NCBI GenBank assembly: GCA_050951545.1
Contig: JBMNJG010000005.1
Span: forward strand, 326,483-390,482
Direction of reading: 5' to 3'
Origin: Limnochordia bacterium
GTDB taxonomy: Bacteria; Bacillota; Limnochordia; DTU080
Length of the DNA: 64,000 nt
Shown: in pieces, positions 1 through 64,000 of the stretch
How positions within the stretch are numbered: position 1 is the first letter of the stretch
Layout of the letters: every line of letters starts with the position of its first letter
Notes under the pieces: model-generated
The model's input: the letters and a program-made list of their open reading frames with translations, nothing else
Database searches by the model: none
Told to the model about the DNA's origin: nothing
Program-made: the position numbers and the translations under genes

Positions 1-613
1 AGAGCCAGCCCACAGCGTACCAATTTCCCAGCCACGGGATGAATCCGAGTTGCGTAAACTTGCCCTCGGCATCACGCTTTGTCAGCTTCCGAGCCATGTC
101 ATCCAGCTCAGAAAGGGTGGCTGGTCCACGCGAATCGTCCATTCCGCCTTCAGCTATCAGATCCTTGTTCCAAAAAAGGCCTCGAATATCTGTGTCCCAT
201 GGTACTCCGTAAGACTGGCCCTCGTGGCACACCTCACTGTATGTGCCAGGTAACCAAGCGCCTTTTACGGAGGTCTCCATAAGCTTGTCGATGGGAAGGA
301 GCAGACCCTTGTTCGCCCATTCGATGATAATCGACCGCTCGAACTGCACCACATCCTGTGGCGTGCCCCCAGCGATGGCCGTAATGAGCTTGTCTGGGCT
401 AGAGCTCCCTCGCACCAGCTCGACCTCGACGTTCGGGTTGTCCCTCTTGAACTGCTCAACGAGTTCCAGATAGGCATCTTCTATTCGCCCGGTAGAACCA
501 TACCAGTTGTACTGGTAGACCACCTTGACCTTCCCTGCACTAACAGCTGACGCCAGGCTGAGCAAGACACAGAGCACAGCGACCACGACCGATCCTCTAC
601 ACGCATAACGCAT
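1..613 (-). CDS. ABC transporter sugar-binding protein (family 1), 3' end beyond window edge
   Basis: Hand translation from ATG 613 (GGAGG SD upstream): signal peptide MRYACRGSVVVAVLCVLLSLASAVSA, then ..FKRDNPNVEVELV..AIAGGTPQDVVQF..YGVPWDTDIRGLFWNKDL; open to base 1. Confidence 0.85.
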   Translation of the reverse strand, partial: MRYACRGSVVVAVLCVLLSLASAVSAGKVKVVYQYNWYGSTGRIEDAYLELVEQFKRDNPNVEVELVRGSSSPDKLITAIAGGTPQDVVQFERSIIIEWANKGLLLPIDKLMETSVKGAWLPGTYSEVCHEGQSYGVPWDTDIRGLFWNKDLIAEGGMDDSRGPATLSELDDMARKLTKRDAEGKFTQLGFIPWLGNWYAVGWL

Positions 614-660
614 CTCGACCCCTCCTTGTCGACTATTTACTCATCATCCGTCTGCATGAA

Positions 661-687
661 GGGTATTAGTTATAAACGCTAATACCC
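661..687. promoter_or_regulatory. Palindromic operator-like site
   Basis: GGGTATTAG-N9-CTAATACCC perfect 9-bp inverted repeat in an AT-rich patch ~50 nt upstream of the SBP start. Confidence 0.45.
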
Positions 688-815
688 CTTAGAATAGGGC
701 GCCTGTCTACGTCCAGCCTACATTAGTATGATTACTTTAGCCGTGACTGGAAGCCTGCAATGTTTGGGAAATATCGTGGGGAGGTACTCCCTTCCAGGAG
801 TCGCGTGAGCCGCCT

Positions 816-1934
816 TCAATACCTCCCGTATTTCAGACCTGCTTCGATGTAGGCAACGTAGTTGCCCTCTGTCTTGGCGGCCAATGGCACGTTGATGGGG
901 GCCGCTGTAGGCATCAGCACAAAGCCACCGCCCTCTGCCGCCTCATCGATGGCTGTGCGCACGAGCTGATCGATCGAATCGGGATCACTGTTTTCCAGCT
1001 CCTTCAGTTCGATGTTCCCGAAAAGGCAGAGCTCGCGCCCATGGCGTCGTTTCACCTCGGCCAGCGTGATGTCGCCATCGGGTGGGGGCTCGATCGGGTC
1101 CAAGCCCTGCGCACCAGCGCTCACAATCTGGTCGAGCACCGCTCCTACTTTTCCATGGCAATGGACACGCGCAAAGCCGCGAGCCTCACGGATGGCTGTG
1201 CACATCCGCGTCACATAGGGAGTCACAAGGAGGCGGAAGTAATCGGGTGAGAGATAGGGCGGGGTGGCGTATTCCGGCCCACAGATACGAAACTGCACTC
1301 CTTGCACGTCATAGGCCAGGATCTGGCGTAGCTGATGCATCTGTCTTTCATGGATCGCATCCAGAAAGTACCGGATGCGTTCGGTCTCGGTGATCGCATG
1401 GACCAAGAACTGCCCCATCTCAAAGAGTGCTGCCGCTTCACAGATGGGATCACTTACGCTGATCATCATGACACCACGATCTCCCAGCTTCTGTTGATCT
1501 TCGTAGAAGCGTGTCATATCCACTTCCGGCGGATACCAAGGGATGGCCAGATAGCTGTCGATATCCTCGATCGACTTCAGGGGATGCTCCAGGGTCCACG
1601 TCGTATGCACTCCGTCATCGACACGGTGCAGGGATTGCAGGCTCCCCTTGGGCGTATGCCTCACCACTCGGCGGTATTGACTCGCCCCTTCCCTCCACGT
1701 CTGCACCTCTACACGAGGGGCCGGCTCATCTCGCTTCGCTACTTTCCAGTTCACACCTGTCATGTAGATGCAGTCTGTCTTCGCTCGAATCGTGTCCATC
1801 AGGCGACGATATGACGGCTCCTTGTTTTCCCACGAGTTCTCGTTCCAACCGACCAGTTCGTATGTAGATATGGGCACTCGATCCGCCGTTGTACAGGCCA
1901 TGGCCGCTAGCAAGCGAGCTCGTGATGATGTCAT
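816..1934 (-). CDS. Uroporphyrinogen decarboxylase (URO-D)/MtaA-CmuA-like family protein
   Basis: Start moved to MTSSRARLLAAM (GGAGGAG SD); family-typical N-terminus, VHCHGK metal motif, CLFGNIE and GGGFVLMPT C-terminus. Confidence 0.8.
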   Translation of the reverse strand: MTSSRARLLAAMACTTADRVPISTYELVGWNENSWENKEPSYRRLMDTIRAKTDCIYMTGVNWKVAKRDEPAPRVEVQTWREGASQYRRVVRHTPKGSLQSLHRVDDGVHTTWTLEHPLKSIEDIDSYLAIPWYPPEVDMTRFYEDQQKLGDRGVMMISVSDPICEAAALFEMGQFLVHAITETERIRYFLDAIHERQMHQLRQILAYDVQGVQFRICGPEYATPPYLSPDYFRLLVTPYVTRMCTAIREARGFARVHCHGKVGAVLDQIVSAGAQGLDPIEPPPDGDITLAEVKRRHGRELCLFGNIELKELENSDPDSIDQLVRTAIDEAAEGGGFVLMPTAAPINVPLAAKTEGNYVAYIEAGLKYGRY

Positions 1935-2160
1935 GAGTGCCGACTCCTCCCGCTCTGGGATAGCTCCCGCAAGCGCCATTCTGGTTTGGCATGCGAGTTC
2001 CTGCATCGGGGATGAACTGCGAACGTGTACCGTCAGCACCGGATCTAGCCACTTAATAGAAGGAAGTTGCCGAAGTTCCACGTAGTACCTCAAAGCAGGT
2101 GCCTCCTGTAGAGGCGCCCGATGCTTAGAGTGTGGAACGATTGACAAAGGGGTGTCAGCA

Positions 2161-3504
2161 ATGGCTAGTTTGATGGCTGGTGCAGCCACCACAGATATTA
2201 CGCCTTCACTGGGCGCGTCGATTGCAGGGTATTTTCATGATCGCAAGGCTGAAGATGTGGACGATCCGTTACATGCCAAAGCAGTGGTCCTAGATAACGG
2301 TGAATGCCGGATCGCCATGGTCGTACTCGATCTCCTAGGCATATCGGGCGAGTACGTCAAGGCCATTCGGGATCTGGTAACGGAAAGTACAGGTATTCCC
2401 GGGGAAAACGTGCTCGTCGCCTGCACCCACACACACACAGGTCCAACCATTCAGGATATCTACGACTGTAAACACGACGAGGACTACATCAAGTGGATGA
2501 TAAGGCGCGCCGCTGATGCGGTCAGCCTCGCTGTGCGTCGCCTACAACCCGCCCGCATTGCCTGGGATGAAGGTGAACAGCCCGATCCACTCTTTTGCCG
2601 CCGCTTCCGCATGCGTGACGGCAGCGTAAAGATGAACCCTGGGCGTGGGAACCCTGATGCCATAGCTCCCACCAGTCCGATCGACCCAGTGGTTGGTGTG
2701 CTATATATTGAAGACGCTCAGAGGCAGCCTCTGGCCGTTATCGCTCGCTATAGTCTGCACTACGTAGGCACCGACAACAACAACGCTATCTCTGCTGACT
2801 ACTACGCGCACTTCGCGGACGTCATGGGCCGTGTTCTCGGTGCTGGGTGCACCACACTGCTCTTTAACGGCACGTCGGGGCAGATCAACAACGTCGACGT
2901 GCAAGGTCCTGCACCACAGCAGTCTGGAGCCAAACAGGCCCGCAAGGTCGCCATCGCCCTCGCAGGTGAGGTACTCAAGGTCATCGGTCGCATGCGTCTA
3001 GTCGACTCTTGTGTACTGGGTTCGGCATCAGAGAAGATAAAGCTCCCGCGCATGAAGATCACCGCTGAGGATGTAGAGGCTGCCAAGCAAATCCTGGAAA
3101 CTGGCAAGGCACCTAGCGACAAACCCTTTAGCTGGGTCACTGGGCCAATATCCGGCCCCATCCTAAAGATCTGTGCCGAAGACGCCCCGATCCTCGCGGC
3201 CATGCCCCCCGAGCTCCCCAGTGAGGTACAAGTGTTGCGCATCGGCGACTCAGCATGGGTAGGTCTACCGGGCGAGATCTTCACAGAGATCGGAATCGCC
3301 ATCAGGGCGGGCTCTCCCACGCCACACACTTTCGCAGTCGAGCTGGCCAACGACAACCGCGGCTATATCCCAACGGATCATGCTCTGCTCCACGAGGGCG
3401 GTTACGAAACGTTCGCCAACCGCTGGTCGCCTCTTGGACCAGGCACCGAGGGGGTATTGCGCGAAACGGCACTGAGACTGCTTGAGCAGCTTTTCGAGGC
3501 GTAG
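2161..3504 (+). CDS. Neutral/alkaline ceramidase-like amidohydrolase
   Basis: AGAATTDITP start, DPLHAKAVVL, CTHTHTGP, NGTSGQIN, LPGEIF and LANDNRGY motifs. Confidence 0.8.
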   Translation: MASLMAGAATTDITPSLGASIAGYFHDRKAEDVDDPLHAKAVVLDNGECRIAMVVLDLLGISGEYVKAIRDLVTESTGIPGENVLVACTHTHTGPTIQDIYDCKHDEDYIKWMIRRAADAVSLAVRRLQPARIAWDEGEQPDPLFCRRFRMRDGSVKMNPGRGNPDAIAPTSPIDPVVGVLYIEDAQRQPLAVIARYSLHYVGTDNNNAISADYYAHFADVMGRVLGAGCTTLLFNGTSGQINNVDVQGPAPQQSGAKQARKVAIALAGEVLKVIGRMRLVDSCVLGSASEKIKLPRMKITAEDVEAAKQILETGKAPSDKPFSWVTGPISGPILKICAEDAPILAAMPPELPSEVQVLRIGDSAWVGLPGEIFTEIGIAIRAGSPTPHTFAVELANDNRGYIPTDHALLHEGGYETFANRWSPLGPGTEGVLRETALRLLEQLFEA

Positions 3505-3541
3505 AAAAGGGCATCGCACCCCATTCACAGGAGTGATTCAC

Positions 3542-5740
3542 ATGGCAGCGTCACTTCCCGTGCTGTTTCCTCAACCCCAGGAAGTCGAAGTAGGTGCGGG
3601 TCGCCTACTGCTAACGCAAGGCAAGACGATTCACTGCAGCATCGTTCTCGCGGCGGGGGCATCCGCTATGGAACGCATGGCCGCCGACGTCGTCCGCGCG
3701 GCCATTGGTGCTCGCAGCGGACTCTGGCCTTCCGTTGTCTCAGGCCAGCCTGCGCCAGGAACCGTACCCATCTGGGTCGGGGAAAGTGCTCGCCCTGCTC
3801 TCGAGGCGCTACCTGCACCGACGGCTGGTACTGTGGGCGAGGGTTATGTTCTGCAGGTGACTGCCGACGGTGTCGCGATACGCGGTCTCGGAGGCGGAGG
3901 CACCCTCTACGGTGCTCAAACGTTGGCGCAGCTGCTATCTGTAGACGGTGTCGAGCTGACACTGCCGCTGGTCACCATCCGAGACTGGCCGCAGTTTCGC
4001 TACCGTGGCCTCTACCTTGAGTCCAAGTGGGGCCCCGATCGGATGACTCTCTCGGATTGGCAAGACCTAATTGACCATATGGCCTCGCTAAAGATGAACC
4101 TTCTCGGCGTGGGTATCTATGGATGTTGGAACATCCAGTACGACCAGAAACCCACTGAGTTCATGCTTATTTCGCTCAAGAAGTACCCTGACCTGAAGAC
4201 GCCCAAGACCATCTCCTACTACTCTGCCCGTGAAGCCGCCTGGAAAGCGGTATCGTACCTACCCACCATGTATGAAGAAGACTTCTTCGGAGAGGTCGTG
4301 GCCTACGGCAAGCAGCGTAACGTCACTGTGCGCCCTCACTTCAACAGCTTAGGGCACAATACCCTGATCCCGCGCCTGTACCCGGAGATCTCCGCGCGCG
4401 ATGCACAGGGATGGCCCACAGGCTATGGCTTCTGCCTTAGTAATCCGGCCACGTTGGAGACCATGAATGAGATCGTTACAGAGATCGCAGATCGCTACCT
4501 GCTTCCACATGGTGTGGATTACTTCCATCTTGGCCTCGATGAAGTCTGGGACATGATCGGAGTCTATCCGCACCACCCGCAGCGCAGAGTGAGTCCGTGG
4601 TGTGAGTGCGAGCATTGCCGCAAGCAAGAGCGTCATGTGCTGATCACCGAGTATGTGTTAGGGCTACTCACTGCGCTTAAGGCCGCAGGCATGCGCCATA
4701 TAACACTCTGGCACGATCAGCTAAACAAGATGGGCGTGCTAAGCGAGGAGTTCGTCCAGCAGCTGGAACTCCGAGGACTCAAAAACAATGTGATCCTCAA
4801 CTGGTGGACCTACGGGGTGAAGCCGTTTGATACCATTCGCCCAGAGCTGGGGCTGCGACGCTTCGTGACGCCGATGACGGGCTACTACTTCTGGTCGCCT
4901 TATCGTAGCAACCTCATCAACATCGAGAGCCTGAGCAGGGTAGGCGCTACGCAAGGCGCAGAAGGTCTGGAAGCCTACTGCACGCACGACGAAGCCTTCG
5001 ATGGCCAACAGCGCCTCCTGGCAGATTGCGGCTGGAACATGGGTGCGGTAAGCGATGTCGCCAGCTGGCAGGAGAAGTACGCTCGCTACGTCTTTGGACA
5101 TGCCTGGGAATCCGGGCTGGAGGCGTTGAAGGCCTTTGATCAGATAAGCACCCCGGGAAGCCATCTGGGCCTCATCTGGCAGCTCTCGTCGTATCCCTAC
5201 ACCTACGTGTCTGCTGAGCGTGACTACCCGCGGCAGTACCCGCAAGAGCCCCTGCGTCGCCTGATTGCCGACCCCGCGGCTCCCGACAAGCTGGCTGCAG
5301 GCGTGAAGGCGGCCTCAGAGGCCAGGTCCAAACTCGAGGATCTGCTGCACGCTGGCATTCCGCACTATAACCTGGCTGCTCAGCTTGTAGCAGAAGCTTG
5401 GCGTTCAGAGGGTCTGGTACGCATCTTCGAGCATCTGCTCAACATGCATACGAGCTACTGCAAAGCCCGCGAAGCGCGTGCTGCGGGCCAACATCAAGAG
5501 GCGACAACTGCCCTGCAGTATGCCCGCGGCCAAGTGATTCGAGCTATGCAACTACAGGAGCGCGTAGCAGTGGAGCTGGAAGAGACCAAAGCCAAATACC
5601 TGCTCCCGCAGATAATGCGTGAGTGGAGCACAGTAAGGCCTTTTCTGATCTCGACCTTGGCCTTCTTGCGCGAGCAACTGGCTACTGACACCGACACAGA
5701 GTTACCTGCTCCGGAGTGGGCGGATCTACCTTCTGCCTAG
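3542..5740 (+). CDS. GH20-like beta-N-acetylhexosaminidase family protein
   Basis: LFPQPQ start, EGYVL..LYGAQTLAQ..IRDWPQFRYRG (GH20 domain 2 to TIM barrel), HLGLDEV catalytic-type motif; AGGAG SD before ATG 3542. Confidence 0.8.
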   Translation: MAASLPVLFPQPQEVEVGAGRLLLTQGKTIHCSIVLAAGASAMERMAADVVRAAIGARSGLWPSVVSGQPAPGTVPIWVGESARPALEALPAPTAGTVGEGYVLQVTADGVAIRGLGGGGTLYGAQTLAQLLSVDGVELTLPLVTIRDWPQFRYRGLYLESKWGPDRMTLSDWQDLIDHMASLKMNLLGVGIYGCWNIQYDQKPTEFMLISLKKYPDLKTPKTISYYSAREAAWKAVSYLPTMYEEDFFGEVVAYGKQRNVTVRPHFNSLGHNTLIPRLYPEISARDAQGWPTGYGFCLSNPATLETMNEIVTEIADRYLLPHGVDYFHLGLDEVWDMIGVYPHHPQRRVSPWCECEHCRKQERHVLITEYVLGLLTALKAAGMRHITLWHDQLNKMGVLSEEFVQQLELRGLKNNVILNWWTYGVKPFDTIRPELGLRRFVTPMTGYYFWSPYRSNLINIESLSRVGATQGAEGLEAYCTHDEAFDGQQRLLADCGWNMGAVSDVASWQEKYARYVFGHAWESGLEALKAFDQISTPGSHLGLIWQLSSYPYTYVSAERDYPRQYPQEPLRRLIADPAAPDKLAAGVKAASEARSKLEDLLHAGIPHYNLAAQLVAEAWRSEGLVRIFEHLLNMHTSYCKAREARAAGQHQEATTALQYARGQVIRAMQLQERVAVELEETKAKYLLPQIMREWSTVRPFLISTLAFLREQLATDTDTELPAPEWADLPSA

Positions 5741-5746
5741 AGTAAA

Positions 5747-5777
5747 GATGACGCTCGCCGATTAGGCGGGCGTCATC
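5747..5777 (+). terminator. Intrinsic terminator hairpin
   Basis: GATGACGCTCGCC/GGCGGGCGTCATC stem directly after the stop codon. Confidence 0.7.
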
Positions 5778-5895
5778 CTTTCACAACCTCATGCCCTTGC
5801 CGCTCTGCGTGAAGGATCGGGCCGTCTGATAGCGTACGTGGCCGCGTTGCCAGGCGGGTGGACAGAAAAACCATGGAGCCGCAGGCAGCGGCCCC

Positions 5896-6246
5896 TTACT
5901 TAGTACCATCAGCCGAAAGACCGTGGCTAACGCGTAGCGCCTCCAAGGTCGTTACTGCCTCCTCTTGTGTCACATCAAGCATCGGAATTCGCCTCTCCTG
6001 AAGAGCACGTACAAGAATGTGGGTAGGAATACGATACAGCTCGGCGACTTCACCCACCGATAGGTCACGCCTTAAGTAGCGTTGCACCGCAGCTTCGATC
6101 TTCTTTTCCATGACTCCACGCAGGAGAGCTTCTTTCAGAAGGGATGCTTCGGAGGAGGCTGAGAGTAGCGTAGTGAGGTAAGCCATCTCGTCGGCCTCCT
6201 GTTGCGAGAGGCGAATGGACTTTGTAAAGGTCTTTCTCACGGTCAC
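5896..6246 (-). CDS. UPF0175-like antitoxin (DNA-binding)
   Basis: N-terminal TKSIRLS (ribbon-like), then AVQRYLRRDLSVGEVAELYRIP..LQERRIP, which matches the UPF0175 HTH pattern. Confidence 0.6.
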   Translation of the reverse strand: MTVRKTFTKSIRLSQQEADEMAYLTTLLSASSEASLLKEALLRGVMEKKIEAAVQRYLRRDLSVGEVAELYRIPTHILVRALQERRIPMLDVTQEEAVTTLEALRVSHGLSADGTK

Positions 6247-6461
6247 TCAACTCCTCCATGCATACGGTCAATCGCGCGCGTGGCAAGGTCGATCAAGGCA
6301 GCACTGGTAACCCAACGCATGTCGCTTACTATGCGTCGCCCTCGGTCGGGGTGCATCATGCCTTTTTCCACAAGCAGAATGACCAAGTGTGGTACCGACA
6401 CAGCTGATACGCCAAGTTCCCAGGAACGGGTAAACGGACGGTAGTCGCTAGGTACCGACAC
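6243..6461 (-). pseudogene. C-terminal remnant of a PIN-domain (DUF3368-like) toxin
   Basis: SDYRP..ELGVSAVSVPHLVILLVEKGMM resembles the DUF3368 C-terminus; 4-nt overlap with the antitoxin; begins directly after the lipoprotein stop, with no N-terminal PIN region. Confidence 0.45.
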
Positions 6462-6791
6462 TCACGGTGGTGAGACCTTCTCCTGGTACCAGACAAGGAA
6501 GTCCAGCCTGGTGATCAGCCACTTCCCGCCGATATGGCGCAGTTCGGCTTTCAGAGGCGAGGCGCGTTTCCAATCGTAATCCGGATATCCGTCTACCGTA
6601 TACCTGTCCATATAGGCACCACTAGCGGTGGCGCTCCCACCAGTCACCTCTATGGTTCGTGCCGTTAGCTGAGCCGCCGAGTAGGTCCAGGTACCGAAGC
6701 TGAACCAGGCATCAATGAACTCACTGTTTGCGTGATATTCTACAGAATATGGAGTCTCATCACTGCCCTCCCAGGAAATAGAACTCTCTAG

Positions 6792-7970
6792 CGTGAGTTT
6801 CCTAGTTATGAGTCGCAAGGGCCCGGAAACTGCTTAGGTATGGGCCTTTTCGGCTATGGCGGTGTATTACCACACCTCGGGGCAAAGCGCTCCAAGCCTA
6901 GGGTGGCGAAAAGCGTCTTTTGCTGCTGGTTCATCTGCGACAGCGTGAGGTGATCCTGGATGTTCATTTGTGGCGGGTAGATGTGCGCCACCTCGGCGAT
7001 GCCCTCAAGGCTCTCAAGCAAGGCGGGAATGCTCTTGGGTGCCTGTTCTGCTTTGTTGGCCGCCGTGAATTGGTGGCAGACCTCTCGCCATAGTAGCGAG
7101 CTAAGAGTCAGGGCGATTACGCAGTAAAACGCATGCACGCGGATCATCGAATCTGTCCAGTGGAACATGGGGCTCCAGCCGACGAAATGCGGATCCTTCA
7201 TCTGCTTGAAAGCGTCTTCGATATGAAACTGTCCGCGATAGGCAGCAAGAATCTCTTCGTTGGTCCAGTCCTGGTTGTCGCTGAAGAGAATCAGTTTGCC
7301 AAAGCGCTGCTCAACCATGGCATTGATGGACTGCTGGTCGATCTCAAAGACCAGCTCAGGCACAATATCGCCGCCGGTGAGCTTGGTTTGAATGACAGCT
7401 CGAACCTCCGGGTCTTTGAGAATGTCACTAACTTGTTTTTCAATGCTTTCGTAGGTGGGGGCTCGGCCACTCTTAACTTCCCCGACGCGGCGTCGCTCGA
7501 GCTTCTTGCATAGCTCTCGCAATGCCTTCTCGGCCTTTTTCAGTTTTGTCAATAATCCTTGCTGCTGCCCCAACGAACGTGCCGGGTTGAAAACCACCAC
7601 TACGGTGCGCTCTTTGCCCATCACGAGCCGGCGAGTTCGAAAGGCTTTGTGGCCAATGTATTCGCCTTTCATGGGCCCAAAACTCACGGATGCCTGTGCC
7701 AGTAGATCCAGGTGCTGACTGGGCGACAAAGAGCCGACAACGTGGTAGGAAGCTTGCGCATCAAAGGCCTGTTGGTTGCTCTTGGAGTTGTTGCCCTTAT
7801 CCCAGACGATGGTGATGTGCTCGCAGTGTTTGGCGAGTAGCTTGTAGCGCTCCACAAGCTGTTCGGTGACGGAGGCGAACTGAACTGCGTCTGGTCTGTT
7901 GCCGGGATACACGTCGTGGAAGAGGGGGATGTGGTAATCCATAGTAACCATAAGTGCAAGACTTATCTGC
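6792..7970 (-). mobile_element. IS1634-family insertion sequence, 5'-truncated
   Basis: Bounded by CTAG at 6788-6791 and 7971-7974 within a host gene; carries a partial DDE transposase. Confidence 0.8.
6854..7951 (-). pseudogene. IS1634-family transposase, N-terminally truncated
   Basis: (QISLAL)MVT..IPLFHDVYPGN, IVWDKG, YRGQFHIEDAFKQMK (YREK-type) and PMFHWTDSMIRVHAF; begins mid-domain. Confidence 0.8.
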
Positions 7971-7974
7971 CTAG

Positions 7975-8973
7975 GTCAGGCACCAACACCTGCTCGAGGT
8001 AGACGACGTCCTCTTTGACTATGGCCTGCATCACCTGGTTGAGGACCTTATCGATCTCTTCTTTTCCATCCACGCGGCGCCCAATGCAGCCCGTCGAAAT
8101 CAAGACGAGCCCCAGCACCAACACCAGCAGCAGCCTTCGCATGATCAGCGCCTCCCTTTTGAGGTGCCTCACTGGTATCTCGCGACCAACTCCGTATATC
8201 GCGATGACCCGCAGTCGAAGCTGATACACTTGCTGGGTATCGCACCCTTTGGACGATGCCGCATCCCCCTTCATGACTCAAATTCCGTCGCCACACAGCG
8301 ATAATGGCGGGGATATCGAGCCCCGTCGCCTACTGCTCTATATGTGGCCTACAAATCCACAAGATGAAAGAACTCAAGTTTGGTGACCTTCCACTTCCCA
8401 CCGATGTAGCGCAGTTCTGCCCGCAGTGGTGATTCGCGTCTCCAATCTTCAGGCTTACACTCACGCGTGTCGCCATAGACGCCCTCAGCAGTGGCACTGT
8501 CACCCGTCACCTCTATGATTCGCGCCGTCAGCTGAGCTGCCGTGTAGTTCCATGTCCCGAACTGATAGAAGCCGTGCAAAAACCCCATGTTTGTGTCATA
8601 TCCCCAGTTAAATGGTTCTCCATGGACAGTCTCGGTAAGGGAGCTCTCGAGGTCAGGCACCAACACCTGCTCCAAGTAGACGACGTCCTCTTTAACGATG
8701 GCCTGCATCACCTGGTTAAGGACCTTGTCGATCTCTTCTTTCCCATCCACGCGACGCCCAATGCAGCCCGTCGAAACCAAGACGAGCCCGAGCGCCAACA
8801 CCAGCAACAGCCTTCGCATGATCAGCGCCTCCCTTTTGAGGTGCCTTTCTGGTATCGCGACCAACCCCTATGCCGCGATGACCCGCAGTAGAAGCTGATA
8901 CACTTGCTGGGCATCGGACCCTTTGGACGAATCTGCATCCCCTCTCAGGAATCGAATACCGTCGCCCCACAGC
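7975..8973 (-). repeat. Tandem duplication (~680-bp period) of lipoprotein 5' end plus leader
   Basis: About 7975-8299 aligns by eye with about 8652-8973 (coding N-terminus plus ~150 nt upstream). Confidence 0.85.
8349..8819 (-). CDS. Lipoprotein paralog B, unknown function (possibly NTF2-like)
   Basis: GGGAGG SD, lipobox-type VSTGC, helical N-region, beta-rich C-terminus ending ..YIGGKWKVTKLEF. Confidence 0.8.
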   Translation of the reverse strand: MRRLLLVLALGLVLVSTGCIGRRVDGKEEIDKVLNQVMQAIVKEDVVYLEQVLVPDLESSLTETVHGEPFNWGYDTNMGFLHGFYQFGTWNYTAAQLTARIIEVTGDSATAEGVYGDTRECKPEDWRRESPLRAELRYIGGKWKVTKLEFFHLVDL

Positions 8974-9070
8974 CACGGAAGCGTAGGCGTCGATTATGGA
9001 TCGCGATATTCTACCGGTTATCGAAGCATTCCTTCTAGATATAGGGAAGTTAGCGCCATGACGGTAGCCT

Positions 9071-9117
9071 AGTCTGAAAGGGGGGCCGCTCGATGCAGCG
9101 CCCCCCTGTTACAGACT
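9071..9117 (-). terminator. Terminator-like hairpin
   Basis: AGTCTG..GGGGGGCCGCT/AGCGCCCCCC..CAGACT downstream of the deacetylase gene. Confidence 0.55.
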
Positions 9118-9137
9118 CTTGCCTCGCTAACCCGCAT

Positions 9138-10079
9138 CTAGCTCGGGGCCAGCTCAGGCCACACTCTGGCCAGTTCTGCCGCTGTGACATAACCGCAACC
9201 GATTTCTGATAGGGCGTCCAGGAGCACCCCAAGCTGCGTGACGGCGGTCTCGCCGCAGCCTTCCACAATGAACGGATCGGGGATCACGCTTCCTTCTCCG
9301 TAGTGAATAGGGCCTTGAGGCATGGGCGCAAACTCCCACGGGTGCATGTAGAAACAGAGAACGAGAGGTACTCCCGCTGGTAGCCTAGCGTCTGCATAGG
9401 CAATGAAGCGCTTCACGCTTTGCATCAGTGCATGAGCGCCCTGTGTCCGAAACACTGGCCACTGGTCAGCGTCCCGCCCATAGACATCCTTCTTGGGCTG
9501 ACTAATGTCCGCGAAGTTGGGAACTTCCAGAACGGGTAGATCACCCTCGCGGGTCCAATCATCGGCAGCCGGGTAATACGGAGCCAGACGCTCACGGTAG
9601 TAGTACAAAGGATAGGAAGCATCAGCTATATACCCTAGTTCAGCCAGGGCCCGCAGCACAGCAGAGCTGCCCCACAGCCGCGGACTGCGAAACGATAGCA
9701 CCTTGCTGCCACATGCATCCTCTACCAGCTCGGTGGCTCGCCGGATGCGCAGAGGCACCTCTTCGGGCAGGAGCGGGTACACTCCTGGTATAGGAAAAAG
9801 CGGATCGCCCACGGTCTCATGGTAGAGCGAGTGGCAGCCCACCTCATGACCTGCCTGAAGCACAGAGCGTACGACCTCGGGGTGGGCACGAGCGGCATCC
9901 CCTACGAAAAAGAACGTGCCAGTAGCATTCTTTTTCTGCAGCAGCTCTAGAATACGTGGCGTGCCCTCCGTCAATCCCGTGTAGAAGGGCGTCCAACTGC
10001 CGACATCCGTCTCCATGTCAAAGCCTAAGAGCACGAGCAGCTGTCGCTGAGCTGGCCTGAGCTCTTCATCGGTTGGCAT
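9138..10079 (-). CDS. Polysaccharide deacetylase family protein (CE4-like)
   Basis: LGFDME, GTFFFVG, GHEVGCHSLYH, FRSP and FYMHPWE motifs. Confidence 0.85.
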   Translation of the reverse strand: MPTDEELRPAQRQLLVLLGFDMETDVGSWTPFYTGLTEGTPRILELLQKKNATGTFFFVGDAARAHPEVVRSVLQAGHEVGCHSLYHETVGDPLFPIPGVYPLLPEEVPLRIRRATELVEDACGSKVLSFRSPRLWGSSAVLRALAELGYIADASYPLYYYRERLAPYYPAADDWTREGDLPVLEVPNFADISQPKKDVYGRDADQWPVFRTQGAHALMQSVKRFIAYADARLPAGVPLVLCFYMHPWEFAPMPQGPIHYGEGSVIPDPFIVEGCGETAVTQLGVLLDALSEIGCGYVTAAELARVWPELAPS

Positions 10080-10106
10080 CAAGATGACCCCTTTCTGCGC
10101 TAAGAC

Positions 10107-11273
10107 CTATACTCCAATCTCATGGATCTGCATATGACGACTGGAGAAAGGCTCCACGCCCGAAGCCGTGATGCGCACACCGTTTTCCCAACGCAACCCG
10201 AAGTCATCGCCCTGCAGGAATGTATCGACCTGGAAGGTCATGTTTTCCTCCAGCAAGTACTCCGAGGTGGTCTCAATCCAAGGACGCTCGACCTCCATCA
10301 TGCCCAGGCCGTGGCAGGGCCCGTACAAGAGGTTGTCGGAAACGCCAAGCTGCTCCATGAACGCATAAAAACGTGTGGCTACCTCTTTCGCTGGCACGCC
10401 AGCCCGCATCCACTGCATCGTCTGGCGATGCCCCTCTAGGCCAGCCTCCATCAGACGCCGAGCCTCTGCTGATACCTTCCCCACGGCGACCGGGCAACCT
10501 ACGCTTGATGAATAACCCCCGACTCGGGCGCCAATGTTCAGCTGCAGAAGCTCACCAGCTTGAATACGCCGTGCCGAAGGCCTAGATATCGCGTGACGGG
10601 AGTTGGGGCCCGACAGCACATACAGGGGATGGCCCTCGTACTCGGCACCACGAGCGTAAATGGCCTTCTGGGCAACACCGACAATCTCTAGTTCGCTCAT
10701 GCCTGGACGAATGACCTCGAGTACCTCATCCAGGGCTTCCTCACTAATCGTAAAGGCCTTCTGCAGCAAGGTTATCTCAGCGGGACTCTTCTTACTGCGT
10801 AGGCTAAACAGAATGTCATCTGCCTTTTCCAGTTTCACTGCAGGCAGCGTCCTCCGCAAAGCATCGTAGACGGGAAGGGCCAGCAAAGCATAACCAGCGA
10901 TACCCAGACGACGCAAGGGACGATTCCCAAGGGCTTCTGCGAAGACCTCAGGGAAGCTGGAAACAGCCACACCCGGGTAGTCCGGTTCTGCAGATTCTCG
11001 GTACTCAATCATCTTGCGGATGCGCTTGATCTTGCTTCTGTCTGCTGCGAAAGCCTCGCTTTCGGGGCCTATGAGAAGAGTGGGCTCTCCTTCCGCGGGG
11101 ACCAACACGCCAGCGGTCTCAAACAACGGCCAGTAATCGCTTAGGTACCTAACATTGGCGAAGTCGGCTTCGTGGGAGTGAACCAGTAGAGCGTCTAGTC
11201 CTTTCTGCTGCACCTGCTTTTGTACTCGGGCAGTTCTCTCTGCAAACTCGGACGCTGGCAACTGCAAATTCAC
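10107..11273 (-). CDS. M24-family Xaa-Pro peptidase-like protein
   Basis: Creatinase-type N-domain (NVRYLSDY), RSKKSPAEI, HGLGMMEVE, GLRWENGVRIT; some usual metal ligands look substituted (LNIG, YSSS, QVD). Confidence 0.8.
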   Translation of the reverse strand: MNLQLPASEFAERTARVQKQVQQKGLDALLVHSHEADFANVRYLSDYWPLFETAGVLVPAEGEPTLLIGPESEAFAADRSKIKRIRKMIEYRESAEPDYPGVAVSSFPEVFAEALGNRPLRRLGIAGYALLALPVYDALRRTLPAVKLEKADDILFSLRSKKSPAEITLLQKAFTISEEALDEVLEVIRPGMSELEIVGVAQKAIYARGAEYEGHPLYVLSGPNSRHAISRPSARRIQAGELLQLNIGARVGGYSSSVGCPVAVGKVSAEARRLMEAGLEGHRQTMQWMRAGVPAKEVATRFYAFMEQLGVSDNLLYGPCHGLGMMEVERPWIETTSEYLLEENMTFQVDTFLQGDDFGLRWENGVRITASGVEPFSSRHMQIHEIGV

Positions 11274-11304
11274 TTCAGATCAACTCCTCTTCGGGTAATC
11301 TCGT

Positions 11305-13518
11305 CTAGGCAACCGACGTCTCTAGCAGGTCGTCTACCTTCCCACCGAGTTCTTGGAGCTGTCCGATGCTCTCTTCAATCTCCTCCGCCGTAAAGAAGTA
11401 GTCTTCCGCCTCCGAATGATAGCCCAAGCGGGCGTCGGCTCGTACGAGGGGCACGTAGGCCCGACGATTCTCGATCTCATCACTAATGGCCTGACGCATC
11501 GTCTGCAGGTAGCCACGCTTGACATCAGATCCTACGTCGTCAGAAGACTCCTCATAGGCATCACGAGCCAGGGCAAAGCGTAGAAAGTGAACGGTCGAGT
11601 GCATGTGGTGAGCAAAGGCCTGGGCGATGATCATTTCGCGTTCGGCTAGTGAGGGCGGACCTTCATCAGGCACCGATGAAGCAGCCAGCGCCTGCCGTAG
11701 CCAGCGCAAACCCTCGTCCCAGCGCACGGCGACCTCTTCATAGCACTTGAGAACCAGCTCAGCGCCGAAGGGCCGGGTCCAATTGTCGACGATATCGCCC
11801 AGGGGCCGCACGCGACAACATATGGGCATGGGAATGCCCTTTTTGGGGAAGTTCCACGGCAAGACAGGGGCTCGGTTCGCTGGTGTGTAGTAGAGCACGT
11901 TGTTGCTAAAAGGATACGGATCGAAGGCATTACCGAAGTGACGCCAGGCCTCTAGGGCGGCATCCTTCCCAGCCGACCCGAAAATGCGACTCGCCACTTT
12001 CGAGAGAAGCTCCTCCACAGGTGGATGCGGCTCCCAGGTAAGCTCACGTTCAACTTCCAGCATGAAATTGGGATAGTTGCCGAAGATCCAGCAGCCCATA
12101 GCGCCTTCTGTACCCTCGCCACGCAGACCACGCCACTTGTCGGCGATGCGCCAGGGGATCGGGTAGTGAGGAACGGTGGCCAACTCGTGCGTCGTGCACC
12201 ACTGCATCTTGGCAAACGCAGGCAGACCACTTGAACGGGCAGCTTGTGCCTGTGCTGAGTAGCGTGGCGACGGACCCACATACTTCATGCTGTACTCGTC
12301 GATGGGGTATGTTTTCCCGTCGAGCTCAAACGATCCGCCCCGCTCAAAGTCGCTCATGATGGCCACGTTGCTCAGCTTCGCCAACAGCTCCAACTGAGGA
12401 CTTGGAGCCAGCGCCGCCCAGCTCCACGTCCAGATCACCACTTTGGCTTGCGGGCTAACACGATGCACAGCGCCTTCCACCGTGGCGATCAACTCGGCTA
12501 CGACATCAACAGGCGAACGTTCTTTGCAGCGAGGGCAGTCGATGTTAGCGCCGTGCGAGTAGCAGTGACTGTGATTCTCGCTGGCGGTAATCAGTATAAC
12601 GCCTCCGAGTCCCGGTGCCAGGCGAAACAGATTGGAGTAGGCCTCGTCGATATAACGGCGAGTCTCAGGTGCACTCGTGCAAAGCGAGTTGACCTGATCA
12701 GCCACATCCATGCCGTTGCCCTTCGCTGAGCGCCCTCGCAGCTCCGGATGCCGCTCCCAGAAGGAGTCGTCTGCCGCTAACGCCTTGGGTTCACAGAAGT
12801 AAATGAACACCTCGATGCCATAGCGAGCGGCCCGACCAATCAGATCGTTCAGTTTCCGCAGGCGACCCTCAGCCTCTTGGCCGAATTCGGGAAAGACAGT
12901 GGAAGGAACCAAGTCCTGCAAGTAGCCATGGATCCACACACCGTTGATACCCAAACGAGACAACGTCTCCAGATAGCCGTTCGGGTAGAAATCCTCATCT
13001 AATGTCAACTCATCGGTATAGTAAGTGCTCCAGAACGATCGCAAAATGCGCGTCTTAAGAAAGGGACTGCGGGCAATGCTTCCTGGCATCAACCAAGGGC
13101 CTCCCGCATCGACCATCATAGTCTCGAGAGCGTAGACACCCTGCAGAACACCACGAGGACTCGCCGAGGTCAGAGTGATCTCACTCTCTTTGATTGACAG
13201 CTGGTATGCCTCATCGAGATCATCCCCGGCCGCAGACAGACGAATCTGTCCTTTGTCAGCAGCGGAGGCATCACGGCTCAGGATGACGCCAAGCTCTGCC
13301 AGGAATCGAGTCAACTCATCAGCAGCGGTCTCGAGTGCCGCACCGGAACCTTCAATCTCCAAGTGCCAACGGCCATCAAGAACAACAGCGCCCTTCTTTG
13401 CTGGGCGCGGAGCAGTAATGACCGGGCGCATTGGCTGGGCAAGTCTCGTCTTGAACGACCACGGTCCCTCAGCGGGCCACGTCGTTCTTGGAAACATGAT
13501 ATCAGACATCGTGCGCAT
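11305..13518 (-). CDS. Hypothetical glycoside hydrolase-like protein (GH20-domain-2 N-terminus plus TIM barrel)
   Basis: EAYQLSI..GVLQGVYALE module, GINGVWI, SLCTS, Cys motif HCY..CPRC. Confidence 0.65.
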   Translation of the reverse strand: MRTMSDIMFPRTTWPAEGPWSFKTRLAQPMRPVITAPRPAKKGAVVLDGRWHLEIEGSGAALETAADELTRFLAELGVILSRDASAADKGQIRLSAAGDDLDEAYQLSIKESEITLTSASPRGVLQGVYALETMMVDAGGPWLMPGSIARSPFLKTRILRSFWSTYYTDELTLDEDFYPNGYLETLSRLGINGVWIHGYLQDLVPSTVFPEFGQEAEGRLRKLNDLIGRAARYGIEVFIYFCEPKALAADDSFWERHPELRGRSAKGNGMDVADQVNSLCTSAPETRRYIDEAYSNLFRLAPGLGGVILITASENHSHCYSHGANIDCPRCKERSPVDVVAELIATVEGAVHRVSPQAKVVIWTWSWAALAPSPQLELLAKLSNVAIMSDFERGGSFELDGKTYPIDEYSMKYVGPSPRYSAQAQAARSSGLPAFAKMQWCTTHELATVPHYPIPWRIADKWRGLRGEGTEGAMGCWIFGNYPNFMLEVERELTWEPHPPVEELLSKVASRIFGSAGKDAALEAWRHFGNAFDPYPFSNNVLYYTPANRAPVLPWNFPKKGIPMPICCRVRPLGDIVDNWTRPFGAELVLKCYEEVAVRWDEGLRWLRQALAASSVPDEGPPSLAEREMIIAQAFAHHMHSTVHFLRFALARDAYEESSDDVGSDVKRGYLQTMRQAISDEIENRRAYVPLVRADARLGYHSEAEDYFFTAEEIEESIGQLQELGGKVDDLLETSVA

Positions 13519-13686
13519 ACCCCCTCTGGTAAAGGCTTACTGATTTCCTGCCACCTCTAGCCCTTATTGCAGAAAAACACACGATTCACTTCTAGTACTT
13601 GAGTGTAGCCCGTGGACAATCCTCCCTACATCGTGTGCATATCGAGGTTAACGCGCAGATGCTGTAGACCGAGGGGGCACATAAGT

Positions 13687-13724
13687 GCAGCAGGGACCGA
13701 GCCACGAAGTCCGGTCCCTGCTGC
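13687..13724 (-). terminator. Terminator-like hairpin
   Basis: GCAGCAGGGACCG/CGGTCCCTGCTGC 13-bp stem downstream of lipoprotein C. Confidence 0.65.
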
Positions 13725-13754
13725 CAAGCGAACACGAAGCCCTAGCTGTGGCGC

Positions 13755-14251
13755 CTAGAAATCCAGAGGCTCCTGCACCAGGTTCAGAAACTCAAGTTTG
13801 GTGACCTTCCACTTCTTATCGATACTGCGCAGGGTGACCCTGAGGGGTGATCTGCGCTCCATTCTCGACCCCCTTGAGCATTCCTTGTCCCAGCAATCCA
13901 ATTGGACATCCTTGTAGGCACCGCTGGCCGTAGCTGTCCCGCCGTCCACCTTGATGTCGCGCGCGGTCAACTGCGCGGCCGGGTGTTCCCAAACGCCAAA
14001 GTAGTAAAAGCCCTCAAAGAAATCTTCCCTATTTGCATACGTCGCATCCCATCCTCGCGTGCGACCTCCGCAACCACATCCTGGACTATGACGGTGTTCA
14101 GATACGTGACATCGCCCTTAACAATCGCCTGCATTACCTCATTCAGGACCGTGTTGATGGCCTCTGTCTCATCAACCCGCCGACTGAGACATCCAGTGGC
14201 AATCAGAGCCAGTCCGAGCAACGCCACCAAAAACAGTTTTTTCTTCATCAC
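13755..14251 (-). pseudogene. Lipoprotein paralog C, one frameshift near 14045-14055
   Basis: MKKKLFLVALLGLALIATGC..VLNEVMQAIVKGDV in one frame; YANREDFFEGFYYFGVWEHPAAQLTARDIKV..KKWKVTKLEF in another. Confidence 0.75.
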
Positions 14252-14514
14252 GTAATCCTCCCCGGTGTTGCGCGAATGCGGTACCTGTACCTATCACCTC
14301 TGTAGATACATTGATGGTACCCGAGGCCTCCATCTTCCTATCTGGAATGGTGGTAAATTCCATGCCTACCCAGGAACTTCCTGCGGGCAAAGCAACGTTT
14401 TCCGAAATCTTCCTGCCCTATCATGGAAGCCCGAGGAAAAACACAAAGCCCGGACGCCATCCGGACTCTGTGACTTGCTCTATCGCTAGGTAGGGAAATG
14501 GTCTGGCTGCTCTA

Positions 14515-14919
14515 CTAGGCGTCTTTGGGCCGTCGCATCTCGGCAAAGCGCAGCACGACGTGGGCCACTAGAGCAAAGATGAAGAAAACAAGAAGCATCG
14601 AGGAAATGCCCCGTAGGGTCTCGATCACCGTGCGGTAGATCTCGACAAACCAGCGTTCGGACGTTAGCTCTACAACCCGGGCGCTTTGATCCCAACTCGG
14701 AGGCGTGATATACCTATCAAGCTGTGTAATGCGTACACCAGACGAGATACCTACAACCACCATGGCAAACCTCAGGTACTGCGCCCACGCGGAGCTACTC
14801 TCGTCAGCAATGATCCGGGCGAGAACACGGTCGATAGGCTTGACAAAGTAGCGGGCTACGCCATAGGAGACACCTGTCGCCAGGACAAACGAGACCACGA
14901 GCAGTGTAATGAACATCAC
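14515..14919 (-). CDS. Small membrane protein, hypothetical
   Basis: Three hydrophobic segments; AAGGAG SD; 134 aa. Confidence 0.75.
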   Translation of the reverse strand: MMFITLLVVSFVLATGVSYGVARYFVKPIDRVLARIIADESSSAWAQYLRFAMVVVGISSGVRITQLDRYITPPSWDQSARVVELTSERWFVEIYRTVIETLRGISSMLLVFFIFALVAHVVLRFAEMRRPKDA

Positions 14920-15062
14920 GCCACTCCTTCCTGCATCACAGGCTGTTCAGGCGAGGATTCCTCTTCAACAGCCCCTCGTGAATTCCTATGCGCAGCCAGG
15001 AAAAGGGATGCTCGCTCCGTCGACGAAGGCTTGACACGCACATCCTGGAAAGGAGTCTTTCC

Positions 15063-15797
15063 ATGTCCGCACGGCAACTGCATCTGATGGTTGTAGGCGC
15101 TCATGCCTTTGATGCCGAGGTAATGGCTGGCCACCTGATCGCCAAATACACCCGCGCCGGACACAAGGCAACGATTGTCCACCTCACCATGGGAGAAAAG
15201 GGGCACAAGATCCTTGCACCGGAGGAGTACGCCGCCCAGAAGAAAGAAGAGGCGAAGGCGGCTGCCAAGGTGCTTGGCGCCGATGTGCGATTTCTGCCCT
15301 ACAAAGATGCCGAACTGCCCGCCGATGACGATGTGAAATACGCGCTATGCGACATCATCCGTGAGACCAAGCCCAACATCATCATCACCCACTGGAAAGG
15401 CAGCATCCATAAAGACCACATCAACACCCATCTCATTGTCGAAGATGCTCGCTTCTATGCCGCTCTCCCCGCTATCCAACGTGCCCTGCCCGCGCACGGC
15501 GCTTGGGGCCTGTTCTATGCTGAGAACTGGGAAGACCCCGAGGGTTTTGAGATTGATACTTACGTGGATATTACCGATGTCTTTGATCAGTGGGTTGAGG
15601 CTTGCCACCAGTATGCGCTGGGCAGGGGTGAAGTCTCGAGTTTTCGCTATATGGATTACTACCAGGCCCTCGCCACTATGCGTGGCTGCTTGGCCGGGTA
15701 CAGCCGCGCAGCAGCGCTCATGCGACCCAGGGGAGCCCATGTGCGCAAGGGCCAAGCTCTGCCAGGCTACGAATTGGAGCAGCTACGAGGAGACTAG
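15063..15797 (+). CDS. PIG-L/LmbE family N-acetyl-sugar deacetylase
   Basis: VGAHAFDAE, LTMGEKG, ITHW..HKDH motifs; AAAGGAG SD before ATG 15063. Confidence 0.85.
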   Translation: MSARQLHLMVVGAHAFDAEVMAGHLIAKYTRAGHKATIVHLTMGEKGHKILAPEEYAAQKKEEAKAAAKVLGADVRFLPYKDAELPADDDVKYALCDIIRETKPNIIITHWKGSIHKDHINTHLIVEDARFYAALPAIQRALPAHGAWGLFYAENWEDPEGFEIDTYVDITDVFDQWVEACHQYALGRGEVSSFRYMDYYQALATMRGCLAGYSRAAALMRPRGAHVRKGQALPGYELEQLRGD

Positions 15798-15952
15798 CAG
15801 TTGTGATTCATTTCGCCACGCTGTAGATGATGGTGCCGAAGCCGCTGAGATCCTTGCCAGTTGGGGGCCTGCACGGCAGGCGTTTCAGACAAGATGCCAC
15901 GAAGCCTTGCTGTACCATAGCTAACGTCTACAGATAACGGGGAGGTCAGCGT

Positions 15953-16943
15953 ATGGAGGCGACCAGCATCCGCATTCGCGGGTACCAAGGAGGAGACGAA
16001 AAATCACTGATCGCTTGTTGGAACGCCAGTCTACCCTACGATACTATCAACGAGCAGGTCTTCGTGCGCAAAGTGTTGTGCGACAGCAACTTCGACCCTG
16101 AGGGGCTGGTCGTAGCTGAGGGGCCACACACAGAGATCGTGGGGTTTGTACTGGCCTTGGTGCGCCGCACCCCGCTCTTCGGCAGTGACCTGGAGCCATC
16201 TGATGGCTGGATCACCGCCTTTGCCGTCAGCCCTGCCTGGCGCCGCCAAGGCATCGGTCGGGCCCTGTTTGCTGCTGCCGATAGGTTCTTGCGTGCACGC
16301 GGCCGCAAGTGCGTGTCGTTCGCTCCGTATGCGCCCCATTACTTTGTTCCCGGTATTGACGCGCAGCATTACCCAGAAGGTGCGGCCCTCTTGTCAGCCA
16401 TGGGTTTTGGCAACCTCTACCCGTGTGTATCGATGGACATCAGCCTCCCACTGTTTGTGATACCCACTGACGTGCAGGCCACTGTGTGGCAACGGCAACA
16501 GGAGGGCTATCGTTTTGAGCCGCTTTCCCTTCCCTACGTCCTAAAGACCATCGACTTGGCTCACAGCCACTTCCACGCAGATTGGGGCCGCTGCCGTGCG
16601 CGAGGCCTTGGCAGCTGGTGTCCCCCATGATCGTTTCTTGATCGCCATTGGCCCCTACGACGAGGTAGTCGGCTTCTGCATGTGGGGCGCTTACGATCAT
16701 GCGCCCGACCGTTTCGGTCCCTTCGGTGTGCTGGAGAAAGAGCGCGGAAAGGGCCTGGGCAAAATCCTGCTCTATCTCGGGCTCGAGGCCATGCGTACCA
16801 TGGGGGTGCATGATGCCTGGTGTCTGTGGACGGGCGAAAACGGCCCTGCGGGTCGCTTGTACAAACGCGCTGGATTCACGGTCACTCGACGATTCACGGT
16901 GATGAAAAAGCAGCTGACTCACATGGAAGGTGAGATGGCATGA
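15953..16943 (+). CDS. Tandem-GNAT acetyltransferase, frameshifted (+1) near 16590
   Basis: First GNAT (VSPAWRRQGIGRAL) in 15953-16630, second (GPFGVLEKERGKGLG..LYKRAGF) in 16596-16943; removing one base gives DWGRAVREAL. Confidence 0.8.
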
Positions 16944-18043
16944 GAACCCTAGTTACAGGTGATCCGGAAAAGGCGGGCCTCGACCCTAATCAACTGAACT
17001 ATGCCTATCAGACGGTAGAGCGCTGGAGCGAGGCACGCAAGATACCAGGCGCTGTGCTTGCCATTGGGCGTCACGGGATTCTCGTTGGACCAAGAGCCAT
17101 CGGGCTAGCCAGCCTAGAACCCGAGGAAAAACCCTTGCGCCCTGACGCCCTCTATGACTTGGCCTCAGTCACCAAAGTCGTGGCCACAACCACCTGCGCC
17201 CTGATGCTCATTGAGCACGGTGCCATGCGTCTCGACGATCCTGTGTCATTCTTCTTGCCAGAGTTCAAGCACGAAACCGTAGCCATTCGTCATCTGCTCA
17301 CACACAGCTCAGGTCTGCCTGCATGGCGCCCTCTTTATCAGAGCAATGCGACGCCCCAGGAGATGATCAGTACCCTCATGCAGCTGCCTTTGGAGTACGA
17401 AACAGGTCAGCGCGTCGTCTACAGCTGTCTGGGCTATATACTGCTGGCACAGGTGATTGAGCACGTCAGTGCTACACCTCTAGATGAACTGGCTCGGACC
17501 GAGGTCTTCGCTCCACTGGGGATGCTCGATACCATGTATCGGCCTGATGCCCAGCGTCGCCAGCGCGCTGTACCCACAGAGAGGGACTCTCGTACGGGGC
17601 AGTTCAAACAAGGCGTAGTACATGACGAAAATGCCTTTGGGCTCGGCGGGGTTAGCGGCAATGCCGGTCTTTTTAGCACAGCTGCAGACACAGCGATTTT
17701 CTGCCAGATGCTACTCAACAAAGGCTGCTACGGCGCCACCCGTATTCTGTCCCCCGCTATGGTAGGCTTAGCTACTGCTAATCACACAGGGCATCTGAAT
17801 GACTCCCGCGGTCTGGGTTGGGTGATCAAGGGCCATCACCGTTGGTCCTCTGCTGGCGACCTGTTCTCCCCGTCCTCTTTTGGGCACACGGGTTTTACGG
17901 GTACATCCCTGTGGATCGATCCCGTATGCGACCTATTCCTGGTACTGCTGACGAACGGCGTACACCCCGCAAGAGAGGCAGCACAACACATCCGCTTACG
18001 CCCCCTTGTGGCCAACGCCGTGGCTTCGGCGATCGTTCAGTAG
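16940..18043 (+). CDS. Beta-lactamase-fold serine hydrolase
   Basis: SVTK (SxxK), LLTHSSG, YSC, GVVHDENA and GHTGFTG. Confidence 0.9.
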   Translation: MRTLVTGDPEKAGLDPNQLNYAYQTVERWSEARKIPGAVLAIGRHGILVGPRAIGLASLEPEEKPLRPDALYDLASVTKVVATTTCALMLIEHGAMRLDDPVSFFLPEFKHETVAIRHLLTHSSGLPAWRPLYQSNATPQEMISTLMQLPLEYETGQRVVYSCLGYILLAQVIEHVSATPLDELARTEVFAPLGMLDTMYRPDAQRRQRAVPTERDSRTGQFKQGVVHDENAFGLGGVSGNAGLFSTAADTAIFCQMLLNKGCYGATRILSPAMVGLATANHTGHLNDSRGLGWVIKGHHRWSSAGDLFSPSSFGHTGFTGTSLWIDPVCDLFLVLLTNGVHPAREAAQHIRLRPLVANAVASAIVQ

Positions 18044-18079
18044 CTGAAACGACGTTTTGGAAAGGAAAGGGGCCTCACA

Positions 18080-19423
18080 ATGACCGTTCTTCATGCTGGT
18101 GCAGCCGAAGTAGATATCACACCTGCACTGGGAACCTATTTGGCCGGATCGTTTACTGAACGCCAAGCGCACGACGTCTCCGATCCCCTGCGAGCGAAAG
18201 CACTCGTAATAGATGATGGCCGTAGGCAGGTGGCCTTGGTCGTGCTCGATCTCATCGGTTTGGCCAGCTCGGACGTGCAGGAAATACGCAAGCTGGTGCA
18301 CACATCCATTGGCATGCCGCCTGAGCACGTGTTGGTGGCCTGCACACACACCCACACTGGCCCGATCACGCGTCCCTGGCACGCCAAACGAGATGAGGAG
18401 TATTTTGCCTGGCTAGCCAGACGCGTCTCAGATTGTGTACGGCTGGCCCACAAGCGTCTCCGTCCGGCGCGGCTGGCCTGGGGACAGGGTGAGGTCCACG
18501 GCATCAGTTTCTGTCGGCGCTATCGTATGCGCGATGGCACGGTACGCATGAACCCCGGAAGGGGAAATCCGGACATTGTTGAACCCACGAGTCCCGTCGA
18601 TCCGGCTGTAGGTGTTCTTCTTGTGGAAAATGACGAGGGAACACCTATGGCAGTAGTGACCCAGTTTAGCCTGCACTATGTGGGCACCGACGATTCGCTG
18701 GCGATCTCTGCCGACTACTACGGGCATTTCGATCGGTTCATGCGACGCATACTGGGTCCCTCTTGCCTGCCTATGCTCTTCAACGGTACCTCTGGGCAAA
18801 TAAACAACGTGGATGTCTTCGCCACGCATCGTGAATCCGGGCATCGCCAGGCCCGTCGCGTCGCTAGCATCCTCGGCGGAGAAGTGCTCAAGGTCTTGGG
18901 CACGCTCAAAACCAGAGATGACATTTCCGTGGCGGCAAGCAGCCAACCGATAGAACTACCCCGGCAGAACGTCACCTCGGAAGATCTCGAAATCGCCAGA
19001 GCCATCTTGGCAGGCCATGACCCGCATCCCGAAAGCGGTCCCTTTAGCTTTGTGGTGGGCCAGCCGATCCCTGCAGTGCGCCGAGCACACTATGCCCGGC
19101 AATGCCTGCGCCTCAACGAGCTACCTGCCCACCTCGTAAGCGAGGTGCAGGTACTGCGCATAGGCGAGTCTGCTTGGGTGGGACTCCCCGGTGAGATCTT
19201 TGTTGAAATCGGGCTGGCGATCAAGAAAACCTCACTCTGCCCGGATACCTTCGTCATCGGTCTGGCCAACGACAACCTTGGTTACGTCCCCACGGACTAT
19301 GCCTTTCTTCACGAAGGTGGATATGAGACTTGGGCTGGCGGCTGGAGGCCTGTCGGCCCAGGTACAGAGGGCATTCTCGTGACTACCGCGCACAGCCTGT
19401 TGCGCGGCCTTTGTACCAGGTAA
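18080..19423 (+). CDS. Neutral/alkaline ceramidase-like amidohydrolase (paralog of 2161-3504)
   Basis: Shares CTHTHTGP, MNPGRGNPD, SLHYVGTD, NGTSGQINNVDV, WVGLPGEIF and HEGGYET. Confidence 0.8.
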   Translation: MTVLHAGAAEVDITPALGTYLAGSFTERQAHDVSDPLRAKALVIDDGRRQVALVVLDLIGLASSDVQEIRKLVHTSIGMPPEHVLVACTHTHTGPITRPWHAKRDEEYFAWLARRVSDCVRLAHKRLRPARLAWGQGEVHGISFCRRYRMRDGTVRMNPGRGNPDIVEPTSPVDPAVGVLLVENDEGTPMAVVTQFSLHYVGTDDSLAISADYYGHFDRFMRRILGPSCLPMLFNGTSGQINNVDVFATHRESGHRQARRVASILGGEVLKVLGTLKTRDDISVAASSQPIELPRQNVTSEDLEIARAILAGHDPHPESGPFSFVVGQPIPAVRRAHYARQCLRLNELPAHLVSEVQVLRIGESAWVGLPGEIFVEIGLAIKKTSLCPDTFVIGLANDNLGYVPTDYAFLHEGGYETWAGGWRPVGPGTEGILVTTAHSLLRGLCTR

Positions 19424-19428
19424 TGCAA

Positions 19429-19453
19429 GAGGCGCCCCACACACGGGCGCCTC
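19429..19453. terminator. Hairpin between convergent genes
   Basis: GAGGCGCCC/GGGCGCCTC stem. Confidence 0.55.
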
Positions 19454-19454
19454 A

Positions 19455-19781
19455 TCAATATCGTTCCAGGTCCAGCGGCCCCCTTTATGCATGTCTGCTG
19501 ACTCCACTAACCCTGCGTTGGCCATCTGGTCTTTGTCGTAGTAGAGGGCCGGCACCTCGTAGGTGTTCTTGATCCGGCGAAAGCTGCACTGCTTCTGCTT
19601 CGACGCCGAGATTCCTGGCGTTAAACGCCTCAACCAGTGGTTCTATGTAGGCCAAACTCCACGAGGAGAGTGCCACCTTCGCTTCAGTTGGAGGTACCAA
19701 TCCCAGTGAAATCACTGTGGTTGCAGCAAGTACCCAGGCGAGCCAAACTGCACACCGTTCGTTTACACCCATGGGTCTCAT
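19455..19781 (-). pseudogene. Remnant of an ABC sugar-binding protein gene
   Basis: Signal peptide plus LVEAFNARNLGVE, joined out of frame to ALYYDKDQMANAGL..RWTWND; large internal and 3' deletions. Confidence 0.6.
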
Positions 19782-19887
19782 CCTCCTCTACGGAAATACC
19801 TGCCCCGGCTAGGCTACCATAGGTTACCACCGCTACCCCCTTGCTGACAGGCGTGACTACGACAGCATGTGGGCGAATATTGACGAA

Positions 19888-19924
19888 GGCGGGAGCGATG
19901 ACCCGAAGGCCCACCGTTCCCGCC
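19888..19924 (-). terminator. Hairpin with a TTCG-containing loop downstream of the poly-Cys gene
   Basis: Minus strand GGCGGGAACGGTGGGCC-TTCG-GGTCATCGCTCCCGCC followed by TT. Confidence 0.55.
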
Positions 19925-19980
19925 CAGAGTCAGATGAAAACGCCCATCGTCCAGGACTTTTCGAGAACCGCCTTAAGTTC

Positions 19981-20157
19981 TTACCACCTGTCGCGGTGTC
20001 TAGGGAAGCACGGGCGACGGCAGCAGCAACAGCAACAGCAGCAACAGCAACGACAACGACACCAGTCCCAGGAGCTGTCATGTCTGCGACGTCGACGGCT
20101 ATCCTCGCGGTCACCCCGGTCGTAGTCACATCGATCATGGTAGTACTGGTCCGACAC
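19981..20157 (-). CDS. 58-aa Arg/Asp-rich, poly-cysteine small protein
   Basis: GGAGGAGGTG SD at 20174-20165, GTG start 20157; MSDQYYHDRCDYDRGDREDSRRRRRHDSSWDWCRCRCCCCCCCCCCRRPCFPRHRDRW; Cys run uses mixed TGC/TGT codons. Confidence 0.65.
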   Translation of the reverse strand: MSDQYYHDRCDYDRGDREDSRRRRRHDSSWDWCRCRCCCCCCCCCCRRPCFPRHRDRW

Positions 20158-20309
20158 GGTTACGCACCTCCTCCGATGAACGCTCTTGGCCCTCTCCAGA
20201 AGCAGACTACGTTCGGTTAGGCCGACAGGTAACGGGAATAGAACCCCGAATCGACGTGACTGGGCTCCGTAGCTGCCTTGGGCCTGGGCCGCTAGCATGG
20301 CACACAAAG

Positions 20310-20354
20310 AGCCCCCGGTACCAAGGGCATTGGAGACAGCCCATACCGGAGGCT
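20310..20354 (-). terminator. Terminator-like hairpin
   Basis: Minus strand AGCCTCCGGTA..TACCGGGGGCT followed by CTTT. Confidence 0.5.
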
Positions 20355-20431
20355 TGCTTGTCTAGTGCCAGTAAGTCGCAATAGCCGCAGTTCTATAGGT
20401 AAGGGGGTACTCGTCTAGGTGCCCAAAAACG

Positions 20432-21163
20432 TTACTTAGGCGCCGCAGTTCCTTCTACCCTTGGCCCGACCATGCGCCCCAACGCCAAGGTGTTCGTTCC
20501 TGTCGTAGAGGTATTGCCCCAGGCATACAGGCGAAAGGTCACCTCCACTCCCTCTGGGATATTCTGCAGCATATCAAAGGTGGTTAGATCGATTGTGGGA
20601 ATGGGGTCGCCAGGGGACGTCGTCGTGTTTGGATGCCCCGCTACGTCGCTTTTCATGTAGAGAAATGGATCGGCCAAAAGCGGATCTGGCTGTTTTCGCG
20701 TTCCGGAGGTGCGACCGTAGTAGTTGAATTCGGAGATGATTGTCCCATCGGTCTTGAAGCCGTCGAAGCTCACCTGTAGCTCAACGTTCATAGGCGCAGA
20801 CAGTGCTGAGCGGCGCAGCGATAAATCAAGCGTAGACAGGGAAACCCTGAAATCGGGCTGCACAGTGAAACCGAACTGAAAGTACCCGCCAGCAGCGAAA
20901 GAGTCTGCGCGCGATTGCGCCTTGTCCCAGCCATCCGCCGAAAAGCCATTGGTGAGTGTAGCCAGATTAATGCCCGGCCCACGCGTCAAGTCCATAGGCA
21001 CGATACCAGTCAGCCCTGGGTCGGCCTTAACCAGTTCAGCAGGTTGCTTTATGCCTACCACATTGTAGCAGAGAGAGAAACTGGAGGCTGGTGTGGCTCC
21101 GAAAACTGCCACGCTGAGTAACAGCACGCTCAGAATCATGAAAGAGAGCTCACGCCGAATCAT
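20432..21163 (-). CDS. Secreted hypothetical protein
   Basis: Signal peptide; beta-rich body (YFQFGFTV, VTFRLYAW); AGGGGG SD. Confidence 0.75.
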   Translation of the reverse strand: MIRRELSFMILSVLLLSVAVFGATPASSFSLCYNVVGIKQPAELVKADPGLTGIVPMDLTRGPGINLATLTNGFSADGWDKAQSRADSFAAGGYFQFGFTVQPDFRVSLSTLDLSLRRSALSAPMNVELQVSFDGFKTDGTIISEFNYYGRTSGTRKQPDPLLADPFLYMKSDVAGHPNTTTSPGDPIPTIDLTTFDMLQNIPEGVEVTFRLYAWGNTSTTGTNTLALGRMVGPRVEGTAAPK

Positions 21164-21264
21164 GCCACGATCACCCCTTTTGCAGATATGTGCCCAACTC
21201 CAAGCGAGTACCCCATGCCGAATACATCAGTTGTTCACTGCCCGACTCGGCATTCCTGCGAAAA

Positions 21265-21297
21265 AACTGCCCCAAGCACAGTGCGCCTGGGGCAGTT
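21265..21297 (-). terminator. Intrinsic terminator
   Basis: AACTGCCCCA/TGGGGCAGTT stem with a T-tract on the minus strand. Confidence 0.7.
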
Positions 21298-21322
21298 CTC
21301 TACACATAATTGGTGGCCATGA

Positions 21323-22387
21323 CTACGATCGGAAATCGGGGACCTCTACAGGTTTGCCGCCCTGTTCGGCAGACAGGTGTGCGCAAAGACCAGGTGCAGT
21401 ATAGTCAAGAGCCTTGTAGACATCGACAGGTGGCTCTTTATCCTCCAGGATCGCCTCTATGAAGCCCTGAATCATCACGTATTCGGCAGAGCCGTGACCA
21501 CCTAACGAGGCCCAGCCAGGCAGACCCTTGTGCACTGTGTTGATCGGTATGTTCACCATGCCATGCAGATTCGGTATGTCCTCGAAGTAGCCGATGGTTT
21601 CGGCACCATCGCGTTTTTTCTCAAGGCACCCCTTGGTGCCGTAAACTGAGTAGTAATGGAAGCCCGGCTGGCGCCGCAGACCGAAGCCCGTGAGAATCTT
21701 CACCACGCTACCGTGCTTTGTCTTGAACAAGCCAGCCTCCATGTCGATGGTGCCAAACTCGGTGTCGATGTTCGACCCCGTGTGCATGCCCACCGCTGTA
21801 ACGCATCGATCATCGGTCAGGCTCAAAATGGGACCCAGGCTATGCGTGCAGTAATGGATCGGCGGGTGAAACGCCCGCCACGTCGGCTTTCCATCAGCTG
21901 TTCTGCGAAGAGTCGGACCACCGGGGATGGCACCGCTAATATACTCAGCCTCTCCATAGATGATCTGGCCGAGCCTTCCTTGCCGGACCATCTCCCTCCA
22001 CGACTCGATGAAAGCCCAGAAATTGGGGTTGGCGCCCATCATGTACTTGGCAGGGCTTTCCTTCACAGCCTGAGCTAAGGCCCGGCACTCCTCGAGTGAC
22101 GTTGCCGCTGGTACCTCACTGAGTACGTGTCGACCGCTCTTCAACGCAGCTATGCTTTGTTCCACGTGAAAGGCCGGCGGAGTAGCGATCACGACAACAT
22201 CCAGATCATGATTCAAGAACTGCTCAAAATCACCATAGGCTCCTGGGATGTTCCATTCCCGAGCCGCGCGTTCCACCCGTTCTGGCATCTGATCGCAAAC
22301 TGCCACTACCTTACACTCGGGATGCTTGCTAAACATGGTCAGGAAATTCATGCCTCGTCTGAGTCCGATTACGCCTACTTTCAACAC
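21323..22387 (-). CDS. Gfo/Idh/MocA family oxidoreductase
   Basis: LKVGVIGL Rossmann start, DVVVIATPP..H, HVLSEVP, GGHG near the C-terminus. Confidence 0.9.
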   Translation of the reverse strand: MLKVGVIGLRRGMNFLTMFSKHPECKVVAVCDQMPERVERAAREWNIPGAYGDFEQFLNHDLDVVVIATPPAFHVEQSIAALKSGRHVLSEVPAATSLEECRALAQAVKESPAKYMMGANPNFWAFIESWREMVRQGRLGQIIYGEAEYISGAIPGGPTLRRTADGKPTWRAFHPPIHYCTHSLGPILSLTDDRCVTAVGMHTGSNIDTEFGTIDMEAGLFKTKHGSVVKILTGFGLRRQPGFHYYSVYGTKGCLEKKRDGAETIGYFEDIPNLHGMVNIPINTVHKGLPGWASLGGHGSAEYVMIQGFIEAILEDKEPPVDVYKALDYTAPGLCAHLSAEQGGKPVEVPDFRS

Positions 22388-22528
22388 TCACTCATACTCC
22401 TTCCCGGGGCGCTTGTTTTGCTTCAGGCCCTTGTGTATCAGGTTCGAGGACCCAAGTGTGCTGACCTTTCGCCATTGGGCGCAAAGGCATGTCACGAGGA
22501 GTAAGCGCGCTGATTGGGGCACCGGGTA

Positions 22529-25500
22529 CTACCGCTCCTCAAACCCCTGGACTCTGAACTTCAGCGTGCGGCTATTCTCGGTAACGATACGCACAACGTC
22601 ATCAGGAACCCCGTCGGGCACCTTTACGGAGATCTCCAGCGTTACCTCTACCTCGGCCCCCGGCAAAGCCGCGAGATGACAGATGACCTCGTCAGCGATG
22701 CGTCCAGCATCTCTTCCGACACGCAAGGGGTCTAGCGCCACACCGCCGTGGAAACGGCTGAGCACCAGAGGAGCGGGAGTTGTTGCAGTGGAAGACTCAT
22801 CCTTGTCCTCGGATTTGTGTCCCCCCGGTTGGCACCCATCTACATCTGGCGGCTCAGAGGTAGGAGGAGCAACCTTGACTCGCTCGGCCTCGAGCTGTCT
22901 AGCAGCGATATCGGGATGCACCAGTAGTCCCCGGGGGTCTGAGCTGGCCAGAGTGATCTGTTCGTGTGTACGCAGACCAAGGTAACGGCCACTGCTTTCG
23001 TCGAAGCTGTCCGCATAAGCAAAAGCATCTGAGCGCCAATGGAGAAGACTCATGCCGTCGCCGATCGCCCCTAGCAGAACGTCAGGGCTCTTCAGTCTCG
23101 ACAGATACGGATAGCGAGCATAGTCCTCAATAAGCTGGCGTACCGCCACGTGGTTGCCGCGCCACAACGGCACCCGGTCCAAGTCCATCCGGAGCCGCGT
23201 ACCCGCCAAACTGACTACCAGTAGCTCATCGTTACACAGCTTTCGGCTGGCCCGTACCGCCAGGGCATCCTGTCCGCTTAGTCTGAAGCTCTCCCAGACG
23301 ATGGTGGACTGTGGCGTCTCTTGTATAGGTACCAGAAGCCACTGGTAGGCCTCTGGAATGCGAGCGGTTACAGCATCATCTGCTGCCTTTTCTTGCGTCT
23401 CGGCCTGTCGTACCTGATGCGGCGTAAGATCCAAGGCTGCCTGATCTGCCACAATGGATCTCCAGGCCAGATAGCGGCGTACTGCCTCATCGAGATCCTG
23501 CAGACGGGACTTGTCTGGGGCCATAAAGACCAGAGTATTCCTGTAGAGGCGAGGTGCGCTTCCTCGACTCTCGAGAATCTCCTGGGCACAGAGCTGGGCC
23601 GGCGTATCCGCCCCCCTACTGTGGGGATGATCAAGGCCGAGAATCACCAAGCGTGTATCGAGGTCATCTGGCACGTCTTGAGAGGCCAACGGAAACAGAT
23701 GAACCCGACAGAAATCGCCTGTCTGACGCATGTCGAGGCGCAACCTCTCGCGCACCTCCTTGGCGATGGCCTCGGGCTCCCTCCTCATCTGCTCTGCCCT
23801 ATCGTCCGCCAGTTTGGTAACGGTAGGCTGCGTGGAGTACCAATACCGCGAGCCATCCTGATATAGGTAGGTGGCTGAGGCCGCAAGCCGGCGCAGGGCA
23901 TCGCCGAAGACTGTAGGCGATTCGCCCGGCATGACGCAACCGAGTTTGATGTGCCCATCGTCCAAGCCCCGGTTAGCCGCCGTATGTGTGGGAGCCGAAC
24001 CCATGTAGATCGTTCTGGCAACACGTCGACACGCAGAGAACTTACCCAAGTTGGGTACCTCAGCGTCGATGCGCAATGGCAGCGATGTCGAGCCGTCCAC
24101 ATCCTTTTCGATCACGGGCACCCAGTTGTCGGATAGGTAGCGCGTCAGCTCTCGCTGAACCCGAGGGTCGTCGATAGGGATGCTCGCGGGCAGAATAAGT
24201 GGGTTACGATCACCTTTCTCCCAGAGGCTGTGAATCACGGCTGCCATGAGGCGCAACACTCCGCGCGTGCGCTGAAACTTCAGCAGTGTAGACCAGTCGG
24301 TGTACAGACGATCAAAGACCTCGGGATGAATCGGGTAGGCTGCCTTGAGGCGCGTCTCGTACTCACTGTCGTGGCAGGTCGCCGGAAACTCCTGATGCTG
24401 CGTGCGATAAAGCTCATAGAAGGCCCGGGCCACCGTATCTCGGGCCACAAACTGCTCTCTTTCGACAAGCGGTTCGAACAGACGTCGGCGCACAATCTCA
24501 AAACTCTCTTCGGCACTTGCTGGTCGCCACGATGACTCAATGCGCCCGACCACGTTCTGCAGGCGGTTGAGTGCCTCTCTACCGCGCAAGCCCCCGACCT
24601 CCGCATCATCTGCCTGTGTATGAGGCGATGCGGTAGTATCGGAGGCTGGTAGGCTAATGACAAGCAGACATTGGCGCGCCAGCTTCGCTGACTCGGTGAG
24701 CGCCTGAGCGAAGGTAAACTGCGTCTCAAAGCTACCTGCTGGAAGATCCGCGTGATCGTGCAGCTGGCGTGCATAGGCCACCCACTCGTCAATAAGGACT
24801 AAGCACGGACCGTATTCATCAAAGAGGAGGCGCAGCGCATCGCCCGGGCTTGTCCCTAGTTCGTCGTCAGCTTGGACGCGCGCGAAGGCCTCTTTACCCC
24901 CCAGCTGCCAAGCTAGCTCACCCCACAGAGTCCTGACCACCGTGCCGTCAGGCTTGGTCACCGGATTACCCGGCGATATCCTGTTGCCCACGAGTACGAC
25001 TCTGCGAGCAGTGGGCAACTCATCCAAATCAGCCTCATCAAGAAGGCTGTCGACGCCGAGCAACTCGCCAGCGCGAATGCCAGAGCACAGGTGGTAAAGC
25101 GCCAGCATTGAGTGGGTTTTGCCACCACCGAAGTTGGTCTGTAGCTGCACCACAGGGTCGCCGCCCAGACCTTTCAGGCGCTTAATACCGCCTACCAACA
25201 GACGGCGCAGGCTCTCCGTAAGGTAGGTGCGCCGGAAAAACTCGACGGGATCTTTGTACTCATCACTTCCTTGACCCAGATGGACCTGCCATAGATCCGC
25301 GGCGAATTCAGCTTGCTGGTAGTTGCCGCTGGCCACGTCGTGATGAGGCGTGATCACTTCACGCCAGGGTTTGAGATGAGCGCTAGCCCCGCCCTCAATA
25401 ACGTTGGTGGCACTTTTGCGTCGCTCATGGCGCGCCTGCTCTTCGAAGCGCAGGCGCAACAGCTCCATCCTCAGCCTGTCCACCTCGGCTGCTTGTGGAG

Positions 25501-25873
25501 CGGAAATCGCCGTCAAGAGACGACTCGCTGAGTCTAGGGCCCGATGTGCATCATCGCTAGAGAAGGGAGTTTGGTGGGCCCACCTGTTGCGCACCTCGCG
25601 CAGCTCGCTTACCAAGCTGCGTTCTGCCTGACCAAGTGTCTTGCGGAAGATGTCATTCCACTGCTCCCACATAAGCCGCAGCAGTAGGGCGACATCAAGA
25701 TGAGGCTCGTCCTCGTCACCGCTCCAGACCAGATCGTTTGGCCAGCTTCGGGTGACCCGCGTAATCCAGTACTTGCCGTATTGGGCCTGTAGCTCTCGCT
25801 CCACAAAGGGGGCAATACCCTCTTTCAGTAGCTCGAGCGCCTTACCGACTCGTTCATGGTTGGTCAGTGCCAT
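22529..25873 (-). CDS. Swt1-like HEPN-DUF499 AAA+ ATPase (defence system component)
   Basis: N-terminal HEPN with RNRWAH (Rx4H); LKPWREVITPH, EFAADL, Walker A QTNFGGGKTH, Walker B LIDEW, AYPIHP, FQRTRGVLR. Confidence 0.9.
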   Translation of the reverse strand: MALTNHERVGKALELLKEGIAPFVERELQAQYGKYWITRVTRSWPNDLVWSGDEDEPHLDVALLLRLMWEQWNDIFRKTLGQAERSLVSELREVRNRWAHQTPFSSDDAHRALDSASRLLTAISAPQAAEVDRLRMELLRLRFEEQARHERRKSATNVIEGGASAHLKPWREVITPHHDVASGNYQQAEFAADLWQVHLGQGSDEYKDPVEFFRRTYLTESLRRLLVGGIKRLKGLGGDPVVQLQTNFGGGKTHSMLALYHLCSGIRAGELLGVDSLLDEADLDELPTARRVVLVGNRISPGNPVTKPDGTVVRTLWGELAWQLGGKEAFARVQADDELGTSPGDALRLLFDEYGPCLVLIDEWVAYARQLHDHADLPAGSFETQFTFAQALTESAKLARQCLLVISLPASDTTASPHTQADDAEVGGLRGREALNRLQNVVGRIESSWRPASAEESFEIVRRRLFEPLVEREQFVARDTVARAFYELYRTQHQEFPATCHDSEYETRLKAAYPIHPEVFDRLYTDWSTLLKFQRTRGVLRLMAAVIHSLWEKGDRNPLILPASIPIDDPRVQRELTRYLSDNWVPVIEKDVDGSTSLPLRIDAEVPNLGKFSACRRVARTIYMGSAPTHTAANRGLDDGHIKLGCVMPGESPTVFGDALRRLAASATYLYQDGSRYWYSTQPTVTKLADDRAEQMRREPEAIAKEVRERLRLDMRQTGDFCRVHLFPLASQDVPDDLDTRLVILGLDHPHSRGADTPAQLCAQEILESRGSAPRLYRNTLVFMAPDKSRLQDLDEAVRRYLAWRSIVADQAALDLTPHQVRQAETQEKAADDAVTARIPEAYQWLLVPIQETPQSTIVWESFRLSGQDALAVRASRKLCNDELLVVSLAGTRLRMDLDRVPLWRGNHVAVRQLIEDYARYPYLSRLKSPDVLLGAIGDGMSLLHWRSDAFAYADSFDESSGRYLGLRTHEQITLASSDPRGLLVHPDIAARQLEAERVKVAPPTSEPPDVDGCQPGGHKSEDKDESSTATTPAPLVLSRFHGGVALDPLRVGRDAGRIADEVICHLAALPGAEVEVTLEISVKVPDGVPDDVVRIVTENSRTLKFRVQGFEER

Positions 25874-25876
25874 CGT

Positions 25877-28787
25877 CTATCCCTCACTCTCCGCGAACAG
25901 TCCCGGCTGCCCCGCATCTGACTCCGGTGCCGCTTGCGACAAACGAATGATCTCGGGCCAGCTTTGCACAAGGCTGTTGTACCAGAAGGCCTCGCGCGCC
26001 CATTTCTTACGCTCACACATGGTGTACAGGCGATAGGCCAGATCGCGGGCCATCTCCGCTTCAGAACTGAGCTTGCGCACCAGCTGAGCCGCTATCCTCT
26101 CGCCGCCTGTCTCCAAAGTGCGGACCAACTGATGCACGGACTCCCAGACTGTGAGGCGGGTATCACGGGCTGGATCCCAATCAGCAGCTAGCTCGTCGGG
26201 GGTGAGCAGGCGCACTTGGCCCCCAGCAGAACGCAGGAAGCCTGCCTGGACCATGCCGGAAACGCTGGTGTTCTTGGCCTTCGATAGCGTCTCTGCTACG
26301 CCGTACTCGCCCGCTTCGAAGCCGTGCTGCTCAAACCAAGCCAGGGCCCAGCGGGTATCGGCATCCACATCGTCCCTCTTGCTCCGCCAGCACCTCATCC
26401 AAGGCCTGGTTGATCAGTGTTAATGCCTCACGCACGGTGAGTCGCTCCCCATCCGCATCAAGCACCTTGGCGTAACGCGTGTAGACCGCCATGCCAGGAC
26501 CAATAGCAGCCTGGGCCAAGTCTACCGGAGCGATATTGCCTCTCTGTAGGTGGACGAGAGCCGTGGGCAACTCCGTACGCAAGGCGGTGAGAAACTCCCG
26601 GCGGCTAGCCGTAGGGGCGTCTGCAGGACGAGGGCGGCAGACCAGAACGATGCTGGAGGCGAGGGCGTTGGTGCCCATGGCCACCTGCCTGTTTTGCATT
26701 TCAGTACGCAAGGGCCATGTCCCACTGACACCAAAGCCTGCCTCGATCACTGCCTCGAGAAACGTCTCCCACCCCGTGCTGGCAGTACCAGAAGTACCTT
26801 CAGTCTCGGACTGTTTGAAGGCATAGTAGATGGTCACTGGGAAGGCGGAGTGTGTCTGTTCAGCCAACCGTTGCATGGCCAAGCCCATACCGTCAAGGAA
26901 GAAGGCCTCTGCCTCTGCTCTCCCCCCATGTCGGCTCGGTGAAGCTATCAGTTCTTCTGTCTTTGGCACGGCCACCGTCGCGAAGAGGCTAGGGTAAATG
27001 CGCCGCAGAGAGCGCCGCAACCAGACGTAGAAGAAATCCGATAGATCCGCGTATCCGATGTTGTCGTAGTAAGGGGGGTCGGTGGAGACAACCTTACACA
27101 GTGACTGTTCCTGCTTCTGTGCATCCGCCTGCGTTGATGAGCCCTGCCCCTTTGCAGGAAGTGTGTCAAGCACTTTCCAAACCCAGTCCACCATCGCCAT
27201 CCAGTTTCCCGTTGAACTCGAGAAGGGGATTCCCCTCGGCATAGTCCCAAACCATGGGTATAGCCTGCCTGCCAAAAGTGTTCCGCATCGTCTCGCGCGT
27301 GTTGTGCCACGCACATACCGACGACCAGTAGTCTGCTCCCTTGTCCACAGCGAACGCCAAGATACACCCCCACGGCCTCAGCATAGGCCGTCGCCCCGCT
27401 GCCCCCCGCTATCGAGGCCCAGGCCATCGTCCGACCAGCCAGCGACTTGAGCATCCTGTCGTACCTGCTCGATGGCCTCTTGTACCAGGTCGGAGAAGGT
27501 GGTCAGCGCCACGAGTTGACGCGGGGTGAAGAGATGACCAAAGGTGGTTAGCCCGTAGAGTGGGGGCGAGAACCAGCGTGGGTTGCTGGGCATCTCTACC
27601 TCTGGCTTCCACTCAGGACAAGCTTGTCGCGCTGTTTCTTCCATCCCAGCTAATGGTGGCAAGTAGACGCGTTCGCGTGCCCCCTCCACCACGATCGCCA
27701 TCAGTCGGGCGCCCATGCGTCCGGCGCTAGCCTCCGCGTAGATGTGCTCTGGCTCAATCGGGGTCTCGGACATGATGCACTCGAAGTTGGCCCCCCGCCC
27801 CAGCTTTGTCCCCCGCCTCTTCTCCTCCATATCCTTCGGTTTGCCCACCTTGACCACAAAGCGGTAGCCGCCGTTCTCAATTACTGGCTCCACGTAGGCC
27901 TCCTTGCCCTTCCTGGTGGAGACCATGAAGTTCGAGATAAGGGGCACATCCACATCCGCAAAGGCCGGGTTCGGGCTCTTGACCGTGCGCGCCCAGAGCC
28001 AGGCGATCACGGTGAGCTCCTGACCCACGTACTGCTCGAGGTCAGGTCGTTGCTGAGCCATCTCCGCTGTGATCTCCACCTTCGGGTAGAGATGGCCGAT
28101 CCGCTTCTCGGCTTCATTACGCATCCACTGCCCGTAGTAGCGCACGTCTTCAGCGAGCCCTTGTGCGCCAAGCCACTGCTGCTCAACGACCCCGCGCTCT
28201 TCCCTCGTCTCGGGATTGACTGGGGCCCTGCCCGCAAACTTCGGTGGAATCTCAATCATCGCCTTGTTGATCAATACCGCCACCGGGTTGAGGTCACTGG
28301 CATAGCTTTCCAAGCCGAGCCGTTGGGCCTCAAGTGGCAATGAGCCACCGCCAGCAAAGGGATCGTGAAAGGCTGGTAGCTTGTAGCGATCAAATAGCTC
28401 CTTGGCTCGTGGGTGATCGGCGTTTTCTGCACAAGCCCGGCGCCAGCTCTGCCAGATCTCCTCACGAGCTCGCTCTAGCACCTGTTCGTTGGTGGTGTTC
28501 TTCCACATCACCAGTTCCTTGATGATGTCAAAAAGGCGCTGGCGCTCCGTCTCTTGCGCCTTTTCTGTGGGGAACAACTCTGGATAGGCCGAAGGATCAT
28601 CCACCATCTGAGCAAAGATCACCGCTCGTGCTGCGGCCAAGGGCCTGCGGGCCCACCACAGATGCAGCGTGCTTGGGTGCCCGTGGCGAATAGACTTTTC
28701 TCGAGCGGAGGCGGCGTTTATCGCATCAAGTGGTACGGCGACCTCGATAAGCTTCTTTCTTGTGATCACAGGCACTTCCGTCTTCAT
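25877..28787 (-). CDS. DUF1156 adenine-specific DNA methyltransferase, split by four +1 frameshifts
   Basis: [14 protein letters not shown] (DUF1156), DPFAGGGS (motif I), TDPPYYDN (motif IV), NALASSI; frame breaks near 27405, 27358, 27226 and 26376. Confidence 0.85.
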
Positions 28788-28886
28788 CTACCAAGACCTC
28801 CGGTCTGGAACCTCAGTACAGTACCAACTCTTACAGCAAAGGAGGCATGCGTACCGGCAAAGGCTTTCCGGCTGGGCGTTCTCGCC

Positions 28887-31800
28887 TCACCGCGGGGGCT
28901 CCGCCCGAGCCAAGAGCTTGTCGAGATCATAGTTCACACTAGTCACATGGAAATCGGGTTCGCGCTGAAACGGATCTCGGACATAGTGCACCTGATGGGT
29001 GCCATCGTCGAAAAACTCGACAATAGCCAGAATGAAACTCTCGGGCTTATTCAGCGAGTAGAGGATCTCATTGCGCGTGACCGTGACCGTCGTTGCCCCG
29101 CTGATGCGACCTTTGACCTCAATGAAGCGCAAGCGCCCGGATCCGGGTACCCTACTCTCAATGTCATAGCCCAGCCTCTCAAATTCGCGATCCACTGGCT
29201 CAAAGCCCAGGCTACGCTCCACATCCATGACAATCGCCCGAGCGCGGGCAGCTGCCGCCTGGGTATCAACAGGGCTGGTAGGTCGGCGTCATCCTGCTCT
29301 GAACCCGCCATCTTCCTTAGTAGGCCTAGCGGCACAACCACCAGACCCACCCAACACCACCGGGGGCAGCGCAGAGATCTGGCTCTCGAGATCCAGCTGC
29401 TCCAGACGTTTGCGCAGACGTGCCTGCAACTGATCGGCACGCCGCCGCGCCTCACGTGAGTTGAGACGAGCGTTTACCTTGCCTGCCTGCTCCTCGAGCT
29501 TGAGCTTCTGAGCCTTACCATCCCAGTGCATGATTTCCTTGACCAGGCGTTCGTTCACCGCCGCCCGTGTCTTGGCTATCCAGTCGAGACGCTGGTCCCG
29601 CACTTCCTGCAAATGCTCGGGTACCACGTGGGTGATGGCATAATTCTGCGCCTCACGCTCCAGCGCTCGGCCGATCCAACTGCACTCTGCTCGAGCCAGA
29701 ATCTCCGCTGGTGTAGGCTCGTCCTCTCGCAGCGGACGGTAATCCAAATAGGGTGCATAATGCACATGGCGCACGGTTCCCGAGGTGTCGTGCTCCACAT
29801 ATAGCATGCGCCGAGAGATGGCCCGCCGCTCACCACTTGGTGTCTCACTCGCATCTTGAACGGTGTGCTCCAAATAGAACAGAACACGGGGCTCATCGCC
29901 GAGATCGCGCTCATCCACAAGCACGCTACCTCGCCGCAACAGGTCACGATGGCGTTCAAGGGTAAGGTCCAAGGTGGCCTCTAGCAGGGGATGGCCCGGA
30001 CACACAAAGGCGGCCGGAATCTGGCCTGGTGGCGCAATGAGCTCTTTCTCGAAGGCAATGCGCTCGTAGCGAGGCAGCACGAGCTCACCCACTCCGCCTA
30101 GTCGATCGCTGTTGCGCACCCGAGCAGGCACATGACTAACCTCATAGCGCCGCGGCTCGCGCTGGCGCAGAGTACCCCCCAAGCGCTTGAAGGCCTCGAT
30201 GAAAAACGACTCTATGTAGTGTGGCTGCAGGCGCCTCGCCTCTGCCCGCTCCATCTCTTCACGCACACGACGCACGCGGCTAGAGTCCATGGAATCTCGA
30301 GCCAGGGCGCGCTCCTCCAGCAACTCCTGTAACTGGCTGTGATCGACAGCCTCGGCCACCGTGCGCGTCAGGCGGGCTCGCACCTCCGACCGTTCACCGT
30401 AGCGCACCGCTTCAATCAGAAGGTCTCGCAACGGACGACCCTCAAATTGTAGCTTGCCTAGCACGTCAAAAACCTGGCCGCCGAGCGCCTTGCGCGCCTC
30501 TTCCAGCTTGTCAAGTAGGGTCCGGTACACGTCACCTTCGCGCGTCTCTTCGGCCACCAAGTTCCACAAGTGGCAGACCTCTGTCTGCCCGATGCGGTGA
30601 ATACGGCCAAACCGCTGCTCCAAGCGATTGGGGTTCCACGGCAGATCATAGTTGACCATCAGGTGCGCTCGCTGCAGATTGATCCCCTCACCGGCGGCAT
30701 CGGTAGCGACAAGCACCTGCACCTCCGGGTCATGCCGGAAGGCCTCCTGCACCTTCAGGCGTTCCTGACGTCCCAGGCCCCCGTGAATCACGACGACCGC
30801 TTCGCTGCGCCCCAATAGCGTAGTGATCCGCTCCTGCAGATAGTTCAGCGTATCCCGGTGCTCAGTAAAGATAATGAGTTTCTGACGCGGAGAGGCCTTC
30901 GGCCGAGGAGTGTCGTCACAGCCATAGGGTGGTGAGGATTCGGAGGCTGTCTCGGCAAGCCCAGCGGAGGTGAAGATCTCAGCCAGCAGGCTCGCCAGTT
31001 CACGCCATTTGCGGTCTTCTCCACTCATGCGTACCGACAGCGCAAGATCAGCCAAGTGTTGGAGTGTGCCAATCTCGGCTTTGAGCTCCCCGATGCTTCG
31101 TGCCGCGGTCGCTTGATCAAGGATCTCTTCTTCGACGACCTGTAGCTCATTCTCCGGCACATCCTCAAGGTCTTCCACATCCTCTTGATCAAGCATCGGG
31201 AGTCCGCTGGCGATGGCCACCGCTGCTTCTTGCTGCAGCAACTGCAACTCGCGCAGGCGCTTTTCGAGGCGCTCACGACGACGCCTGAGTGAACGATAGA
31301 TGGCTTCCGGTGACGAGGCCAGCCGCCGCTGAAGCATCGTCAGGGCAAAGCCTATCGTACCCGCTCGCTTCTCGTTCTGCAAAGCCTCTGCTCGATTGAA
31401 CTCCTCGCGGACGTAGTCTGTCACTTCTCTGTAGAGAGCAGCTTCCCCAGCTGAGAGCCTGTAGGGTACCGTGTAGGCCATGCGCTCAGGAAAAAGCGGC
31501 GTACCATCAAACTTGAGCAGTTGCTCCTTCACCATGCGACGCATCAGGTCCGAGACATCCACCACATGCACACCATCACGAAAGCGGCCCTCAAAACGAT
31601 CGACATCGAGCAGGGCCATGAATAGCTGGAAATCCTCTTCCTTTCCATTGTGTGGGGTCGCGGTCATGAGAAGGAAATGGCGCGTCAAAGTAGAGAGAAG
31701 CTGCCCAAGACGGTAGCGCTTCGTATAGCGAATCTCGCCACCGAAAAAGGAGGCCGAGAGCTTATGGGCCTCATCGCAGACTACTAGATCCCATCGGCAA

Positions 31801-32468
31801 TCTGGTGCTGAGAGCAGCGCTTGCACCTCGTCGTCGCGCGAGAGCTTATCCAGACGAGCAATGATCAGATCATTCTCCGCAAACCAATTGCCTGTGCGTG
31901 CCGAACGGAGCTTATCATTGGTCAGTATCTCAAAAGGAAGCTGGAAGCGACTGTAGAGCTCGTCCTGCCACTGCTCAGCAAGACTCCCGGGACAGACTAC
32001 GAGACAACGCTGCAGGTCTCCGCGGACAATGAGCTCTTTGATCAACAGACCAGCCATGATGGTCTTGCCAGCCCCAGGGTCATCGGCCAACAGGAAACGT
32101 AGCGGCTGTCGAGGCAGCATCGCCTCATAGACCGCTGTAATCTGATGAGGCAGCGGCTCCACCAAAGAAGTGTGCACGGCGAGCACAGGATCAAAGAGAT
32201 ACGCCAGGCGAATGCGATGCGCCTCGGAGACCAGGCGAAACAGATCGCCCTCCCCATCAAAGCTCCACGGCTGACCTTCCTCTTCTACCTCAATGCGCTC
32301 CTCGTCACTGCGAAAAAGCAGGACATTGCCCACTTTCCCGGCCGGGTCCTTATACGTGAGTTCAAGCGCACCTTCACCGTACCACTGGACCGCAGTTACG
32401 CTGACCAGGCAGTTGGGCAGTATGCCACGCACCGTTATGTTCGGCCGCAGATCCTCAAGTACGCTCAC
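28887..32468 (-). CDS. SNF2-family helicase fused to a DUF3883 PD-(D/E)XK nuclease, frameshifts near 29346 and 29275
   Basis: LLADDPGAGKT, DEAH, TATPH, GEGINLQ, QRFGRIHRIGQ; C-terminal GYDIES..FIEVKG; likely start GTG 32468. Confidence 0.88.
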
Positions 32469-32698
32469 AGCTAACTCACCGCCTGTTCCGCCAAAGGAAA
32501 AATCCTTCAGGGCGCAATCGCGTCCCAACTCCTCAGGCAAGATGGCCTTAAGCACCAGGCATTCGGTTTCCTTCTTATATCGCCCTTTATTGCCGATTAA
32601 CAGTGTCGCGCGGGACTGACGTCGACTTCTGCTGTCACTACGATCGCATGCTACACTGGTGATGGAACTCTTCGCACCTAGTGTCTATCTGAACCCAT

Positions 32699-32741
32699 AG
32701 CCCAGCAGTTTCGATGATTAGTCACATCGAACTGCTGGGCT
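32699..32741 (-). terminator. Terminator hairpin between the dipeptidase and the defence operon
   Basis: AGCCCAGCAGTT(T)CGATG/CATCGAACTGCTGGGCT stem. Confidence 0.65.
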
Positions 32742-32801
32742 TTCGTCGTCTAGCGGAACAGGACTTCGCTTGGATCGATGGACTAACCGTCGCTGATCTG
32801 C

Positions 32802-34052
32802 TTACGAGCAGTTCTCCGAGCCCGGTAACGCTGCTTTGACCACGCGCAGTACATTGCCCCCAAGGATTTTGCGGATATCGTCGTCCGAATGCCCCCGCTG
32901 CACCATACCCACAGTGAAGAGAGGCCAGTTGGTCCACACGAGCCCTTTGCCTTCCCGCTCCTTTATGCTGGGGTCGACAACCCGAGACGGGCCGTCAGGC
33001 CAGTATGCCTCCCAACGCGGGCGTTGTTTGGGCCTTGGTACCGGCGCGCTCTTTTTTTGGCCTTCACCAACAGGCGGCCCCGGCGACCGGTAAGCGATAT
33101 CCGTGCCGATAGCCACATGATCCGCTCCAAAGCGCTTCACAAGATAATCAATATGATCGAGGAAAGCGACGATGTCGCGAGTGCGTCCAAGGAACCTGGG
33201 AATGCAACAGACTCCGACATAGCCCCCGGTGTCGGCTATCGCCTTGATCACTTCGTCACTCTTGCAGCGGAAGTGATCGTTTAGAGCCAGAGCCGCCGAG
33301 TGGCTAGCCACCATCGGCCGTTCAGATAACTGCGCCGCCTCCAACGAGGTCTTCTGCCCGCTATGGGCCACATCAACGACGATACCCAACTGGTTCATCT
33401 CCTGGATGACGGCTCGCCCGAAATCGCTTAGTCCTGCATTGGAGGCCTCTGCACACCCATCACCGATCATGTTGCGGCGATTATATGTCAGGTGCATCAT
33501 GCGAATCCCCAGTTGATAGAAGATCTTGAGCAACCCCAACTCTTCTTCGAGCGATGTCCACCTCTGAGGAAGTGGAACACCATTCGACGACATATAGAAA
33601 CAGTGCTTGCCCTCTTCTTTGGCCCGCACTATGTCATCGGGATGGGTCGCCCGCAGCATCACGTCACGCATGGAATCCGCCACATACGTAAACCGAGCCA
33701 AGCGTTTCATGATCCTTACGGGGTCCTGGTACTCCTCCCCCGCGTTCTGCAAGATGCAAGTGACGCCGGACACTTTCCATGCCTCAATGAATCTCGCCCG
33801 TTCGTGAGCGTCGATTACGTGGCGAGTCATCGACATATCTTCGGAAAGATCCTGCACCTCAATGGGCGAAGCCCCTTCCTCCAGTGCCCTATTAATCGCC
33901 TCTGTATCAACGGCGGAGCGGGGAGCAAATCCATACGACTCACAGACTAGGGCATCCGCATGAAGCTGCAAACCATGCTCCAATTCCTTGGCCGCCGGTT
34001 GAAGAATGGCGAGGGCTTCCTCACGGGCCCGCTCGGTACGTGGGTCGGTCAT
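32802..34052 (-). CDS. M19 membrane (renal) dipeptidase family protein
   Basis: LGIRMMHLTYN, GLSDFG, VDVAHS, VASHS, IGTD and KILGGN. Confidence 0.88.
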   Translation of the reverse strand: MTDPRTERAREEALAILQPAAKELEHGLQLHADALVCESYGFAPRSAVDTEAINRALEEGASPIEVQDLSEDMSMTRHVIDAHERARFIEAWKVSGVTCILQNAGEEYQDPVRIMKRLARFTYVADSMRDVMLRATHPDDIVRAKEEGKHCFYMSSNGVPLPQRWTSLEEELGLLKIFYQLGIRMMHLTYNRRNMIGDGCAEASNAGLSDFGRAVIQEMNQLGIVVDVAHSGQKTSLEAAQLSERPMVASHSAALALNDHFRCKSDEVIKAIADTGGYVGVCCIPRFLGRTRDIVAFLDHIDYLVKRFGADHVAIGTDIAYRSPGPPVGEGQKKSAPVPRPKQRPRWEAYWPDGPSRVVDPSIKEREGKGLVWTNWPLFTVGMVQRGHSDDDIRKILGGNVLRVVKAALPGSENCS

Positions 34053-34078
34053 TATCTGAGTAACCTCCCTCCCAAAAA

Positions 34079-35323
34079 TCACTGCTGAAGCATGCTGTCA
34101 ACAACACGGTCAAGCGTCTCTAGCACAGATTCGGGTGCAGCGGTCCCTGCCCACACTGTCGCCATCATCCGGTTGATCACCCGTTCCACTTCTGGGTCAG
34201 CGATCATGTACGGGCTGCGCGCATCGGGTGAGGTAGCCGTATCTATGAAGGCCATCCAGTTTTCAGGTAGCTTGATATTGATGGGAAGACGGCCATAGCG
34301 AACCAATACTGGTAGATAGGCGGGGGGTCTGCCCGTGTACTTGACAAGAGCGGTTTGGCTATGCTGGTCGGCCGTTAGGAAACGAATCCATTGCCAGGCG
34401 GCTTCCTTGTGCCTGCTATCCGCCATAATCTGAAAGCCATTTGCGTTGACACTAGAGGCCCGGTTCTTTGGCCCCGCTGCTTTGACGGCCACATCCCACT
34501 CAAACATCGCCGACTGGTAGTTTGGAATGTTCCCGGGGACTGCAAACGTCATCGCCGACGCACCATTCCACGTCCCACCCCCACCCAACAACCCCTCTTG
34601 CGAAAAGAGCAGGCGAAAACGCGTAGCCTCCAACACGGGTGGTGTGTTGATGCGACTTCTGGTCGGAAGTAGATCCCGATCGAAGAGGTTTCCACCGGCC
34701 TGCCGAATCATCGTCTGCCAGCGAATGGCGGGGATCTGAGACACGCCATACTGATCGGGCCTACCGTCCCCATCACGGTCGATGGTCAGCCGACGAGCTG
34801 AGCCGAGCAGCCTCTCCCACGTCCAGCCTTCCCCCAGCTCGCTGGGGTTGGCGAGACCCGCCTCACGAAACATGTCCGCATTGAAGTATGTAACAGCTGT
34901 GCTTAACTCAGCGGGCATACGCCAGAGCCTGCCGTCCGCAGTCGTATTACCTTGTAGCGCCACAGGCGGCCATCTTGTGGGGTCGAGTTTGTCTCGGTCA
35001 AAATAGGGCCGCAGGTCCTCCACGAGCCTCTTCTGCACAAAGGGTCCCGCGGTGGAGATGATCAAGTCCGTCACATCGGGTGCCACTCCCGCAGCAATAG
35101 CCGCCAATAGGGCATCTCCATATGAACCAGCTGTTTGCACAACCTCGACTTCGATCCCTGTTTTGCCTTCAAAAACCACCGCCATTTCCTGTAGCCACGC
35201 TAACCAATTCGCACCATGCCCCGCGGTGGACTGATGCAGGATCTTTTGCCCGTATGTAGGGGCCGCCCCTCCCATCAACACCACGAGAACGATCACGGCA
35301 CTCCACAATACTCTCTCTTTCAT
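34079..35323 (-). CDS. ABC transporter sugar-binding protein
   Basis: Signal peptide, AAGVAPDV, YFNADMFREAGL, WTWE, DRDGDGRPDQYG. Confidence 0.88.
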   Translation of the reverse strand: MKERVLWSAVIVLVVLMGGAAPTYGQKILHQSTAGHGANWLAWLQEMAVVFEGKTGIEVEVVQTAGSYGDALLAAIAAGVAPDVTDLIISTAGPFVQKRLVEDLRPYFDRDKLDPTRWPPVALQGNTTADGRLWRMPAELSTAVTYFNADMFREAGLANPSELGEGWTWERLLGSARRLTIDRDGDGRPDQYGVSQIPAIRWQTMIRQAGGNLFDRDLLPTRSRINTPPVLEATRFRLLFSQEGLLGGGGTWNGASAMTFAVPGNIPNYQSAMFEWDVAVKAAGPKNRASSVNANGFQIMADSRHKEAAWQWIRFLTADQHSQTALVKYTGRPPAYLPVLVRYGRLPINIKLPENWMAFIDTATSPDARSPYMIADPEVERVINRMMATVWAGTAAPESVLETLDRVVDSMLQQ

Positions 35324-35495
35324 CAAAACCTCGCACTCCTCCTATGAGAATGTTGATAGTCTGTTTCCATGCCGTTAGCGGATTATCCTTTGTAAGAGCA
35401 AGAAACGAAGCGCGCCCGCGTTGCAGCCCGGGATTGGTATCGACGCGATCTATAGAAACATGCAACCGATCCAATGGCCATCAAGATGAACCGAA

Positions 35496-35526
35496 AGAGC
35501 CCGCGGTATGCATCCCCACGGGCTCT
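35496..35526 (-). terminator. Terminator-like hairpin
   Basis: AGAGCCCG/CGGGCTCT stem with a short T-tract on the minus strand. Confidence 0.5.
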
Positions 35527-35577
35527 GTTCCCGTACCACGATTAGGCCATCGCGCGTCTAGCCGACATAGGGTGTCC

Positions 35578-36849
35578 TCACTGCAACAGCCCAGGCAGTA
35601 CCTCGTGAATCTGCTGCAGCCCTACAGCCGGTGCCAACTGCCCATTCCATATCCGGTTCATAATGGGGTTTACCACGGCGTCAATCTGGGTGGCGTTGGG
35701 CACCACATAGGCTGCGTAACCGTCTGGGTCGAATGCAGTGTCAATTAAGGCTGACCAGTTGCTGGGCATATTAATCCCGCTCATCCTCGTGTAACGGACC
35801 ATAGCCTCCCTCAGCGAGGGCATGCGCCCGCTGATGCGTGCCAGCTCCAGTTGGTTGTCAGCGTTGCCCGTTAGGTAGCGGACCCACTGCCAAGCAGCAT
35901 CCTTGTCGAGGCTATGGGCGATCACCTGAAAACCGTCTGGATTGACTCGGGCTGCTCGATTGGCTGGTCCTTTGGGTTGTCCAGCAATGTCCCAGTCGAA
36001 ACCGACATTCCGAAACGAGCTGATCGCGCCAGGACCATCAACCACAGTGAATCCGGCTGTGCCGCGGAAAACGTCATAGGTTGTTCCGCTAGTGACGGCG
36101 ACATTGTCCGCGTGGAGACTGCGTATGAATTCTACGGCACGCAGCACTTCAGGGCTGTTGAACCTGCTTTTTGTGGGGTATATCACTCTGTCGTAGAGCT
36201 GGCCGCCTGCCTGGTGAACTTGCATCTCCCAACGGTTTACGATGCGTGAGGTACCATATGTTTCATAGACACCGTCTCCGTCTTTGTCGCGAGTCAGCCT
36301 TTTGGCACTTGAGATAAGAGTCTCCCAGGTCCACTGTTCGCCAAGCTCGCGAGGGTTGAGCAGTCCGCTTTCGCCAAAAAGATCGGCATTGAAAAACGTG
36401 ACTACTGGATAGACGCTACCGGGAATACCCCACAGTTTCCCATCGGGTGTAGTGACCCCCTCCACCGCCACCGGCGGCATTTGATCAAGAGGGAAATTGT
36501 CCCTTTTCACGTAGGGTGTCAGATCCTCGAATATGCCTTGAGCAATGAGAGGTGCGCCAAGCATAGGATGGGTATCTGTAACATCGGGCGCCGTGCCAGT
36601 CGCTACCATGATGAGTAGCTTGGAGCGGTACTCGCTCGCTGGTCTTGGTGACACGATGAACTCCACTGAGACCCCTGTCGAAACCTGGAAACGCTGAGCC
36701 ATGAGATCAAGGAACTCCCGCCAGAAATCTCCATGCGCCTCGTAAGTGTAATGCGTAAGCTGTACACTAGCGGTTACCCCGGGGATTGCAGCGAGGGAAC
36801 ACTGCACAAGAAGCAGAAAAGCAAGCGCGGTACATGCCCGTCTATACAT
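35578..36849 (-). CDS. ABC transporter sugar-binding protein
   Basis: Signal peptide, TGTAPDV, FFNADLF, WTWE, DKDGDG; tandem paralog of the next gene. Confidence 0.88.
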   Translation of the reverse strand: MYRRACTALAFLLLVQCSLAAIPGVTASVQLTHYTYEAHGDFWREFLDLMAQRFQVSTGVSVEFIVSPRPASEYRSKLLIMVATGTAPDVTDTHPMLGAPLIAQGIFEDLTPYVKRDNFPLDQMPPVAVEGVTTPDGKLWGIPGSVYPVVTFFNADLFGESGLLNPRELGEQWTWETLISSAKRLTRDKDGDGVYETYGTSRIVNRWEMQVHQAGGQLYDRVIYPTKSRFNSPEVLRAVEFIRSLHADNVAVTSGTTYDVFRGTAGFTVVDGPGAISSFRNVGFDWDIAGQPKGPANRAARVNPDGFQVIAHSLDKDAAWQWVRYLTGNADNQLELARISGRMPSLREAMVRYTRMSGINMPSNWSALIDTAFDPDGYAAYVVPNATQIDAVVNPIMNRIWNGQLAPAVGLQQIHEVLPGLLQ

Positions 36850-36959
36850 AACACAACCACCTCACATTTGTGTATTAGGCGGCCGCCCATGGCGCACGGT
36901 CCTTTAGAGAGATCACTCACTCGACAACGAACGTCCATAGGGCTGAGAGACGCGGGGCC

Positions 36960-38228
36960 TCACTGCAACAGCCCAGGCAGTACCTCGTGAATCTGCTGTA
37001 GCCCTACAGCTGGTGCCAACTGCCCATTCCATATGCGGTTCATAATGGGGTTTACCACGGCGTCAATCTGGGTGGCGTTGGGCACGATATAAGCAGCGTA
37101 GCCAGTTGGATCAAATGCGGTATCGATTAGGGCCTCCCAGTTGCTGGGTAATTCGATACCACCGATCTTGGGGTAACGGACCATAGCCTCCCTCAAGGAA
37201 GGCATGCGTCCGGTGATGCGTGCCAGTTCCAGTTGGTTGTCGGCGCTCGTTAAGAAGCGGACCCACTGCCAGGCGGCATCCTTTTGATGGCTAACGGCGA
37301 CTATCTGAAAACCGTCCGGATTGACTCGGGCCGCCCGACTCGCTGGCCCCTTCGGTTGCCAAGCAATGTCCCATCGGAATGGAACATTCTGGTACGAACT
37401 AACGGTTCCCGGGCCATCAACCACGGCGAATCCCGCTGTACCTCGAAAGACATTGTAGGTCGTATGGTTGTTAGTGGCGATGCCGTCCGTGTAGAGCCCT
37501 GCTATGAACTCCACGGCACGCAAGACCGCAGGGCTGTTGAACTGGCTTTTCGTAGGATAGGCCACTCTATCGTAGAGCTGTCCGCCCGCCTGATGAACCT
37601 GCATTTCCCAACGATACGAGATGCGTGAGGTGCCATAGGTCTCATTGACACCGTCCCCGTCCTTGTCGCGAGTCAGCCTTTTCGCACTTGAGATCAGAGT
37701 CTCCCATGTCCACTGCTCCCCAAGCTCCCGGGGGTTAAGCAGTCCGGTCTCTGCGAAAAGATCGGTGTTGAAAAACGTGACCACGGGGTAGACACTGCAG
37801 GGAATGCCCCACAGCTTACGGTCGGGTGTGGTGACCCCCTCAACGGCTACCGGAGGAATACGCTCTAGAGGGAAGTTGTCTCTTTTCACGTACGGTGTCA
37901 GGTCTTCGAAGATATCGCGGCCTATGAGCGGGCCTGCGAGCCCAGGAGAAGCGTCTAGGATGTCTGGAGCTGTGCCTCCCGCCACCATGGTGAGGAACTT
38001 GGAGTGGTAATCGGCAGTCGCGTTCGACGAGATGATGAAATCCACCGCGATGCCCGTCGATGCTTCAAAGCGTTTCGCCATAACGTCAAGATACTCATGC
38101 CACTTTTCTCCATGTGAGCCGTAAGTATAATGCGTCAGCTCTATACCAGCGGCTGCGCCGGCGACTGTAATGAGAAAACACTGCACAAGAAGCAGAAAAC
38201 TGAGCGCGATGCATGCCCGTCTACACAT
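36960..38228 (-). CDS. ABC transporter sugar-binding protein
   Basis: Start moved to MCRRACIAL by alignment with MYRRACTAL of the paralog; identical C-terminal stretch (VPNATQIDAV..EVLPGLLQ). Confidence 0.88.
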   Translation of the reverse strand: MCRRACIALSFLLLVQCFLITVAGAAAGIELTHYTYGSHGEKWHEYLDVMAKRFEASTGIAVDFIISSNATADYHSKFLTMVAGGTAPDILDASPGLAGPLIGRDIFEDLTPYVKRDNFPLERIPPVAVEGVTTPDRKLWGIPCSVYPVVTFFNTDLFAETGLLNPRELGEQWTWETLISSAKRLTRDKDGDGVNETYGTSRISYRWEMQVHQAGGQLYDRVAYPTKSQFNSPAVLRAVEFIAGLYTDGIATNNHTTYNVFRGTAGFAVVDGPGTVSSYQNVPFRWDIAWQPKGPASRAARVNPDGFQIVAVSHQKDAAWQWVRFLTSADNQLELARITGRMPSLREAMVRYPKIGGIELPSNWEALIDTAFDPTGYAAYIVPNATQIDAVVNPIMNRIWNGQLAPAVGLQQIHEVLPGLLQ

Positions 38229-38876
38229 AACACAATCACCCCATATATATGGATTTCTCGGCCCTGCGCACGATCCGACATCTCGAACACGAGATCCTCT
38301 TGGTGGCCTTACCGCACCACTCTGCTCTAGTGAATCTATCCCTCCCACTCACTTATGAAGTTTCTTATCGCCTGGTCCATGTGTTCCAGGGCGTGTCCAG
38401 GAGAGGCGGCACTGGTCAACAAACTCCCCCTCCACAAACTTCGGGGTGTGTTCACCCCCATAGGACCCAGTGTTGCGATCAGGGCCTGTTACCTATAGAT
38501 GCTCGGACGCCATATCTGTACTATCTTAACTTGCTTCTTGCGAAATACAGTTCATGGTAGCTCACATATTTCCTGCATGAGTATTTCGTGCACTATGCCA
38601 TCCCTCACTGAAATATGAGGAGGCTTTCAGCAAGCTAGAGAATAGGGGGTTCGGCACATGAGGCGGTCTTGCACACCTACTTGCCAGGCTACGGCGTGGT
38701 GTTTGCCTTCAGCACGCTGAAGGATCTAGCGGTAGTTCAGCGAGAGGTCGAAAAAGCACTGGCTTTCATCAAACCGCTAGCACCAGCGCCGATCCCAAAA
38801 CGTCGGATATCTACTTCAACAGAATGGGGCAGTAGCCACGCTTTCTCTGCCAAGTCAAGGAGCACAGGTGTCACAC

Positions 38877-39593
38877 CTATGCTCCAGAAGCCAACACCTC
38901 TAAGAGCCGATCAGGAAAGTTGATGGTCGTCCCATCGACCCCGAGGTTGACAACCTTGTGCATGAGCTCCTCCGTGGGCACGCCCCACGTGCGAACGGCC
39001 AAACCATGGGCTCGGATCATCTCCACATCAGCCTTTGTCAGCGAAGAGGCATTGGGACAGGCCTGCCGGAAACCTGCAGCAACCAGCGCTCGCGCCAGGG
39101 CTACATTGGTTCGTCCGTACAGCAGACCAACCCGAGCCTGCGGCTCCAACGATAGCACAACACAGCAAGACTCGAAAGAGAATGACGTGAAGGTCACCTG
39201 CTCCAGCAATCCGCGTGAACACACCGCTTCGAGTATTGCCTCCTCGATGCCCCCGGCTTTCATCTCCAAGGCCAGATGAACTTGCTTTCCATATCGGTCC
39301 AAGAAAGCGTCTAACCTGGGCACCCGCTCTCCCGCGAAGCGTGGGTCAAACCAGCTACCCGCATCGAGCGCACTCAGTTCCGCATAGGTGAGGCTTTTTA
39401 CAGTCCCCTGGCCATTCGTCGTCCGTTCCACTCGCCCATCGTGGAATAACACCAGTACCCCATCCCGAGTAGCCTGTACGTCTGTCTCAAATGCTGGCGC
39501 CTCCATCTCCAGGGCAAGATCAAACGCAGCAAACGTGTTCTCCGGGGCATAGGCCGAAGCCCCTCTATGGGCAATCACTTGCATGTGAGCCAC
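38877..39593 (-). CDS. Glycerophosphodiester phosphodiesterase
   Basis: IAHRGAS..PENT, ETDV, LFHD..RTT, LEMK. Confidence 0.92.
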   Translation of the reverse strand: MAHMQVIAHRGASAYAPENTFAAFDLALEMEAPAFETDVQATRDGVLVLFHDGRVERTTNGQGTVKSLTYAELSALDAGSWFDPRFAGERVPRLDAFLDRYGKQVHLALEMKAGGIEEAILEAVCSRGLLEQVTFTSFSFESCCVVLSLEPQARVGLLYGRTNVALARALVAAGFRQACPNASSLTKADVEMIRAHGLAVRTWGVPTEELMHKVVNLGVDGTTINFPDRLLEVLASGA

Positions 39594-40149
39594 CTGCTTT
39601 CCTGATTACTCGCTGGGGTTAATCACGTGCCATGACAGACATTTCGCTACCCGCATTGATTGTGCCTGTATGAGGTTTTTCTACGTCAGCTAATCCCCCT
39701 CTAGTCGGGACCACGCCCAAGACACGGTAATCGGCTTACGTCGGTTGCGTTGGCGGCAAAAGCCTAGCGATGCGGTCTTCGCGGAGCCCTTTTTACGGAT
39801 TTGGACTGCGCGAAGGGCTCTTTTCCCCGCCAAAGAGTACACTTTCCCGCCTTGGTGGCCCTTCTGGAGCTACTAGGCAGTACATAACCGAACGGCGCCG
39901 ATACCTTTTTCCCACTCAGTCGATTGGATCAGCTCCCCAGTGCGCGATCACAGCGGGTTCGCATAGATGAGCGCGGCTGTAGAACCGCTAGTCAATCTGA
40001 GAAAACGCAGGACGGGTAATCACCCTAGGTCGCCTTGTCCACTTCATCGGGGCTGGCCTCAGTCACGTTGTGGCCATCCACTACTTTGTGCTAGCATGTG
40101 GGTAAGGTGACAGACCATGCACGATTCGTTCACAAACGGAGATGAAACG

Positions 40150-40932
40150 GTGCCTACTACGCTCTACATCATCCGACATGCACAACCAGCGAGCCAGGAA
40201 CCCGACTATCCGGGCGGAGCCAACCCTCCCCTAGGCCGCCATGGGCAAACACAAGCAGAGCGTGCAGCGCAGCAGATCGCCTACTGGGGCATTGACTTCC
40301 TCTATTCCAGCAGCATGGCCCGCGCCCTACAGACTGCTCAACCCATCTGCGAAAGGCTACATGCACCCTGGTATGTGTGGCCTTCCTTTAGCGAGACAGG
40401 GCGCCGCAGCTGGCCAGAACTGAGGGCCCTAGCCACCGCTGACACCGACGATGCCAGCCCCCACTTGCCAAAGGCCCCGCTAGATGCCGAAGCAATGCGG
40501 CGTTACGTTCCGCTTACACAGCTACCTGCCCGCTACCCCGGAATTTGTCTCAGTCAACCCTTTCCATGGCCGGATGCCTGGTGGACAGTCTTGGAGGGCG
40601 AGACCCGCGAGGCAGCATACGCGCGTGCCGAACAGGCTATCTCGGCGCTTTGGGAGCAGCACAAAGGCAGCCAAGCCCGTTTGGCCCTTGTATGCCACGG
40701 GGCCTTCGCCTCCGTGCTCTTAACCGTGCTTACCCAAGGCACCCCGTGCGATTACAACCGTTTCAGTCACGCCCACGCGGCGATCACCCGCGTCGACCTA
40801 CACGACGAAGGCGTCGCTCGCCTACGCTTCCTCAACTACGTTGGACATCTGTCACCAGCACTGATCACAGAAGGTGTTGATCCTGCACCCGGCTGGATCG
40901 AAGGTATTCATGATCCATCTTGCGAAGTGTAG
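40150..40932 (+). CDS. Histidine phosphatase family protein
   Basis: LYIIRHA, YSSSMARALQTA and LVCHG. Confidence 0.85.
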   Translation: MPTTLYIIRHAQPASQEPDYPGGANPPLGRHGQTQAERAAQQIAYWGIDFLYSSSMARALQTAQPICERLHAPWYVWPSFSETGRRSWPELRALATADTDDASPHLPKAPLDAEAMRRYVPLTQLPARYPGICLSQPFPWPDAWWTVLEGETREAAYARAEQAISALWEQHKGSQARLALVCHGAFASVLLTVLTQGTPCDYNRFSHAHAAITRVDLHDEGVARLRFLNYVGHLSPALITEGVDPAPGWIEGIHDPSCEV

Positions 40933-40961
40933 GCCAAGGCGTCACAGGAGGTGTGACCAGC

Positions 40962-42374
40962 ATGGCCAGCAAAGATCCCAAAAGACCGAACGTGCTATTC
41001 ATCCTCTCAGACGACCAAGGGCCCTGGGCTCTGGGTTGCGCGGGCAACTCGGAGATCCAGACACCCAACCTCGATGGCCTCGCTGCCCGCGGCATGCGTT
41101 TCGAAAACTTCTTCTGCACTTCGCCTGTCTGTTCGCCAGCACGAGCGTCGTTACTTACTGGACGCATCCCCTCTCAACATGGGGTACACGACTGGCTGCG
41201 CGAGGGTAACGCGGGTGATCGGCCTATCGATTACCTGGCTGGACAGACGGGTTACACCGACATTCTCGCTGCTAGCGGGTACATCTGTGGCTTAAGCGGC
41301 AAGTGGCATTTGGGCGACAGCTTCAGACCCCAAAAAGGCTTCTCCCACTGGTACGCCCACCGCGAGGGGGGCGGCCCCTACTATAACGCCCCCATGATCC
41401 GCGACGGGCAGCTCGTGCGCGAGCCTGAGTACTTAAGCGATCTGATCACCGATGATGCACTGAATTTCCTTGATGCTTGCAGCAAAGACGACCGTCCGTT
41501 CTATCTTAGCGTGCATTACACGGCACCCCACAGCCCATGGATCGATAGCCATCCGCAAGAGATTGTAGATCTGTATGATAACTGCCCCTTTGAGTCTTGC
41601 CCCCAGGAGCCACCCCACCCATGGGCCAAAGATCATCCGCTGCTGCGCAGCGTCAGCAAGAACGTGCGCGAGAACCTCAAAGGGTATTTCGCCGCTGTCA
41701 CAGCCATGGATCTGGGCATTGGGCGCCTTCTCGACCGCGTCGAGGCCTTGGGGCTGACTGCTGACACCCTGATCTTCTTCACCAGCGATAATGGCTTCAA
41801 CTGCGGCCACCATGGCCTCTGGGGTAAGGGCAATGGGACCTTTCCTCTCAATATGTATGACAACTCCGTGAAAGTGCCAGCGATCGCCAGCCATCCTGGC
41901 TACATTCCAGAGAGCGTAGTCTCAGATGCCCTGCTGAGCGGGTACGATTTCATGCCCACGCTACTAGATTACCTCGGCCTCGGGAATCCCGAACATACTA
42001 GTTTGCCTGGACGGAGTTTTGCCTCTGTTTTGCAGGGAAGGGCGGTGCAAGGCAACGATCACGTTGTGGTATACGATGAGTACGGACCCGTACGCATGAT
42101 CCGGACACACGAGTGGAAGTACGTACATCGCTATCCCTACGGCCCGCACGAATTGTACCACCTAAGCGAGGACCCCGCCGAACGTGTCAACCTTGTGGAA
42201 CAGTCCGACCTCCAAGATGTTGTCGTGGCGATGAGGGCTGGGTTGCAGGATTGGTTCATCCAGTATGTAGACCCCCAGCGGGACGGGCGGCACGAGCCAG
42301 TCACTGGTCAAGGGCAGCTCGACTTGGCCGGGCCAGCAGGTCGTGGTGTGGACGCGTTTGCTCCTCCTTGGTGA
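40962..42374 (+). CDS. Sulfatase (Cys-type)
   Basis: PNVLFILSDD, CSPARASLLTG, GKWHLG, FTSDNG; AGGAGG SD. Confidence 0.93.
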   Translation: MASKDPKRPNVLFILSDDQGPWALGCAGNSEIQTPNLDGLAARGMRFENFFCTSPVCSPARASLLTGRIPSQHGVHDWLREGNAGDRPIDYLAGQTGYTDILAASGYICGLSGKWHLGDSFRPQKGFSHWYAHREGGGPYYNAPMIRDGQLVREPEYLSDLITDDALNFLDACSKDDRPFYLSVHYTAPHSPWIDSHPQEIVDLYDNCPFESCPQEPPHPWAKDHPLLRSVSKNVRENLKGYFAAVTAMDLGIGRLLDRVEALGLTADTLIFFTSDNGFNCGHHGLWGKGNGTFPLNMYDNSVKVPAIASHPGYIPESVVSDALLSGYDFMPTLLDYLGLGNPEHTSLPGRSFASVLQGRAVQGNDHVVVYDEYGPVRMIRTHEWKYVHRYPYGPHELYHLSEDPAERVNLVEQSDLQDVVVAMRAGLQDWFIQYVDPQRDGRHEPVTGQGQLDLAGPAGRGVDAFAPPW

Positions 42375-42444
42375 TGGAGGGTGAATCAGGGACATATGCG
42401 GCGCCAATAACGGGCCGCAGAAGATAAGAGGAGGCTGAATTTCG

Positions 42445-43071
42445 GTGTTCAAACCAGTGGAAAACGCGGTGATCCTTTTCAACGGTAAGGACGTAAGTAA
42501 CTGGCATCAGCGCAACGGCCAGCCGGCCACATGGACCGTTGACGACGAGGTCATGACCGTAGCGAAAGGCGACATCCTGAGCCAAGAGACATTCCGCGAC
42601 GCCTTTGTGCATCTAGAATTCCGGGTGCCAGATATGCCTGGGGCCACCGGACAAGCCAAGGGCAACAGCGGGGTCTATCTGCAGGGTCGCTATGAGATCC
42701 AGGTCCTCGACTCCTACGGCGTAGGCATTCCTGGCAAAGGAGACTGCGGAGCGATCTACAACCAGTTCGCTCCTCTGACGAACGCCTGCAAGCCCGCGAT
42801 GGAGTGGCAGACCTACGACATCATCTTCCGGGCCGCCCGCGTGAACGATGCAGGTGAGGTTACCGAACCTGCCCGCATGACGCTGCTTCACAATGGCCAA
42901 GTCATCCAGAACAACGTCGTACTCATGGGTCCCACAGGCGGCGCAGTGGATCACAACGTTGGCGAACCTGGCCCGCTCCTACTGCAGGATCACGGTGACC
43001 GAGTGCAATACCGCAATGTCTGGCTGGTTCATCTGCCGCGGGCTGGATCAGATACCTACGAACCACGCTGA
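42445..43071 (+). CDS. DUF1080 (3-keto-glycoside hydrolase-like) protein
   Basis: LFNGKD, GNSGVY, YEIQVLD, LQDHG..YRNVW. Confidence 0.9.
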   Translation: MFKPVENAVILFNGKDVSNWHQRNGQPATWTVDDEVMTVAKGDILSQETFRDAFVHLEFRVPDMPGATGQAKGNSGVYLQGRYEIQVLDSYGVGIPGKGDCGAIYNQFAPLTNACKPAMEWQTYDIIFRAARVNDAGEVTEPARMTLLHNGQVIQNNVVLMGPTGGAVDHNVGEPGPLLLQDHGDRVQYRNVWLVHLPRAGSDTYEPR

Positions 43072-43114
43072 CGACCTGCGGGCAGCGTCACACTAGGGCT
43101 AGGAGGGGCGGCCA

Positions 43115-45118
43115 GTGCTACCATGGGGACCTTATCTCGATGGCTACCAAGACACTGCTGACCAACTGCGGCAACACATCTGGGAACGATCGGCGAAGCA
43201 GACGGCTGCTGCACGAAACAGCCGATGCCCCCTTGACCGAGTCACCTTTGAGCGCCAACTGACCGAGCAAGAAGAGGCGTTCCTCTTTGCCCTAGGTGGC
43301 CTGCCTACGGAAAAGACACCCCTGAACGTGCAGACGACAGGTGTGCTGCATAGAGCTGAGTATGACGTCGAGAAACTGATCTATGAAAGCCTGCCGGGCT
43401 TTCACGTCACCGCTAACCTCTATCTCCCGGCCAGGTACCAGGCCTGTGCCCCTGCCGTTTTGTTCGTCTGCGGCCATGCAGAAGAGGCCAAGTCCTCGGC
43501 CAGCTACCAGCAGGTTTGCCAGGACCTCGTACGGGCGGGCTTCATCGTGCTGATCATCGATCCCCTTGGCCAGGGCGAGCGCATGTACTACTACAACCCA
43601 GAAACAGGGAAACAAGATGTGCCATGGGGCACTACAGAGCACGCGCACGTCGGTTTCCAATGCCACCTGATCGGTACGAATGTGGCCCGCTATTTCCTGT
43701 GGGATGCCATTCGGGCTGTCGACCTCTTGGTCAGCCGACCTGAGGTCGATGCGTCCCGCATAGGGGTCACTGGCAACTCCGGCGGAGGCACGCAAACAAG
43801 CCTCCTGCTTATGGCTGAGCCACGCATCGCCGCAGCCGTAAGCTGTACGTATCCCAACGACCGCCTGCTGTTCATGCAGAGCGGACAGCCCCACGATGCT
43901 GAGCAAAACTACTTCGGAGCCCTCACCCATGGCCTCAACTACAGCGACATGCTGGCCGCCCTCGCTCCCCGCCCCTTGCAGCTAGGGGCCGTGGCGAGCG
44001 ATTTCTTTCCAATCGAAGGCACCCTGGCCGCATACGAGTGGCTGCAGAAGGTGTACGAGCTGTACGGAGCCCAAGACAAGCTGCGCCTGGTCATCGATGC
44101 TGGCCTGCATGCCTATAGCCCTGTACTGCGCCGCGAAGCGGTCGCCTTTTTCCGTCACCACCTCCTGGACGAGAACATTGATCTAGGGCCGAGCGTAGCT
44201 GTTGCTGCTGGCCCGGACGAATCACCTCTGGCGGCCAACGTTCCTGCCGCTGTCGAAACAGCCCCACCAAGCGTGGAGCCGTCACGTGTGCTTCATTGCA
44301 CGAAAAGCGGACAGGTGGTCGCAGAGTTTGGTAGCAAGACCCGCTCTGTCTTCCAGCTGAACATAGAGGCCTGGGAGGCTCTGCAACGCGAGCGCAACTC
44401 TCCCTGTGCCGAGGAGATCCATACCGCGTTAAAGCGCATAATCCGGGCTGAACGACCCCGACCACCCCTGTGGGTGCGCCGCCTGCGGGCGGGGACACTC
44501 GATGGTGTGAACTGGCAACACGCCTACTTCTTCAGTGAGCCAAGCGTAGCGGTAGCCACCATCGAGATCACTGCCCAGGGGGCTGACGTCAACGACCCGC
44601 TAACCGTAGTGCTCTGCGAAGAGGGTACGCAAGTGGTCGACAAAGACAAGCCCTTCATCAACGCATTACTGCAACAGCACCAGCGATTGCTTGTCGTGGA
44701 CCCCCGCGGCACAGGAGCCCTCGCCCCACGACCCGTCAACGCCCGTGACCCGCACAGCATCTTTGGTACAGAGCACAAGCTCAACTATGACGCCATGATG
44801 CTGAGAGACTCACTCTTCGCTATGCGCGTCTACGATGTCGAAAGAGCGATAGAGTATGCCCGGCGCATTGCCCCCTGCATCCGCGGCGTCGGCCGTGGCG
44901 TGCCAGGGCTTTATCTTCTCGCGGCCGCTGCCCTGCGCTGCGAACCGCTGGAACTCACGCTGCAGGCCCTGCCCCCCACGTGGAACAACCTAGTGAGAGA
45001 ACGTCTCGTGCACCCCGATCCTCGCCTCGAGGTGTTTGGTGTTCTACGAGAGTTCGACGTACCCGATCTCCTTGAGGCACTTGAAGCTGTTGGAGGTAAG
45101 GCAAGCATAGTAACCTAG
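43115..45118 (+). CDS. Alpha/beta-hydrolase (acetylxylan esterase-like), two-domain
   Basis: VTANLYLP, CGH, DPLGQGER, nucleophile GNSGGG; degenerate second domain (VDPRGTG). Confidence 0.8.
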   Translation: MLPWGPYLDGYQDTADQLRQHIWERSAKQTAAARNSRCPLDRVTFERQLTEQEEAFLFALGGLPTEKTPLNVQTTGVLHRAEYDVEKLIYESLPGFHVTANLYLPARYQACAPAVLFVCGHAEEAKSSASYQQVCQDLVRAGFIVLIIDPLGQGERMYYYNPETGKQDVPWGTTEHAHVGFQCHLIGTNVARYFLWDAIRAVDLLVSRPEVDASRIGVTGNSGGGTQTSLLLMAEPRIAAAVSCTYPNDRLLFMQSGQPHDAEQNYFGALTHGLNYSDMLAALAPRPLQLGAVASDFFPIEGTLAAYEWLQKVYELYGAQDKLRLVIDAGLHAYSPVLRREAVAFFRHHLLDENIDLGPSVAVAAGPDESPLAANVPAAVETAPPSVEPSRVLHCTKSGQVVAEFGSKTRSVFQLNIEAWEALQRERNSPCAEEIHTALKRIIRAERPRPPLWVRRLRAGTLDGVNWQHAYFFSEPSVAVATIEITAQGADVNDPLTVVLCEEGTQVVDKDKPFINALLQQHQRLLVVDPRGTGALAPRPVNARDPHSIFGTEHKLNYDAMMLRDSLFAMRVYDVERAIEYARRIAPCIRGVGRGVPGLYLLAAAALRCEPLELTLQALPPTWNNLVRERLVHPDPRLEVFGVLREFDVPDLLEALEAVGGKASIVT

Positions 45119-45148
45119 AGCTTTGCGTTTTCTGTTAGTGCTTGATAC

Positions 45149-45167
45149 CTGACAAACAATATGTCAG
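45149..45167. promoter_or_regulatory. Operator-like inverted repeat
   Basis: CTGACA-N7-TGTCAG in the AT-rich region upstream of the SBP at 45234. Confidence 0.4.
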
Positions 45168-45233
45168 TATGGTTAATGAATGGCCGCCTCACGGCATTGT
45201 GAATAGAATAATCATAGGAGGGTGAAGAATTAG

Positions 45234-46616
45234 ATGCGAAATGGACCATCAAGAATAACTTTGACTGTGTTGATGCTATTGATAATCGGTGCAGGTGTGC
45301 CCTGTCAGGCCGCTACGCCCAAGACAACCCTCAACATAGTGGTACGCAACACTTATGAAGACCTTCCCGAACCTGTACTTCAGCGCTTTAGCGAACTGAA
45401 CCCCAACGTCCAGTTTGAGTTAATCCGGGGAACCTCTTCGACAATCGACGAGAAACTCACGACAGCCCTAGCAGCCGGATTGCCACTCGACATCGTGATT
45501 AGCATGAGCATACGCGGCTGGGTGAGTTATGCAGCACAGGGTGTCTTCCGCGATCTGGGCCCCTATATCAAAGCCGACCGCCAGGAACTAGAGAGAAAAG
45601 GCGTACCAGCCTTCATTCTCGATGGTCTCAAAGTCAACGGAGTCAGTGCCTATATCCCCTACAGCATTTGGTCATCCCTGATAACCATCTACAACGCTAC
45701 CTACTTCGATGAAGCAGGGCTCGTCAGACCCGCTGCTCGCTGGGATGATAGCCATTGGACCTGGAGTGAGATGATCCAGGCGGCTAGAAAACTGGTCCGC
45801 ACCACGCCCGAAGGCGCCATTAATCGGCCAGGATTCCGTTTCGACCTCAATGATATTGTGATGCAGGGTGTCTCCATGGCGTGGGGGGGCGATCTGTTCC
45901 CACCGGAGACCTACCAGACGGGTATGATCAAAAAGGTCACCTTCGACACGCCCACCAACCGCCGGGCCTTGGGGCATCTGGTAGACCTCTCCGTCACCCA
46001 CCGCGTGACGAACCACGCTTTGCCGCAGAGCGGGAGCCGCTCAATCAATACGGGGTTCGCAGCGATGGCTCTCATACCGGGTGGTATGATCGACCCCGCC
46101 ACCTACTCGAAGGACTTCGTCTGGGGCATGGCTCCCTATCCGAAGCCCGACGAGGTAGCTAACCGCGTGGCCATGCCGTCCTGGATACGCGCCGCTGCCA
46201 TCTGCGACAGAAGTGCCCATCCAGACATGGCCTGGAAGTTTATCAAGTTCATGCTGACCGATGCCTATGAACTGGGAGAGTTCGAATCTGAGGGGCGGAT
46301 CCACAGCTGGAATCTCAGCCGCGGCGTCAATCCCAACACGTGGCGGAACTACGCTGCGGCCATCTCGAGAAGCCTAGAACTGGCCCATAGCCAGCCGGAG
46401 ATGGTATCGTTCCTCGTGCAAGGCGTAGGCCAGTACACCCGCATTGCGGCCTCGAACGCACTCGTAGGCGGTGGCGAGACCATCCATGGCACCAAGACGC
46501 CTCTGGGGATGTACATGCTGGAAGCCTCGCAAGGAAAGATCCCATTGGAGGAAGCTCTCGGCAGAGCCGAGCAGGACGCGGGTAACGTTCTGGCCAACAT
46601 CTACAGAAACATGTAA
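45234..46616 (+). CDS. ABC transporter sugar-binding protein
   Basis: Signal peptide, LAAGLPLDI, YNATYFDEAGL, WTWSE, AWKFIKF. Confidence 0.85.
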   Translation: MRNGPSRITLTVLMLLIIGAGVPCQAATPKTTLNIVVRNTYEDLPEPVLQRFSELNPNVQFELIRGTSSTIDEKLTTALAAGLPLDIVISMSIRGWVSYAAQGVFRDLGPYIKADRQELERKGVPAFILDGLKVNGVSAYIPYSIWSSLITIYNATYFDEAGLVRPAARWDDSHWTWSEMIQAARKLVRTTPEGAINRPGFRFDLNDIVMQGVSMAWGGDLFPPETYQTGMIKKVTFDTPTNRRALGHLVDLSVTHRVTNHALPQSGSRSINTGFAAMALIPGGMIDPATYSKDFVWGMAPYPKPDEVANRVAMPSWIRAAAICDRSAHPDMAWKFIKFMLTDAYELGEFESEGRIHSWNLSRGVNPNTWRNYAAAISRSLELAHSQPEMVSFLVQGVGQYTRIAASNALVGGGETIHGTKTPLGMYMLEASQGKIPLEEALGRAEQDAGNVLANIYRNM

Positions 46617-46633
46617 CTCGCGCGCACGCAGAT

Positions 46634-46664
46634 GCCTTGGCTGGTGCGCTGCACCAGCCAAGGC
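46634..46664. terminator. Hairpin between convergent genes
   Basis: Perfect 14-bp stem GCCTTGGCTGGTGC-GCT-GCACCAGCCAAGGC. Confidence 0.7.
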
Positions 46665-46682
46665 CCTATCGCGTTTGTTCAG

Positions 46683-47876
46683 TCATGGCTGAAACCGATA
46701 CTCGTAGGCATCACTGGTCCACTCGCCGGTTTCCAGGAAGCGCGTGCAGTGGATCACTATCTCACCCGTGACTCGATCCTCCCGGGCATAGAAGTTGGAG
46801 AGAGTCAGGTTCACATGGTCCTCAGGTCCACGATCATCCACGACACAGAGCGACTCCCGCTCGAGGGCCAGGGAGTGCGGATTGACGACACCAATCACCA
46901 ACGGGTACCTCGGCCTATTACCAACAGGATTCTCCTTAGAGATGTTCCCAATCCAGTAATACTGACCACTGGAATGAGGCAGAAGCTGCGAACACGAGGA
47001 GGGCGAGAAAAACCGTCCTCCGTCGGTGTATTTCCAAGGCTCTGGCGCAGACCAACTCCAACCACCGTCTTCGGAAACCGACCACCAACGATAGCCTGGC
47101 AACTCAGGTCGGCGATCGTTGCTGCCCCGCATCACCATCAGAATGCGCCCGTCAGGCATCTCTGCGATCGTAGGCTCTAGCATCCCTCGAGTTGAACGAG
47201 CCGGATCAGCTTCCACAGCCTCTGATAGATCCCATGACATGCGACTATCAGACGACCAGGTGCCGATCAGGACCGCCGAGTAGTGGTAGGTATACCCCCC
47301 ACCGGGATTATAGTACTCGCCATCAGGTCCGACAGGGGTGATCTGCACTGGTATCAGTATCTTCCCTGCTCGAGTGCGGATGGGGACCATCGTAGTATCG
47401 CCGAGCATCACCGAATTCTTCCCTCGCCAAACTCCCCGAAGCGGATGCGACTCGTTATACTCCGGGCCCTCTTGTATCACTGGCGCGTCAACAGCCATGC
47501 TCTGGCCGCCATCCAGTGAGACGCAGTAATGCAATGTCCAGTTCTTCATACCCTCCATTGGGTTATCGGAGGGAAGCACACCCCTGTTGCTCAGGAAGAG
47601 CAGTGCGCCCGTCTTAGGATCGACAAATCCCGGCGATATAGAGCGACGCAGCGTACCCCCAGGTACCTGCCAGTGCGTTGCCATCTCCTCCGGAGCAGAC
47701 CAAGTGGCCCCGTTGTCACTGCTAAAGCGCTGGTACCGCACGTCGGTGGTATCAGAGCGCGTCGAGTGGCCGTGCACGCTGATCAGCGCCAGACCTTCAC
47801 GGCTCGTGTAGTAGGTGTACGCACCCAGGCTGACCCCGGGACGGGGGCTTTTCAGAAACAGCCTTCTTGCTAGCAT
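46683..47876 (-). CDS. BNR/Asp-box sialidase-like beta-propeller
   Basis: Asp boxes SSDNGATW, SLDGGQS and SEDGGWSW; EPTIAE..MVMR. Confidence 0.8.
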   Translation of the reverse strand: MLARRLFLKSPRPGVSLGAYTYYTSREGLALISVHGHSTRSDTTDVRYQRFSSDNGATWSAPEEMATHWQVPGGTLRRSISPGFVDPKTGALLFLSNRGVLPSDNPMEGMKNWTLHYCVSLDGGQSMAVDAPVIQEGPEYNESHPLRGVWRGKNSVMLGDTTMVPIRTRAGKILIPVQITPVGPDGEYYNPGGGYTYHYSAVLIGTWSSDSRMSWDLSEAVEADPARSTRGMLEPTIAEMPDGRILMVMRGSNDRRPELPGYRWWSVSEDGGWSWSAPEPWKYTDGGRFFSPSSCSQLLPHSSGQYYWIGNISKENPVGNRPRYPLVIGVVNPHSLALERESLCVVDDRGPEDHVNLTLSNFYAREDRVTGEIVIHCTRFLETGEWTSDAYEYRFQP

Positions 47877-47899
47877 CCGCCATCCATGCTAGACAACCC

Positions 47900-49219
47900 T
47901 CACTTCCAGAACTCATCCAGCAACTTCTGAGTATCAAACTGCATTTTCTCGACTCGCTCCGGAACAGGACGCCGATTTAGCCTAATGGCTTCAGTCAAGG
48001 CGGGGCTCAGCACTTGGCCCTGAAACTGATCCATGATAGGCGCACCAAATAGGCCCTCACTTCGACCATACGGAATGACTTGCTGGACAATCCGAGCCCA
48101 GTTTTCATCGCGATTAACAAGATCGACCACAGAACGCTGACGAAGCACTGAACGCCGGGCTGGCAGGTCCGAGATAAGACCGCGGAGGGCGACCTCCTTG
48201 CCCTGCTTCTCCGGTGAGGTCAGCCATTTGATATACTCCCACGCCGCAGCTTCGCGCTTGGGGTCACCGCTCTTAACCGCAGCCCATCCACTCCAGTGGG
48301 CATAGGTAGCAGGTTCGCCACCCGGCATGCTGAGTGCGGGTGCGATGCGCAGGTTCTCCCAAATCGGTGCGCCAAGATCCTTGGGACGGGGGATGTCCAA
48401 CCAGAACCCTACTCTGCTGGAGGTGGTACGCCTAAAGGCCTCGTTTGTGTCAAAACCGAAGTTGCCGCTGTAGCCATACACTCCAGCATCGACCATTTCC
48501 CCTAAGAAAGTAAGGGCCTCACGAATACCGAGGTCTTGATCCACCACTGCCCTGCGAAAATCAGTGTCGAAGAAGCGGGCACCAGCCTGCACCCAGATAG
48601 GCAAGGCTCCTGACCATGGATGATAGGCCAAGATGCCATGCACTCTCACCTGTCCATCGCTCTCAGTGCGCTGAACTCGCTTGCCCAGGCTCCGCCAGTC
48701 TTCCCAGGTCCAGCCAAGCTTGGGCTCTGGTACTCCAGATTCGGCCAAGAGGCTGGGGTTGTAATACATGACTCCACCGCCCACGCTTGTCGGCACGGCG
48801 TACAGGCCACCTTGCCACCAAATGCCCGTCTGCGCTCCTGGAAAGGTGTCCGTGCGAATCTGTTCCAAGACGCCGTCACGCTTGGCATAGGGAGTCAGAT
48901 CCACCAGAAGACCACGCGCCGCATAGCCGACCCACACATAGGTGATAGCAAAGGCGTCGGGGCCAGCCCCGGCGATAACGGACGGTATGAACCTATCAGG
49001 ATAGGTACCATAGGAAATGCCCAGCACTTCTACCTCAATGTCAGGATGGAGCTTGTTGAACTCTGCCGCTAGCTCCTGGTTGATACGAAACTGGTCGCGC
49101 TCAGGAAACGATTCCCAGACAGTGATCTTGACAGGTGCCCCGCTTGCAGATCCGATCACCAACACCAAGACGAGAGAAAGGTAAGCCGTCGTTGCAACTC
49201 GCACTTTCGATGAGATCAT
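47900..49219 (-). CDS. ABC transporter sugar-binding protein
   Basis: Signal peptide, FNKLHPDIEV, AGAGPD, YYNPSLL, WTWED, AAWEYIKW. Confidence 0.88.
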   Translation of the reverse strand: MISSKVRVATTAYLSLVLVLVIGSASGAPVKITVWESFPERDQFRINQELAAEFNKLHPDIEVEVLGISYGTYPDRFIPSVIAGAGPDAFAITYVWVGYAARGLLVDLTPYAKRDGVLEQIRTDTFPGAQTGIWWQGGLYAVPTSVGGGVMYYNPSLLAESGVPEPKLGWTWEDWRSLGKRVQRTESDGQVRVHGILAYHPWSGALPIWVQAGARFFDTDFRRAVVDQDLGIREALTFLGEMVDAGVYGYSGNFGFDTNEAFRRTTSSRVGFWLDIPRPKDLGAPIWENLRIAPALSMPGGEPATYAHWSGWAAVKSGDPKREAAAWEYIKWLTSPEKQGKEVALRGLISDLPARRSVLRQRSVVDLVNRDENWARIVQQVIPYGRSEGLFGAPIMDQFQGQVLSPALTEAIRLNRRPVPERVEKMQFDTQKLLDEFWK

Positions 49220-49270
49220 GCTCTTCCGCTCCTCTCAGGATCTAGTGATGTGGTGCGACATCTGAGTGAT

Positions 49271-50572
49271 CTAGTGCTTTCTGCGTGAAGCTGCCAATAC
49301 CTCGTCAAGGCGGGCCTGAATCACCCGAGTGACCGCTTCCAGAGCCGCCTTGGGACTTTGTTCCAGCTGGATCACGCTGGTGCGGGCCTTGGCCAGTTCA
49401 CTGGAGTAGGTGACGCTCACGGGCATTGTGGGCAGATAAGGCCGAGAGTTCGGCCCGGCAAGGACGTTAGCTACTGGTAAGTAGACGGGGTAGCGTTGCA
49501 CAAAGACTCTTGCGGCCGCAATGCGTGCAGGAAAGCGGAGTTCAGGGTCCACCTGCTGACGCTCAAGCACGTATTCCAGGCTGGTGCGATAGCGGATGTA
49601 CTCAAAGGCCTCCTGTGGATGCTTCGCTCCCGTGGGGATCACCAGAGTTAGCGCATTGCCCGTAGTGGCATTGGACTTCCCCAGGGTTGGGTACGGCAGG
49701 GGAATCATCTCCCACTCAAAGTCAGGCGCGTATAGAGCGAAGCGCGCAATCGCCCATGGCCCAATGAGCTGCATAGCCAACTGATCGTTGTACAAAGGAC
49801 CGCCCATGTGGTAGGTTGAGCTGGTCTGAGATGCCAGAGCGTTGATGCGGGCGTAGTCGTAGCGCTCCGAATAGGAGGCCATCCAGGCAAACATACTTAC
49901 GACGTTCTGCGAGTCAGCTGTCACCCGACGATTCACGGGATCCCACAATTGTGCGTCCCACGGAGCCAGCCAACTCCACGCATCGCCTAGCCACGGGACG
50001 AAACCCATGCGCTTGACACTGCCATCTGCGTCGACGAGGGTTAACCTCTTAGTAGCCTCATCTAGCTCTTCAATGGTACGCGGAGGAGTGACTCCCGCGG
50101 CACTCAACAGGGCCTTGTTTGTGTAGAGCATGTTGGCATCAACATCGTAGGTCATGGCCCACACACTTCCGTCGTAGCGCCACGAATCCCACACCAAGGG
50201 AAAAAAGTCCTTCTGCTGAATATCCGCCCTCTTGACGAAGTCATCAAGAGGCTGAATGAGCCCCCCCTCGGCGAACTCAGCCAACGAAAAAGTGGCTATG
50301 AGCGACGCGATATCAGGGGCTGCCCCTCCGGCGATGGCTACTGAGAGCTTGTTATAGTAGTCACTTGTCACGCTAACGTACTCGATCTCCACCCCCGGAT
50401 GTGTGTCCTGGTACTTCTTGGCCATCCGCATGTCATTCTCCAGGGTAATACCAGTGAGCTTGTGCCACAACTGTAGTTTGGTGTTTTCCTTGGCTTGACC
50501 GACAGACGGGACCATGAGAAGCATGGCCAGAAACCCCATCACCAGTCTCATACCAGGCCTTGGGTACTTCAT
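49271..50572 (-). CDS. ABC transporter sugar-binding protein
   Basis: Start moved to MKYPRP (GGGGGAGG SD); HPGVEI, AGGAAPDI, YTNKALL, GFVPW. Confidence 0.88.
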   Translation of the reverse strand: MKYPRPGMRLVMGFLAMLLMVPSVGQAKENTKLQLWHKLTGITLENDMRMAKKYQDTHPGVEIEYVSVTSDYYNKLSVAIAGGAAPDIASLIATFSLAEFAEGGLIQPLDDFVKRADIQQKDFFPLVWDSWRYDGSVWAMTYDVDANMLYTNKALLSAAGVTPPRTIEELDEATKRLTLVDADGSVKRMGFVPWLGDAWSWLAPWDAQLWDPVNRRVTADSQNVVSMFAWMASYSERYDYARINALASQTSSTYHMGGPLYNDQLAMQLIGPWAIARFALYAPDFEWEMIPLPYPTLGKSNATTGNALTLVIPTGAKHPQEAFEYIRYRTSLEYVLERQQVDPELRFPARIAAARVFVQRYPVYLPVANVLAGPNSRPYLPTMPVSVTYSSELAKARTSVIQLEQSPKAALEAVTRVIQARLDEVLAASRRKH

Positions 50573-50856
50573 TCTATTCCTCCCCCTTTTCGTGCATATC
50601 TCAATCATTCCACTAATAAGCATATGCTCCTCCGTTCGGCAACGCCGAAAGTCGCCCCCATTTCGATACGAGCGGCAGGGAAGCCGACCGCAAACGTGAA
50701 ACCCTGCACAGAAGAGTCCCGCCTACAGCAACACTGTGACAAGGGCTATAGCGAAGCTACGCATGGGCACAACGCCCCTGCCCGCCACGAGCTATGAAAA
50801 TGAGGGGCGCTCATGTCGATGCCACAGCGAAGAGGGATTTTCGAAGGAGGCTGGCT

Positions 50857-51717
50857 GTGCTTACCCCTGGAATATGGACTGCCATGTATGTGGAACAAGG
50901 TCTGGACACTGCGATAAGTACGCTTCACGCACTGGGATGGAAGGCTTTTGAGTGCTCATCCGAACATGTAGAGATGATCGATGCTGACAACGACCCCCTG
51001 GCACGTATCGCCGAAACCAGGCAAGCCTTAGACGAGCTGGGCTGCGAAATGCCCCAAGCGCACGCCCTCTTGCCCGCTGATGTGGCACATCCGGACCCGC
51101 AGCGTCGTCACGAGTACATGGCGATACTCGCTCGGCACTTGCACATCTGCGCCGCCTTGGGGGTAAGGAATGTAGTCATCCATCCTGGTTCCGGGGGCGG
51201 CGGTTACACAACGCCCGAAGAGCGCAATCGCATCGTAGAGTTAAACGTCAAGAACTTCAGGCGTCTGGGAGATCAGGCTGGCGAGTTGGGCCTCAGCATT
51301 GGTATCGAAAACATGCCAGCAGCCCGCGGCGCTACGAAACGTATTGGCGTCCACCCCGATGAACTGCTCGATCTGCTCGCCCAGATGGACCATCCGGCCC
51401 TCGGGATCACCATCGATACCGACCACACCCAAGCCTCCGGGTTGGACACGGCTGATGTCATACGGCAGTTTGGGAAGCATATTATCGCTACCCACATCTC
51501 GGATAGCGACGGACGCAGCCTCTCACACCGGACTCCCGGCAATGCCACGATCGACTGGACCTCGGTTATGAAGGCCTTGCGGAATGTCGGATATAGGGGC
51601 ATTTTCAATCTGGAGATCCCCGGTGAGCGCCATCGCGAACCTGCTATCGTGGAAATGAAGGTTCGCCATGCTCGCCAAGTAACGGATTGGCTGGTTAATC
51701 AAGTCAATGCAGTCTGA
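50857..51717 (+). CDS. Sugar phosphate isomerase/epimerase (xylose isomerase-like TIM barrel)
   Basis: GAAGGAGG SD before GTG 50857; IGIENM, DTDH, THISD, HRTPG and NLE. Confidence 0.85.
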   Translation: MLTPGIWTAMYVEQGLDTAISTLHALGWKAFECSSEHVEMIDADNDPLARIAETRQALDELGCEMPQAHALLPADVAHPDPQRRHEYMAILARHLHICAALGVRNVVIHPGSGGGGYTTPEERNRIVELNVKNFRRLGDQAGELGLSIGIENMPAARGATKRIGVHPDELLDLLAQMDHPALGITIDTDHTQASGLDTADVIRQFGKHIIATHISDSDGRSLSHRTPGNATIDWTSVMKALRNVGYRGIFNLEIPGERHREPAIVEMKVRHARQVTDWLVNQVNAV

Positions 51718-51767
51718 GAACCGATGTGAGTACCTACTACTGTGCCACGAGTTAGGAGTGATTACAG

Positions 51768-53507
51768 GTGCAGATCGGTGTTCTGATGACAAAGCCCGGA
51801 AACGAACCTTCCAGTGCTCGCTATGCTGGCTATGTCACTGAGATTCTGGCTCATGCTGGACTACCTTGGATCCCTGTCGATGTAGCCAAACTGGAGGAAG
51901 CGTTGCCTGAGATAGCGGTGCTGGTCTTGCCAGCTCACCGTCCTCTCGAACCCGAGCAACAGGCAGCGATCAACAGCTTTGTCCAACACGGCAACGTGCT
52001 TATCGCCTGTGGAGGCACCTCAGGTCTGGACGGCCTACTGGGCTGTCGGGACCAGGGGCCGCTGGCAGAGGCCTGGTTCCGGCCAGTAGGTGACGGCACA
52101 CATGCCGTCATACAATCAATGGATGCACGTCATCCCCTGCACGCCTTCGGCGGCCGGCTAGTGGAGGCGAGCAGCGATGTCACGGTCCTCGCTGAGTGGC
52201 TGGAGGCCGCGCACTACTGTTCCGATTCGGACACATGGTCACAGGCTTCGCTGGGGCCTGCGGCGACTATCCGCAGGGCTGGAACTGGCTACGCACTGCT
52301 TATCGCGGCGGACCTCGTGCACAGTGTCGTTCGCATTCAGCAAGGCAAGCCTATTCATTTCGACGGACAGCCCGCCGCCGATGGCACAGCACCTGTCAAC
52401 GATGGCATTCTCAAGACCGATGATGGCCTCGTCCTTGACTACGAGCGTGACCGAGTGCCCGTGGCAGATACACGCTTCTTCGGATACGGCATCGCCGATC
52501 AGTGGCGTGAACTGCTTATCCGTGCCGTGCTTTGGGGGCTACAGACCACGAAGACAGCGCTACCCATGCTCTGGTACTGGCCTGAGCTCACAAAGGCTGT
52601 CGGGCTCTTGTCGCACGACACCGATGGCAATGACCCTGCCCTGGCGGAGGTCTTGCTCGGAAACTTGTGTCAGCTGGGAGTGCCCTCGACGTGGTGCCTG
52701 CAATACCCGGGAGGCTATGCGCCCACCTTTTACCGACAACTCAACCGCCAGGGCTATGAGATCGCCCTCCACTATGACGCCTTCACACAGAGAGGACGCG
52801 CCTACTGGAGAGAAGACGATTTCCGCCTGCAGTTGGACTGGCTACGCGACATGGCAGGCACGCCCATTATCTCCAACAAGAATCACTATCTGCGCTGGCA
52901 GGGCCTAGACGAGTTCTTTGTCTGGCTCGAACGGGCTGGTGTTCTTTCAGACGAATCGAAGGGCCCCAGCAAAACAGGCAATACGGGCTTTCCCTTCGGT
53001 GGCTGCCACCCATGGTTTCCCGTGCACGAGCACACGCTGCGGATGATCGACGTGCTCGAGGTAAATCTGGCCACACAGGACTTGGCCCTCACCTGCCCCG
53101 CAGAGGTCGGTCCTGCAGTCGTCGATTGGGCCTTGGCTCACTATGGCGTGGCTCACTTTCTGTTTCATCCTGCACATGCCGCCAAACCACCAGTGGCAGA
53201 AGCCATGCGCTCTGTGGTCACCTATGCGCAAGGCAAGGGCATTCCCTGGTGGACGAATAACCAGATCCAAGACTGGGAGCGACGACGTCGCCAAGTTAGC
53301 ATGCGCCTCAGCGAAGGTTCTGGTGTTCCCGCCTGGACAGTAGAGGCCACACAGGCCATGCCCGGAGCCACGCTCCTGTGGTTCGGTTCACAACCACCCA
53401 GTGTAGCCGGCACCAAGAAGAGCTGTGAGATCGAGGTCTACGGCTTCAAGGCCTCAGCCTTTGTGGTGGACCTAGAAGCAGGCCAGGAACTGGTCGTGAA
53501 AGCGTAA
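51768..53507 (+). CDS. Hypothetical protein with a C-terminal deacetylase-like barrel
   Basis: LSHDTD, EIALHY, NHYLRW, GFPFGGCHP and LFHP motifs. Confidence 0.65.
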   Translation: MQIGVLMTKPGNEPSSARYAGYVTEILAHAGLPWIPVDVAKLEEALPEIAVLVLPAHRPLEPEQQAAINSFVQHGNVLIACGGTSGLDGLLGCRDQGPLAEAWFRPVGDGTHAVIQSMDARHPLHAFGGRLVEASSDVTVLAEWLEAAHYCSDSDTWSQASLGPAATIRRAGTGYALLIAADLVHSVVRIQQGKPIHFDGQPAADGTAPVNDGILKTDDGLVLDYERDRVPVADTRFFGYGIADQWRELLIRAVLWGLQTTKTALPMLWYWPELTKAVGLLSHDTDGNDPALAEVLLGNLCQLGVPSTWCLQYPGGYAPTFYRQLNRQGYEIALHYDAFTQRGRAYWREDDFRLQLDWLRDMAGTPIISNKNHYLRWQGLDEFFVWLERAGVLSDESKGPSKTGNTGFPFGGCHPWFPVHEHTLRMIDVLEVNLATQDLALTCPAEVGPAVVDWALAHYGVAHFLFHPAHAAKPPVAEAMRSVVTYAQGKGIPWWTNNQIQDWERRRRQVSMRLSEGSGVPAWTVEATQAMPGATLLWFGSQPPSVAGTKKSCEIEVYGFKASAFVVDLEAGQELVVKA

Positions 53508-53528
53508 CTAAGACTTGGCACACCTCTT

Positions 53529-53556
53529 GCGGGTCCCGGACAACACCGAGACCCGC
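53529..53556 (+). terminator. Terminator hairpin
   Basis: GCGGGTCCCGG/CCGAGACCCGC followed by TTT. Confidence 0.6.
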
Positions 53557-53597
53557 TTTGCCCTGAGATGGGCATCACAACCGCTCGCAAGCCCCAG

Positions 53598-54098
53598 CTA
53601 AAATGCCAGACTCACAATGGCTCCTACCAGACCCGCCTCAAGCCATATTCCTTGCCACATCTTCTTGGCTCGACCGTGCGGCAAAGTGCCATCGTGACTG
53701 GGGAAGCGTGACTTGCCTTTCCAACCGAGCCGCCGCAGCACATGCGGTAGATCGGGCAAAACACCGCCCGCAGCTCCCGCAATGAGGCGCCAATCGCCGG
53801 TGCGGCTGAACTCCTGTTTGATGAAGGCTCCCGCAGCGACCAGAAGCGCAACCTGAGTGACCTCGTTATACTCCCAATGAGGCATGGCATCGAGCAAAGT
53901 GTGACTAGCCAATCCCACTGCGAAAGCACCTTCCACACTGCCCGTCGTAGGACCAAGAGCGGCGCCCACCAGGGCATGACCGCCACCGCTAGACGCGGAT
54001 ACCGAAGGGGCTGAACACCCCAGAATAGAGATCACACAGAGCAGGCTATGCACGACTAGCCAATGCCGCTTGCAAGCCATCAGATGCCTCCTGTACAC
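53598..54098 (-). CDS. Membrane protein, metal-dependent hydrolase-like
   Basis: HALVG, SHTLLDAMPH and LPDLPH motifs among hydrophobic segments. Confidence 0.6.
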   Translation of the reverse strand: MYRRHLMACKRHWLVVHSLLCVISILGCSAPSVSASSGGGHALVGAALGPTTGSVEGAFAVGLASHTLLDAMPHWEYNEVTQVALLVAAGAFIKQEFSRTGDWRLIAGAAGGVLPDLPHVLRRLGWKGKSRFPSHDGTLPHGRAKKMWQGIWLEAGLVGAIVSLAF

Positions 54099-54937
54099 CC
54101 CTCGTCACTCCAGATGCGGCGAATAAACTCCACTGCCTGAGCTACGCCTGTACGATCAGGGGCCTCACCCGAGTATTCGATAGTCAGATAACCACAGTAG
54201 CCCTGGCGACACAGATAGCGCAGAATCTGCTCAGTACCGACCTCGCCCTCCCCTAAGAGCGTGCCGACATATACCTGATCAGGCTGGCCAGGCACGGGAA
54301 ATCCCTTATGATCGGATGCAGACACCGCCTTGAAGTCCTTGAGGTGCATGTGCACCACTCGGGGATAGAGCCGTTCGAGTGCTGCCAGAGGATTCTCTCC
54401 TGCTAGGAGGAAGTTGCCGTCATCGACAGTAAACGATAGCAAAGGTGCCTGCTCCAGAAAACGTACCATCTGTGACAGACGGCCCCGAAACTGTGCCAAC
54501 CCCCCATGGTTCTCGGTGGTAACGATCACGCCCACCTGCTGCCCATACTGTGCCACCACACGCAGGGCCTCGCCAATGCGCTCCCGCGCCCGATCGTCAG
54601 CGATATCCGCCTTCGGCGACCCTGTACTCAGCATGACCTTCGAGGCGCCGAGCCGCTTGCCGCGGTCAATTTCGTCTCGCATCTCTTGCACGGCCCGCCG
54701 AAAGCGTGCCTCATCTTCGGTCACGAAGTCCTTACTAATGATGTACGTGGGAAAATCAAGTTGATGCTGCGCCAGTAACTCGCGAACCGCCTCCTCGCCC
54801 AAACGCGCCACGTCGCTATTGGAGATTTCGACTCCATCCGCGCCGAGCTCCGCACAGGCAGCGAAAAAACCGGGCAGCGACATGGAACCGCTGCGCATAT
54901 CACGAGCGAATGAATAGGGCATTACCGAAATCTGCAT
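54080..54937 (-). CDS. Sugar phosphate isomerase/epimerase (xylose isomerase-like TIM barrel)
   Basis: DGVE, ENHG, DDGNF, HMHLKD, LGEG and TIEY. Confidence 0.88.
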   Translation of the reverse strand: MQISVMPYSFARDMRSGSMSLPGFFAACAELGADGVEISNSDVARLGEEAVRELLAQHQLDFPTYIISKDFVTEDEARFRRAVQEMRDEIDRGKRLGASKVMLSTGSPKADIADDRARERIGEALRVVAQYGQQVGVIVTTENHGGLAQFRGRLSQMVRFLEQAPLLSFTVDDGNFLLAGENPLAALERLYPRVVHMHLKDFKAVSASDHKGFPVPGQPDQVYVGTLLGEGEVGTEQILRYLCRQGYCGYLTIEYSGEAPDRTGVAQAVEFIRRIWSDEGCTGGI

Positions 54938-55065
54938 GAACAGCCCACTCCTTCATAAGTCCCTCTACGCTAGAGGCCATCGACATGAGCGCCCTTTATA
55001 GTCATTGCTCGTGGTGAGCGGCCTAGGGTGCCCATGCGCTGACTCCCTTTGATAATGCTCGCCTA

Positions 55066-55100
55066 GCGATGTATTCCCCTCGGGCGCTTCTGCCCCTGCA
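55066..55100 (-). promoter_or_regulatory. Sigma-H-like promoter
   Basis: TGCAGGG-N14-GGGGAATACATCGC, the same boxes and spacing as at 60692-60726. Confidence 0.55.
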
Positions 55101-55267
55101 AGCTCAAATAGCCCAAAGGAGGTGCATGGATCCCGCTAGATTTGCTCACGCTGGCTCACTAGCGGTGTGTGACACCCCTCCTGGCCACTCGGGGTCATTG
55201 CCGGGCACCGTGGCTGGCTACGTGCGCGTGAGCCCTCCCGATGTTCCGCGGGCCTACTCACGTCATC

Positions 55268-58200
55268 TTAGAGCCTTATGCCGAACACGGCCTGGCCAGT
55301 CTGCAGGTGTTCCGCCGGCGCGTAGTCGTGAAAGGCCAGCCGGAAATGCATGATCTCTATGTCTTCGGGACCGTGCCCGCTTAGAATCAGCTTGTACCAA
55401 CCGTCAGGTGAGCCGTCTGACACCTCCACATCATATGGCACGCTGAGCCATCGCTCCCCGTCGGCCGTGACGGCAAGATCGACCGAACTGGCAACGTCCT
55501 GGGTTCGGGAGTAGATGGTGATGGCAAACTCCCGCAGTATCGGAGTGTCCCAGACCAGGTACTCCGCCGTATCTGCCTTTCGCACCATGCGACTGGCATC
55601 TCCGAAAAGGCTCTCAGGTGCATCGGTGTACGCCCAGCCTTCTGACTCTAGGGCCGTCTTGCGTCTGTCGAGGACGCCGAACCAGCCGCCCTCCATAGGA
55701 GGATCAAAGTGGTCGGTTAGCTTACCTCTGTTACGGACGGAGAAGCCGCGAGACTGGGTAATTGATTGGCCATCCTCGTCCGTAGCTCTCACGACCAACT
55801 CGTACTGGCCATCTCCAAATTGGTACGTATCGATGCTGCAGCTATTCGCGGGCGGTGCGTCCGTGCCGCTGCAGATGACCCTCCCGTCCATCTCAACAGA
55901 GAACTCCCGCATGGTCACATCCGCGTATCTTTCAATGCGCACATCTACAGGCACTTCGCCGCTCAGGATCCACTTCTGGGGCCAGCCGATGTTGACGTGC
56001 CACTTCTGTCTAGACTGCAGCCTATCGGCCCAGGTTGCCTCTGCCAGCATCTCGTCTGATAGGGCAGCCGCCTCATCCATGTCGTAGTACTCGCGATCGA
56101 CTCTGGTTACCGCTTGCAGACGAGGTCCATATAGCACCTTGGCATCTGGGTAGACTTCGCGGATGACGCGCACATCAAAGAATAGGTGATGCCACTCGCC
56201 ATCGTCGATCAGCGCGCATTGCCCAGCTCGTGGCAGTGCCTGGTCGAGGGCAACAGCGGGGCTGACAGCCACATAGGCCCGGAGATCCTCTTCGGTCGGC
56301 GAAAACGCCTGCAGGTAGAGCGCCACTGGTGTTCCCGGCGACACCCGGTAGCGCACGTAGCCAGTGGGACGCTGGTCGATGTCCCAATGAGCAGATGAGC
56401 CCCTCACCACAACGGGCACCGAGTGGCCGTCTTCCAGCTTGATGATAAACGCTCCGTTTTCTAGGGCTCTCGTCATCTTGGCCGGGTCCACGCTGACTGT
56501 GAATGTGGTCGCCGCGTCGCTTGTGAGGATCCCGCTCGCTGGCTCAACCTGCAGCCAATCGAAGGTGTCGTTCTTCTTGATCGTGAAGCCCTGCTCGCCG
56601 CCGCTCAGCGCTCCAACCTGTAGCGTGACTACCTCAGGCGATCCGTCCCAGACCTTGACGCGCTGTTTGTCGATCTTGGCATCTAACGGTCGCCAAGGCA
56701 TCATTGCGCTTTGCCCAGACTCAAACGCACCCATGTCAGGCGCCACTCCACTGTAGGTGTCGGAGAAGTTCGCTAACACCTGGCCAGCATCTACACCTAG
56801 GCTACCTGGCTTTGGTCTGAAGTCCCCATACGCTTGGCCTTCGAGAGCTGGCACGCCAGAGATCCCGTGAGCTTCGGACCCCGAAACAACATTAACACGG
56901 CCTTGGCCATCCGGAGCAGCAGTGTTACCTATCAGATCGAAGTCAAAGTCATTCTCTTTCAGACCCAAACCATCACTCAGGGAGTACCGGCGTGCCTCAG
57001 AACTGACGAGCACGTTGTTTCTGCTTGTCGCCAGGTAGCGGCCTCGATCAGGCGAAGGCTCGTTGCCGAAGCCGACGGCGTTGATGCCATGCCCCTTGCC
57101 GTACATGGTGTTATGGAAGAAAAAGTGCCTACCCCGCGAGTGTTCATTCCCGCCACCGTTCTTGACGGCTGACCCTACCGCGCCCGTTTCGTCCCCCAGA
57201 TTGGCAATGAGGTTGCGGTAGATATAAGACGGGCCGAGTCTGTTGGGGGCCGTACTGATGCCGCACAAGAATCCTTCTATTCTATTACCGAAGAAGCGAA
57301 CATTCATCTGTCCGCCGTCAAGCTCAATGCCATCGTCGTTTCCGTACAGGAATAGGTTGCCGTAGATGTCACTATCGCGGGAGAAACTTCCGTCATCGCA
57401 CCCGTTACATCCGCCCTCAATCGCATCGTTCCAACGGTGATCGTCGCTACCGATAAAATCGTTGTAACGCACTACGATGTCACCGCCGCCCAACCGGCTG
57501 TGTACATACATGGCCTCGGGCCCAGTGGGATGCGACGATTCCCAGGTTGGTCCAGCCCACGCGTTGGCTGTATTGCGAGGGTCGTGGATGTAATTGCGCT
57601 CGACAACGATCCGGCCGGCATCCCATATTCGGATCCCGGCGTCATAGTTGATCACACTGCCGCGTTCATCGTGGTACTGGCCAGTTTCTGGGTTCTGATC
57701 CCCCAGTCGCCCGTAGCCAGCGATATCGCAGTTAACCACCCAGACATGCTCCGAGTTGGTGATGTTGATCCCGTGGCGCCTGCCGCCTCGCACTATCAGG
57801 TTCTCAAGGATAAGGTAGCGAGAGTTCGTCACCACGACCGCCTCATCTGGGAGGTACTCTCCGTCGATTACCGTGGTGCCATTTCCGACAATCTTGATCC
57901 ATCCATCCTCTTCGCCAATCCACCTGTCGAGCACCAGCTTGCCGCCTGAATAAACCTCGTCGATGCGCACAACCCGGGAAACCTCTGGCTGGCCACTCCA
58001 AGTGGTGAAAGAGGTTTCGTGTACCTCGCTTGTTGCGCCACCTGCGTGCAATGTGACCTGCAAGTCGTAGGTGGTAGCCTCCTTCAAGCCAACAATGCTG
58101 CCCCTGAACTGGTTCTGGCTAGGTGCGTGGACGGGCGGGTAGGCTTTCCTCCAATCGTGGGTCCCATGCCTACGGTAGGCCATGTCGACCTGGGCGACCC

Positions 58201-58361
58201 CTTCCGCGGCGTCGATGTAAACGCTTGCGGATTCGAAAGTGGTCACAACAGTTACCCTCTCATGTGGCGTCTATAGCCCCAACGGTTGATGACACGACCA
58301 TAAGAAACCCGAGCACAGGGAAGAAACCGAGTCGTAGCCTGCAACACACCACGGACAGCAA
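55268..58361 (-). CDS. Secreted right-handed beta-helix (pectate lyase-like) protein with BACON-like and Ig-like C-terminal domains; +1 frameshift near 58266
   Basis: Beta-helix repeats (NDDGIELDG, YIYRNL, APDMGAFE), WLQVEPASG; signal peptide MLSVVCCRLRLGFFPVLGFLMVVSSTVGA from TTG 58361 (GGGAGG SD) lies one base out of frame with the 58246 ORF. Confidence 0.8.
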
Positions 58362-58362
58362 C

Positions 58363-59361
58363 TCACATGCCTCCCATCCGACCCGCCGTCCACTCTCTCA
58401 GGCGCAGCTCAAGCTGGGCCGCGCCCCCCCGCGCAAGCTCCTGAATCAGCTGAAGCTCGTCAAAAGAAGCATAGAGGGCGTGGCGCCAGCGCGTGTATCC
58501 GAAGGGCAACTCTGCCTGTGCATGCCACTGGACAAGCAACTCCTCGAGCGCTTGCACCCCTTGTTTCGTAGCCTCATACCAACTGACCTCGGCCTGACGA
58601 GCGATCCAGGTCTCGATCGAAAGCCCATCCCGTTGAGGATCCAGATAGCCCCTGGCCACCGGATCGACTGACACCCATTGGGCAGCCCGCTCAATGGACC
58701 GCCACACCTCTTCTGGGCGCAACCACCATCCACCGTGAACACCCGCTAGCAAGCGAATCACTCGCGGCGCTAGATCCCTGAGTATGCACTCGGCAAGGAC
58801 TATCACATGATGGCCAACGCCCTGGTCTGAGTCGAGGTCGTGTTCGGCGTCCCAGGTCAGAAGCTTGAGCTTGGCCCAATCGTGCAAGATGATTGCCGCG
58901 ACGAGCGCATCCCGGTCGCACTCAGCGCCCTTGATGCGCTGCGCCTGCTCTCTTAAGTGAAGTGCTGCCTGCAGGTTTAGAGCCGTATGCAGCGCCCATC
59001 CTCCCGGATAGCAGTGATGGCTAGAAAGAGCAGCTCCGGGGGCCGCCCACGTGGGGTCATAGGGTAAGCTAGCGGCAAGCTTGGCCAGACTCGTCTGTTG
59101 GGCCGCTGTATGCGGCACACTGGCTACCGGATCACTGAGCAGGAGCGCGCGTGAGGCCGCCAACGTACTGTGCGTACCCTGTTCGAGCCGGGCATCCTGA
59201 CAGCCCGCTGCCATCAGCATGGCACCAACCGTAGCTCGCAGATGCTCGTCGCTGATCGAAAGGACTGTACTGAGAACGAAATCCCTAGCCCTAGCCACTC
59301 TGTCGGAGCGCTGTGCCATCTGCCACGGCGTCTGAAAAAACCGAAGCCCTTGATCCTCCAC
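58363..59361 (-). CDS. HD-domain-like metal-dependent phosphohydrolase, hypothetical
   Basis: SHHCYPGGWALHT, ILHDWAK, GHH and VHG motifs. Confidence 0.6.
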   Translation of the reverse strand: MEDQGLRFFQTPWQMAQRSDRVARARDFVLSTVLSISDEHLRATVGAMLMAAGCQDARLEQGTHSTLAASRALLLSDPVASVPHTAAQQTSLAKLAASLPYDPTWAAPGAALSSHHCYPGGWALHTALNLQAALHLREQAQRIKGAECDRDALVAAIILHDWAKLKLLTWDAEHDLDSDQGVGHHVIVLAECILRDLAPRVIRLLAGVHGGWWLRPEEVWRSIERAAQWVSVDPVARGYLDPQRDGLSIETWIARQAEVSWYEATKQGVQALEELLVQWHAQAELPFGYTRWRHALYASFDELQLIQELARGGAAQLELRLREWTAGRMGGM

Positions 59362-59395
59362 AACTGCAGCTCCTTAGCTATGCCAGGCGCCCAAC

Positions 59396-60655
59396 CTAGT
59401 CTAACTCTCGGCGGATAATCTGTACCGCCCGAGTGAGATTATCGGGACGCCCACCTAAGGTACACAGATCACGCAAAGAGATCTCGAGTGTGCAGCCTGT
59501 GGCTGCCTGCACGCTGCGGCGGATATGCTGAGCATAGGCCTCTTCATCGAGATCGCTTGTCACCGCCAGGTAGTTGGGACTTGGCTTACGACAGTAGATG
59601 ACACGGGTGCCACGGAGGTATTCGCCCATCGCCTCTTCATTGCACCACGGAGAAACCGATACCTTTCGCAGGTGGGGCAACGTCCGCAACCAGGGCTCCC
59701 AGACCTCATGAACCGGCTCACAGCAACCATAGTAGATAAGACCAAACTCCCGAGCCAGATCGTGGAAGTAGGGGGCGACGAACTCCCCATACATGGCGGG
59801 CGCGACACCCACCATCTCTTGGGCGTTCATGTTGAACCACAGATCCTGAGCGCGAACCTGACCAGTTCGCTTGCACTCCTCGCTTGGCAACGCATCGGTG
59901 AAACCATAGCTCCCTGAGCCCGCATAGTCGTTATCGTTATTTAGCGTCAACAGGCCTTCAGACTCTTGCCAGCGGATCCAGGCCAGCAGATCGTCCTTGA
60001 GAAAGGCCATCATGCGGTGGAACTCCTCCGGATAGTCGAGCATCGAATAGAGCATGTTCTCCATGCCCATCAGTCGCAGTGCCCGGCCAACTAACGCCCC
60101 AACCCACGCCAGGCTCGTGTTCTTCACCACTACAAACAGAATGTCGCCCAGCACGTCCTCCGCAAACGCTCTCCACGCAGCCGTTGCTACGCGGTCTACG
60201 CCCCAGGCCGACGGCTGTAACAAGTGGAAGTCTTGCCGCAGGTCCTTGATGGGAGGATCCCAGTGGTAGCCCCATTCCCTACCGGAGAGATCCCTTGCTC
60301 GGGTGTTAGGGATGTCCAGGTTACACAGCCTACACCATACACGCTGCGTTACAGAGAAGAAATCAGGGACGACTTTGTCATCATCCACGATCTCGTGGTT
60401 GCTGATCCAAAAGAGCAGTTGACTCTCGATGGCTCGCGCCGCTGGAGAAACACAACGAAGGGCAGGAAACATCTCTAGCTGGGCATCTCCTGGTACGTCA
60501 ACCACCACGATAGGCGGGCCGCCACGACCGGCATTGTGTTCCTGCCAGGCTTGGCGACGCTGCTCCATGATCGGTAGAGCAGCGTATTCCCGCTGCTTTC
60601 TCGCCAGCTCTCGCAGATAGGCTCTCTCCCGCGGTTCAAGCGTCAAAGTGGCCAT
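59396..60655 (-). CDS. URO-D/methyltransferase-fold hypothetical protein
   Basis: LMGMENMLYSMLDYPE, QEMVGVAP, YYGCCE and KVSVSPW. Confidence 0.7.
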   Translation of the reverse strand: MATLTLEPRERAYLRELARKQREYAALPIMEQRRQAWQEHNAGRGGPPIVVVDVPGDAQLEMFPALRCVSPAARAIESQLLFWISNHEIVDDDKVVPDFFSVTQRVWCRLCNLDIPNTRARDLSGREWGYHWDPPIKDLRQDFHLLQPSAWGVDRVATAAWRAFAEDVLGDILFVVVKNTSLAWVGALVGRALRLMGMENMLYSMLDYPEEFHRMMAFLKDDLLAWIRWQESEGLLTLNNDNDYAGSGSYGFTDALPSEECKRTGQVRAQDLWFNMNAQEMVGVAPAMYGEFVAPYFHDLAREFGLIYYGCCEPVHEVWEPWLRTLPHLRKVSVSPWCNEEAMGEYLRGTRVIYCRKPSPNYLAVTSDLDEEAYAQHIRRSVQAATGCTLEISLRDLCTLGGRPDNLTRAVQIIRRELD

Positions 60656-60691
60656 GTGTCCCAGTACCCCCCAGCACTCACAGACCTACTG

Positions 60692-60726
60692 GCGATGTAT
60701 TCCCCGCTGAACCATGGAGCCCTGCA
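60692..60726 (-). promoter_or_regulatory. Sigma-H-like promoter
   Basis: TGCAGGG-N14-GGGGAATACATCGC, ~37 nt upstream of the 60655 start. Confidence 0.55.
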
Positions 60727-60859
60727 AACATGGACAGCAGGAACCGGCGAGGATGTGACCGCTCCACAGAGGCCATCGCTTCGTCGTAGCGTTTACGCGC
60801 CTTGTCGGCTTCGCGAGATTTGTCGGTGAGCTGGCGAGATAGCAGAAGTCCGTTGTGTG

Positions 60860-61539
60860 CCGTAGTACTTACGGCTGGCGACACGCCACCCGATGTAATC
60901 GTCACGGGTCCTTATTCGCCCTTTCAAGAGGCCTCCCTGGGGTTATTGGAGCCACTAGATCGCTACTTGGCTCGCTGGAAGTACACATCCCGTTTCCCAA
61001 CAGGACGGTGGGACGTTCTGAGCTGGCAAGGCCAAGTTGTGGCAGTTCCGCAGAGCCTGGATCTGCGCGGCATCGGCTATAACAAGCGGCTCTATGCTGA
61101 ATCAGGTCTCGATCCAGAGAGACCGCCCTCGAGCTGGGAGGAGTTGTCTCAATACACAAAGCGACTTACCCGCACCGAGGGTGGCAGGGTAACCGTACGT
61201 GGATATTGGTGCCACACTACGACTGGTGGTGTGGCGCAGCAGCTCTACTGGTTTATGCGCCAGGCTGGCCTGTCTGAGGTCACTAACGAAGGCACGTCGA
61301 ATCTTCTGCATCCAGAAGCACACGAAGCCCTACAGGCATCCTTAGAGCTTTGGGACGCCGGGCAGAACAGCATGCCTGCTTCGGGAAGAAACGACTTTAC
61401 GCTAGGCCAGGTCGCTATGCAGTACCTTTCCCCACCCAACCTGTCTTGGCTGCAGGATTCTGGTATGATGTCGATCTCCAACGTCGGCTTGTTCGCTCCG
61501 CGTCGTAGCCCAGACAGCGTGCCAGTCGGAGATCACTAA
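60860..61539 (+). pseudogene. Internal fragment of an ABC sugar-binding protein
   Basis: AGDTPPDV, GLLEPLD, GYNKRLYAESGLDP..PSSWEEL; no signal peptide or C-terminus. Confidence 0.7.
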
Positions 61540-62400
61540 TCCCCTGGACAAGAAACTCGCTGCGCGAGTTGGCGGGGTGACCTTTGAGAACGTCTTTGTC
61601 ACCGATGACAAAGAACGGCCCGTTGTAGCAGGCATCTCGCTGAATCCACATGCACTCGAGGCATTCGCCAGCATTACAGGCGAGATCCAGGTGAATAACC
61701 CCGACGGTGCATTGGCTGAATGGGCTGGCCCGCTTGATCACGTCGAACTTGAGTTGAAGCCTACGGTGGCGCCGATTACGCTGTACGAAGAACTTCAACA
61801 GCGACATGAAAAGGCAAAGGCCGATGCCCGAAGGACGGCCTATAGCTGGCCCACAGTCAAGTTCGATGATCTCGGAACAACTGACCAACCAGTGGTGACT
61901 GGTCTGTTAGATGCACGCATCACTCTCGCGCATGCCGAACCCAGTGCCGTCAAGAGCGTGGAGATTGTGTTTGATGGCTCGCCAGTCTATTCTGCATCAG
62001 CTCTGCCCGCTGAGGGTGAGGTGATGATTGAAACTCGGCGATTGCCGGATGGCAGACATATGCTTGAAGCCAGGGTTGCGCTCCATGATGAGCAGCGAGG
62101 GCTGCTTACAGGACCGATCACAGAAAAGGCTGCCTTCGTGACGCGTCATTTCTGGGATCTGTATGATGATTTCACAGCGCCTATCGGTACCGGCTGGTTT
62201 GCAGGCTTTGAGTTCTCCAAGACTTGTGCTGCATCTGCTGGATGGGAGTACTCTAGCGGTCGAGAGGAGGAGTTCCTTGGTGACGGCAGCCGCAGGGTGC
62301 GACCGAGCAACAGCACCGAACACTTGGCCTGGGAGACTCCCCTGCTGAGCGAGTACAAACTTGCGCTGTACGCGAAAGAAATCGCCATCAGTTCCGTCAT
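61540..62400 (+). pseudogene. Fragment homologous to the C-terminal domains of the 55268-58361 protein
   Basis: DDFTAPIGTGWF..SAGWEY..GDGSRRVR..EHLAWETP versus DHFDPPMEGGWF..SEGWAY..GDASRMVR..EYLVWDTP; homology ends near 62400. Confidence 0.65.
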
Positions 62401-62548
62401 CTGGGTTGCCAGGATTTCGTCCCCCCCCCCTGACGCGACAGACATGCCGAACATACAAAAGAGGAGTAGCCATCCATTCGATGGCCGCTCCTCCTTCCAG
62501 ATAACATCCGCCAGTTCCCACCTCTCGCCCCAACCAAGGGCACACTTT

Positions 62549-63589
62549 CTACCGACGCGGCTTTAGCCCCAAGACTTCTATGACCTGTCGGTTGACCAGC
62601 CCTTCTGGTATCCGACCCTGAAGCACATCCACCACGTTTTGAGCCACCCGCTTGGGCAGCTCAGCAATAGCAGTAGTCGACTGGTACGCAATCAACGGGG
62701 TCAGTATCACGGACGGGTGAGCGCGCAGCCGGGCCAGAGCGCTATCTCTGGCTGCCATCTGCTCTGCGGTTTCCTTCACGCGCGCTTTGAACACTGGCGT
62801 ATGCTCGCCCTCCAGCACATCCAGACAGGCACCACAGATGAGTTCCTCATCCAAAGCTTGCACGAGAGCCTCTGTGGAGATAATCGACCCCCGGGCGGTA
62901 TTGACGATCAGAGGTCTCTTCTCCATGGCCCGAAAGGCAGCCTCGTCGAAGAGATGGTAGGTCTCGCGAGTAAGAGCCGTGTGGATCGATATCACATCGG
63001 ACTGTGCGAGCAAGGTGCCGAATTCGACCTGTTCCACGCCGTGGGCCGCAAAGACCTCGGGGGTCACATAGGGATCGTAGACAAGCACCCGCATACCTAG
63101 CGCCTTCAACTTGGGCGCCAGATTCCGTCCGATACCACCAAAACCGCACAGCCCCACCACAAGTGTGCTCAGGCGCCGCAAGTCACTTGGCAGACGCCGG
63201 GGATCGTTTGCTTGCCTCAAGCGATCATAATGCACGATGCGCCGGTGCCAAGAGACGATGAAGGCCAAGGCATGGTCAGCCACATCCGCTTCACCATACC
63301 CACGGGGCACAACCACGGCAATCCCTAAGTCGGTGCAGGCCTCGACATCGATATTGTCATAGCCCAGCCCATATCTACCGATGACACGACACTGCGTGAA
63401 CCTGCTAAGAAAACCGCGATCGGCCGCTTGCGAAAGCAGAAGTGCATCGGCACTGAAGACACGTTCGGGAATACCATCCTGGAGCTCCTCTGCGCCAACA
63501 GGGTCAATCATGACTCCAGCCTTGCCAAAGATCTCTCGTTCGATATCACCCGGACGCCGGCGCAACATGGCTACTCTAAGAGCGCACAT
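62549..63589 (-). CDS. D-2-hydroxyacid dehydrogenase (CtBP-like)
   Basis: RYGLGYDNID, GLCGFGGIG, VNTARG, LDVLEGE; the usual catalytic TPH reads TPL. Confidence 0.88.
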   Translation of the reverse strand: MCALRVAMLRRRPGDIEREIFGKAGVMIDPVGAEELQDGIPERVFSADALLLSQAADRGFLSRFTQCRVIGRYGLGYDNIDVEACTDLGIAVVVPRGYGEADVADHALAFIVSWHRRIVHYDRLRQANDPRRLPSDLRRLSTLVVGLCGFGGIGRNLAPKLKALGMRVLVYDPYVTPEVFAAHGVEQVEFGTLLAQSDVISIHTALTRETYHLFDEAAFRAMEKRPLIVNTARGSIISTEALVQALDEELICGACLDVLEGEHTPVFKARVKETAEQMAARDSALARLRAHPSVILTPLIAYQSTTAIAELPKRVAQNVVDVLQGRIPEGLVNRQVIEVLGLKPRR

Positions 63590-63629
63590 CCTTGATCACC
63601 TCAATTATGACGCATTCTATGTGTCGCTC

Positions 63630-64000
63630 TTAGGCGTTCCACGGTCCCTGAGCATACGACTGTACTATGGAGGCGGCCCCGCGGCTGACACACCCGCCAT
63701 CGGACCCAACAGTGACAAAGAGAAATCCGGCTTCTAGCCACTGGCTCTGGCGCCCTGGCCCGCAAATGCCGGGTATTTTGCCCGTCTGCCGACAGGCCTC
63801 TAGCACCTGCAGAATGGCCTTCTCGTGAACGGGATGCCCTTCTTCAACCTCCAGCGACAATGCCAAGTCTGAGGGGCCTATCCAGCAACCATCGACACCG
63901 TCTACGGCCAGGATCTCAGCCGCGCGCTCCACGCCCAGGCGGGTCTCAATCTGCACTGCCACAAAGATCTCTTCGTTAATCCCATCATTACCCACTGACT
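63630..64000 (-). CDS. HpcH/HpaI aldolase family protein, 5' end beyond window edge
   Basis: VQIET, GVDGCWIGPSDL, GKIPG and GSD. Confidence 0.88.
   Translation of the reverse strand, partial: SVGNDGINEEIFVAVQIETRLGVERAAEILAVDGVDGCWIGPSDLALSLEVEEGHPVHEKAILQVLEACRQTGKIPGICGPGRQSQWLEAGFLFVTVGSDGGCVSRGAASIVQSYAQGPWNA

Follow-up and report, generated by a model that had tools for sequence, protein, structure and literature searches.

Is a run of ten consecutive cysteine codons on the minus strand of a Limnochordia contig part of a gene with a working product, or is it a trinucleotide repeat that happens to lie in an open frame? And if a protein is made, what might it do? The window in which the run was noticed, that is, the whole stretch of 64,000 nucleotides that was analysed (G000:C5:326483-390482), belongs to a 390-kb contig, C5, of a 3.64-Mb MAG that is 93.9% complete, and all positions below are counted within this window. 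We refer to this genome as G000, to its sister species as G001 and to a third species as G002, all three from one Limnochordia genus, and to L014 for a metagenome contig from a strain near-identical to G001. The comparative sample therefore consists of two species plus close strain variants, which are kin and not independent witnesses. The organism, which is uncultured, lives in landfill, digester, bioreactor and sludge samples. Put together, the evidence makes it probable that a true gene for a small protein lies at this locus, with a transcript of its own and a distribution limited to one lineage. Any statement about the function of the product has to be considerably more cautious.

The frame runs on the minus strand from a GTG at 20157-20155 to a TAA at 19983-19981 (19981..20157, 58 codons), and a Shine-Dalgarno (SD) sequence, AGGAGGTG, is placed 7 nt 5′ of the start codon. 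The encoded product is VSDQYYHDRCDYDRGDREDSRRRRRHDSSWDWCRCRCCCCCCCCCCRRPCFPRHRDRW. It contains 14 Cys (24%), 15 Arg (26%), 9 Asp, 3 His and 7 aromatic residues, with 3 Tyr and 3 Trp among them, and has a pI of 8.6. Its two parts differ in composition: residues 1-32 make up a charge-balanced module of mixed Asp, Arg, Tyr and Trp (8 basic and 9 acidic residues, 1 Cys), and residues 33-58 make up a cationic, Cys-rich tail with 13 Cys, 7 Arg and 1 acidic residue. The C10 run lies in this tail, at 20049-20020 (20020..20049, minus strand), and is written with mixed codons (TGC TGT TGC TGC TGT TGC TGT TGC TGC TGC). Tandem Repeats Finder reports it as an imperfect trinucleotide repeat at 20020-20051, and 12 further codons follow it in the gene. 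When we re-read the minus strand, the GTG at 20157, the 58 residues, the 14 Cys, the C10 run and the strong SD were all confirmed as the first-pass annotation had given them. A longer 108-aa form, starting at a TTG at 20307, is not conserved, the frame being closed in G001 only 5 codons 5′ of the GTG. Across the 3.64-Mb genome, (TGY)6 occurs at a single locus, which is the small gene itself, and the paralogue search that had been recommended returned no Cys-rich paralogue with a comparable run in this genome.

How could such a gene escape annotation? Public calls annotate an overlapping +1 frame as 'hypothetical protein' (93 aa here and 94 aa in G001), and exact look-ups showed that the public pipelines call neither the 58-aa ORF, nor its 108-aa extension, nor the antisense frames. 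Homology searches were of no more help. The G000 and G001 proteins matched no Pfam family at E values up to 10 and no NCBIfam family, precursor models included, at E values up to 1; the bacterial metallothionein models of both collections gave no match, and a word-index search with the 58-aa and the 108-aa forms returned nothing. Three matches did appear in other searches and were rejected. The sole match of a profile search among 1.84 billion representative proteins is a 528-aa repeat protein that matches only at 'RRRKHE'; the best ESM Atlas match, to unnamed small Bacillota proteins, has a score of 0.82, which is below the meaningful level; and the best PDB match, the ferredoxin-like NdhI at E 0.1, was put down to composition. 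Homology to a known coat or exosporium family was seen in none of Pfam, NCBIfam, PDB and the representative library. AlphaFold2, given a 3-row alignment, produced no fold (mean pLDDT 44.1, pTM 0.12). Uninterrupted Cys runs seem to be very rare in proteins, and in a non-exhaustive literature search long runs of this kind were found in bacteria only as regulatory leader ORFs.

The comparison with the sister species was more informative. Among 41 related genomes (G000 included) that were searched at the DNA level, G001 was the one in which the region was found, at 69% identity over the SD, the start and the ORF. The G001 orthologue also has 58 aa and is 70% identical, with the blocks YYxDRCDY and HDSSWDWCRC in common and a tail that reads C8-R-C5; it begins at the same GTG, with GGAGGTG 7 nt upstream. 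This heptamer is the core of the SD feature GGAGGAGGTG (20165..20174, minus strand), and both G001 and L014 have it unchanged, at an unaltered distance from the GTG. In G000 and G001 alike, a Gfo/Idh/MocA oxidoreductase gene lies on one side of the small gene and a solute-binding-protein gene on the other. Alignment of the two species is possible over the gene and its upstream boxes but fails in the 3′ flank. L014 and G001 differ by 4 mismatches in 3442 nt, and in the small gene by W19R and by the in-frame loss of 9 nt from the Cys run, which reads C5-R-C5 in L014 compared with C8-R-C5 in G001. Among four strain variants of the present species, traced through the mis-called ORF, one carries a 3-nt indel that shortens C10 to C9 and the overlap of 52 residues is otherwise identical; all 3 substitutions in these variants fall beyond the stop codon of the small gene. 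An identical copy, with 0 differences over 19572-20371, is present in a DNA run of another study. Across the orthologues the tail contains 12-15 Cys with Arg residues scattered among them, and the proteins have 24-29% Cys and 3-4 His in 55-58 aa. All the indels are multiples of three: 6 and 6 nt between the species, 9 nt in L014 and 3 nt in the one strain variant. The two between species are in frame and lie in the non-repeat N-terminal part. A check of the homologous loci for loss of the frame, the start or the SD thus found all three of them kept in G001 and L014.

Which frame codes? In both species the region has three open frames, and the repeat itself cannot settle the matter. The mixture of TGC and TGT had been read in the first-pass annotation as the mark of a coding Cys frame; on its own this is not decisive, since the base that varies in TGY coincides with the wobble position of an antisense poly-Gln frame, and for this reason the non-repeat part was used to identify the frame. 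Over the 56 codons aligned between G000 and G001, differences at codon positions 1, 2 and 3 number 13, 10 and 31, with 21 codons changed synonymously only and 17 non-synonymously. Once the Cys run is set aside, the Cys frame gives pS 0.79 and pN 0.23, and for both the sense +1 (Ala/Val) and the antisense Thr/Ala frame pN/pS reaches 1.0 or more. Expressed as synonymous over changed codons in the same part, the six frames give 13/30 (Cys), 5/31 (Ala/Val, +1), 7/33, 1/30 (antisense Thr/Ala), 2/31 and 14/33 (antisense poly-Gln). We checked whether the poly-Gln or the poly-Ala frame might be the conserved one instead. The poly-Gln value mirrors the wobble signal, and this frame has 5 stop-bearing codon pairs and is closed in G001 (30 codons); the Ala/Val frame is open, yet without synonymous excess. 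The Thr/Ala frame, also open, was discarded with its single synonymous codon.

The residues themselves tell the same story. When the observed 46 substitutions were placed at random in the non-repeat part, 100,000 times, a mean of 18.5 residues stayed identical (sd 2.25, maximum 27), compared with the 29 of 46 that are identical between the species, a value reached in 0 of the 100,000 runs. The probability that 46 random substitutions leave the non-repeat part without a stop is 0.139. Judging from one species pair together with close strains, we read the pattern as purifying selection on the Cys frame.

The gene appears to be confined to a narrow lineage. A protein search of 95 Limnochordia species genomes returned G000, G001 and one weak match, in G003 (E 0.0025), which contains an internal stop codon and was rejected as a relative; none of the other 92 Limnochordia genomes searched yielded a homologue. 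Also discarded was a frame rich in Cys and Arg with which a G033 contig (L006) begins: it forms part of an extended low-complexity repeat, and all six frames of this repeat are open. Scanning 185,579 species genomes for the pattern brought up G001 alone, 1 relative among 23 pattern matches, and the same kind of scan in metagenome contigs found L014 alone, 1 relative among 70. The third species, G002 (91% complete, in 380 contigs), gave no match to the small gene; it keeps the binding-protein gene, which is preceded by a transposase-like fragment at the contig end. (TGY)6 tracts are present in 24 of the 95 Limnochordia genomes and, with one locus examined in each (n = 24), the small ORF was found only in G000 and G001. 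The other loci lie mostly within longer frames, often antisense poly-Gln ones. The locus in G080 lies near the end of a 306-codon Cys-frame ORF, and two further tracts in G001 are both in Gln-frame ORFs.

Does the small gene have a transcript of its own? Hairpins had been reported on both sides of it, and this was borne out by a terminator scan and by folding. On the upstream side, an intrinsic-terminator-like hairpin with a T-rich tail (20301..20354, minus strand; stem at about 20354-20311, tail TCTTTGTGTG) closes off the upstream 243-aa gene and sets it apart from the small gene. It is the sole terminator-like site that the scan found in 19400-20700, and the sister species and L014 keep both the hairpin and its T-run after the upstream gene. 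On the downstream side, 56 nt after the stop codon, a stable hairpin with a weak U tail (19888..19925, minus strand, read from 19925 to 19888) is the most stable local element in the fold and the likely end of the transcript. G001 has at this side a hairpin of other sequence with a U-rich tail, 13 nt past the stop, and a second stem that ends in a T-run. Between the upstream terminator and the SD, two boxes are invariant between G000 and G001/L014 amid a variable spacer: box 1, CCCGTTACC (20228..20236, minus strand), is a candidate -35, and box 2, AACGTAsTCTG (20203..20213, minus strand), about 17 nt after it, is a candidate -10. We infer from this arrangement that the two boxes form a promoter. 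A scan of 19400-20700 found no sigma-70-type promoter. The -10-like core of box 2 reads CGTA; by eye, CATA/CATT is what stands before spoIVA and SASP in this genome, and the CGTA box is at odds with a canonical mother-cell or forespore sigma promoter. It looks closer to an ECF-type -10. The strict two-box pattern occurs in the genome only at this locus, and looser patterns gave scattered sites from which no regulon was derived. Rfam gave no match in 19300-20600 at E values up to 1. As for RNA, metatranscriptome contigs from 3 runs, compared with 18000-22500, cover 20347-21192 (the 243-aa gene) and parts of the oxidoreductase gene; none lies over the small gene, where the repeat at 20011-20072 was skipped in mapping, and such contigs cannot show absence.

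Beyond the downstream hairpin, at 19457..19733 on the minus strand, lies a decayed relic of the sugar-type solute-binding protein gene. A tblastn search with the intact 467-aa G001 protein recovers only residues 36-89 and 149-195, in two different frames. The G001 protein matches SBP_bac_1 and SBP_bac_8 and is therefore of the carbohydrate-binding type. In G000 the small gene has remained intact, although this next gene has decayed. The neighbours at large are amino-sugar/glycan and defence-type genes, not sporulation genes.

What, then, could the product do? A stand-alone coding gene with its own SD, flanking hairpins and a conserved Cys frame is what has been retained of the first-pass annotation as a whole; the four functions that it had offered stand as candidates. 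We put forward, tentatively, that the product is a multivalent thiol cross-linker, most likely of the spore coat, and our reserve applies to the whole statement, the reality of the gene included. According to this proposal, the conserved N-terminal module, balanced in charge and rich in Asp, Arg, Tyr and Trp (YYxDRCDY ... HDSSWDWCRC), would dock partners, and the poly-Cys tail would act as the cross-linker through intermolecular disulfides or shared metal-thiolate bridges. The most likely setting would be the outer layers (coat) of the endospore that the bacterium appears able to make. Trinucleotide slippage would alter the number of Cys from strain to strain and leave the frame unbroken. The spore coat is our guess because the genome encodes SpoIVA (SpoIVA_ATPase, 369.9 bits) and an alpha/beta-type SASP (90.6 bits), genes that are a precondition for a coat and say nothing about membership in it. 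Known coat and exosporium proteins such as CotC/CotU, CotG, CotY/Z and CdeC/CdeM are small and/or rich in Cys, Tyr or charged residues, and are often monocistronic. The spore coat or exosporium suggestion made on first reading rests on the Cys/Arg composition and on the presence of core sporulation genes, and finds no family homology. That the scan returned no sigma-70-type promoter also bears on the proposal. Against it count the kinship of the few genomes compared, the missing match in G002, the kind of neighbouring genes, the CGTA box and the lack of a predicted fold. A preprint describes most coat proteins as lineage-restricted, and classes beyond Bacilli and Clostridia as being without data (bioRxiv 10.1101/2022.02.25.481979). 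A bolder idea, to which we give slightly less credit, is that this Arg-rich protein, for which the searches brought up no relatives beyond the genus, represents a new class of bacterial 'thiol polymer' microprotein in which a docking module is joined to a Cys tail that slippage may tune from 5 to 10 consecutive Cys, setting the number of bridges, for example in the hardening of the spore surface of uncultured Limnochordia.

The main rival to the spore-coat reading is a metallothionein-like chelator or thiol buffer, a cytosolic peptide whose Cys/His tail would bind soft metals or buffer reactive sulfur/oxygen species. The metals in question would be Cu(I), Zn, Cd, Ni or Co, and stress would induce the gene via an alternative (ECF-type) sigma factor. 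All the coding evidence for the Cys frame applies equally to such a peptide, as does its content of Cys and His, and the samples in which the host lives, together with a CGTA -10-like box 17 nt from its upstream partner that resembles ECF-type promoters, are also in its favour. Nevertheless, we find this reading rather unlikely. No metal sensor, efflux or resistance gene lies nearby, and no Pfam or NCBIfam family matches, that of bacterial metallothionein included. Classical metallothioneins have CxC/CxxC spacing and few aromatics, features that a C10 homopolymer, 7 aromatics and a highly charged N-terminal half do not resemble. At a deeper level, the ORF might have no function, being a (TGY)n microsatellite in a chance open frame whose conservation reflects recent ancestry or a constraint on the DNA or RNA. 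Three open frames in both species, a stop-free chance as high as the one calculated above, trinucleotide slippage that is always in frame and the fact that the ORF is missing from all the protein collections searched speak for this explanation. It does not account for a synonymous excess that is specific to the Cys frame and located in the non-repeat part, for in-frame 6-nt indels in the non-repeat N-terminal part, or for a start and SD held at fixed spacing while the 3′ flank diverged beyond alignment, and we consider it improbable.

The remaining alternatives are further from the evidence. A cysteine-sensing leader peptide, on whose ten Cys codons ribosomes would stall when Cys-tRNA is scarce and alter termination at the downstream hairpin, thereby controlling the next gene, comes to mind because of the run itself: at least 2-3 consecutive Cys codons is the criterion that one preprint gives for polycysteine leaders, and the short ORFs Ms5788A and Rv2334A described there in mycobacteria are polycysteine ORFs, with eight Cys codons in Ms5788A (bioRxiv 10.1101/834739). 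A terminator-like hairpin follows the ORF in both species, as a leader would have it. What makes a leader very unlikely is the next gene, a sugar-type binding protein (SBP_bac_1/8) and not a sulfur gene, which is separated from the small gene by terminator-like hairpins and is a relic in G000 while the small ORF, the SD and the boxes are intact; G002, for its part, has the binding-protein gene and no match to the small ORF. A leader would not be expected to have 58 codons, with 32 N-terminal residues outside the Cys run under apparent purifying selection and 12 codons following the run, and folds from the Cys tract to the next gene did not exceed shuffled sequence in stability (z -1.19 in G001 and -0.83 in G000) and brought out no shared alternative pairing. 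We give about the same low credit to a protamine-like binder, whose Arg/Cys tail would compact DNA or RNA, for instance inside the forespore, and be locked by disulfides or zinc. The 7 Arg, 13 Cys and one acidic residue in residues 33-58 and the pI suit this idea, and in size and Arg/Cys composition the product is reminiscent of mammalian protamine P1. The N-terminal half is, however, charge-neutral with its 9 acidic residues, homology is lacking, and a conventional SASP is already present for spore DNA; the suggestion draws on composition and on the core sporulation genes. Least probable of all is a RiPP precursor, whose N-terminal leader would be recognised by an enzyme encoded elsewhere and whose Cys core would receive thioether or thiazole links. 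A conserved N-terminal part with a variable, Cys-rich C-terminal part behind it has the look of such a precursor, and the genome has 13 radical SAM genes, one of them weakly SCIFF-maturase-like. This last match, however, reaches 73.5 bits compared with a TIGR03974 cut-off of 425 and lies on another contig, and none of the 13 genes is on the 390-kb contig C5. YcaO and LanC each gave 0 matches in the 93.9%-complete genome, the LanC search being uninformative in that its control matched in no control genome. The lack of a YcaO or LanC match and of a radical SAM gene on the contig renders the precursor unlikely; in addition, the peptide matches no NCBIfam precursor model, and neither species has an adjacent transporter or protease gene. 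The suggestion of a RiPP comes out weakened by these enzyme and NCBIfam searches.

Whatever its function, the locus shows a Cys run inside a small gene that bears the evolutionary marks of a working protein, in a place where the public calls took an overlapping wrong frame. The case illustrates that unusual microproteins can go unseen in automatic annotation. Should the product be made, it would offer a simple natural model for multivalent thiol chemistry, be it cross-linking or metal capture, and it might provide a first entry point to the spore-surface proteins of this class of bacteria, which is common in anaerobic digesters.

How does the small gene compare with systems already known? The mycobacterial polycysteine ORFs of Canestrari et al. 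(bioRxiv 10.1101/834739) share with it the condition of an unannotated short ORF with a long uninterrupted Cys run that is conserved in relatives. Those ORFs are leaderless, end in the Cys tract and lead cysteine operons, with pairing between their Cys codons and the SD of the next gene (bioRxiv 10.1101/834739). The small gene, in contrast, has a strong SD, a conserved non-Cys N-terminus of 32 residues and 12 trailing codons, and is followed by a hairpin and then by a decayed sugar-binding-protein gene. Bacterial metallothioneins of the SmtA/BmtA type and MymT resemble the product in their length of about 50-60 aa, in having more than 20% Cys and also His, and in the absence of a signal peptide; they differ in that the Cys of the small gene form a homopolymer and not CxC/CxxC motifs, accompanied by many aromatic and charged residues, and that no metal-regulatory gene is its neighbour. 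With respect to the Cys-rich coat and exosporium proteins (CotY/CotZ of B. subtilis and CdeC/CdeM of C. difficile, as well as CotC/CotU/CotG), the small gene shows no sequence homology and its boxes look unlike those of SigE/SigK type, and we know of no coat protein with a homopolymeric C10 run. It is nonetheless like them in being restricted to a lineage, in a probable transcript of its own where theirs are often monocistronic, and in a low-complexity composition of Cys, Tyr and charged residues that suits cross-linking, in a host that has the core sporulation genes.

In public gene calls, the small gene with the ten-cysteine run is overlapped by an Ala/Val-rich open reading frame in the +1 frame, annotated as a 93-aa 'hypothetical protein' (window 19860-20138, minus strand), and its counterpart in the sister species is a 94-aa 'hypothetical protein' (locus L003, 560-841, plus strand). 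In this frame, only 5 of the 31 changed codons are synonymous and a Shine-Dalgarno sequence is lacking; on these two grounds, the substitution pattern and the missing SD, the 93/94-aa ORF appears to be a mis-call.

Downstream of the small gene lies the relic of a gene for a 467-aa SBP_bac_1 solute-binding protein (19457-19733, minus strand), in which residues 36-89 and 149-195 are the sole remnants, each in a different frame; the gene is whole in both the sister species (G001) and the third species of the genus (G002). In G002, a transposase-like fragment (locus L004 on contig C37, 2099-2476), located at the contig end immediately 5' of the binding-protein gene, occupies the position that the small gene has in the other two genomes. 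Upstream of the small gene in the window, a gene encoding a 243-aa protein with a hydrophobic N-terminal segment (20432-21163, minus strand) is inserted between the small gene and the oxidoreductase gene, and is absent from this position in the sister species. The protein has no family match in Pfam or NCBIfam, the gene is covered by RNA-library contigs from three metatranscriptomes (biogas or sludge), and DNA of genomes G005 and G011 matches part of it.

Elsewhere in the window, the genes for a 1114-aa HEPN_Swt1 + DUF499 protein (22529-25873) and a DUF1156 protein (27378-28787), both on the minus strand, flank an unassigned 327-aa ORF, a stretch that looks like a defence-type gene cluster. 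The run of genes at 11305-19423 is of amino-sugar/glycan type, with a GH20 domain, a PIG-L deacetylase, a GNAT acetyltransferase, a beta-lactamase fold and a neutral-ceramidase-like protein, the last from weak matches only.

Among other Limnochordia, a 306-codon open frame in genome G080 (L026 on contig C16, 625-1542, minus strand), with a twin-arginine-like N-terminus and a C-terminal end reading ...AKACCCCCCCGGGGGNGD, could encode a genuine protein that carries seven consecutive cysteines close to its C-terminus. Some of the (TGY)6 matches come from small Gln-rich ORFs read on the opposite strand. Such ORFs, of about 71-145 codons from stop to stop, are found in L027, L028 and L029 (G012, G017 and G026) and in L048 (contig C72 of the sister species); a motif like EAQLFYEFAQELGRRQQ is common to the three of them that come from genus g11, and these Gln-rich ORFs look like a conserved small-protein family.
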